Origin: Microcystis aeruginosa NIES-2549
GTDB lineage: Bacteria > Cyanobacteriota > Cyanobacteriia > Cyanobacteriales > Microcystaceae
Length of the DNA stretch: 32,000 nucleotides
Reading direction: 5' to 3'
Assembly: GCF_000981785.2 (NCBI RefSeq)
Contig: NZ_CP011304.1
Span: forward strand, 3,060,001-3,092,000
In this document: piece by piece, positions 1 to 32,000 of the stretch
Layout: each line of letters begins with the position of its first letter
How positions within the stretch are numbered: position 1 is the stretch's first letter
The notes under the pieces: generated by a model
The model's input: the letters and a program-made list of their open reading frames with translations, nothing else
Told to the model about the DNA's origin: nothing
Databases searched by the model: none
Position numbers and translations under genes: made by a program

Positions 1-475
1 TAACTCGCATAGGAAACCCTACAGGTACTTTGTTCTAATTGTACTACAGCTTTTTTCAGTATCCTTATCCTTCTGAGGATTGATTTATTTAATCTGCTGA
101 CGGGGAAAATTGTAATGATTATTCACGAAAATCCTACATCGGTCTCTAGACTGCCTCTATCTTGACCCTTTTTGTCCCGGTTTGCCACGGTAAAACCCTG
201 TTTATCGAGTTTTTGTAAAGCTTTGGCGGTTTTTGTTTATTGTTTGTATTTAAATTAAATATATAAACAAAGCTGTTTTTATAAGTTTTTATCAATTTCA
301 GAGACTCTATAAGCTCTAAAAAATTATATAAATAATTTTTACTCTTTTAATCTCACTCTAGCTATAGCAGACAAAAATTGAGCCTCTTTCCAAGGAGTGG
401 GGAGATGGTCAATAATTGCGATCAAAGCAATGATAAACAAACTCACCATTCAAGCGCACATTTAGGAGAACTTCC

Positions 476-1345
476 ATGCCTTTAACACTCGCAGTCTACG
501 GAAAAGGTGGCATCGGTAAATCGACAACAAGCTGTAATATTTCGGCCGCTTTAGCCAAAAGAGGTAAAAAAGTCCTACAAATAGGCTGTGATCCCAAGCA
601 TGATAGCACTTTCACCCTGACAGGCTTTCTTATTCCCACAATCATCGATACCCTGCAAGAAAAAGATTTTCACTACGAAGACATCTGGCCCGAAGACGTT
701 ATCTATGAGGGTTACGGTGGTGTCAAATGTGTGGAAGCAGGTGGCCCTCCGGCCGGTGCCGGTTGTGGCGGTTACGTCGTCGGGGAAACGGTAAAATTAT
801 TAAAAGAATTGAACGCTTTTGATGAATTTGACGTGATTTTGTTCGATGTTTTGGGGGATGTGGTCTGTGGAGGATTTGCCGCACCCTTAAATTACGCCGA
901 TTACTGCATAATTGTCACAGATAACGGCTTTGATGCTCTTTTTGCCGCCAATCGCATCGCTGCTTCCGTCCGCGAAAAAGCGCGCACCCATCCCCTGCGA
1001 CTAGCCGGATTAATTGGTAATCGCACCTCAAAACGCGATTTAATTAATAAATATGTAGATCATGTTCCCATGCCAGTGTTAGAAGTTTTACCCTTAATTG
1101 AAGATATTCGCGTCTCCAGAGTTAAAGGTCAAACTCTCTTTGAAATGGCCGACAAGGATCCGATGTTAAGTTATGTTTGTGAATATTATCTCAACATTGC
1201 CGATCAGATTTTAGCCAAACCAGAAGGAGTTATTCCCAAAGAATCTGCCGACCGGGAATTATTCACTTTATTATCGGATTTCTATCTTAATGCCGATAAA
1301 CCCAAAGTTAACGCCGAGGAAGAATTAGACCTGATGATGGTTTAG
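476..1345 (+). CDS. chlL: Light-independent protochlorophyllide reductase (DPOR) iron-sulfur ATP-binding subunit ChlL
   Basis: 289-aa ORF with a NifH-like P-loop ([11 protein letters not shown]) and Cys motifs [11 protein letters not shown] and VVCGGFA. An aggag sits 7 nt before the ATG. chlN lies downstream in the same orientation. Confidence 0.97.
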
Positions 1346-1356
1346 ATTATTTTGTC

Positions 1357-1486
1357 GGGTGGGTTAGGGACAGCGTAACCCACCAATAACCACCAATAAC
1401 CACCAATAAACTCTTTTTATGGGTGGGTTACGGCGAAGAATTAACTTATTAGTTAATAGCCTAACTTATCGTCGCCTAACCCACCC
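1357..1486. repeat. Cluster of GGGTGGGTTA / TAACCCACC(C) inverted repeats forming two hairpins (1358-1384 and 1421-1486)
   Basis: GGTGGGTTA (1358-1366) pairs with TAACCCACC (1376-1384). GGGTGGGTTAcGGCGA (1421-1436) pairs with TCGCCTAACCCACCC (1472-1486), with an inner ATTAAC/GTTAAT palindrome. The cluster lies between the chlL stop and the next gene. Confidence 0.8.
1381..1409. repeat. Tandem decamer CACCAATAAC x3 (last copy 9 nt)
   Basis: Read directly: caccaataac caccaataac caccaataa. Confidence 0.95.
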
Positions 1487-1583
1487 TACCCACGAATTTT
1501 ATCGAGGACTCGATGATGATAATTTTTCCCTCTCATTGGGAATTCTAATAGAGAGAACATTATTATTCAGTCAAGGGGACAAA

Positions 1584-3765
<2,182 letters not shown>

Positions 3766-3793
3766 ATTTGTTTTCAAAAGGCTACAATCATCA

Positions 3794-3823
3794 GGTAAGG
3801 AAAATTAATTCCTTACCTTTTTT
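3794..3823 (+). terminator. Rho-independent terminator after chlN
   Basis: GGTAAGGAA..TTCCTTACC stem followed by TTTTTT. Confidence 0.65.
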
Positions 3824-3935
3824 CCTGTGATTGTTTGCCGATTCTGAGGACAATTCTTGTTCAAATGCTCAACAAGTGCATAAAATAAAAGTATCGTCTC
3901 CTTTATTCCTTAGAGACTTTTAGGGTTAATATGCA

Positions 3936-5228
3936 ATGCTCATCGGATTTAGTGTCGGCAATTATCGCTCTTTTAAAGATGTAGTAACTCTCAGTATGGT
4001 AGCTGCAGAGGATGCCTGTAGTAATGATGAGCTTGATAAAAATAATGTTTTTAAGGTTAATCAACAATTTAGTTTACTGAAAAGTGCCGCTATTTATGGA
4101 GCAAATGCCAGTGGTAAGAGTAATTTAATTCTGGCATTCAATTTTATGCGACGGTTTGTCATGAATTCTGCAAAATTACAAATCACTGACAAAATAGATG
4201 TGGAACCCTTTAGATTAAATACCGAAACTGTTGATAAACCATCCTTTTTTGAAATAGTTTTTCAGCTAAAAAATAAAACTTATAGATATGGATTTGAAGT
4301 AACTCAAAAGCGAGTAGTTTCCGAATGGTTATTTTGTACGCCCAGAAGTCGTGAAACTAAAATTTTTAATCGGCAAGACGATAAAATAGAATATAGCAAA
4401 AATATTGAACAAGGTAATATACTAAGAGGATTGACCAAAAAAAATACTCTGTTTTTATCACTAGCGGCTCAATTTAATAATTCTCTAGCGGTGGAAATTG
4501 TCTCTTGGTTTAGTCACTTAGGTGTTGTGTCTGGGTTAGATGTGGAATTATTAAAAGCGATTACGCTTGAGCATCTTTCTAATAGACAAGATTTGATTGA
4601 TGATGTGATTAAGTTAATTAAAAAATTAGATTTAAGTATTGACAATCTCAACCTAGAAATAGAAAGCAGAAAAATTTCCTTAGACAGTCTCCCGCAAGAT
4701 TTACCGGATGTTGTCAGAAATATCATCAGTCACTCTAGCGGTGAAATAAAGTCCGCTACCATAAAAACCTATCATCCAAAGTATGACTCAACAGGTAAAA
4801 TGATTGAGTTAGAAATTTTTGATATGGACAATCATGAATCTGATGGAACTAAAAAGATTTTGGCTCTGTCAGCACCGATTTTAGACACTTTGCAAAGAGG
4901 GGAAGTTTTAGTAATTGATGAATTGGATGCCAGACTTCATCCTTTAATGACTAGAAGTATAATCGAATTATTTAATTCTCAGAAAACTAATCCCAAAAAT
5001 GCTCAACTTATTTTTACTACTCACGATATTAATTTACTTAGTCATAAATTTTTAAGGAGGGATCAAATTTGGTTTACCGAAAAAAATCATCAAGGAGCAA
5101 CAGATTTATATTCTTTGGTGGAATTTGCTGATATTAATAATAATAATACCTTTGAAAAAGATTATATTCAAGGTCGTTATGGAGCAATACCTTTTATTGG
5201 TGATTTAAGTACAATTATTGGTAATTAG
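3936..5228 (+). CDS. ABC/SMC-like AAA ATPase (AAA_15/AAA_21 type), AbiLi/RloA-like
   Basis: 430 aa. Motifs: Walker A GANASGKSN, Walker B VLVIDELDARLHP, then IFTTHD, and C-terminal YIQGRYGAIPFIG. The gene is AT-rich relative to its neighbours by eye. Confidence 0.85.
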   Translation: MLIGFSVGNYRSFKDVVTLSMVAAEDACSNDELDKNNVFKVNQQFSLLKSAAIYGANASGKSNLILAFNFMRRFVMNSAKLQITDKIDVEPFRLNTETVDKPSFFEIVFQLKNKTYRYGFEVTQKRVVSEWLFCTPRSRETKIFNRQDDKIEYSKNIEQGNILRGLTKKNTLFLSLAAQFNNSLAVEIVSWFSHLGVVSGLDVELLKAITLEHLSNRQDLIDDVIKLIKKLDLSIDNLNLEIESRKISLDSLPQDLPDVVRNIISHSSGEIKSATIKTYHPKYDSTGKMIELEIFDMDNHESDGTKKILALSAPILDTLQRGEVLVIDELDARLHPLMTRSIIELFNSQKTNPKNAQLIFTTHDINLLSHKFLRRDQIWFTEKNHQGATDLYSLVEFADINNNNTFEKDYIQGRYGAIPFIGDLSTIIGN

Positions 5229-5229
5229 T

Positions 5230-5874
5230 ATGAGTAACAATAGGAATACTTCTGATTATTTGCGTCGCCAAACTAAGACTAGAGAAACAAGAAAAAGATT
5301 TTTAATTATTTGCGAGGGAGAAAAAACTGAAGTTAACTATTTTAAGGCTTTTACTGTTCCTAAGAAAATTGAAGTTAGGGTGAAAGGTGAAGGTAAAAAT
5401 AGCTTGAGTTTAGTAGAAAAAGCTATTAAGATGATAGATAATCTAAAAAAAGATGACTCATTTGATCAAATCTGGTGCGTTTTTGATAAAGATAACTGTT
5501 CTAAAGAGCAATTTAATCAAGCAGAAGGACTGGCTAAAGAACAAAATATCAAGATTGCCTATTCTAATGAAGCTTTTGAAATTTGGTTTATTTTACACTT
5601 TCAATATCTGGATATTGCCACATCCCGAAGTGAATACCCAAAAATTTTAAATACCCAGATGAAAAAGTGTAAATTATTAAACGAAAAAGAACAATATGCA
5701 AAAAATCGAGAGGATATGTACGAAAAATTAAAGCCATACCAGACAACAGCAATCACTAATGCAGCAAAACTTATTCAAGATAGAGATGAAGCAAAAAAAC
5801 ATCCTTTTGATGCCAATCCCTCAACCACAGTGCAGGAATTAGTGCAAGAACTTAACATCAATAGTCGTCCTTAA
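5230..5874 (+). CDS. RloB-like (Toprim-type) protein, AbiLii-like partner of the upstream ATPase
   Basis: Motifs FLIICEGEKTEVNYF, IWCVFDKD and AYSNEAFEIWFILHF. I prefer ATG 5230, one nt after the upstream TAG. The track start at 5218 is a TTG that overlaps the upstream gene. Confidence 0.85.
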   Translation: MSNNRNTSDYLRRQTKTRETRKRFLIICEGEKTEVNYFKAFTVPKKIEVRVKGEGKNSLSLVEKAIKMIDNLKKDDSFDQIWCVFDKDNCSKEQFNQAEGLAKEQNIKIAYSNEAFEIWFILHFQYLDIATSRSEYPKILNTQMKKCKLLNEKEQYAKNREDMYEKLKPYQTTAITNAAKLIQDRDEAKKHPFDANPSTTVQELVQELNINSRP

Positions 5875-5985
5875 GCTTGATTCTATTTTGTCAATAATTA
5901 AATATTTAATTTCAATTTAAACCTAAAGTTGTTATAATAACTAAAAGCCTATTTAACCAAAGTAACTGCTCTTAATTTGATTTAA

Positions 5986-6789
5986 ATGTCCAATAACTTA
6001 TCTCACCAAAAACCCTATCATCTCAACTTTAGCAGTGAGGATTTAGGCACGGCAAAACCGACTATCACCCTATTATCGGGGGAACCAGAACGCTCGCGCT
6101 ATATTGCTGAAACTTATTTACAAAATGCACGTTTACTATCGGATTATCGCGGATTAAATAGTTATCTTGGCTACCTGGATAATTCTACCCCAATCCTTCT
6201 GGCTACCAGTGGTATGGGTGCGCCATCTTTGAGTATTGTGGTTAATGAATTAATACAGGTGGGAATTAAAACTATTATTCGTATCGGTACTTGTGGCGCA
6301 ATTCAAAATAGAATAAAAATCGGTGATATTATTATCTCGCAAGCGGCTTTATGTAGGCAAGGTGCAGCTAATGATATTGCTCCTCTGGAATATCCCGCAG
6401 TGGCGGATCCTTTTTTGACAGTTGCTCTAGTCAAATCGGCTCAATTTTTGGGAGTAAATTATCATTTAGGTATTACCGCTTCTGTGGATAGTTTTTATGA
6501 AGGACAGGAAAGAATTGTGTCTTCTGCTAACCCTTATCTTCAGCGTCACTTAGAGGGAATCACGGAAGAATATCGACGTTTAAATATTCTCAATTATGAA
6601 ATGGAAGCGGGAACTTTATTTAAAATGGCGGGGGTTTATGGATTTACTTCCGCTTGTGTTTGTGCTGTGATTGCCGCAAGAAGTAAAGAGGAAGGGATTA
6701 GTTTAGAAAGCAAACAACAGGCTATCGAAAAAGCGATTCAGGTGGCAATATTGACCGTTAGCAACCTCTCCCTATCCTCAATTAATTAA
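5986..6789 (+). CDS. Nucleoside phosphorylase, PNP/UDP family 1 (uridine/purine nucleoside phosphorylase-like)
   Basis: 267 aa. Motifs LLSGEPERSRYIA, GMGAPSLSIVVNEL, IRIGTCGA and NYEMEAGTLF are typical of Udp/DeoD hexameric phosphorylases. Confidence 0.85.
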   Translation: MSNNLSHQKPYHLNFSSEDLGTAKPTITLLSGEPERSRYIAETYLQNARLLSDYRGLNSYLGYLDNSTPILLATSGMGAPSLSIVVNELIQVGIKTIIRIGTCGAIQNRIKIGDIIISQAALCRQGAANDIAPLEYPAVADPFLTVALVKSAQFLGVNYHLGITASVDSFYEGQERIVSSANPYLQRHLEGITEEYRRLNILNYEMEAGTLFKMAGVYGFTSACVCAVIAARSKEEGISLESKQQAIEKAIQVAILTVSNLSLSSIN

Positions 6790-6998
6790 TGTTCAGAAAT
6801 CATTTTCATTAAGACTTCCTCTTTTTCCTGACTTTCGGGATAACAGGAGATAAGTTTAGCGCGTAATTCCTGGGACAAAATAATCGATCACCTTGTCTAA
6901 GTAGGGTACATTAATTGGCTCAAAAAAGTGTATTTTGTTGCGAATATGTAATGATTTTTGACAAAAGTAAATTCTCACCCCAAAAAATTCGCTTCTTC

Positions 6999-7041
6999 CT
7001 AGTCTTCTAAGCTAATCTTGACTGGATTAACTTGCCATCGG
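6999..7041 (-). pseudogene. Relic of a glycogen phosphorylase 3-prime end (last 13 codons plus stop)
   Basis: The reverse strand reads R W Q V N P V K I S L E D stop. The real GlgP C-terminus at 13679-13720 reads I W K V N P V K I S L E D stop. The nucleotide match is about 31/35, with three of the four differences synonymous (L, S, P codons) and one replacing K with Q. No intact ORF lies upstream. Confidence 0.45.
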
Positions 7042-7205
7042 TAAAGTCAAAACCTTTAGCGACGAGACGATTATAAAGTCGCGGACAAGCTAAAGCGAGG
7101 GATTTTCCTTACGGCATCCTTAACCGCTTTTTTGCTTTGGTGGTATTAGGAGCTAATAAGATGAGATAATAGAAAAAAATTGGTTTTGGCTTTAAGGATG
7201 GTATT

Positions 7206-7607
7206 ATGTCAGACGCAACTCGTTTAACACCGGACAAAATTGCTCAGTACCGTATTCAATTTGCCGACAATGAGAACGCTTTAATTGCACTTGATGTTAT
7301 TGAGGAATGGGAGGTAGATTTAGCAGATGCTGCTGAATCTATTGCCACTCGTAACGGTATTGAAGGGGTAGAAGATAATGCTGATTTTCGTTGGTTTGTT
7401 ATTATTCTTAATAAATGCCGTGATTCTATCTGTCAATCGAAGTTGCGAGAAAAATATTTACCCGCACTTATTCCTACTCTAACAGGTATTATTGTAGGAT
7501 ATATTATATTATCTCCGCAAGTCGCAGGAATTTTATCAACTATAGTTGCTGTTTATATTCAAGAGCAAGGACTCGATAAGTTTTGTCAAAATTATTCCGA
7601 TTCTTAA
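7206..7607 (+). CDS. Hypothetical protein with an acidic N-terminal half and a hydrophobic C-terminal segment
   Basis: 133-aa ORF with no motif I recognise. The hydrophobic stretch LPALIPTLTGIIVGYIILSPQVAGILSTIVAVYI suggests 1-2 TM helices. Confidence 0.5.
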   Translation: MSDATRLTPDKIAQYRIQFADNENALIALDVIEEWEVDLADAAESIATRNGIEGVEDNADFRWFVIILNKCRDSICQSKLREKYLPALIPTLTGIIVGYIILSPQVAGILSTIVAVYIQEQGLDKFCQNYSDS

Positions 7608-7626
7608 ACGGTTGAACGGATAAGAC

Positions 7627-7725
7627 ATGATCGAAATTCGCCAGACTAAAACTTATTCTGAGTGGTTTAGTGCTTTGCGCGATCGCCAAGCAAAAGCGCG
7701 TATAGACATTCGTATTCGTCACTAG
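7627..7725 (+). pseudogene. Truncated addiction-module killer (RelE/ParE superfamily) toxin remnant
   Basis: The 32-codon ORF MIEIRQTKTYSEWFSALRDRQAKARIDIRIRH matches the conserved N-terminus of killer proteins, which normally run about 95-100 aa. It ends at a TAG, a second TAG follows two codons later, and then comes the antidote RBS. Confidence 0.65.
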
Positions 7726-7754
7726 GTTTAGCCGGCGACTTATAGGAGGTATTT

Positions 7755-8045
7755 ATGGCTACTATCCAAACCTATCCTTGGAATGCTGCAGATCATCTGC
7801 AAACACAAGAAGATATAGCGGCATATCTTGAAGCTGCTCTCGAAGATGGTGATCCGAGTTTAATAATAGCAGCATTAGGTGATATTGCCCGCGCTAAAGG
7901 AATGACAAATATTGCCAGTGAAACAGGGTTAGAAAGTGAAAATCTCTGCAAAGATTTGTTAAGCGAAGGTAATCTAGAGTTTACTACAGTTATTAAGATT
8001 TTACAGGCATTTGGATTACGTCTCCAGATTGTACCCATTACCTAA
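7755..8045 (+). CDS. Addiction-module antidote protein (HigA-type, XRE-like HTH)
   Basis: 96 aa. The sequences PWNAADHLQTQEDIAAYLEAALEDGDPSLI..ALGDIARAKGMT.IA..TGL and FTTVIKILQAFGLRL are typical of this antidote family. aggagg lies 6 nt before the ATG. Confidence 0.85.
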   Translation: MATIQTYPWNAADHLQTQEDIAAYLEAALEDGDPSLIIAALGDIARAKGMTNIASETGLESENLCKDLLSEGNLEFTTVIKILQAFGLRLQIVPIT

Positions 8046-8057
8046 TTCTTCTGACTC

Positions 8058-8947
8058 TTAAATCCCTGTTGCGATAAATGCCGTCCAATAATAGGGATTG
8101 GCAAAGGGATAGGGTTGACGTTTAACCGCAGCTTCTAATAAGTCTTGGAATTTTCTTCTATCCCGTTTACTCTCAAAGACTCGATCGAGTAATTGTTGGA
8201 ATTTTTGACTATCTTTAATTCTGGCTAATTTTTTACTATTCAATGTTCTTAACCATGTTTGTGTATTATTTAAAACAATGGCAATACTCCCTTGATCTTG
8301 GATAGAAATCCGTTTAAGATCGTGATAAAATTTAGTCATAAATAACGTATTTGTTAGGGGATATACTGTCCAAAGGGTACTAACTACACTAGAACTTCCT
8401 GCAAATAGAAAACCACTGGGTAACCCCACATATTCATCACTAATACTATCAGCTTTACTTTCGATTATACCACTTTCACAAGCAGAAAAAGTAACTAAGC
8501 GGCATTCTCTTAAGTCAAATTTTTCAAATACTTCTGCTAGGGTTAGGTTAGCTAATTCTCCTAAGTTACCGTCTGGATCTGCTAACATTAATGCGGAGTC
8601 TCTAGGGGATTTACTATCAAATTTTCCATGACAGGAAAAATGAATACAATGGGATGCTTGTAATTCTTGACGACGGTTTTCTAGGGTTTGTTCTGATGCT
8701 TCTAATTCCCCAATAATAATAGTTTTTTCAGTAGCAAATACTTGACTAATTCTCTCGATTTTTAGATTTGCACCTAAGAGAGGTTTTAGGTCTTTTCTGG
8801 TGGGGTTTTTAATGGCAAAAAGACGAGTAAAGTTTTCTCGCTGTGATAATTTTACCAGTTTTAAAAGTTGGCAACTGGGAACGTATCCTACACCATTAGA
8901 AAAGCGTTGATAGAGAAATTGTCCATTGTTTAGGGGTAAACAATGAA
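8058..8947 (-). pseudogene. C-terminal fragment of a CHAT-domain (caspase-like) protein, cut at its 5-prime side by the ISL3 element
   Basis: The frame is open from 8058 up to the IS boundary, whereas the track shows it only from Met at 8588. It translates to LHCLPLNNGQF...GYVPSCQLL...ASHCIHFSCHGKF...RLVTFSACESG...GLPSGFLFAGSSSVVSTLW. The His (HFSCHG) and Cys (SACESG) dyad motifs are both present. There is no start codon or N-terminal region. Confidence 0.8.
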
Positions 8948-10364
8948 GGCTCTTCCGAACTTGTCATGTAAAATTAAAAAAAAACAGACAATTATTGCTG
9001 ACCAATAAAACAATAATTTATCTTTAAAAGCTGACTATGCTTGCAATACAGCAATTTATTGTTTAAAATATAGACAGCCAAGACCAGCAATTTTAGACAC
9101 AAGCTATACTTATGCCATCAAATCCACAATTAAAGTTAATGACCGAGCTACTTCACCTAGAAGGAGTTGTCGTTACCAATTATCAAATTATTACCGATAT
9201 AGGAATTGTTTTACATTTAGAAAATATGTCAAGAGAAAGCCAGTGCATTCATTGTGGAAGTAAAACGGAAAAAGTTCATCAAAACAATGAATTAACAATC
9301 CGAGATTTACCCTTTGGAGAACAGGCATTATATCTGAGAATCAATCGTCGTCAGATGAGATGCGAGAAATGTGGGAAAAAATTCACAGAAGAACTAAATT
9401 ATTTGCCGAAGAAAAGAACCTACACAGACAGATTTAGAAAAAAAATAGTGGCCGAAGTCCTGAATAGTGATCTCAAAAATACGGCAGAAAGAAATGGAGT
9501 AAGCGAACAAGAAATAGAGACGATGCTCAAAGACTTAGGAGAAGAGTTAATAACCGCAAAACCTCAAGGGCTAAAAAAACTAGGAATAGATGAAATAGCC
9601 ATGATAAAGGGAAAAGGAAATTACTATGCTGTGTTAGTAAATATAGACACAGGAAAAATTATAGGCTTAGGGGAAAAAAGAACAGAAGAAGCATTAACAG
9701 AATATCTGAAACACTGGGGAGAAGAGGTTTTGAGCCAAATAGAGGAAGTAAGTATAGACCTGTGGATAGGGTATAAAAATGTGGCAGAAAAACTAATGTC
9801 TCAAGCTCAAATAGTAGGGGATAGATTCCATGTAATGAAACAAGTAAATAACGAGCTAGATGAAGCAAGAAAGGAGGTAAAAAGAGAGGCAGCTAAGATA
9901 AAAAACAAGAAAAATAAAGAAAATATCTTAGCAGGAATAGCCAAGAGCAAATATGCCTTATTAAAGAATGAAGGAGACTTAGTAGAGAAAGAAAGGAAAA
10001 AATTGGAAGAAATATATAAAGTGTCTCCAAAACTTGGGGAAATGCACAAATTAAAAGAGGAATTTAGAGAAGTATTTGAGAAAAATACGGAGGGGAATGA
10101 GGGATTATTTGCCTTGAGTGATTGGCTCAAAAAGGCGATGGCTTACTTTCCTAAAAGCTGCCAGACAATTCGGCGGTGGATTGACGAAATAACTGCCTAT
10201 TTTGATAACCGAACAACCCAGGGAACAGTTGAAGGAATTAATAATAAACTGAAGGTGATTAAAAGGAGAGGCTATGGATTTAGAAACTTTAAAAACTTTA
10301 GTCTTAGATGTTTATTAAATTGGCATTTTGCTAGTTGATTTTACATGGTAAGTTCGGAAGAACC
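8948..10364 (+). mobile_element. ISL3-family insertion sequence, apparently intact (1417 bp)
   Basis: The terminal inverted repeats are GGCTCTTCCGAACTTGTCATGTAAAAT (8948-8974) and the reverse complement of 10338-10364, GGTTCTTCCGAACTTACCATGTAAAAT. They enclose one transposase ORF. The 8-bp flanks differ (acaatgaa vs ggatttct), so there is no target duplication. Confidence 0.85.
9112..10338 (+). CDS. ISL3 family transposase
   Basis: 408 aa. The N-terminal zinc-finger region is CIHCGS...CEKCGKKF. The body (DEIAMIKG..YYAVLVN, DRFHVMKQVN, ..EGINNKLKVIKRRGYGFRNF) is typical of ISL3 DDE transposases. Confidence 0.9.
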   Translation: MPSNPQLKLMTELLHLEGVVVTNYQIITDIGIVLHLENMSRESQCIHCGSKTEKVHQNNELTIRDLPFGEQALYLRINRRQMRCEKCGKKFTEELNYLPKKRTYTDRFRKKIVAEVLNSDLKNTAERNGVSEQEIETMLKDLGEELITAKPQGLKKLGIDEIAMIKGKGNYYAVLVNIDTGKIIGLGEKRTEEALTEYLKHWGEEVLSQIEEVSIDLWIGYKNVAEKLMSQAQIVGDRFHVMKQVNNELDEARKEVKREAAKIKNKKNKENILAGIAKSKYALLKNEGDLVEKERKKLEEIYKVSPKLGEMHKLKEEFREVFEKNTEGNEGLFALSDWLKKAMAYFPKSCQTIRRWIDEITAYFDNRTTQGTVEGINNKLKVIKRRGYGFRNFKNFSLRCLLNWHFAS

Positions 10365-10963
10365 GGATTTCTTGACTGGGCAAATAAGTCAAATATGTCT
10401 GCCTCACAATCTCCGATTGTTACTACTTGAATTTCTTCGGGTATTTGTTGTTGTGTTTCTGACAAAGAATCTAACCATCTTTGACTTTCTTTTTCTTGAG
10501 TTTCTCTTTTTTTTCTTTGCTTGGCAATCCCTAAATTCTTTTCTTCTCTTGCCCAGACATATTGATTAATCAGTCCTAAAGGTACTCCTTGCGCTGAGAC
10601 TCCTAATGTGGTATGAACTTTGAGACCAAAGGATGTTTTACAATCTAGATAACCCATTCCTTTTTTGGCTTTTTGCGTCGTAAAGTCTAAACTTGTTGTG
10701 TCTTGCACTGCCAAAACTATTGGATGTTCTTTGATTCTTTCTACTGTACTTTTAGCTTGGGCGGCAATTATATCTGAGGGGTGAAAATAGGGGGAATTCC
10801 AAAAGTCGTAGGTGGCACTGGCGGCGGCTAGATTTCCCGAAGCTTGTGGCACACTTGTACTAGGTTGGCTGGCCAAGTTTTCTACGATACTGATTAACCT
10901 TTTCTTTCTTCTGGTGTCCCCTAGGTCTGCATACTGTAATTCTTGGGCTGCCCATTTCTCCAT
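10365..10963 (-). pseudogene. N-terminal ~200 aa of an IS4-family (Tn5-like) transposase, truncated by the ISL3 insertion
   Basis: MEKWAAQELQYADLGDTRRKKRL...ATYDFWNSP...VLAVQDTTSLDF...IGDCEADIFDLFAQ then runs into the ISL3 inverted repeat at 10364/10365. The C-terminal catalytic half is absent. The outer end of this IS remnant lies somewhere in 10964-11075 and is not defined. Confidence 0.8.
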
Positions 10964-11075
10964 TTTTTTGCTTACCTCCACCTTAATTCCTTCTTTCAAA
11001 ACTATACCTATCAATCGTTTCCCCTTTTTTTAAGTTTCTTCTCTTTTTGTTAAGAAAGATCCGACTAATGGATAG

Positions 11076-11135
11076 CTTTTGAAGGGGGGTTAGGGGGGAT
11101 CAAACCTTTTGAAGGGGGGTTAGGGGGGATCAAAC
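11076..11135. repeat. Perfect 30-bp tandem duplication CTTTTGAAGGGGGGTTAGGGGGGATCAAAC x2
   Basis: 11076-11105 and 11106-11135 are identical. The duplication sits exactly where TPR-CHAT homology stops and produces the artefactual ORF tail GLIPPNPPSKGLIPPNPPSK. Confidence 0.95.
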
Positions 11136-12777
11136 CCTCATTAGTAACAATAAACGCCATAATACTATCCCCTGCAATATACCATTCTAAAATAGCAGTA
11201 TCTTGATCAATTAAGGATTGAATCTCACTTAGAGGAATACTTTCAACCTTTTGAGTTAAGCTAAAAGTGGGGTCTATGGGGGTTATTTCTCGGTCAATGA
11301 GTTGATTTAATTCTTGTTTTAACTGATTGAGGTGAGTATAGTCATTTAAGATGGGTTGTTTTTGTTCATCTAGGGTTAAAATTACTCCCCGATTGCGGGT
11401 TTGTTCTTGGATGGCTAACCGTTGTTCTTCCCCAATAATGGCACGACGGAGGCGATCTAATTCGGTAATAATAGTTGGGGGGATATTACCTTTAGGATAA
11501 ATATCTCGGTCGGTAAGCAATTGGACTAAATAGCGGGTTTTGCTGCGTTCAACGTATTCTAATGCGCGATCTTTTTGATTGAGGTTGAGATAGGATTGAA
11601 CTATGCCATGATAAACATCCATTGCATCGGAGAGAATTTCTTGTTGTCGTTGGGGGTTTAAAGCTTCGAGTCGAATATTTTCTACTGCTTTGATCGCTAA
11701 GTTGTAGCCTTTGATGGCGTTTTCCCAGTCTTCGATCAGGTTAGCAGTCTTTCCTAAGTTTCGTCCTGTTCCTAAACAGTTTATAGGAAAAGATGTGGGG
11801 GTATATACTTCTAATGACAGGTTATAAGCTGCGATCGCTAACTCTAGATTTTCAATAGCTAACTCTAGATTTTCTGCCCTTTTCCAAAGAATGGGATCTC
11901 TATAAGCATTCCCCAGATTATGTTTTGACCTTGCCCATTGTTCAGGAAAGTTTTCACGGGTATATACTTCTAAAGATAGGTTATAAGCTGTGATCGCTAA
12001 CTCTAGATTATTCGCCCTTTCCCCTCTGATGCGATATAGATAAGCAGTCCCCAAATTATTTTGTATTATTGCCCAATCATAAGGAAAAGCATCACGAGTA
12101 TATACTTCTAAAGACAGGTTATAAGCCGCGATCGCTAATTCTAGATTTCGTTCTCTTTCCCCTCTGATGCGATATATATAAGCAGACCCCAAATCATTTT
12201 GTATTATTGCCCAATCATAAGGAAAGGCATCACGGGTTAATACTTCTAAGATGGTCTGATAGCCTGTAATAGCAATTTCCAGATTATTAGCCCGACTTCT
12301 CAAGGGGAACTGTCGAATACTAATACATAAATTTTGAATCACCCCTGCAATAACCGCCACTTCTTCTGCCTTGCCTTGAGAAAACACATTTCTAGCGTAT
12401 TCTTGCAACAGTTGGGCAAAAGTATCATCTAACAAATGTTGACGGCGTTGTAGGATAGGATAAACCACCGTAGGATCGCTATTACTGTCATATTCTGCTT
12501 GTAAGACTTCTAATAAAAACTCCTGATATTCCTCTATACTTCTCGCTTGAGGGTTGAGAAACTGCCCCAACTGTTGCGCTATATCCCGTAACAAAGCCGC
12601 AGGATTATTATTTCCTTGTTGTTCTAACCCTGTTGCATAGTTTTCCATCACCTGCAAAAATTCGGGGTCAATCAATTCCTGATTAGCTTGCAGAATATTA
12701 TTGAGTTCCTCATCATCAGTACAAGCGAGCAACTGTTCAATTAAATTAATATATGCTTGGGCGCGTTGTTCATTCAT
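11136..12777 (-). pseudogene. N-terminal part (TPR repeats) of the disrupted TPR-CHAT gene
   Basis: The fragment starts MNEQRAQAYINLIEQLL.... It carries about 42-aa repeats NLELAI.AYN.SLEVYTR.AFP.DWA..QNNLG.AY..R. It ends in AILEWYIAGDSIMAFIVTNEG, the usual lead-in to a CHAT domain, and then enters the 30-bp repeats. It is on the same strand as the CHAT fragment at 8058-8947. Confidence 0.8.
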
Positions 12778-12796
12778 TGTCTGTACTGTGATTGAT

Positions 12797-13065
12797 GTGA
12801 TTATGTGATAGAATATGGTTTTTTCGAGAGAACGACCCTATCATAATAATAAATACTCATGATTGTCAAAAACAACCCAATCATAGTCCATCATTCAATC
12901 ATTTTAATCATCGTCTTAACTATGATTTTTGTGATTATGTGATGGACTGTGATTTTTTTCGAGAGAGCGACCCCATGATTTGATATAATACAATAAATAC
13001 TCGTGATTGTCGAAAGATAACCTAATCATAGTCTATCATTCAATCATTCTAATCATAGTTTAGAC
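12797..13065. repeat. Two imperfect tandem units (~134-bp period) of an AT-rich repeat, with partial copies on either side of the GxxExxY gene
   Basis: Unit 1 (12797-12920) and unit 2 (12931-13065) share GTGATTATGTGAT..TTTTTCGAGAGA.CGACCC..AATAAATACTC.TGATTGTC.AAA..AA.C.AATCATAGTC.ATCATTCAATCATT.TAATCAT. A partial copy lies at 13066-13123. The tail ..AATCATAGTTTAGAC recurs at 13586-13600. Confidence 0.8.
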
Positions 13066-13123
13066 ATTTAATTGTCAAAGACAATCTAATCAAAATCCTC
13101 GCTTCATCATCTAAATCCTAGCC

Positions 13124-13531
13124 ATGACTTTTATTAATCCCCAATACCCTGAAAGTGAACTAACAGGTAAAATTATTGGTTGTGCAATGGAAGTTCACCG
13201 TATCTTAGGAAATGGTTTTCAAGAAGTAATTTATCAACGTGCTTTGGCAAAAGAAATGAACCTACAGGGATTATCTTTTTCGAGAGAACACGAAATGCCG
13301 ATCTTTTATAAAGATGATCAAATAGGTACAAGACGAGTTGACTTTTTTGTTGAAGGTAAAGTGATGGTAGAATTAAAAGCCGTTATTCAACTTGAAGATG
13401 TTCACTTAGCACAAGCTATCAATTATCTCGAAGCTTATGGGTTAGATATTGGATTATTGCTTAATTTTGGAAATATCAGTTTACAGTTTAAAAGAGTTCA
13501 CAAGCCTAAAAGAAAACCTAACTATAACTAG
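13124..13531 (+). CDS. GxxExxY protein (PD-(D/E)XK-like small protein family)
   Basis: 135 aa. The signature GNGFQEVIYQRAL is present, followed by RRVDFFVEGKVMVELKA and AQAINYLEAYGL..GLLLNFG. Confidence 0.85.
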   Translation: MTFINPQYPESELTGKIIGCAMEVHRILGNGFQEVIYQRALAKEMNLQGLSFSREHEMPIFYKDDQIGTRRVDFFVEGKVMVELKAVIQLEDVHLAQAINYLEAYGLDIGLLLNFGNISLQFKRVHKPKRKPNYN

Positions 13532-13625
13532 AAATAATTGAAGTGTATAAAACTTAAAATCCTAGTCCATCAAACAATCATAAAAATCATAGTTTAGACG
13601 TTTTCACAAAGCATTTTTGGGGCGA

Positions 13626-13680
13626 CGGTTCCAGAATTCGGGCTAGTCAAAGACTAAACCCGAACTTGACCGAGTTTTTT
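13626..13680 (+). terminator. Imperfect long hairpin plus T-run, a possible terminator for the GxxExxY gene
   Basis: CGGTT..TTCGGGCTAGTC aaa GACTAAACCCGAA..GACCG is followed by TTTTTT. The T-run overlaps the glgP stop codon on the other strand. Confidence 0.4.
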
Positions 13681-16201
13681 AATCCTCTAAACTAATCTTG
13701 ACCGGATTAACTTTCCAAATCTCTTGACAATATTCCCAGATTGTGCGATCGCTAGAGAATTTCGCCATACGAACCGAGTTAAGAATCGACATCCGCGTCC
13801 ACTTGTCCCGATCGCGATAAGCTTGACTTACCTGTTCCTGACAATCAGCGTAGGATTGATAATCAGCTAAAAGCATATACTGGTCATCGTAGAGGAGAGA
13901 ATCAACGATCGGCCTGAATAATTCCTGGTCACCATGGCTAAAATAACCACTCTTGATTCGATCGATCACTCCCTTCAATTCGCGATTATTTTTGTAATAG
14001 CTCATCGGTTCATAACCGTGGGCTTTCTTACCATAAACTTCTTCTGCTGTCAAGCCAAAAAGGAAGAAATTTTCTGCCCCTGCTTCCTCGCGGATTTCGA
14101 TATTAGCACCGTCCAGAGTCCCGATGGTGAGGGAGCCATTCATGGCAAACTTCATGTTACCGGTTCCGGAAGCTTCCTTACCCGCCGTGGAAATCTGTTC
14201 GGAAAGATCCGCCGAAGGATAGATGCGCTGACCCAAAGAAACGTTAAAGTTAGGCAGGAAAACCACTTTTAAACGACCTCTGACATCAGGATCCTTATTA
14301 ACAATTTCAGCTACAGCATTAGTTAACTTAATAATTAACTTCGCCATAAAGTAACCGGGGGCTGCCTTACCACCAAAGATAAAAGTGCGCGGCACGATAT
14401 CGACGTGGGGGTTCTGTTTAATGCGATTGTAAAGGGCGATAATGTGCAGAACTGCCAGATGTTGGCGTTTGTATTCGTGAATCCGTTTTACCTGCACATC
14501 GAAAATCGAATTAACATCCACCTCGATATTGCAGGTTTTCAGAATATAAGCCGCTAAATCAGCCTTATTCGCCTGTTTAATTTCATACCAACGCTGACGA
14601 AATTCGGGATCATCAAGGTATTGTTCCAGTTTTCGCAATTCCTTCAGGTCTTTTAACCAATCATCGCCGATTTTTTCGGTAAATAGTGCCGATAATTGGG
14701 GATTGCTCAATAAAATCCACCGGCGCGGGGTGACACCATTGGTTTTATTGTAGAATTTTTCCGGCCAGAGCATGGCAAACTCTTTCAGGGTGTCTTTTTG
14801 CAGTAACTCCGTGTGTAAAGCGGCGACTCCGTTAATCGAGTGACTACCCACACAGGCTAAATTAGCCATGCGAATTTGTTTATTACCCCAACCAGCTTCT
14901 TCAACTATCGACAATTTGCCCAATAATTCCTCGTTATCGGGAAACCAAGTCCGCACATCATCGAGGAAAAAGTGATTGATCAGATAGATAATTTCTAGAT
15001 GTCGGGGCAGCAGTTTGCCGAGTAGAGCCGCCGACCAACGTTCCAGGGCTTCCGGCAAGAGGGTATGATTGGTATAAGCGAAGGTTTTTTGGGTAATTGT
15101 CCAAGCTTTTGACCATTCTAAGCCGTTTTCATCCACTAACAAACGCATTAACTCAGCGATGGCAATGGCGGGGTGAGTGTCGTTCAGTTGAATAGCGGCG
15201 GTTTCGTGGAAGTTTTGCAGATTTTTGTGGTTTTTTAGGTGAATGCGAATTAAATCTTGCAGGGAAGCTGCCACAAAAAAGTATTGTTGGGCGAGACGTA
15301 ATTCGCGACCGGCGGGGGTGTTATCGTTGGGATAAAGGACTTTAGAAATGGTTTCCGCGTCCATTTTTTCGGCCACGGATTGATCGTACAACCCGGCGTT
15401 AAAAGCTTCAAAATTAAACGATTCACTCGCTTCTGCTTTCCAGAGACGCAAAGCGTTAACCGTGTTGGTTTTGTACCCCGGGACGGGGGTATCGTGGGGA
15501 ATGGCTAAAACCCGACGTTCCGGCAGCCATTGTACCCGTTCTTGTCCCTTATCATCGTGATAGATTTCCGTCCGGCCGCCCAGTTTTACTTCCACACTTT
15601 CATCGGGACGGGGTAATTCCCAAGGATTGCCGAAGCGTAGCCAGTTATCGGGGATTTCCACCTGCCAACCGTCTTGGATGATTTGATGGAAGATGCCAAA
15701 TTCGTAGCGGATACCGTAACCGATGGCGGGAATTTCTAGGGAAGCGAGGGAATCGAGGAAACAAGCCGCTAAACGCCCTAAACCGCCGTTTCCGAGGCCG
15801 GGATCCGGTTCCTGTTCGATAATTTCCTCAAAATCAAGACCTAATTCTTCGATCGTCTCTTTGATTAGGTCGTAAATACCTAAATTAGCGAGATTATTGC
15901 CTAAATACCGCCCCATGAGAAATTCGGCGGAGAAATAGCAGACGAGTTTAACTTTTTCTTGTTTGTAGGTGTCGGTGGATTTCAGAAAACGACGCAGGAG
16001 GCGATCGCGAACGGTGTAGGCAAGGGCGACATAGTAATTGTAGGGACTAGCATTGGTGCGGTTAACCCCTTGCAAATAAAACAGATTGTCCAGAAAAGCC
16101 CGTTTTAGGGTTTCGGGACTCATGCCCGTGCGATCGTCTTCAACTAAAGTGGGGCATTGAAGTGCTTCAGGCCCATCAGCTAGGGTATAGGTTGTCTCCA
16201 T
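13679..16201 (-). CDS. glgP: Glycogen/maltodextrin phosphorylase
   Basis: 840 aa. Motifs YFSAEFLMGR, GLGNGGLGRLAACFLDS and the PLP-site region EASGTGNMKFAMNG are present. Confidence 0.97.
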   Translation of the reverse strand: METTYTLADGPEALQCPTLVEDDRTGMSPETLKRAFLDNLFYLQGVNRTNASPYNYYVALAYTVRDRLLRRFLKSTDTYKQEKVKLVCYFSAEFLMGRYLGNNLANLGIYDLIKETIEELGLDFEEIIEQEPDPGLGNGGLGRLAACFLDSLASLEIPAIGYGIRYEFGIFHQIIQDGWQVEIPDNWLRFGNPWELPRPDESVEVKLGGRTEIYHDDKGQERVQWLPERRVLAIPHDTPVPGYKTNTVNALRLWKAEASESFNFEAFNAGLYDQSVAEKMDAETISKVLYPNDNTPAGRELRLAQQYFFVAASLQDLIRIHLKNHKNLQNFHETAAIQLNDTHPAIAIAELMRLLVDENGLEWSKAWTITQKTFAYTNHTLLPEALERWSAALLGKLLPRHLEIIYLINHFFLDDVRTWFPDNEELLGKLSIVEEAGWGNKQIRMANLACVGSHSINGVAALHTELLQKDTLKEFAMLWPEKFYNKTNGVTPRRWILLSNPQLSALFTEKIGDDWLKDLKELRKLEQYLDDPEFRQRWYEIKQANKADLAAYILKTCNIEVDVNSIFDVQVKRIHEYKRQHLAVLHIIALYNRIKQNPHVDIVPRTFIFGGKAAPGYFMAKLIIKLTNAVAEIVNKDPDVRGRLKVVFLPNFNVSLGQRIYPSADLSEQISTAGKEASGTGNMKFAMNGSLTIGTLDGANIEIREEAGAENFFLFGLTAEEVYGKKAHGYEPMSYYKNNRELKGVIDRIKSGYFSHGDQELFRPIVDSLLYDDQYMLLADYQSYADCQEQVSQAYRDRDKWTRMSILNSVRMAKFSSDRTIWEYCQEIWKVNPVKISLED

Positions 16202-16400
16202 GGGTTTTTGTTGTCCATATATTCGGGAGTTGATCGCCGATCAGATTCTGATCACGATATCCTTTATAGTTTACTTGTTACCTTTTGGAGAGACTCAGAC
16301 ATTTAGATTTCTATTGGTTTTGAGGGGAACCGCGATCGCAATTGCCGACAAAAAAAGGGTGAACCCTGTCCACCCTCCCACAATTATTCACAAAAAAAGC

Positions 16401-16694
16401 TTAATAGCGTTTTCTTCTGTCACCACCACCACCATTGAAGGACGCACGCTCTTCACGCTCGCGGGCCTGGTTAACTTTAATTGCTCGTCCCATCCATTCA
16501 GCACCATCCAGTGCCTCAATCGCGGCGGTTTCCTGGGCTTTACTTTCCATTTCCACGAAGGCGAAACCGCGTTTGCGGCCTGACTCGCGATCCACGGGAA
16601 TATGGACTCTTTGAACCTTGCCGTAGTCTTTAAAGACATCGACCAGATCCTCTTGGGAAATCTCGTAAGAGAGATTACCAACAAAAATAGACAT
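16401..16694 (-). CDS. RRM-type RNA-binding protein (cyanobacterial Rbp family)
   Basis: I start it at MSIFVGNLSY (RNP2). RNP1 is KRGFAFVEM. A short Gly/Arg tail follows. The track ORF begins 7 codons earlier. Confidence 0.92.
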   Translation of the reverse strand: MSIFVGNLSYEISQEDLVDVFKDYGKVQRVHIPVDRESGRKRGFAFVEMESKAQETAAIEALDGAEWMGRAIKVNQAREREERASFNGGGGDRRKRY

Positions 16695-16915
16695 AATACT
16701 TGAATCCTCGATCAATACTCGAAACGGTGTGGAGACACAAAATTCAGGGAGAAGCCGAACAATACTAAAGTAAAAGACTTACCGAGTTAATACTGAAAAC
16801 GAACTTGAACACCAATCTTGACTCTCCCTCCGATCATAACACGAAAAGACTAGAGTTAATGTTAACTTTTATTCTCCCTGGAAAGAGACTGTTTTGGCTA
16901 TCGGTGGCTACTCCC

Positions 16916-17170
16916 TCAACCCTGAGCTTTTTTCTCCCGACGAAATAACCAAATCATCAGGGCCACCACACCGATTTGTAGGGCAAAATTGGGTAAGGCG
17001 GTGGCTACGTCCCTCGCTGCCGCCAATTGGGCCAGAAAAACCACCGCACCGATAAAACCAGAAGCCCCTAAACCGAGATAGATAAACTGCCGCATCCCTC
17101 GATAGGGATTGGCCGCTTCCGCTTTCAAGCGGGCGTATGTTTGGGGATCAAGTCGAGGGGATTTGCTCAT
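16916..17170 (-). CDS. Small membrane protein, DUF3493-like
   Basis: 84 aa. An N-terminal RLKAEAANPYRGMRQFIY is followed by two hydrophobic helices. The family name comes from memory of this motif. Confidence 0.6.
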   Translation of the reverse strand: MSKSPRLDPQTYARLKAEAANPYRGMRQFIYLGLGASGFIGAVVFLAQLAAARDVATALPNFALQIGVVALMIWLFRREKKAQG

Positions 17171-17236
17171 AAAAAAATCTAAAAATCTTTCTAGCTCTGT
17201 ATCTATTGTCCGTGATATAATCGGAAATTGGCAATG

Positions 17237-17309
17237 TGCCGATGTAGCTCAGTGGTAGAGTAGTTGATTCGTAATCAATTGGTCGTGGGTTCAAATCCCA
17301 TCATCGGCT
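17237..17309 (+). tRNA. tRNA-Thr (anticodon CGU)
   Basis: Folded by hand into a cloverleaf. Acceptor: GCCGATG/CATCGGC. D arm: GCTC AGTGGTA GAGT. Anticodon arm: GTTGA TTCGTAA TCAAT. T arm: GTGGG TTCAAAT CCCAT. The discriminator is T, and no CCA is encoded. Confidence 0.9.
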
Positions 17310-17515
17310 TGGGGTTTTCCTCCCCAAAGTTGACTAGGAAATACCGAACTCCGGCTGAATAAATCCAAAAAGCTTGTTGGATAAGACTTTTAGACTTTTT
17401 GGCCATCCAAAAGTGCTGGACCCTGTATTGATCGGAATGGGCAAAACCCCACACCCTACACCCCGCACCCTACACCCTGCTCCCACCAACCAACTTTTCC
17501 AGCAAACCCTAGTTA

Positions 17516-18016
17516 CTAAAGAAAAAGTTGAATAATTTCTGCGATCGCTTGACGTTGGCAATCGTCATATCCCCAGCGTTCTAGAAAGGCTTGATATTCT
17601 CCTTGTCCGCTGTTTAAACTGGTGGCTAATTGTTGTAATTTTTCTCCCAAGGCAGGCGATAATAACTGCTTAATTAGTTGACCAGTTTTTTCTTGGACCT
17701 TCTCAGAACCTCGGGCGTTTTCTTCGTCTCCTTGACCGCGATGATAGATGACCATTGCCGTGGACATAGCCAGATTTTTAACCAATAATTCATTCACCAG
17801 TATCGGGGAAGTTTTTAAAGCAGTGATGACTTCTAAACTAGGATATTCCCTATAGGATAAATCGCTGGTTAAATAAGTAACAAAAAATCCTCTAGCTCCA
17901 TTTTCTGTTGAGACTAGATCGGTAATTTTTTCAGTGATTACATTGGCATCTAAAAACTCAATTTGACTTAGTAAATCTTGAGTTTCTTGGATAGCATTTT
18001 CAAAAGTTATAACCAT
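17516..18016 (-). CDS. Hypothetical protein (conserved-looking, no family recognised)
   Basis: 166-aa ORF with coding-like composition and a compact fit between neighbours. Confidence 0.6.
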   Translation of the reverse strand: MVITFENAIQETQDLLSQIEFLDANVITEKITDLVSTENGARGFFVTYLTSDLSYREYPSLEVITALKTSPILVNELLVKNLAMSTAMVIYHRGQGDEENARGSEKVQEKTGQLIKQLLSPALGEKLQQLATSLNSGQGEYQAFLERWGYDDCQRQAIAEIIQLFL

Positions 18017-18054
18017 AATATAAATAGCCTTCTGTGAAGTTTAATAGAAAAATA

Positions 18055-19023
18055 CTAAGCATCTAAAGCATTTAACAAATTAGTTAAATCCTCCCCTGTC
18101 GAAAAATCTAATAAAGCTTCCCCCACTCGTTCCAGATCATCAATATTCAAGGTCATAATCCGACTCTCTAGAGTCACATCAATAGCTCCTAACTTACGTT
18201 TAATCAGACGAATAATTAGATTTCTTTCTCTTGCTAAACCCTGTTCTAAACCCTGTTCCAAACCCTGTTCTAAACCCTGTTCTAAACCCTGTTCTAAACC
18301 GCGGCGCATCCAACTGGTGGTAATCTGCATAACTCCCTCCTGTTCGGGTTGAATAAATGTGCTAATCTCCTGTTGAAATTCTATCTCCTCGGACGAGTTG
18401 AGATTGAGATAGGTATCGACAAAGCCTGAAATCAATTGCATTCTAGCCGCATCTAATCTTAATGTTACCAATAATCTTAGACATTGTGCCTTAACTTTTG
18501 CTCTATCCCGAGGGGCAATTTTCATCTTGGCCATCAAAGCGGCGGCGACGGGATTAGCTTGATTGAGAAAATCCCGCCAATGCAAGCGATTTAACTGGAC
18601 AACTTGATAGTTAAATTCTAACACTTTTAAGTCAGGAAAATCAATTTTGTATTGACGAATTGCTTCTTTTTGTGGACGCTCATAGGAAAATATGACAATC
18701 GGATAAACTGGTAAGGCAAATTTTTGATGCAGACGAGCGAAATAAGTAAACATTCGCCGATTAAATTCTGGTTGAGAGCTAGACTGTGCTTCTAGATGAA
18801 TTAAGAAAAATGATGATTGTCCTCGAAATTGAACTTGGGCGACTAAATCACTTTCATACTTTTCTCCTTCCGTGACATCGGTAAAGACTTCTTTGTCTAA
18901 AAATGTGATCTGATTAGGCTCTAAATAATTAATAACCGCGGGGAAAAACAACTGAATAAATTCAACAAAAAAAGTCGAAATTAATTCCTTAAATAAACGA
19001 TCATGGTCAATAACATTATTCAT
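18055..19023 (-). CDS. Rpn-family recombination-promoting nuclease / putative transposase (PD-(D/E)XK) with a DUF4351-like C-terminus
   Basis: 322 aa. The sequence DRLFKELISTFFVEFIQLFFP...ESDLVAQVQFRG...FLIHLEAQS is typical of the cyanobacterial Rpn/YhgA-like family. It contains a (GLEQ)5 repeat. Confidence 0.8.
   Translation of the reverse strand: MNNVIDHDRLFKELISTFFVEFIQLFFPAVINYLEPNQITFLDKEVFTDVTEGEKYESDLVAQVQFRGQSSFFLIHLEAQSSSQPEFNRRMFTYFARLHQKFALPVYPIVIFSYERPQKEAIRQYKIDFPDLKVLEFNYQVVQLNRLHWRDFLNQANPVAAALMAKMKIAPRDRAKVKAQCLRLLVTLRLDAARMQLISGFVDTYLNLNSSEEIEFQQEISTFIQPEQEGVMQITTSWMRRGLEQGLEQGLEQGLEQGLEQGLARERNLIIRLIKRKLGAIDVTLESRIMTLNIDDLERVGEALLDFSTGEDLTNLLNALDA
18235..18300. repeat. 12-bp tandem repeat TAAACCCTGTTC x5.5 inside the Rpn gene (encodes GLEQ x5)
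   Basis: Read directly. One unit has C in place of the first T. Confidence 0.95.
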
Positions 19024-19271
19024 ACATAGCAGTTATCCTAATGGTGAGGTAGAAAGTTTTCCTTTTGGGGAGTCGGTCGCCGGCCGTCGATATCAAAATT
19101 AGGTTACACTTCATCTTGAGGAGGAATGCAGTAAACTACTCGTTAAGACTACACCAGAACAGGGATATCCGGAGAGAAACTTCGAGCATTTGTACTAAAA
19201 TATCCAAGAGACGGCTAACTGCTATATTTTTTGATGACGATATAAATAGCAAAAACTATAGACGAATAGCT

Positions 19272-20777
19272 ATGAGCTTTGGTGAAGAATTTGAATTACT
19301 GCTGCGGGCCCGCTATCCTCTCATCTATGTTACCACCCTAGAAGAAGAACGTCTCGAAAAAGCGATCGCCGATATTGCCAAACAGAGCCATAACCGTGCT
19401 GTCTATGTCTGGGATTTCGTGGATGGTTATCAAGATAATCCCAATAATGAGAACTTTGCTCGGCGTAATCCCCTGCAAGCTCTTGAATTCGTCGAAAAGC
19501 TGCCGACTAACATCGCCGCCATCATAATTTTACGCGATTTCCAGCGCTTTTTAGAAGATATTTCCATCGCCAGAAAATTGCGAAATCTGGCCCGTTCCCT
19601 GAAATCTCAGCCCAAAAACCTAATTATCGTTGCTCCCGAACTGTCTATCCCCTCGGATCTAACCGAAGTAATCACCGTCGTCGATTTTCCCCTACCCAGT
19701 GGCGAAGAAATTAAACGGGAAATCCAGCGATTAATCGCCGCCACCGGACAACCGGTAAAAGAACCACTCCTCGATGAATTAGTGCTTTCTGCCCAAGGAC
19801 TATCCCTAGAGAGAATTCGTCGGGTTTTAGCCAAATGTTTAGCCAGTCACGGCAAAATTGAGCCAGAGGACGTGGAATTAATTTTGGCAGAAAAACGCCA
19901 ATCGATTCGTCAAACCCAGATATTGGACTTTTATCCCGCCACAGAGCAGATTTCTGACATCGGGGGACTAGATAATCTCAAAGATTGGCTGATTCGTCGC
20001 GGTGGTGCCTTTAGTGAACGCGCCCGCGCCTACGGTTTACCAAATCCCCGGGGTTTACTATTGGTGGGAATTCAAGGGACGGGTAAATCCCTGACAGCGA
20101 AAGCTATTTCCCATCATTGGCACTTACCCCTACTACGTCTGGACGTGGGGCGTTTATTTGGCGGATTGGTGGGAGAATCGGAATCGCGTACCCGTCAGAT
20201 GATTAATCTCGCCGAAGCTTTAGCTCCCTGTGTGCTGTGGATAGACGAAATCGATAAAGCTTTCGCCGGAGTGGATGGGAAAGGCGATGGGGGAACCACC
20301 GGGCGAGTTTTCGGGACTTTTATCACTTGGTTAGCCGAGAAACAATCGCCGGTTTTTGTCGTCGCTACAGCTAATAACATCCAATCTCTGCCCCCGGAAA
20401 TGCTGCGAAAAGGACGCTTCGATGAGATATTTTTTGTCGGACTACCTAGCCAAAAGTCCCGCGAGGAGATTTTTAGCGTTCATTTAGGGAAAGTTCGGCC
20501 CCATAACCTGAAAAGTTATGATATAAAGCGATTAGCCTACGAAACTCCCGATTTTTCGGGGGCAGAAATCGAACAAACCATCGTGGAAGCGATGCACATC
20601 GGGTTTAGTCAAAATCGCGACTTTAGCACCGATGATGTGCTTGAGGCCGCTAGTCAGATTATCCCCCTGGCCCGCACTGCCCAAGAACAGATTCAATTTC
20701 TACAGGATTGGGCTAAGTCAGGTAAAGCTCGTCTAGCCTCTCGCGATGATCGTTTTAATCTCAATTCTAGCAGTTAA
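19272..20777 (+). CDS. ycf46: AAA+ ATPase, Ycf46-like
   Basis: I start it at [32 protein letters not shown], the typical Ycf46 N-terminus. Motifs: Walker A GIQGTGKS, Walker [10 protein letters not shown], and [11 protein letters not shown]. The track start at 19065 adds 69 unlikely codons. Confidence 0.85.
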
Positions 20778-20789
20778 TTTAGCACCAAT

Positions 20790-21299
20790 ATGAAGCGTTT
20801 ATCTGGTTTATTGCAATTTATGGTCGGTTTTGTCATGGGAGTGGCGATTCTGGTCGGTGGGGCTACTGCTGTCGCCTATATGCTTCTCTCTGGTATGAAT
20901 TCTAATCCTCCTAAACCCGTCTTTACCGAGGAGAAAAAAGAGGAAACTAAGGAGGAAAAAGCTGCTAAACCCATCCCTACTACTCCCCTCCAAGAACAAC
21001 CCCAAGCTGAGGTGAAAGAGTCTCCCAATGCCCCAGCAGCAAAAGCTTCCCCGAAACCCAGTCCCGAAGAAACAAAAAGAGAAACCACATCCGAGGGTTA
21101 TCAAGCGCGGGTGACATGGCAAAGCGGTTTAAGTCTGCGCTCTGAACCTACCAGTGAATCGACTCGTCTCGGCGGTCTGGATTACAATACTAAAGTCAGT
21201 GTGGTGGGAACCAGCAGCGATGGGCAATGGCAGCGCGTACGTCTGTCCGATGGTCGCGAAGGTTGGATTAAAGCGGGTAATATTTCTAGAGTCGAGTAA
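20790..21299 (+). CDS. Membrane-anchored SH3b-domain protein with a Pro/Glu/Lys-rich linker
   Basis: There is an N-terminal TM helix (GFVMGVAILVGGATAVAYMLL) and a low-complexity linker. The C-terminal GLSLRSEPTSES...GQWQRVRL.DGREGWI is typical of bacterial SH3. Confidence 0.8.
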   Translation: MKRLSGLLQFMVGFVMGVAILVGGATAVAYMLLSGMNSNPPKPVFTEEKKEETKEEKAAKPIPTTPLQEQPQAEVKESPNAPAAKASPKPSPEETKRETTSEGYQARVTWQSGLSLRSEPTSESTRLGGLDYNTKVSVVGTSSDGQWQRVRLSDGREGWIKAGNISRVE

Positions 21300-21352
21300 A
21301 TATTTAGAAGGGTTAGGTTTTAGGTTTTCTCAATCTAACCCTTTCCCTAATC

Positions 21353-21465
21353 AGTAGTTGGACAAAATTAAATTGACACTCTGGAAGGAGAGAACCCCAG
21401 AACTGCTCAACTCCAGAAGTAAAAAATATCTGTGATTAATTCTGTCTAGGTACTTAATCACTACT
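21353..21465. mobile_element. Possible degenerate MITE (113 bp), related at one end to the element at 30128-30242
   Basis: The left end AGTAGTTGGACAAAATTAAATTGA nearly equals AGTAGTTGGACAAAAGTAAAGTTA at 30128. The right end ..ATCACTACT is only weakly complementary. It abuts the stop codon of the PsiE-like gene. Confidence 0.35.
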
Positions 21466-21939
21466 TCAAGAACGATTATCGCGATTAACTTTTCTGATTA
21501 ACCAATAACTTGCCGCTAAAGCTAAGGTTCCCACGGTGAGGGCAATTAAATCATCTTTACTGTATTTATTGGGATCAAAAATAATAATTTTTCGAGAGAT
21601 AGCAATTAAAGCCGTAACTACTACTAATTCAACCTGTACGATGTGTTTTCTTAAGTAAGCAGTGACGTTTTCTAATAACTCTAAGGCGATCAAAATATTG
21701 AGAAATAATCCGAAGATTTCAATTAAAGTTTTACTAAAAAAACCGACGGGTTCCGTAGTAAATAGGTCTTTGATTAGGATAACTACTAGGTCATAAAGAG
21801 AAACAATAATAACAACAATTAAGGCTACGGATAAAACCTTAGAAACTATGTTTTCAATGAGATGAATCGACCTCATGAAATCTTCATCGCGCCATTGTTG
21901 ACCGAAATTGATAAGTAGTTTCCGTATCTGTTTGAGCAT
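21466..21939 (-). CDS. PsiE-like (phosphate-starvation-inducible E family) membrane protein
   Basis: 157 aa with four hydrophobic helices. The motif ..FGLFLNILIALELLENV..Y and VVTALIAISRKIII resemble PsiE. Confidence 0.6.
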   Translation of the reverse strand: MLKQIRKLLINFGQQWRDEDFMRSIHLIENIVSKVLSVALIVVIIVSLYDLVVILIKDLFTTEPVGFFSKTLIEIFGLFLNILIALELLENVTAYLRKHIVQVELVVVTALIAISRKIIIFDPNKYSKDDLIALTVGTLALAASYWLIRKVNRDNRS

Positions 21940-22017
21940 GATCGATTAAGTAAAAAGTAAAAATTATTATTGTATTTTATTGCTAATTGTTCTATTTAGC
22001 TAACAAGTAAGTATATC

Positions 22018-22073
22018 CCCCCTTGATCCCCCCTTGATAAAGGGGGTGCTGATCCCCTCTTATTAAGGGGGGT
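22018..22073. repeat. C-run/G-run palindromic repeat element (CCCCCCTTGAT x2, then CCCCC..GGGGG and CCCC..GGGGGG hairpins)
   Basis: Read directly. It shares TTGATCCCCCC with the reverse complement of the 30-bp repeat at 11076-11135. Confidence 0.8.
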
Positions 22074-22135
22074 ATCTGACAATTTTTAAAATCTACCTAC
22101 TTAGAAATGATTTTACTTGAAGAAGGCTTCTCTAG

Positions 22136-22177
22136 AAAAAAAATCTAGGTGCGATCGCTATTAAGTCAACCGCACCC
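22136..22177 (-). terminator. Rho-independent terminator after nrtD
   Basis: On the minus strand, GGGTGCG..(loop containing GCGATCGC)..CGCACCT is followed by a run of eight T. Confidence 0.65.
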
Positions 22178-22200
22178 AAAACTAATACAAATGCTCACAT

Positions 22201-23040
22201 CTAGCTAACATCATCGTGAGCGAAACGATTATAGAGGAAGTCGAGGGCATAGTTACGCAGACGATAATATTCCGGATCCTCCATAATTCTCTCTCGATCG
22301 CGGGGACGGGGGAAATGAATATTCATCACTTCGCCGATTTTCGCTTCCGGTCCATTGGTCATCATTACCAGCTTATCAGCGAGGAAAAGGGCCTCATCGA
22401 TATCGTGGGTAATCATCAACACCGTACAGCGTTTATCTTGCCAGATTTTCAGCAATTCTTCCTGTAATTCCTCTTTAGTAATCGCATCCAAGGCACCGAA
22501 AGGTTCATCAAGAATCAACACTTCCGGACGGATAGAAAGAGCGCGAGCGATCGAAACCCGTTGTTTCATCCCCCCGGAGATTTGGGGAGGGGTTTTGTCC
22601 ATAGCTTCGGTTAAACCCACCATAGCTAAATGTTCGCGCACGATCGAGCGTTTTTGTGCCTCTGGAGCATTGGGAGACACCGCATCTACCGCGAGATAGA
22701 CATTTTCAAAAACACTTAACCAAGGCAATAAAGCATAGTTTTGAAACACTACCATGCGATCGGGCCCGGGTTTAGTAATTTTCTTGCCGTTAACTTTAAC
22801 AATGCCATCGGTGGGAGAAGAAAAACCCGACACCATATTTAATAGGGTGGATTTACCGCAACCGGAGTGACCGATCACACAGATAAATTCACCTTCATTG
22901 ATACTGAGATTAACATCCTTGAGGACGGTGTAGGGGCCTCTAGGAGTGGGATAAACCTTAGAAACTCCTTCAATGGTAACAAAAGCTTCTTTAGTGGGGG
23001 CCTGGGTTGCCCGGTTAACGGTGTCGGTGGTGGTATACAT
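22201..23040 (-). CDS. nrtD: Nitrate/nitrite ABC transporter ATP-binding protein NrtD
   Basis: Motifs: Walker A GHSGCGKST, signature SGGMKQRVSIARAL, Walker B LILDEPFGALD. It is last in the nrtABCD order. I chose the start at MYTTTD (23040); the alternative is 23076. Confidence 0.92.
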   Translation of the reverse strand: MYTTTDTVNRATQAPTKEAFVTIEGVSKVYPTPRGPYTVLKDVNLSINEGEFICVIGHSGCGKSTLLNMVSGFSSPTDGIVKVNGKKITKPGPDRMVVFQNYALLPWLSVFENVYLAVDAVSPNAPEAQKRSIVREHLAMVGLTEAMDKTPPQISGGMKQRVSIARALSIRPEVLILDEPFGALDAITKEELQEELLKIWQDKRCTVLMITHDIDEALFLADKLVMMTNGPEAKIGEVMNIHFPRPRDRERIMEDPEYYRLRNYALDFLYNRFAHDDVS

Positions 23041-23119
23041 GATTAGTCTTTGGGGGAAATTAGTTAATAGGGGCAATGGCCGGGGATAATTGGCTAGGAA
23101 TTATCCCCTTAGTCGATTT

Positions 23120-25138
23120 TTAGGCAATTTTGCGAGATTCACTGGCACTAGGACGAGCATCAATAGCCACTTCGGCCATGGTGACGTTTTGTTTGATCTC
23201 TAAACTATTGAGATAACCGATCGGATCCTCGGCATCAAACTCGATACCATCGAATAAAAGGATCGGTGTGCGACGATATTTAATATCCCCTAGACCCAAT
23301 TCCCGGGCCGCGGTACTAAAAACACCCACCCGACAGACGCGTTCGAGAATTTCTACCCAGTTACGGGGGAAAGGAATGTGGCCCCAGCGTGCCATTTGGG
23401 TCATCATCCAGAGGTGTTCGGTACGACTGGGACGATTTACCCCTTCTCCATAGAACAGATGGTGTGCATATTCTTTCATCGGTCGATCGAGACTGCACGC
23501 ATAGGAGTTGGGATCACCCAGTTGGATATAATCGATATTGGTACTAAGATACTGACGACTGGCGAGGATTTGACGAATTTCTTCCTGATTCCCTTCCTCG
23601 GCACAGTAGCGACAACCTTCCAGCAGTGCTTTAACTAAAGCGACATGGGTATTAGGGTATTTATTGGCCCAATCTTCCCGGACTCCCAGGGCCTTACCCG
23701 GGTGGCCCTGCCAGATTTCTAAGTCGGTGGCGACGGTGTAACCGATACCTTCCATGGCGGACCTGAGATTCCAAGGTTCACCGACACAGTAACCGTCAAT
23801 ACTACCGGTTTTCAGGTCGGCTACCATTTGGGCCGGGGGAATAGTTTCGAGGTGAACATCTTTATCGGGGTCAATTCCCGCTGCCGCTAACCAGTAACGC
23901 AGGAGCAAATTGTGCATCGAGGAGGGGTGAACAATGCCAAAAATATGGCGCTGCTCCTTCGATTCCAATAGCATCTGTCTTAAGGCGTTACCGTCAATCA
24001 CTCCCTCGTCATAGAAGCGTTTAGCGAGGGTGACACCGTTACCGTTACGAGTCATAGTCAGGGCGCTGACAATCGGCAAAGGTTGCTCCTGATAACCACC
24101 GACGGTTAACCAGGTGGGCATTCCTGAAGGCATTTGCGCCCCGTCGAGGAATCCCCCCGCGATCCCGTCCACAACGCCTCGCCAACTGGTTTCCCGGACT
24201 AAATTCACCTCATCTAGACCATGTTTAGTGAAGAATCCCTTTTCTTTGGCCACTGCTAGGGGCGCGCAAGCGGTGAGGGGAACAAAACCGATTTCTAGAT
24301 TGACTTTTTCTAAACCGTGACGGGCAATCACTTCGACTTTGCGGGCGCGTAGTTTTTTGATCCGTTTTTGTTGGTTGAGGAAATAGATAATTTCACTCCG
24401 GAGACTGTAGTAACTGGGGTGTTCCACCACTTCCATGCGTTTGCGGGGACGGGGGATATCCACTTCCAAAATACCGCCAATTTTTGAGCCGGGGCCGTTG
24501 GTGAGCATGACGATGCGATCGGATAACAGCACCGCTTCATCCACATCGTGCGTCACCATTACCGAGGTCATTTCGTATTCTTCGCACAGCTGCATTAACT
24601 GTTCCTGTAGATTACCTCTAGTCAGGGCATCTAACGCCCCAAAGGGTTCATCTAAAAGCAGGACTTTCGGACGAATGGCTAGGGCGCGAGCGATCGCTAC
24701 CCGTTGTTTCATCCCCCCCGATAATTCGTTGGGACGTTTATCCACTGCATGACGAAGATTGACCAGATCGATATATTTTTCGACTTCGGCTTTTCTTTCG
24801 TCTTCTGATAGTTGGGTGAGAACTTGATCGACGGCTAGAGTGATATTTTCTTTGACGGTTAACCAGGGTAAAAGGGAATAGTTTTGGAAGACTACCATGC
24901 GATCGGGACCTGGTTTTTTAATGCTTTGACCTTGCAAAGTCACCACCCCTTCTGTGGGCAAATCTAAACCAGCGATCATGTTTAAGAGGGTGGATTTTCC
25001 GCAACCGGAGTGACCGATGAGGGAGATAAATTCCCCTTTTTTTATCTGTAAATCGATCCCTTTCAAGGCCACATATTCACCGCCACCACTAAGGGGGAAT
25101 ACTTTATCAATGTTATCGACAGCGACAAACAAACTCAT
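23120..25138 (-). CDS. nrtC: Nitrate/nitrite ABC transporter ATP-binding protein NrtC (ATPase fused to an NrtA-like C-terminal regulatory domain)
   Basis: 672 aa. The N-terminal ABC ATPase has GHSGCGKST, SGGMKQRVAIARAL and LLLDEPFGALD. About 380 C-terminal aa resemble NrtA (GFVPLTACAPLAVAKEKGFF..., RYWLAAAGIDPDKDV). Confidence 0.95.
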   Translation of the reverse strand: MSLFVAVDNIDKVFPLSGGGEYVALKGIDLQIKKGEFISLIGHSGCGKSTLLNMIAGLDLPTEGVVTLQGQSIKKPGPDRMVVFQNYSLLPWLTVKENITLAVDQVLTQLSEDERKAEVEKYIDLVNLRHAVDKRPNELSGGMKQRVAIARALAIRPKVLLLDEPFGALDALTRGNLQEQLMQLCEEYEMTSVMVTHDVDEAVLLSDRIVMLTNGPGSKIGGILEVDIPRPRKRMEVVEHPSYYSLRSEIIYFLNQQKRIKKLRARKVEVIARHGLEKVNLEIGFVPLTACAPLAVAKEKGFFTKHGLDEVNLVRETSWRGVVDGIAGGFLDGAQMPSGMPTWLTVGGYQEQPLPIVSALTMTRNGNGVTLAKRFYDEGVIDGNALRQMLLESKEQRHIFGIVHPSSMHNLLLRYWLAAAGIDPDKDVHLETIPPAQMVADLKTGSIDGYCVGEPWNLRSAMEGIGYTVATDLEIWQGHPGKALGVREDWANKYPNTHVALVKALLEGCRYCAEEGNQEEIRQILASRQYLSTNIDYIQLGDPNSYACSLDRPMKEYAHHLFYGEGVNRPSRTEHLWMMTQMARWGHIPFPRNWVEILERVCRVGVFSTAARELGLGDIKYRRTPILLFDGIEFDAEDPIGYLNSLEIKQNVTMAEVAIDARPSASESRKIA

Positions 25139-25208
25139 AGTTTTTTCTCCTTAAATTGGCTCAAGTTTCAGTTATTTGAAAAATGGGGAAACTTTCCCCA
25201 TTAATTCC

Positions 25209-26039
25209 CTATTGACGAACGATTTGATTTTGCAACCAAGCCATAAAGCGATCGAGTAATAAACCCACACCACCGATATAAAACAGCGCAAGAATAATAT
25301 CGCTGATGTAGTTATTTTGGTAGGCATCCCAGATAAAGAAACCGATACCGACGATACCCGACATAACAATTTCCGCCGCAATAATCGCTAACCAAGCTAA
25401 ACCGATCGCAATTCTCAAACCAGTGAATATGTAGGGAAGAGCCGAGGGAATTAATATCTTGAAAAAGAATTTTTTGCTGGACAATTGCAAGACTTGTTTA
25501 ACGTTGATATAGTCTTGGGGAATTTGTTGGACACCGACGGTGGTATTAATCAAAATCGGCCAAACTGCGGTAATAAAGATAACGAATAAAGCAGCAGGTT
25601 GGTTTTGTTGTAAAGCGGCCAAAGATAGGGGAACCCAAGCAAGAGGAGGAACTGTTCTCAGGAATTGAAAAAGGGGATCGAGGGCCTTATTTAAGAAAGA
25701 ATTTAAACCGACCATAATCCCAACTCCAATACCAACCACTGCGGCTAAAGAATAACCGATTAATACCCGTTGCAGACTGGCTAAAGTTTGCCAGAATAGT
25801 CCCTTATCAATGCCCCCACGATCAAAGAAAGGATACATTAAATAAGTACGAGTCCGTTCATTGGTGATTAGGTCGGATGGGGGGGGTAATTTGATTAATC
25901 CCACCATCGAGACTAATTGCCAAACAATCAGAAAACCCAAGGTACCGATAATGGGGGGAAGAATGTCTTGGGAATGCTTTTTCCAGAATTTACTGAAGTT
26001 GAAACCACCTTTACTTGTTTTGCTGACGCTACTTGCCAT
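25209..26039 (-). CDS. nrtB: Nitrate/nitrite ABC transporter permease NrtB
   Basis: Polytopic membrane protein of the binding-protein-dependent permease type. I chose the start at MASSVSK (26039, with aaggaaaa upstream), which gives 276 aa. The track start is 26096. Confidence 0.9.
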   Translation of the reverse strand: MASSVSKTSKGGFNFSKFWKKHSQDILPPIIGTLGFLIVWQLVSMVGLIKLPPPSDLITNERTRTYLMYPFFDRGGIDKGLFWQTLASLQRVLIGYSLAAVVGIGVGIMVGLNSFLNKALDPLFQFLRTVPPLAWVPLSLAALQQNQPAALFVIFITAVWPILINTTVGVQQIPQDYINVKQVLQLSSKKFFFKILIPSALPYIFTGLRIAIGLAWLAIIAAEIVMSGIVGIGFFIWDAYQNNYISDIILALFYIGGVGLLLDRFMAWLQNQIVRQ

Positions 26040-26151
26040 TTTGCCGTTTTCCTTTGTTGAAGATAAAGTTACTTGATTGGGGAGAGAAGAAAACACTTTT
26101 GGGATTAATAGACTAGATATTTTATGCCCCTAGCCTATCGAGAAAAGCTCG

Positions 26152-27510
26152 CTATTTTTTGATCGCCAAACTATCGAGATAAGCTTGGGGATTGGCAGGA
26201 TCAAAAGTTTTGCCATCAAAGAATTTTTCGACACCCCTGGAGGTACTGGTGGGAATATCAGCTGCGGGAACCCCTAACTCTGTAGCTGCCGCTTTCCAAA
26301 GATCCTCGCGGTTAACTTTGTCGATTAAGGCTGAGGCAGTGGTTAAAGTTTCTTTCGGCAAGAAACCCCAACGAACACTTTCGGTTAAAAACCAGAGATC
26401 ATGACTCTTGTAGGGATAGGAAACGCTACCGGCGGGATCTTTCCAGTAGAAAACCCCTTTATTTTTGTCGGTGATTTCCGGTTTACCGTCACCCATTTTC
26501 TGCATTCCTTTGAGGGGACTGGCGATAATTTCTTCTTTGAGGTTGAAATAAGCCGGTTTAGCGAGAATTGCCGCCGCTTCTGCCCGATTTGCCTCTTGAT
26601 CGAGCCATTGCTGCGCTTCCATAATTCCTTTTAATAAGGCCTTGGTGGCTTTCGGGTTTTTATCCACCCAATCGGCGCGGATAGCGAGGTATTCTTCCGG
26701 GTGATAGGGCCAGATTTCTGCGGTTAAAGCTGACATAAAACCGATCTGATCGGCCACAATTCGCGCCGGCCAAGGATCACCGGTACTAAACGCATCCATG
26801 GTTCCCGTTTTCATGTTGGCCACGGTTTGGGCTGCGGGTACGGCAATTAGATTAATATCCGTATCGGGGTTAATACCACCGGCGGCTAACCAGTAACGAA
26901 TCCAGAAGTCTTGGTTAGCTTTCGGGAAAGTATAGGCAGCTTTGAAGGGAGTTCCCGTCGTTTTCATGCTGAGGATGTAATCTTTGGCGGGTTTCAGGTC
27001 TAAACCGATATTTTTGCCCTCGTGTTTAGATGCGATCGCGATTGCGTTACCCTGGGTGTTTAACTGCGCTAACACATACATGGGGACTTTAACGTTATTT
27101 TTGGTGATTAGTCCCTCAGAAATTAGGTAAGGCATGGGCATTTGCCACTGTCCTCCGTCAATTCCGCCCGCATCTGCCCCAATTTCGACGTTATCTCTAG
27201 CAGATCCCCAGTTTGCTTGTTTGGAGACTTCCACATCGGCCATCCCGTATTTAGCAAAAAAGCCTTTTTCCTTGGCAATAATTAAGGGTGCGGCCTCAAC
27301 GATAGGAATATAACCTAATTTAATTTTGGTGGTTTCGGGGGCCTCTCCGGGGGCCACCGCTACGGGAGAAGCAACCGGGGCAGCGGGCGCGGTGGTGGTG
27401 GTTCCACCCGTAGTGTCGGGGGGATTACCCAAACAACCTTTGAGGACAACAGCCCCTGCCGCTGAAACTGCCGCCGTGGTTAAAAATTTCCGTCTCGAAA
27501 AATTTGACAT
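26152..27510 (-). CDS. nrtA: Nitrate/nitrite-binding lipoprotein NrtA
   Basis: 452 aa. It has a Tat-like signal plus lipobox ([22 protein letters not shown]), then a Pro/Thr/Ala linker. [22 protein letters not shown] and [12 protein letters not shown] are typical of NrtA. Confidence 0.95.
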
Positions 27511-27773
27511 AGAATCTCCTACCTGCTGCTAAAGCAAATATGTGTGCTGAATTATGGGTAAAGGAATCCCTCGCTAAACTTTCCTTCTAGCCCGTGCTAT
27601 AGAAATTTAGCTATGGAATATCGAGTCTCGATTGAACTTACTAGATAAGTCTAGCGGAATTTGGAAAAAATAATTAATCCGATCGAGAATTTTATTTACA
27701 AAAATTTAATTCGATTGATAAGAATTAATTAAGTAGGGTCTGCTGAAAAAGTTTTTCGTGGGGGCAGGGTGTG

Positions 27774-28097
27774 GGCTTCGGACGTTTAATCTTCCAATAC
27801 GCTTCTTTCAACAACAGCCGCTCTCTGCACTTCTTCTTAGGTGCTTGGCCGGTAATCGGTATCTGGTTTACCGCGATGGGTGTTAGCACCATGGCGTTTA
27901 ACCTCAACGGTTTCAACTTCAACCAGTCGATTCTCGATTCTCAAGGTCGTGTAATCGGTACTTGGGCCGATGTGCTGAACCGCGCTGGTATCGGTATGGA
28001 AGTAATGCACGAGCGCAACGCTCACAACTTCCCCTTAGACTTGGCTAGTGGCGAACAAGCTCCCGTAGCTCTGATTGCTCCCGCTATCAATGGTTAA
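27774..28097 (+). pseudogene. psbA: 5-prime-truncated psbA (photosystem II D1) fragment, last ~107 codons
   Basis: It translates to [51 protein letters not shown]...[33 protein letters not shown] stop. Upstream in frame there is a stop at 27744 and no D1 similarity. About 250 N-terminal codons are absent. Confidence 0.9.
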
Positions 28098-28116
28098 TTC
28101 CTAGTCTGAACGAAAA

Positions 28117-28143
28117 GGCACTCCTGCGAGGGGGTGCTTTTTT
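28117..28143 (+). terminator. Rho-independent terminator following the psbA fragment
   Basis: GGCACTCC tgcga GGGGGTGC followed by TTTTTT. Confidence 0.7.
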
Positions 28144-28161
28144 GTTGTTAGAATTATGATA

Positions 28162-28278
28162 TATAGCGTTTCCTAAGCTAGTGAGGTACACATATTTTTC
28201 TTCCCTTTTGACTTTTGCCTCTTGCCTTTTGCCTAAAAACCATAACTTTTGTACCTCAGCAGACTGAAAAACGCTATA
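28162..28278. mobile_element. MITE-like 117-bp element bounded by inverted repeats
   Basis: The left end is TATAGCGTTT..GTGAGGTACA. The right end is TGTACCTCAG..AAACGCTATA. The outer 10 nt are perfectly complementary, and TA dinucleotides are possible on both flanks (28162-63 and 28277-78). The interior carries TTTTGCC-type short repeats. Confidence 0.5.
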
Positions 28279-28304
28279 GCTCAATGTTAAATGGAGTTAA
28301 TCTT

Positions 28305-28535
28305 ATGATATCCCCTCAAATTATTGAACTGGAACAAAAGTTACGAGACTGTTCTCTTGAAGATAAAAAATGGTTATTGGAGCAGTTACATCAACAATTA
28401 GGATTGAATAATCAAAAAACAACTAAACAACGATTAATGGATAGTTGGAATGAAGCTTATAGTGATGGATTGGACGAATCAGAAACTTTGATGTTAGAGG
28501 GAATACGCCATCATCAACGCCAATTATCTGAGTAA
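28305..28535 (+). CDS. Putative antitoxin partner of the MazF/PemK toxin
   Basis: 76-aa ORF from ATG 28305, with ggag 8 nt upstream. Its stop is 2 nt before the toxin ATG. I recognise no antitoxin family. The track ORF starts earlier, inside the inverted-repeat element. Confidence 0.6.
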   Translation: MISPQIIELEQKLRDCSLEDKKWLLEQLHQQLGLNNQKTTKQRLMDSWNEAYSDGLDESETLMLEGIRHHQRQLSE

Positions 28536-28537
28536 AT

Positions 28538-28894
28538 ATGACGATTTTCCAAGGTGATATTTATTGGATTGATTTAGGAGAACCACAAGGTTCTGAACCT
28601 GCTTATCTTCGTCCTTGTGTTGTGGTGCAAAATGATGCTCTGAATCAGTCACAAATTGGGACGGTTATTGTGTGTCCATTAACAACCAATTTGAGACGAG
28701 CAAAAGCTATTGGTAATGTTTTATTGAATGAGGGTGAAGGGAATTTACCTGAATCCAGTGTTGTTAATGTTTCACAGGTTTTCACGGTTGATAAACGTCT
28801 TTTAACGGAGTCTATCGGAAGACTTTCTCAGGAAAAAATCAAATTAATTATTCAGGGAATTAAGTTGGTTATTGAACCTCAAGAACTCGAATAA
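28538..28894 (+). CDS. Type II toxin, PemK/MazF family endoribonuclease
   Basis: 118 aa. GDIYWIDLGEPQGSEPAYLRPCVVVQND and VIVCPLTTN are hallmark MazF/PemK motifs. Confidence 0.9.
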   Translation: MTIFQGDIYWIDLGEPQGSEPAYLRPCVVVQNDALNQSQIGTVIVCPLTTNLRRAKAIGNVLLNEGEGNLPESSVVNVSQVFTVDKRLLTESIGRLSQEKIKLIIQGIKLVIEPQELE

Positions 28895-28929
28895 TAGGGG
28901 GTTATAAAAGGATTTAAAGAATCCATTTA

Positions 28930-28995
28930 CCCTTAGACTTAGCTAGTGGCGAACAAGCTCCCGTGGCTCTGATTGCTCCCGCTATCAATGGTTAA
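28930..28995 (+). repeat. Second copy of the last 66 bp of psbA (codons for [21 protein letters not shown] plus stop)
   Basis: 64/66 identical to 28032-28097, with mismatches g/a and a/g, in the same orientation, 898 bp downstream. Confidence 0.92.
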
Positions 28996-29017
28996 GTTCT
29001 AATCAAATAATTACGAC

Positions 29018-29059
29018 AAAAAAGGTCGGGGTGATCTAATGTTCGCCCCGACCTTTTTT
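29018..29059. terminator. Bidirectional rho-independent terminator
   Basis: AAAAAAGGTCGGGG (loop) CCCCGACCTTTTTT. It lies between the second psbA-end copy (+) and the stop of the minus-strand gene at 29079. Confidence 0.8.
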
Positions 29060-29078
29060 AATTGAAATTCTCGACAAA

Positions 29079-29894
29079 TCACCTGACCAATAACCACTTC
29101 TCGCTCCAAGCACCGTTGACATTGAAGCCACTGCCCGTAGGGGTGAAAGTAAGAGAACCGTAGTCGAAGTTATTGCAGATGGTTCCGAAAATAGTGGCAT
29201 GGACTCGCTCAGGTGGACAGATATCTGCGGCCCCGTAGCCGTTCTTTCCGCGAGTCCCCAGGTGGGAATAGGTGTTGCCATCCCAATCCCCGTTACCGAA
29301 CCAGGTTGTGTTGGCTGGACCTTCTTTCAGCATACAGCGCAGACCTTTGCCTCTGCGCCCACCTGTCAAATCAGTTACCTGATATTGATTGAAATGGCTA
29401 CCGCAGGTTTTGGGACGGGGTAGGGGGTTGTAGTTAACGGAGGAAGCCAAACGCCACTCCTCATTCCAGGCACCAGTCACCCGAATCACTCCTGGTCTGA
29501 CCGTTCGGATCTCGAGATTACCCGGATAGTTGAAGTTAGCATCCTCCCCGTTACCGTGAATGTCGGACGCGAACCCGACCAACATTCTGCCTCGGTCAAT
29601 CGCCTGTCCCAGATGGCGGTAGGTAGCCCCTTCCCAGGTTCCTTCCCCGTACCAGGACAGACGGGGAATGCTTGAGCCTTGCTGTCCTTTACTGAATTTG
29701 ACACAACGAATCCCAGTTCCCCGTCGGTTATCTAGCGAACGAACTATATATGTTTCTAAGTGGGGACCACAATTGAAGCGAGTAGCAGTGGTCAGACGGA
29801 TCGGCTCTATTTGAATTTGAGCGAGGCTGGGCAAAGTTGCCACCAACAGGGCTATACCGCCTAATACCATAGTCTTGACAGAACGTAGATTCAT
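29079..29894 (-). CDS. Secreted hypothetical protein built from two homologous ~110-aa repeats
   Basis: A signal peptide (MNLRSVKTMVLGGIALLVATLPSLAQ) is followed by two repeats. They share CG.H...Y.V..L...RRG.G.RC, W.G.G.W.G.TY.HLG and the ending ..GAW.E.W.L. The gene is GC-richer than its surroundings: 36 of 70 nt were G/C in a hand-counted sample. Confidence 0.75.
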   Translation of the reverse strand: MNLRSVKTMVLGGIALLVATLPSLAQIQIEPIRLTTATRFNCGPHLETYIVRSLDNRRGTGIRCVKFSKGQQGSSIPRLSWYGEGTWEGATYRHLGQAIDRGRMLVGFASDIHGNGEDANFNYPGNLEIRTVRPGVIRVTGAWNEEWRLASSVNYNPLPRPKTCGSHFNQYQVTDLTGGRRGKGLRCMLKEGPANTTWFGNGDWDGNTYSHLGTRGKNGYGAADICPPERVHATIFGTICNNFDYGSLTFTPTGSGFNVNGAWSEKWLLVR

Positions 29895-30127
29895 AATTTT
29901 TTCCTGAAATTGGGAAGCCGTGTTTACTTGCTAATTTCAGAATATTCGGAGTCTCAGGGTGATGTCAGTCCCAAAATAAGTGGAAATTGACGATTTCAAT
30001 CATTTCTACTTTCAGGAATAGAGTGGAAGAACATGGAAATTCGCTACCATTTATCTCCTCTTCTCCTGATCTTTCTCGTATGGTCGATATGTACTGAAAG
30101 TTTAATTGTCTCTCAATCTTTCTAATA

Positions 30128-30242
30128 AGTAGTTGGACAAAAGTAAAGTTAACTGTGGGGTGAGGAGCCAGTCGTCAGGAGTCAGTAAGAATTGCGGCAA
30201 TTTACATTTTAAGATAGACAACAGAATTTATGTCCGACTACT
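30128..30242. mobile_element. MITE (115 bp) with terminal inverted repeats and TA target-site duplication
   Basis: The left end is AGTAGTTGGACAAAAG. The right end, reverse-complemented, is AGTAGTCGGACATAAA. The two match at 13 of the first 16 positions (12 of the first 13). The element is flanked by TA (30126-27) and TA (30243-44), the pattern of IS630/Tc1-mariner-derived MITEs. Confidence 0.65.
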
Positions 30243-30333
30243 TAGTTGGGCGCAAGACAAATTCGCCGGAGAAAGAAGTAATCCGGTGCGTTTCGAGACG
30301 GGAATAGGGCATCCGTTTTCTGTCAGTACGGGG

Positions 30334-30708
30334 TTAGGCTTCGCTGGTGCGGCGAATACCTTCGTCGAGAATGAAGAACTGAGGGTTAAGAGAGGCCAAC
30401 TGCTCTCGCAGCTTTTCGATTTCGGCAGCGGGAGCGTGAACTTCTACGCGAATAATCTTGGCGATTTTGAGAAGTTCGTCTAGCAGTTCCCCGACGTTTT
30501 GTAGGTGGGCAAGAACTGCGGAGGCATCGACGTAACCCTCGCGGCAATGAACAATATTACCGCTAAAGGAAAAAGCATAATGGATACAGCCCTCTTCGGT
30601 GCGGGTTCTCTCAATGAACTTGGGGCTTAGTTCCTTAAAGGCAGCAATTTTTCCTTCTTGTATTTCAAAGTAGGGTACGAGAGTACAGCAAGTATCGATT
30701 TTGAACAT
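30334..30708 (-). CDS. Small alpha/beta-barrel protein, ABM (antibiotic biosynthesis monooxygenase)-like
   Basis: 124 aa. The pattern LVPYFEIQEGKIAAFKEL...RTEEGCIHYAFSF....VHCREGYVDASAVLAHL resembles ABM/Dabb-fold proteins. This is a recognition by pattern only. Confidence 0.5.
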   Translation of the reverse strand: MFKIDTCCTLVPYFEIQEGKIAAFKELSPKFIERTRTEEGCIHYAFSFSGNIVHCREGYVDASAVLAHLQNVGELLDELLKIAKIIRVEVHAPAAEIEKLREQLASLNPQFFILDEGIRRTSEA

Positions 30709-30903
30709 CAGATTCTCCTTCTAGGTGTTGCGGAGGGATATCCCGCGTTTGTGGTGCAGAAAAGGTTATCTCAGGGGTTGTCTAGGCCGTGCGCTCCTAC
30801 AGAATAATGCCCTGCTGTCGGGGTGAACGGCTTTCTCACAAAATATAACAGACTTCAGGTCAACCCTTGTGCAACTTTTGGAGAAGTTAAGAAAAAGCGA
30901 TCG

Positions 30904-31197
30904 CTAACTCAAACAAGGTAGAATGAAAAGCTGAATATCATTATCAAGTGCAATCCTCAACTCCCGTTGGATGTATCCCTGTTTATTAGCCGATTTTGCT
31001 GACAGACAGGCGAGAAAAATCTGACTGGCTTTAATCGCTTTCGGAATTTCATCTCGCCAAATTTGACCCGGAATCAGCTCTTTTTTATCCAACCAAGGTT
31101 TATATCCCACTTGCTTAAGGCGGTTATACAGTGCCAAAACTGGTGGTTTATCCTCATTGGCATGGGCCAAGAAAATTTGAATCTTTGACTTCTTCAC
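30904..31197 (-). CDS. TIR-domain protein (short, possibly truncated by an amber codon)
   Basis: 97 aa. The motifs IFLAHANEDK, YKPWLDKKELIPGQIWRDEI.KAI and FLACLS..S....GYIQRELRIAL are typical of bacterial TIR domains. The frame stays open for 45 more codons beyond the TAG at 30904-30906. Confidence 0.8.
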   Translation of the reverse strand: MKKSKIQIFLAHANEDKPPVLALYNRLKQVGYKPWLDKKELIPGQIWRDEIPKAIKASQIFLACLSAKSANKQGYIQRELRIALDNDIQLFILPCLS

Positions 31198-31300
31198 TTT
31201 GGTTTTTACCAGTGTAGCCGCTACTGATTTACTAGGTAACTTAGGAGATTCTGGGGGTTAGAGGTTGGGGGAGTTTCCCTTGTCACCGACTGCAAATGCT

Positions 31301-31414
31301 TACTTAACCTGAGTTCGGTTTAAGGGAATTTTGCCATAGCTTGCACGAAAGAATAGGAGTTTTAGGCTACGGTAGCATCAGGGTTTTAGCTTATCCCGAA
31401 CTGAGGTTACTTAC
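31301..31414. repeat. Inverted-repeat-bounded ~114-bp element (MITE-like or structured RNA)
   Basis: TAACCTGAGTTCGG (31305-31318) is complementary to CCGAACTGAGGTTA (31397-31410) with one mismatch. Confidence 0.4.
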
Positions 31415-31479
31415 TTTTTTCTAAAGTAGTTGAAGCGACAGAAACCCCGCATAAAGCGTTAGCGGCGTGCGTGGGTAGT

Positions 31480-32000
31480 TCATTCGGGTACAGTGAGAAT
31501 TTCGACACCGGTTTCGGTGACGGCGATGGTGTGTTCAAATTGGGCCGAAAGTTTACCATCTTTAGTAATAGCAGTCCAACCGTCTTTTAAGACAATATGT
31601 TGCCAGGTTCCCTCATTAATCATTGGTTCAATGGTGAATACCATGCCGGGGCGAATTTTTTTGCCCTTGCCGCGAATGCCGTAGTGGGGAACCTGTGGAC
31701 CAGTGTGAAAAACATTACTGATACCATGACCGACAAAATCTCTAACCACCGAAAATCCTTGGCCTTCGGCATATTCTTGGATAGCTGCGCCAATATCGCC
31801 GATTCTCCCCCCCGGCTGCACTGCATCTATGCCTCTTTGCAGACATTCTCTGGTAACTTCCACTAACTTTTTGGCCAGGGGGGAGGGAGTACCGACAAAG
31901 AAAGTCTGGGAGGTATCGCCGTGATAACCTTCTAAAATCGGGGTGACATCGATGTTAATAATATCGCCATCTTTGAGGATTTGATCGGCGCTGGGGATGC
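31480..32000 (-). CDS. map: Methionine aminopeptidase type I (5-prime end beyond the window)
   Basis: The open frame runs to the window edge: ..DGDIINIDVTPILEGYHGDTSQTFFVG...FVGHGI...GMVFTIEPMINEG...QFEHTIAVTE. The metal-ligand motifs are typical of MetAP I. Confidence 0.93.
   Translation of the reverse strand, partial: IPSADQILKDGDIINIDVTPILEGYHGDTSQTFFVGTPSPLAKKLVEVTRECLQRGIDAVQPGGRIGDIGAAIQEYAEGQGFSVVRDFVGHGISNVFHTGPQVPHYGIRGKGKKIRPGMVFTIEPMINEGTWQHIVLKDGWTAITKDGKLSAQFEHTIAVTETGVEILTVPE

Follow-up and report, generated by a model that had tools for sequence, protein, structure and literature searches.

A probable AbiL-type anti-phage gene pair of foreign composition at a presence/absence-polymorphic chromosomal site in Microcystis

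Genomic context of the gene pair

The window analysed here, that is, the whole 32-kb stretch of Microcystis aeruginosa NIES-2549 DNA, contains an AT-rich segment with two genes, flanked by chlN and by a gene for a nucleoside phosphorylase (udp). The features of this interval, in window coordinates, are as follows.

3793-3824 (hairpin 3793-3818), + strand: terminator-like hairpin and T-run of chlN (terminator scan, junction sequences)
3825-5981, no strand assigned: AT-rich variable segment, 2157 bp (alignment with empty-site alleles)
3825-3935, + strand: cassette leader, 111 bp, nearly identical across all seven alleles
3857-3862 (TTGTTC) and 3881-3886 (TAAAAT), + strand: weak candidate promoter in the leader, with an 18-nt spacer (proposed by reading the sequence)
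3936-5228, + strand: ORF1, abiLi-like gene for a 430-aa ABC (Rad50/SMC-like, AAA_21) ATPase
5230-5874, + strand: ORF2, rloB/abiLii-like gene for a protein of 214 aa from ATG, RloB family
5875-5985, + strand: AT-rich intergenic region separating rloB from the nucleoside phosphorylase gene, its final 4 bp outside the variable segment

The preliminary description had delimited the interval as 3824-5985, in agreement with a real indel that alignment with the empty alleles places at 3825-5981; in these alleles about 14 bp of unrelated sequence replaces the segment. The left border is formed by the chlN hairpin and T-run, which is kept in occupied and empty alleles with homology up to position 3824 and which lies just upstream of the pair, as had been described. 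The GC content is 31.4% in 3825-5985 vs 42.2% in the rest of the 32-kb window, and none of the 256 other 2160-bp windows is as low (minimum 34.4%), so that the AT-richness noted earlier appears in a GC plot as a sharp block at the cassette. Three of four related cassettes in other hosts also have a GC content 7-13 points under that of their flanks.

In the leader, an imperfect palindrome TTGTTCA/TCAACAA, likewise recognised by reading the sequence, overlaps the candidate -35 element; a consensus promoter scan of the leader gave no site above background. The terminator scan detected no terminator in the 5875-5985 spacer, and the Rfam search gave no RNA element within or close to the cassette. 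At the indel borders we found none of the transposon or integron hallmarks, namely terminal inverted or direct repeats, a tRNA gene or an integrase. The repeats listed at these borders are short AT-rich chance matches. The proposed horizontal acquisition agrees with the AT-rich foreign composition and the existence of empty sites, whereas the word "inserted" in that proposal goes beyond borders that carry no mobile-element hallmarks.

The immediate neighbours (chlL, a DUF5331 gene, chlN, and udp) are housekeeping genes and do not form a defence island, a setting that speaks against an anti-phage role. The downstream gene encodes a nucleoside phosphorylase of the PNP_UDP_1 family, whose top match is uridine phosphorylase with a score under the equivalog cut-off. 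Downstream of udp, IS elements have eroded the neighbourhood.

The ABC ATPase and its RloB-family partner

The 430-aa product of ORF1 contains the motifs GANASGKSN, VLVIDELDARLHP and FTTHD that had been read from it previously. Of the two Pfam families suggested for this protein, AAA_21 (PF13304) matches with E 1.2e-46 and 160.6 bits (gathering cut-off 27), whereas AAA_15 (PF13175) scores 27.8 bits, under its cut-off of 32.1; the PADLOC AbiLi model matches with E 2.8e-105. Walker A (G55-K61), the signature-like motif (E301-S-x-G-T-x-K307), Walker B (D328-E329) and the H-loop (H363) are all present and invariant in a 58-sequence family alignment. With its AAA_21 score above the gathering cut-off and all four motifs in place, ORF1 is, judging by its sequence, a catalytically competent ABC ATPase. 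Its AlphaFold2 (AF2) model (pLDDT 83.4) resembles Rad50, SMC, PtuA, the retron-IA ATPase and OLD by Foldseek at E 1e-9 to 1e-7, and lacks a coiled-coil as long as that of Rad50. The alleles differ mostly within a helical insert at residues about 200-300, a concentration that points to this insert as a candidate sensing surface. The C-terminal tail of the ATPase is disordered yet conserved (Y410, G413, G416, P419).

ORF2 starts 1 nt past the ATPase stop, at a TAG-t-ATG junction found at 5226-5232 exactly as reported earlier, and this spacing suggests that the two genes may be translationally coupled. An alternative in-frame TTG start at 5218 would give a protein of 218 aa; every database homologue is called at 214 aa. 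The 214-aa product carries the previously noted motifs ICEGEKTEVNYF, WCVFDKD and AYSNEAFEIWF, and hmmscan assigns it over the full length of the profile (positions 1-195 of 195) to Pfam RloB (PF13707; E 3.1e-47, 161.7 bits vs a cut-off of 31.5), and the same family matches all 122 aligned relatives. The PADLOC AbiLii model matches with E 1.9e-29. Among the conserved acidic residues E29, E34, D86, D88, and E117, E34 and D86 are invariant and the other three occur in 90% or more of 122 diverse relatives; the RloB motifs are unchanged in 115 Microcystis cluster representatives or variants.

The Pfam and PADLOC assignments, AAA_21 plus RloB and AbiLi plus AbiLii, respectively, in adjacent co-oriented genes on the + strand 1 nt apart, correspond to the PADLOC definition of an AbiL system and bear out the initial reading of the pair as AbiL-type. 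The pair itself is unsurprising: it is an ordinary, uncharacterised AbiL-class cassette, public records already label its proteins "RloB family" or "abortive phage resistance protein", and standard annotation and defence-finder tools already name it, so that any defence-finder would return AbiL.

Fold and predicted active site of the RloB protein

The AF2 model of ORF2 (pLDDT 92.4) has a Toprim-like beta-alpha topology with strands at residues 22-28, 47-53, 80-86, and 108-112 and helices between them. E29 and E34 follow strand 1, and D86 and D88 end strand 3, as in Toprim, and the model thus combines a Glu after strand 1 and a DxD after strand 3 in a four-stranded alpha/beta fold. On the basis of this model, ORF2 is a predicted metal-dependent nuclease effector with a Toprim-like active site.

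The Toprim label given to ORF2 in the preliminary description is therefore supported by topology and motifs, but not by Foldseek or profile comparison, neither of which gave a significant Toprim/OLD link. Foldseek of the model vs PDB returned nothing at E <= 1e-3 (best E 3e-3, TM 0.26-0.37), with no Toprim or OLD entry among the 50 matches listed. PTS EIIA and lumazine synthase, which appear as weak Rossmann-like matches in that search (TM 0.26-0.37), were rejected as fold kin since these matches are non-specific. Sequence searches of PDB with ORF2 alone (phmmer) and with the 122-sequence family profile (hmmsearch) yielded nothing meaningful, and Foldseek vs BFVD returned solely another RloB-like phage protein. 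By hhalign, the RloB family showed no significant match to P2 Old as a single sequence; against a 114-sequence alignment of Old C-terminal regions it reached only P = 0.024, likewise not significant, with CEGEKTE aligned to VEGKTE. Cross-matches to Toprim models are rare among the 122 RloB relatives, amounting to 2/122 for Pfam Toprim, 1/122 for OLD-like_TOPRIM, and 2/122 for PADLOC ATPase-Toprim_I-B.

It is doubtful, though conceivable, that RloB represents a distinct effector fold that has only the Glu/DxD metal site in common with OLD-type Toprim nucleases. The basis cited for such a fold is a pLDDT-92 model with no significant neighbour in 350,000 PDB chains and a family with no solved structure. 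If it were distinct, AbiL-type cassettes could differ from PARIS and Old in substrate or in the way they are activated. With 6499 clusters at 50% identity (E <= 1e-3), RloB forms a very large effector family.

Distribution and selection in Microcystis

The segment is present between chlN and the nucleoside phosphorylase gene in six of the nine Microcystis species representatives, and the other three have clean empty sites; alignment of this interval, which had been proposed as a check, thus reveals a presence/absence polymorphism. Every Microcystis copy examined lies between chlN and udp, and in 71 other cyanobacteria the cassette is absent next to chlN. The occupied and empty states are not monophyletic in the flanking genes. 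Since udp is not beside chlN outside Microcystis, there is no outgroup with the chlN-udp junction, and gain and loss of the segment are indistinguishable.

Neither ORF is disrupted in any of the 15 Microcystis loci read, which comprise nine distinct ATPase sequences; more than 115 cluster representatives of ORF2 are exactly 214 aa long, and a stop codon separates ORF1 and ORF2 in all alleles. The cassette ORFs are under purifying selection, with dN/dS of 0.37 and 0.47 vs 0.02-0.14 in the flanking genes, and their dS (0.05-0.08) is not above that of the flanking genes (0.09-0.12). The dN/dS values below 1 show constraint on the pair, irrespective of which function is being maintained.

Related pairs in other bacteria

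The Lactococcus prophage proPhi7 encodes ORF55/56, annotated as abortive phage resistance proteins, which match the PADLOC AbiLi and AbiLii models with E 4.4e-76 and 4.7e-18, respectively. Both window proteins align with this pair over their full length, at 27% identity (E 1e-44) for the ATPase and 25% (E 2e-14) for the RloB protein, and the gene order and the stop-1nt-ATG junction are the same. Homology to a lactococcal AbiL-type pair was established against proPhi7 in place of the founding AbiL of pND861, which is not among the plasmid matches listed. The same AAA_21-to-RloB layout occurs on a Clostridium plasmid and on two unrelated MAG/metagenome contigs, and in 3.9-kb E. coli ColE1-type plasmids the AAA_21-RloB pair is the only cargo. 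Cassettes of this type are mobile: the ATPase type is found on 188 plasmids, half of which are mobilizable. Our searches found no donor lineage for the Microcystis cassette; the nearest RloB relatives, from metagenome contigs, have at most 52% identity.

Proposed function and alternative explanations

Taken together, ORF1 and ORF2 probably constitute a self-contained AbiL-type two-gene anti-phage cassette of foreign composition, which is presence/absence-polymorphic at the chlN/nucleoside phosphorylase site. By analogy with PARIS, abortive-infection or toxin-antitoxin-like defence is the most likely function of the pair; a defence phenotype would follow from this analogy. AbiL has been classed among the ABC-ATPase + Toprim systems (PMC11464382, PMC12409363), and we modelled a putative mechanism on PARIS, P2 Old, and the AAA-antitoxin/TOPRIM-toxin pairs of NetFlax. 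In the uninfected cell, an ATPase oligomer would hold the RloB protein bound and inactive. The variable helical insert of the ATPase may then sense a phage-derived cue, and an ATP-dependent conformational change would release or activate RloB, which could abort the infection by cleaving an essential nucleic acid, be it tRNA, another RNA, or DNA. The sensor or antitoxin role of the ATPase and the substrate of RloB are inferred by analogy: AAA ATPases neutralise TOPRIM_OLD toxins by experiment (PMC10440598), and AriB and P2 Old are both tRNases (PMC12409363; bioRxiv 10.64898/2026.07.10.737580).

Several other explanations can be considered for the same observations. Since AAA + TOPRIM_OLD pairs act as toxin-antitoxin in E. 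coli (PMC10440598) and tiny mobilizable plasmids often carry the cassette as their sole cargo, a setting in which stabilisation would be an advantage, the pair might be a selfish addiction cassette that persists because its loss harms the cell, without giving meaningful phage protection; the AT-rich foreign composition and a constraint looser than in neighbouring genes also fit such an element. We regard this as unlikely, because the three species representatives with clean empty sites indicate that loss or absence of the cassette is tolerated, an addiction function would gain little at a chromosomal single-copy site, and the original AbiL, like its relatives PARIS and Old, does confer phage resistance (PMC13064643, PMC11464382); besides, toxin-antitoxin behaviour and defence are not mutually exclusive. 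A role as a restriction-modification (R-M) accessory, like that of RloA/RloB in Campylobacter type I R-M loci and active only with hsd genes, appears very improbable: although type I R-M loci gave the RloB family its name and an association of AbiL with R-M systems has been reported (PMC3632139, PMC10440598), neither the 32-kb window nor the 21-kb locus around the cassette contains hsd genes or any other R-M gene, the position between chlN and udp is common to every Microcystis copy examined, and the plasmid and MAG relatives are stand-alone pairs.

In structure, the ATPase comes closest to Rad50 and SMC heads, as would be expected of a housekeeping DNA-repair or recombination module built from a Rad50/RecF-like ATPase and a RecR/OLD-like Toprim partner. 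This explanation is scarcely credible for a pair that is missing from one third of the Microcystis species representatives and from the chlN vicinity of 71 other cyanobacteria, that is carried on small plasmids and prophages, and that combines foreign composition and high dN/dS with an ATPase devoid of a Rad50-length coiled-coil. Hardly any weight can be given either to a decaying, non-functional relic of a past transfer. The raised dN/dS, a cassette dS not above that of the flanks, and the IS-eroded neighbourhood downstream of udp could be read in its favour, but both ORFs are full length in 15/15 loci with the 214-aa length of ORF2 kept across cluster representatives, the catalytic motifs are all invariant, dN/dS is well under 1, and the leader is nearly identical between alleles.

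As an AbiL-type defence cassette, the pair would be of interest in several respects. AbiL is among the oldest named abortive-infection systems, and the literature concurs with the preliminary description that its mechanism is unresolved (PMC13064643; bioRxiv 10.64898/2026.07.10.737580); in the literature available to search, we met no cyanobacterial AbiL member that had been tested. Microcystis is a major bloom-forming, toxin-producing cyanobacterium in which phage interactions shape blooms. The single chromosomal site, naturally occupied or empty, offers matched genotypes for the effect of AbiL on cyanophage host range, and the two kinds of allele would form a ready system in which to look for the phage trigger, in a host of ecological importance.

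Comparison with known defence systems

The fold of ORF1 resembles PtuA of Septu (PtuA/PtuB); however, ORF2 is an RloB protein and not the HNH partner of that system. The Pfam family of ORF2 takes its name from RloB of the Campylobacter type I R-M loci (RloA/RloB), but the Microcystis locus has no R-M context, and the pair is not embedded among hsdR/M/S genes. Among the PADLOC candidate systems composed of A and B components, ORF1 matches PDC-M12A (5.5e-18) and HEC-01A (1.4e-16), and the PDC-M12B model is cross-matched by 51/122 RloB relatives; these matches are far weaker than those of the AbiL models, which makes PDC-M12 and HEC-01 sister families and not the best assignment.

The OLD family (P2 Old, class 1-2 OLD, and Gabija GajA) likewise combines an ABC ATPase with a Glu/DxD metal-dependent nuclease. 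The ORF1 model matches Thermus OLD (6p74) with E 2e-7 by Foldseek, and hhalign of the ATPase family vs the N-terminal half of Old gives 90% probability. In contrast to the fused ORF of OLD classes 1-2, the ATPase and the nuclease are separate polypeptides in Microcystis, and the RloB domain does not match the Toprim domain of Old significantly in either profile or fold. PARIS, composed of the AriA ABC ATPase and the AriB Toprim tRNase, also pairs a separate ATPase from the AAA_15/21 group with a small nuclease downstream; ORF1 matches the PADLOC AriA model (2.5e-45), and the AbiL and PARIS ATPases fall in one tree (PMC11464382). However, AriA is absent from the 50 listed structural neighbours of ORF1, and ORF2 matches only AbiLii (PADLOC) and RloB (Pfam) and no AriB/DUF4435 model. 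None of the 122 RloB relatives matches AriB either, so the family does not qualify as a PARIS effector, and AbiLii superposes poorly on AriB according to a lactococcal review (PMC13064643).

AbiL of Lactococcus lactis differs from the Microcystis pair in sequence, at about 25-27% identity to the lactococcal prophage pair examined, and in location, the lactococcal systems being on a plasmid or prophage and the Microcystis pair at a fixed housekeeping site in the chromosome of a cyanobacterium. The two nevertheless share an AAA_21 ABC ATPase gene followed by an adjacent, co-oriented RloB-family gene, and both PADLOC models of AbiL match the Microcystis pair strongly.

Gene layout, composition and family assignment

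A two-gene cassette encoding an AbiLi-like ATPase (ORF1) and an RloB/AbiLii-like protein (ORF2) occupies the interval that separates chlN from udp, a nucleoside phosphorylase gene; the ATG of ORF2 lies one base past the TAG of ORF1. By exact protein identity the window corresponds to Microcystis aeruginosa chromosome CP012375.1 (GCA_001704955.2).

3793-3818: terminator-like hairpin of chlN, followed by a T-run, just 5' of the cassette
3936-5228, plus strand: ORF1, ATPase of 430 aa with Walker A, Walker B and H-loop motifs
5230-5874, plus strand: ORF2, RloB protein of 214 aa from the ATG at 5230

This layout agrees with the preliminary description, which had placed the pair directly after the chlN terminator and noted the ATPase motifs of ORF1 and three RloB-type motifs in ORF2, all of which are present. 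The segment had also been described as AT-richer; indeed, block 3825-5985 has a GC content of 31.4% versus 42.2% for the remaining window, below all 256 other 2160-bp windows (minimum 34.4%), and GC3 is 24-26% in the cassette genes versus 30-42% in the flanking genes. The suggested Pfam and PADLOC comparisons support both assignments: ORF1 matches AAA_21 (1.2e-46) and AbiLi (2.8e-105), and ORF2 matches RloB over the entire profile (3.1e-47) and AbiLii (1.9e-29), with no NCBIfam model for ORF2.

Presence and absence of the cassette in Microcystis

A ChlN scan yielded 80 cyanobacterial loci, nine in Microcystis species representatives and 71 outside Microcystis. The cassette lies between chlN and udp in six of the nine representatives, and the other three have an empty site with the udp ATG ~80 bp past the chlN stop; the proposed comparison across relatives thus reveals both states. 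Neither the pair nor udp adjoins chlN in any of the 71 non-Microcystis loci. Global alignment places the indel at 3825-5981 (2157 bp versus ~14 bp in empty alleles), essentially the interval 3824-5985 first proposed. Terminal repeats, an integrase and a tRNA were sought at the indel borders and none was found. In additional Microcystis contigs, fetched via two RloB variants, all cassettes occupy the same site. The empty alleles do not cluster in flanking-gene distances, therefore the presence/absence polymorphism is scattered, as expected under frequent homologous recombination and compatible with either gain or loss of the cassette.

In the three empty alleles (L006, L007 and L010) only ~14 bp separate the T-run of the chlN terminator from the udp start codon, so that udp would have no room there for its own promoter. 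In occupied alleles, the cassette provides udp with 111 bp of AT-rich upstream sequence (5875-5985) in which no terminator was detected; it may alter udp transcription.

Other genes of the window

1419-2348, plus strand: gene between chlL and chlN, with two DUF5331 repeats
8948-8064, minus strand: C-terminal CHAT part of a CHAT-TPR protein
9112-10338, plus strand: ISL3-family transposase gene, between the CHAT-TPR halves
10331-11014, minus strand: IS4/Tn5-like transposase fragment, between the CHAT-TPR halves
12777-11128, minus strand: N-terminal TPR part of the CHAT-TPR protein
17238-17309, plus strand: tRNA-Thr (CGT), the sole RNA gene detected in the window, distant from the cassette
21466-21939: PsiE-family gene accompanying the transporter operon
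22201-27510, minus strand: nitrate/bicarbonate-type ABC transporter operon (NMT1_2 substrate-binding proteins, permease, two ABC ATPases)

Given the transporter operon and the PsiE-family gene, the window is mostly housekeeping rather than a defence island. The large CHAT-TPR gene is intact in another strain (1086 aa, locus L082, 9226-12486), and its split here indicates a nested IS insertion. At 6792-6872 and 7206-8045, where other Microcystis strains have a DUF1350 gene 3' of udp, only a 27-aa remnant of that gene is left, together with two replacing ORFs, one of 133 aa and unannotated, the other of 96 aa and belonging to the 'downstream of HI1420' antitoxin-like family; hence the region directly 3' of the cassette also differs among strains. 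Many cyanobacteria have a DUF5331 gene in the chlL-chlN interval; the product of the one here varies far more between strains (63-93% identity, 254 versus 309 aa) than do chlL and chlN (99-100%).

Conserved residues and predicted structures

In an alignment of 58 partner ATPases, the P-loop residues G55, N57, S59, G60 and K61, the signature-like E301-S-x-G-T-x-K307, Walker B D328-E329-L-D331 and the R374-R375-D376 motif are invariant, and H363 is kept in at least 90%. The AF2 model (pLDDT 83.4) resembles Rad50 and SMC heads, as well as ATPases of defence systems, namely PtuA of Septu, that of retron-IA, and Thermus OLD (E 1e-9 to 1e-7). Allelic substitutions cluster in a helical insert (~200-270) and loop 401-407. 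For the C-terminal tail (residues 398-423, window 5127-5204) model confidence is low (pLDDT < 50), yet its residues Y410, G413, G416 and P419 are family-invariant; the tail may serve to dock RloB or an adjacent ATPase subunit.

The RloB family comprises 6499 clusters (50% identity, E <= 1e-3); all Microcystis copies fall within one, and their nearest outside relatives share at most 52% identity. Among 122 diverse relatives, E34, Y37, W82, D86, W119, H123, Y156, A174 and P197 are invariant, and E29, G30, T33, D88 and E117 are kept in at least 90%. Across 115 Microcystis cluster representatives the motif blocks are nearly free of variation, the sole variable site being I27 at the edge of block one; variation lies outside them, notably at residues 137-157.

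The RloB AF2 model (pLDDT 92.4, pTM 0.86) has a beta-alpha-beta-alpha-beta-alpha-beta core and, after it, a C-terminal half made of helices; the Glu motif lies directly past strand 1 and DxD closes strand 3, which in this model is the Toprim arrangement. The Toprim label given initially to ORF2 fits the predicted strand and motif order, but none of the significance tests applied (Foldseek, profile searches, hhalign) confirmed it. Foldseek against PDB returned no neighbour at E <= 1e-3 and no Toprim/OLD entry among the 50 matches listed, and against BFVD its sole match was another RloB-like phage protein. Searches of PDB with phmmer and hmmsearch found nothing; comparison by hhalign with an alignment of 114 P2-Old C-terminal sequences reached P = 0.024, pairing CEGEKTE with VEGKTE; and only 2-3 of the 122 relatives cross-match Toprim-labelled models.

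Occurrence of the pair in other hosts

The AAA_21-to-RloB order, with overlapping or abutting genes, recurs in several non-Microcystis settings: a Clostridium beijerinckii plasmid, 3.9-kb E. coli ColE1-type plasmids with the pair as sole cargo, two unrelated MAG or metagenome contigs where housekeeping genes flank it, and a Lactococcus prophage, whose two proteins carry the annotation 'abortive phage resistance protein'. The prophage pair also matches the AbiLi/AbiLii models, aligns full-length with the Microcystis proteins (ATPase 27% identity, E 1e-44; RloB 25%, E 2e-14) and shares their stop-1nt-ATG junction. Of four other hosts, three likewise have a cassette GC 7-13 points below that of its flanks. 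Mobilizable ColE1-type plasmids of 3.9-6 kb, such as NZ_CP148458.1 of E. coli (3915 bp), are numerous in Enterobacterales and Acinetobacter and bear an AAA_21 + RloB pair as nearly their sole cargo beside rop and mob genes.

Proposed function

Analogy with PARIS, P2 Old and AAA-antitoxin/TOPRIM_OLD-toxin pairs makes an abortive-infection, toxin-antitoxin-like system the best-supported model. In PARIS, the tRNase AriB is sequestered by AriA (PMC11464382, PMC12409363); P2 Old offers a second mechanistic analogue (bioRxiv 10.64898/2026.07.10.737580), and the AAA-antitoxin/TOPRIM_OLD-toxin pairs have been validated by experiment (PMC10440598). In Microcystis, RloB would be held in check by an ATPase oligomer until a phage cue, plausibly sensed via the variable ATPase insert, sets off its ATP-dependent release or activation, and RloB, as the putative nuclease, would then cleave an essential nucleic acid.

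Each of the 15 Microcystis loci read has ORF1 and ORF2 intact, with dN/dS of 0.37 (ATPase) and 0.47 (RloB) versus 0.02-0.14 for chlL, chlN and udp, and dS of 0.05-0.08 versus 0.09-0.12. A decaying relic is less likely than the abortive-infection model, and the same holds for a repair module, a restriction-modification accessory and a purely selfish addiction module. As the preliminary description had stated, the mechanism of the AbiL class is still unknown according to reviews up to 2026 (PMC13064643). This, an RloB family without any solved structure, and clean natural occupied and empty alleles in an ecologically important host give the pair modest value.

Comparison with known systems

Membership in PARIS was rejected, since that system has an AriB-type effector, which is absent from the Microcystis pair. 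OLD nucleases are fused, whereas the pair lacks this defining feature and was not assigned to them; Septu was rejected for the lack of an HNH, and R-M-linked RloAB because its defining feature is missing. In every respect that could be tested, the pair agrees with membership of the RloB family and of the AbiL system, and public records use the names 'RloB family protein' or 'abortive phage resistance protein' for its products. The pair is a predicted member of the known AbiL class that is already annotated publicly.

Follow-up and report, generated by a model that had tools for sequence, protein, structure and literature searches.

The window, i.e. the whole 32,000-nt stretch of Microcystis aeruginosa NIES-2549 DNA that was analysed (contig NZ_CP011304.1), contains a headless psbA pseudogene fragment (27776–28097, + strand), which is followed by a terminator, a short inverted-repeat element, a toxin-antitoxin (TA) gene pair and a second copy of the psbA 3′-end. 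On its 5′ side the fragment adjoins, as originally predicted, the upstream region of the divergent gene nrtA (26152–27510, − strand; nitrate ABC transporter substrate-binding protein, Pfam NMT1_2, 1.8e-95), which is the first gene of a divergent nrtABCD operon in the gene table of the related contig L001 (L-numbers refer to the loci and contigs compared). By blastn, the homology to full-length Microcystis psbA extended over 322 nt, representing nt 762–1083 of the 1083-nt gene and D1 residues 255–360, and the NCBIfam profile TIGR01151 was matched at positions 255–360 of 360 with a score of 215.7 bits, the cut-off being 596. Only the last ~107 D1 codons are thus present, in agreement with the prediction, and when measured against a full-length D1 of ca. 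360 residues with five transmembrane helices, 27776–28097 is a gene fragment and not a psbA gene. The reading frame, which starts with GTG at 27771 and ends at 28097, encodes 108 amino acids with a Pfam Photo_RC match, and the protein homology search with this sequence returned partial D1 proteins only among its best 120 matches.

The last 66 nt of the fragment, including the stop codon (tail 1, 28032–28097, + strand), are repeated in the same orientation at a spacing of 898 bp as tail 2 (28930–28995, + strand). The two coding tails were identical at 64 of 66 positions (2 differences), just as had been read from the sequence, and the complete direct repeat (28029–28106 and 28927–29004) was 78 nt long and 92% identical. 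Homology of the right copy starts at 28927, with no psbA sequence before it. A 23-mer from the tail occurred exactly twice in the window, the expectation from 100 shuffles being 0. Tail 2 is probably 3′-UTR filler preceding the second terminator.

Different hairpins follow the two tails, the first being a good terminator and the second bidirectional, as the original prediction stated. Terminator 1 (~28109–28146, + strand) folded with −23.9 kcal/mol (z −4.5), and at its end lies an extended −10 promoter-like sequence, TGTTAGAAT (28146–28154, + strand), which comprises the final bases of a block common to the psbA paralogues and may have promoter function. Terminator 2 (~29018–29059, both strands) is regarded as bidirectional because the hairpin folds on either strand (−30.5 and −25.8 kcal/mol), and it is common to the tail 2 side and to a convergent 271-aa gene (29079–29894, − strand), a position that is occupied in other strains by a 187-aa gene or an Exo_endo_phos gene.

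Between the tails, an antitoxin-like (mazE-like) ORF of 76 aa (28305–28535, + strand) ends 2 nt ahead of the ATG of a MazF/PemK-family toxin gene of 118 aa (28538–28894, + strand; PF02452 PemK_toxin, 3.7e-28, profile positions 2–108 of 109), which bears out the predicted coupled antitoxin/MazF pair. The MazF is a distant family member, since the NCBIfam MazF equivalog scores were far below their cut-off. The identical MazF protein was present on contigs in 30 index blocks, with 23 contigs read. The 76-aa protein returned no family match in Pfam, NCBIfam or PADLOC; its ORF was always paired with mazF, and the pair was kept across four diverged alleles. The complete PemK/MazF domain and the small, translationally coupled cognate gene directly upstream in the same operon resemble MazEF/PemIK type II systems, from which the pair differs in that its upstream protein matched none of the known antitoxin families. 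The functional element here is probably just this MazEF-type TA pair. The mazF 3′ flank (28895–28929, + strand) contains a small weak hairpin, GGATT-TAAAG-AATCC (−5.1 kcal/mol), and ends where it is joined illegitimately to psbA, at nt 1015 of that gene.

The inverted-repeat element originally given as 117 bp is real, and on comparison with strains devoid of it, its bounds were set at 113 bp (28164–28276) plus a duplicated TA (28162–63 and 28277–78), with the terminal inverted repeats (TIRs) TAGCGTTT and AAACGCTA. Being short and non-coding, with TIRs, a target-site duplication, several copies and an insertion polymorphism, it is classified as a MITE. Further copies were found at L003:380–497 and L089:2780–2896, i.e. 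three insertion sites in all. Most strains are without the MITE at this site (L003, L004, L008, L010, L011, L102 and others), and it is an unrelated element; its insertion was an independent event and probably a later one. Subtraction of the insertion from the repeat spacing (898 − 115) gives 783, matching the MITE-less loci. The MaeMITEa-h families of NIES-843 (PMC2779907) are 176–429 bp and thus longer than the 113-bp element.

The psbA fragment and its relatives

The fragment was 95% identical to full-length Microcystis psbA at the nucleotide level. Compared with 35 full or probably full copies spanning reference nt 762–1083, it had 8 differences to the nearest copy, and only one of its variants was without a match among them. 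Sequence comparison places its origin in the organism's own psbA family. The missing 5′ part was not recovered in the window, where chance matches of 12–22 nt were the only ones found. The breakpoint is abutted by a dispersed short intergenic motif (27734–27775, + strand), composed of TAGGGTCTGCTGAAAAAGTTTTT and a subsequent G-rich heptamer-like sequence; a 93% copy is located at L001:18444–18486, there trailed by (GGTGTGG)n, and a partial copy at L072:151–179.

Related loci were gathered by a metagenome DNA scan with the tail as pattern, by which only 3′ fragments are findable, and the apparent abundance of such psbA fragments is therefore biased. Headless fragments of other strains were cut at eight points, i.e. 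nt 762, 817, 858, 895, 947, 977, 989 and 1007. One mobile element behind all these breakpoints was considered and rejected, as the eight classes have unrelated upstream sequences. In the same 35-copy comparison the fragments had 0–2 private variants each, with the exception of L012 (9), and their changes were nearly all synonymous.

A retained use of the headless reading frame, either for a small C-terminal D1-like protein translated from the GTG at 27771 or for an RNA affecting psbA or nrtA, would agree with an intact ORF that at least five strains share and that differs from the functional copies nearly only synonymously. However, the restriction to synonymous changes is accounted for by conversion from functional paralogues, the variants being common to functional alleles, and the variably cut fragments elsewhere include one with an in-frame stop (L005) and one with a Gly-to-Arg change (L066). 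A promoter-like site upstream of the ORF was looked for and not found, and the fragment is without four of the five transmembrane helices of the established D1 topology. We consider such a use highly improbable, and the psbA piece is probably a pseudogene that gene conversion has protected from decay. Caution is warranted more generally, as intact-looking pseudogene ORFs with synonymous-only differences can reflect gene conversion and not selection.

Filled and empty alleles

The filled alleles (window, L001–L003, L090 and L102) share the order tail 1, terminator 1, mazEF, tail 2, terminator 2, and in the empty alleles L066 and L113 a single tail is followed by terminator 2. L066 adjoins nrtA like the window and consists of headless psbA from nt 762, the tail, terminator 2 and the 271-aa gene, and in L113 an intact psbA is followed by terminator 2 with no cassette. 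An intact 360-codon psbA stands ahead of terminator 1 and the same cassette with tail 2 and terminator 2 in L090 and L102, so that mazEF-like cassettes do occur behind psbA elsewhere. Headless-psbA and intact-psbA strains were each found with and without the cassette, the breakpoints lying within the 66-bp tail. Another headless psbA, with terminator 2 directly behind, is present in L012, which is one of the only two Microcystis loci returned by a genome-collection scan with the 271-aa neighbour.

At a different position, L005 has the order mazEF, tail, terminator 1, DUF433/DUF5615, in the place of which L099 has psbA, tail, terminator 1, DUF433/DUF5615. The two show addition or loss of the same module between tail and terminator 1, duplicated by tail-to-tail exchange. 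Homologous deletion or duplication was recognised where alleles differ by exactly one copy of the repeat together with the DNA between the copies and the remaining repeat is chimeric, and this relation was found for L066 versus the window and L003, L113 versus L102, and L099 versus L005. The tail of L066 combines the 5′ part of L003 tail 1 with the 3′ part of tail 2. In comparison with L003, a 99%-identical strain, tail 1 of the window shows 3 sites of conversion towards tail 2, tail 2 of L102 is identical to a normal psbA allele, and the tail haplotypes in general are mosaics of alleles present in functional psbA copies. The presence or absence of the cassette is governed by recombination in the psbA tails, with a direction (insertion or deletion) that is not readable from sequence alone.

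Since L090 and L102 keep an intact psbA before the same cassette, the 5′ truncation was a separate event. The original prediction of a later loss of the psbA 5′ two-thirds is upheld in this respect, and its timing is probable only: truncation probably postdates the cassette, truncated alleles being both filled and empty, so that the order is not provable.

Terminator 1 followed 14 of the 15 intact Microcystis psbA copies and terminator 2 the remaining one (L113), so both kinds of end exist behind intact psbA; terminator 2 also follows the headless psbA of L066 and L012. It is native to the "term2" psbA paralogue, and the affected paralogue is the copy with this native 3′-end (tail and terminator 2), convergent with the variable downstream gene.

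Joints behind psbA and the proposed history

All ~25 tail-only copies share one and the same joint of mazF to psbA nt 1015, with an identical mazF 3′ flank in each, and other TA cassettes behind psbA have no tail of their own. Because the joint is shared, the tail-only copies represent one historical event and not a general tail-carrying cassette system. The proposed movement of the cassette by recombination between psbA ends accordingly stands for its presence and absence, and the idea of psbA tails as portable handles for TA cargo is not supported as a general route.

Other joints were found at related loci. In L099, mazF nt 80 is joined to psbA nt 895, and in L135 a 3.9-kb cargo with a TA pair lies between psbA with terminator 1 and a psbA fragment (nt 858–1083), again with terminator 1. 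On its left the DUF433/DUF5615 cassette is bordered by the TTAGAAT block end, and on its right it is joined illegitimately at mazE nt 54. Behind the mazF flank of L004 lies a decayed relic of an internal part of psbA (reference nt ~748–776), which in position overlaps the truncation point of the window at nt 762, and a GNAT acetyltransferase gene follows the cassette. L004 is a putative donor-type locus without a clean end, and its relic is not explained by the history preferred here; a search for the donor locus in other strains by means of the GNAT gene returned one rare 3-member cluster and no donor.

The locus is probably a layered recombination scar at one psbA paralogue, made by homologous and illegitimate recombination together. 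This scar comes and goes between strains and is not a new kind of mobile element. In the first step that we infer, a segment comprising a psbA 3′-end, terminator 1, the mazE-like gene and mazF would have recombined from behind another psbA copy into the paralogue, with psbA homology as the left anchor and an illegitimate right joint connecting the mazF stop plus 34 nt to psbA nt 1015. The last 69 nt of the recipient together with terminator 2 would have stayed behind the cargo, and the direct repeat would therefore have arisen. In the second step, which the allele comparison shows, the tails are ordinary substrates of homologous recombination, by which the 783-bp module is looped out or in; unequal exchange duplicates it, and conversion takes place between the tails as well as from functional psbA copies. 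The presence/absence polymorphism of the module in the population is a result of this recombination. In the third step, an unrelated rearrangement, separate by comparison and presumably in this order, deleted psbA nt 1–761 and fused nt 762 to the dispersed repeat in the nrtA upstream region. In the fourth, which the MITE-less strains show, a sub-lineage acquired the MITE in the stretch that separates terminator 1 from the antitoxin gene.

The same structure as from the first step would also be given by deletion within a tandem array, if an ancestor with psbA, terminator 1, mazEF, a spacer, psbA and terminator 2 underwent one illegitimate deletion that began 34 nt past mazF and reached into the downstream psbA as far as nt 1015, so that a 66-nt tail was left; the later loss, duplication, conversion, truncation and MITE insertion would be as above. 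Direct tandem psbA copies lie ~8 kb apart on contigs L117 and L092, and three copies are present on one 44-kb contig (L076, L102, L123). With a long psbA downstream, the two mazF–psbA joints at nt 1015 and nt 895 would be easily derived, and the L004 relic is downstream of mazF in the same orientation. However, a complete psbA behind mazEF was present in none of the sampled loci, the empty alleles L113, L066 and L012 would each have to be derived, and the relic of L004 and the tail type share the left breakpoint "ccatt", which is unexpected for two independent deletions. This origin is rather unlikely.

A broader feature emerged on the left side of the cassettes. On the basis of an alignment of 80 downstream flanks, the contexts split directly past TGTTAGAAT, where the shared block stops at TTAGAAT. 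Behind the psbA 3′-end and terminator 1, no fewer than 12 different contexts, about half of them TA-like, diverge at one and the same base. The recurrent handle is this psbA 3′-end with terminator 1. That these two elements and TGTTAGAAT form a recombinase-independent docking platform for small defence or TA cassettes in Microcystis is a clearly unlikely extension. In such a platform the five near-identical, homogenised psbA ends per genome would serve as a portable homologous anchor for incoming or resident cassettes, which might be expressed from the extended −10-like motif or by read-through from the psbA promoter, which is very strong and driven by light; cassettes would be exchanged in an integron-like manner by general recombination, the tail-flanked mazEF being one product. 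If TA cassettes are truly enriched behind psbA terminators, turnover of defence genes would be linked to a photosynthetic gene family, in a simple system in which recombination rates in bloom populations could be tested by PCR.

Site-specific exchange and known systems

Direct repeats of a gene 3′-end around a cargo, with restoration of the gene, are the classic signature of islands at the ends of tRNA and protein genes. Together with a TA cargo, as in superintegron cassettes, and the many cassettes that begin at one precise point past terminator 1, this might suggest that the module is a non-autonomous cassette of an integron or integrative island, with the psbA tail as attachment site and the recombinase elsewhere. 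However, no tyrosine or serine recombinase was present, either among the window ORFs of 100 aa or more or among the genes called in L001 within 10 kb on either side, and the transposase genes among the larger window ORFs and the L001 genes were ISL3, IS4-like and YhgA-like only, at least 8.7 kb away. The single joint common to all tail-only copies leaves the mazEF module as the only cassette with a tail, the downstream psbA fragments differ in length (from nt 1015, 895 and 858), and the variable tail mosaics imply exchange points scattered along the repeat, not at a fixed nucleotide. A search of viral contigs for the tail pattern and for a MazF relative returned neither, so a phage route is unsupported. 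Site-specific mobilisation is extremely improbable. An integron-like reading was likewise rejected, as the tail 1 border is off the GTTRRRY core and no integrase is present. Where tail 2 borders on terminator 2, the sequence GTTAAGT does agree with the loose GTTRRRY core, for which the chance expectation is ~1 per kb.

Islands at 3′-ends (tRNA, tmRNA and protein genes, with attL/attR) are comparable in that a repeat of the last tens of bases of the target brackets the cargo and that psbA stays complete in L090 and L102, with the incoming DNA bringing a new 3′-end. They differ in that here an integrase is missing, the cargo has a length of only 0.8 kb, the repeat copies are 92–97% identical and not exact, the exchange points vary, and the incoming 3′-end is that of another paralogue.

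The geometry of the inferred first step is that of homology-facilitated illegitimate recombination, which in naturally transformable bacteria is reported, by de Vries & Wackernagel (2002) and in related work, to combine a one-sided homologous anchor with an illegitimate joint. The likeness extends to a cargo joined by homology on one side and by a joint of little or no homology near the anchor on the other, and to a reused anchor yielding different cargos with the same left border. At the present locus, on the other hand, a photosynthesis gene with several copies provides the anchor by its 3′-end, and the joint lies inside the anchor gene, making a direct repeat that permits reversible loss; the process would be read from structures and not from an observed event.

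Behind rhs and cdiA genes there are orphan toxin/immunity cassettes that keep short homology to the main gene. In both cases a short piece that remains of a conserved gene serves as a handle, by which small toxin-immunity style modules are swapped behind that gene through homologous recombination. The rhs and cdiA cassettes fuse a new toxic tip to the main gene. In the psbA case the protein of the main gene stays as it is, and a type II toxin-antitoxin operon in its own right forms the cargo.

Cyanobacterial psbA paralogues undergo concerted evolution by gene conversion, with synteny lost in Chroococcales (PMC6053082), and PMC2779907 describes a highly plastic Microcystis genome, with five psbA copies and a C-terminal partial copy in NIES-843. 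A C-terminal partial psbA in Microcystis is therefore already on record. The repeated tail, the TA cargo and the presence/absence polymorphism are not described in the passages of PMC6053082 and PMC2779907 on psbA and a few related terms, and the literature search returned the partial psbA of NIES-843 only and nothing on psbA-tail repeats or psbA-linked TA cassettes. The locus offers a population-level example, from a bacterial genome that ranks among the most plastic known, of how small accessory modules are moved, duplicated and deleted by way of the homology of a conserved multicopy housekeeping gene, with no dedicated mobility enzyme, and such exchange accounts for the partial psbA genes in Microcystis annotations and for assembly breaks at psbA.

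The psbA fragment, its repeated tail and the enclosed gene pair

The window is 98–99% identical over the whole region to L001 (CP012375.1, a 4.29-Mb chromosome) and L003 (BJCK01000073), two of the related loci, here given L-numbers, with which it was compared. The psbA fragment is an ORF at 27771–28097 (Pfam Photo_RC) matching only positions 255–360 of the 360 in TIGR01151, with 216 bits against a cut-off of 596. Its bases 27776–28097 correspond to nt 762–1083 of a full-length Microcystis psbA from a metagenome contig, and nt 1015–1083 of the same reference recur as a second block at 28927–28995. The direct repeat extends over 78 nt with 92% identity and a spacing of 898, and none is expected by chance in the window. 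The 66 coding bases of the tails proper (tail 1, 28032–28097; tail 2, 28930–28995) include two mismatches.

MazF (28538–28894) has a complete PemK domain, and the 76-aa ORF upstream, for which no known-family match was found, ends 2 nt before the mazF start. Several Microcystis aeruginosa assemblies encode an identical MazF protein. Terminator 1 (ca. 28109–28146) gives a strong fold, and terminator 2 (ca. 29018–29059) a strong fold on both strands. The original prediction of a headless psbA with a repeated tail, a coupled antitoxin/MazF pair, and a good terminator followed by a different, bidirectional one was thereby borne out. Strains differ in the orientation of the terminator 2 loop and inner stem (GGGGTGATCTAATGTTCGCCCC in the window at 29027–29050 versus GGGGCGAACATTAGCTCACCCC in L066:7665–7690 and L002), which is a hairpin-flip polymorphism. 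Decayed modules were also seen: in L118 (reverse strand, 194–635) mazE nt 186 is fused to mazF nt 102, and in L082 mazF is without its first 141 nt and the tail is deleted.

Compared with the nearest full copy, the 322-nt window fragment shows 8 differences, and one residue of the protein is changed; only 1 of its variants is missing from all 35 full or probably full psbA copies. This pattern fits continual gene conversion, as documented in PMC6053082 for psbA paralogues, and is explained without any selection for the fragment. Decay is seen in other fragments, with a stop codon in L005 (1745–1810) and a Gly-to-Arg change in L066. For NIES-843, a C-terminal partial psbA beside five full copies is already mentioned in PMC2779907.

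Filled and empty alleles

In three allele pairs the difference is exactly one repeat unit plus the intervening DNA. L066, from the strain that also gave L004, shares with the window the nrtA flank, the breakpoint at psbA nt 762 and the 108-codon ORF; it has no cassette, terminator 2 and the 271-aa gene coming directly after its only tail, and the two sequences align on the left up to 28100 and on the right from 28927. In L113 an intact 360-codon psbA precedes terminator 2, and at the same locus L102 and L090 have intact psbA, tail 1, terminator 1, mazEF, tail 2 and terminator 2, in this order. A different headless psbA, starting at about nt 817 beside leuC, leads directly into terminator 2 in L012. 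The unit of terminator 1, mazEF and tail is thus a presence/absence polymorphism with its ends within the psbA tail. Since the module was found with both intact and truncated psbA, truncation is an independent event; the 5′ loss, which had been placed after cassette capture, was indeed separate (L102 and L090 being intact), and its later order is only probable.

The tails themselves recombine. The L066 tail combines the 5′ alleles of L003 tail 1 with the 3′ allele of tail 2, a mosaic of the kind that exchange between the two repeats should leave. Window tail 1 shows four differences from tail 1 of the 99%-identical strain L003, three of them now equal to the window's own tail 2, and L102 tail 2 is identical to a normal psbA allele. 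In L005, compared with L099, the same module is placed between a tail and terminator 1, an arrangement produced either by unequal exchange from tail to tail or by integration of an excised circle. The core of the original prediction, recombination between psbA ends, was right by the L066, L113/L102/L090 and L005/L099 comparisons: psbA-end homology underlies gain, loss and duplication of the cassette.

The idea of psbA tails as portable handles did not hold as a general route. Metagenome contigs were scanned with the exact tail start as pattern, giving 82 loci; such a scan detects 3′ fragments only and supports no claim on 3′ bias. The ca. 25 tail-only copies all begin at nt 1015 and are all preceded by the same mazF 3′ flank (…GGATTTAAAGAATCCATTT), so the mazF::tail joint arose once, and the “portable tail” is this single historical joint. 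Behind the tail, most loci have terminator 2, L005 has terminator 1 and L140 other sequence, and mazF also occurs with three further, tail-less right flanks (types L004, L088/L085 and L120/L080/L119). Terminator 1 stands behind all 14 intact Microcystis psbA copies other than L113, which has terminator 2; terminator 1 is thus the common type after psbA, and terminator 2 that of a single paralogue.

The slot separating terminator 2 from the conserved ABM-domain gene varies (window 29079–29894; L102, L113, L005, L140), holding a 187-aa gene, an Exo_endo_phos gene, or a gene for a 271-aa protein of unknown function whose relatives are mostly in Nostocales.

Cassettes behind the psbA terminator

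Past terminator 1, the sequence is common to all paralogues as far as …GCTTTTTTGTTGTTAGAAT (window 28098–28154, with L073–L154), after which at least 12 contexts split off at the same base. In about half of the contexts the first genes are toxin-antitoxin-like: this mazEF in four diverged alleles, a second PemK pair, DUF433/DUF5615 (two contexts), YafQ/RelE-like pairs (two contexts, one with a Uma2 nuclease), and XisI. By comparison, in the richest genomes, Microcystis among them, no more than about 2.5% of ORFs are toxin-antitoxin genes (PMC3141249). The many cassettes of this kind that begin at a single base after the psbA terminator are the most interesting lead of the analysis. At the block end, the motif TGTTAGAAT is similar to an extended -10 promoter element.

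On the left the DUF433/DUF5615 cassette starts at the base where the contexts split, and on the right it ends in a single illegitimate joint at mazE nt 54 (L148, L099, L005, L082). In L099 and L005, mazF nt 80 is joined to psbA nt 895. In L135, psbA–terminator 1 and a second psbA fragment (nt 858–1083) with terminator 1 enclose 3.9 kb of cargo, namely Uma2, a YafQ-like pair and three more genes. The recurrent handle sits on the left side of the cassettes. In the recurring pattern psbA homology anchors the left end, and the right end is an illegitimate joint that in many cases falls within the psbA 3′ part of the recipient itself.

The same geometry is that of homology-facilitated illegitimate recombination, and a psbA–terminator 2 recipient with an illegitimate joint at nt 1015 would give exactly the window structure. 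Deletion between tandem psbA copies, such as those about 8 kb apart in L117 and L092, would yield this structure just as well. The feature is real, and its mechanism is ordinary homologous and illegitimate recombination, acting on a multicopy gene of a very plastic genome. Neither a tyrosine nor a serine recombinase was found among the larger ORFs of the window or the called genes within ±10 kb in L001, and the viral contigs searched had neither the tail nor a MazF relative. The mobility gene closest to the psbA fragment is a YhgA-like (Transposase_31/DUF4351) transposase gene at 18055–19023, 8.7 kb upstream; about 17 kb away lie an ISL3 transposase gene (9112–10338) and, beside it, an IS4-like transposase fragment (10331–11014).

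Truncation breakpoints and neighbouring elements

The loci show eight distinct 5′ breakpoints (nt 762, 817, 858, 895, 947, 977, 989 and 1007), each with unrelated upstream sequence. L012 (10905–11200, minus strand) and L083 have the same headless psbA and upstream joint (after leuC, nt ca. 817), with terminator 2 and a 271-aa-type gene following in L012, and terminator 1 and another flank in L083. The chromosomal context downstream was thus swapped by exchange inside the fragment. The window breakpoint adjoins a short dispersed intergenic motif, TAGGGTCTGCTGAAAAAGTTTTT (27734–27775), which forms the left side of the truncation joint and is also found at L001:18420–18486 (copy 18444–18486) and L072:151–200, where it leads into repeats of heptamer type, (GGTGTGG)n in L001 and CAGGAG-type in L072.

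L004, L007 and L009 carry the same mazEF allele (99.7% identical), with mazF followed by “ccatt”, AACATAAAAAAAGCGTACAGC and a decayed internal psbA piece (reference nt ca. 748–776), then a rare GNAT gene, too rare to be followed to a donor locus. This relic (L004:1098–1150) overlaps the window truncation position (nt 762) by 15 nt, which may be coincidence or the trace of a reciprocal rearrangement, and falls outside the proposed explanation. A partial D1 from a Microcystis flos-aquae MAG (protein P0120) has an internal 19-residue deletion (FGR|AWPVIG) ending near the breakpoints of the window (nt 762) and L012 (nt ca. 817) fragments; it could be an assembly artefact or mark a recombination-prone stretch.

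The inverted-repeat element originally predicted beside the cassette is present, and proved unrelated to it. Comparison with empty sites defined it as a 113-bp MITE at 28164–28276 that has TAGCGTTT/AAACGCTA as its terminal repeats and a TA duplicated at the target. It is missing here in L003, L004, L008, L010, L011, L102 and many metagenome contigs, and tail-to-tail spacing without it is 782–784 bp (L090, L102, L114, L140). Copies occur at other sites (L003:380–497, L089:2780–2896), the former site being empty in the window at about 19030. The MITE is thus polymorphic between near-identical strains, and is shorter than the MaeMITEa–h families as listed for NIES-843 in PMC2779907.

Remnants of mobile elements and defence genes are plentiful in the neighbourhood (TIR, CHAT, ISL3, IS4-like, YhgA-like). 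A short TIR-domain ORF adjoins the ABM gene (ca. 30905–31198, minus strand, from the L001 gene table), and a CHAT-domain fragment lies at 8058–8588. At 3936–5874, directly 3′ of the chlL–DUF5331–chlN genes, a gene pair of AAA_21 (AbiEii-like ATPase) and RloB is likely an inserted defence pair.
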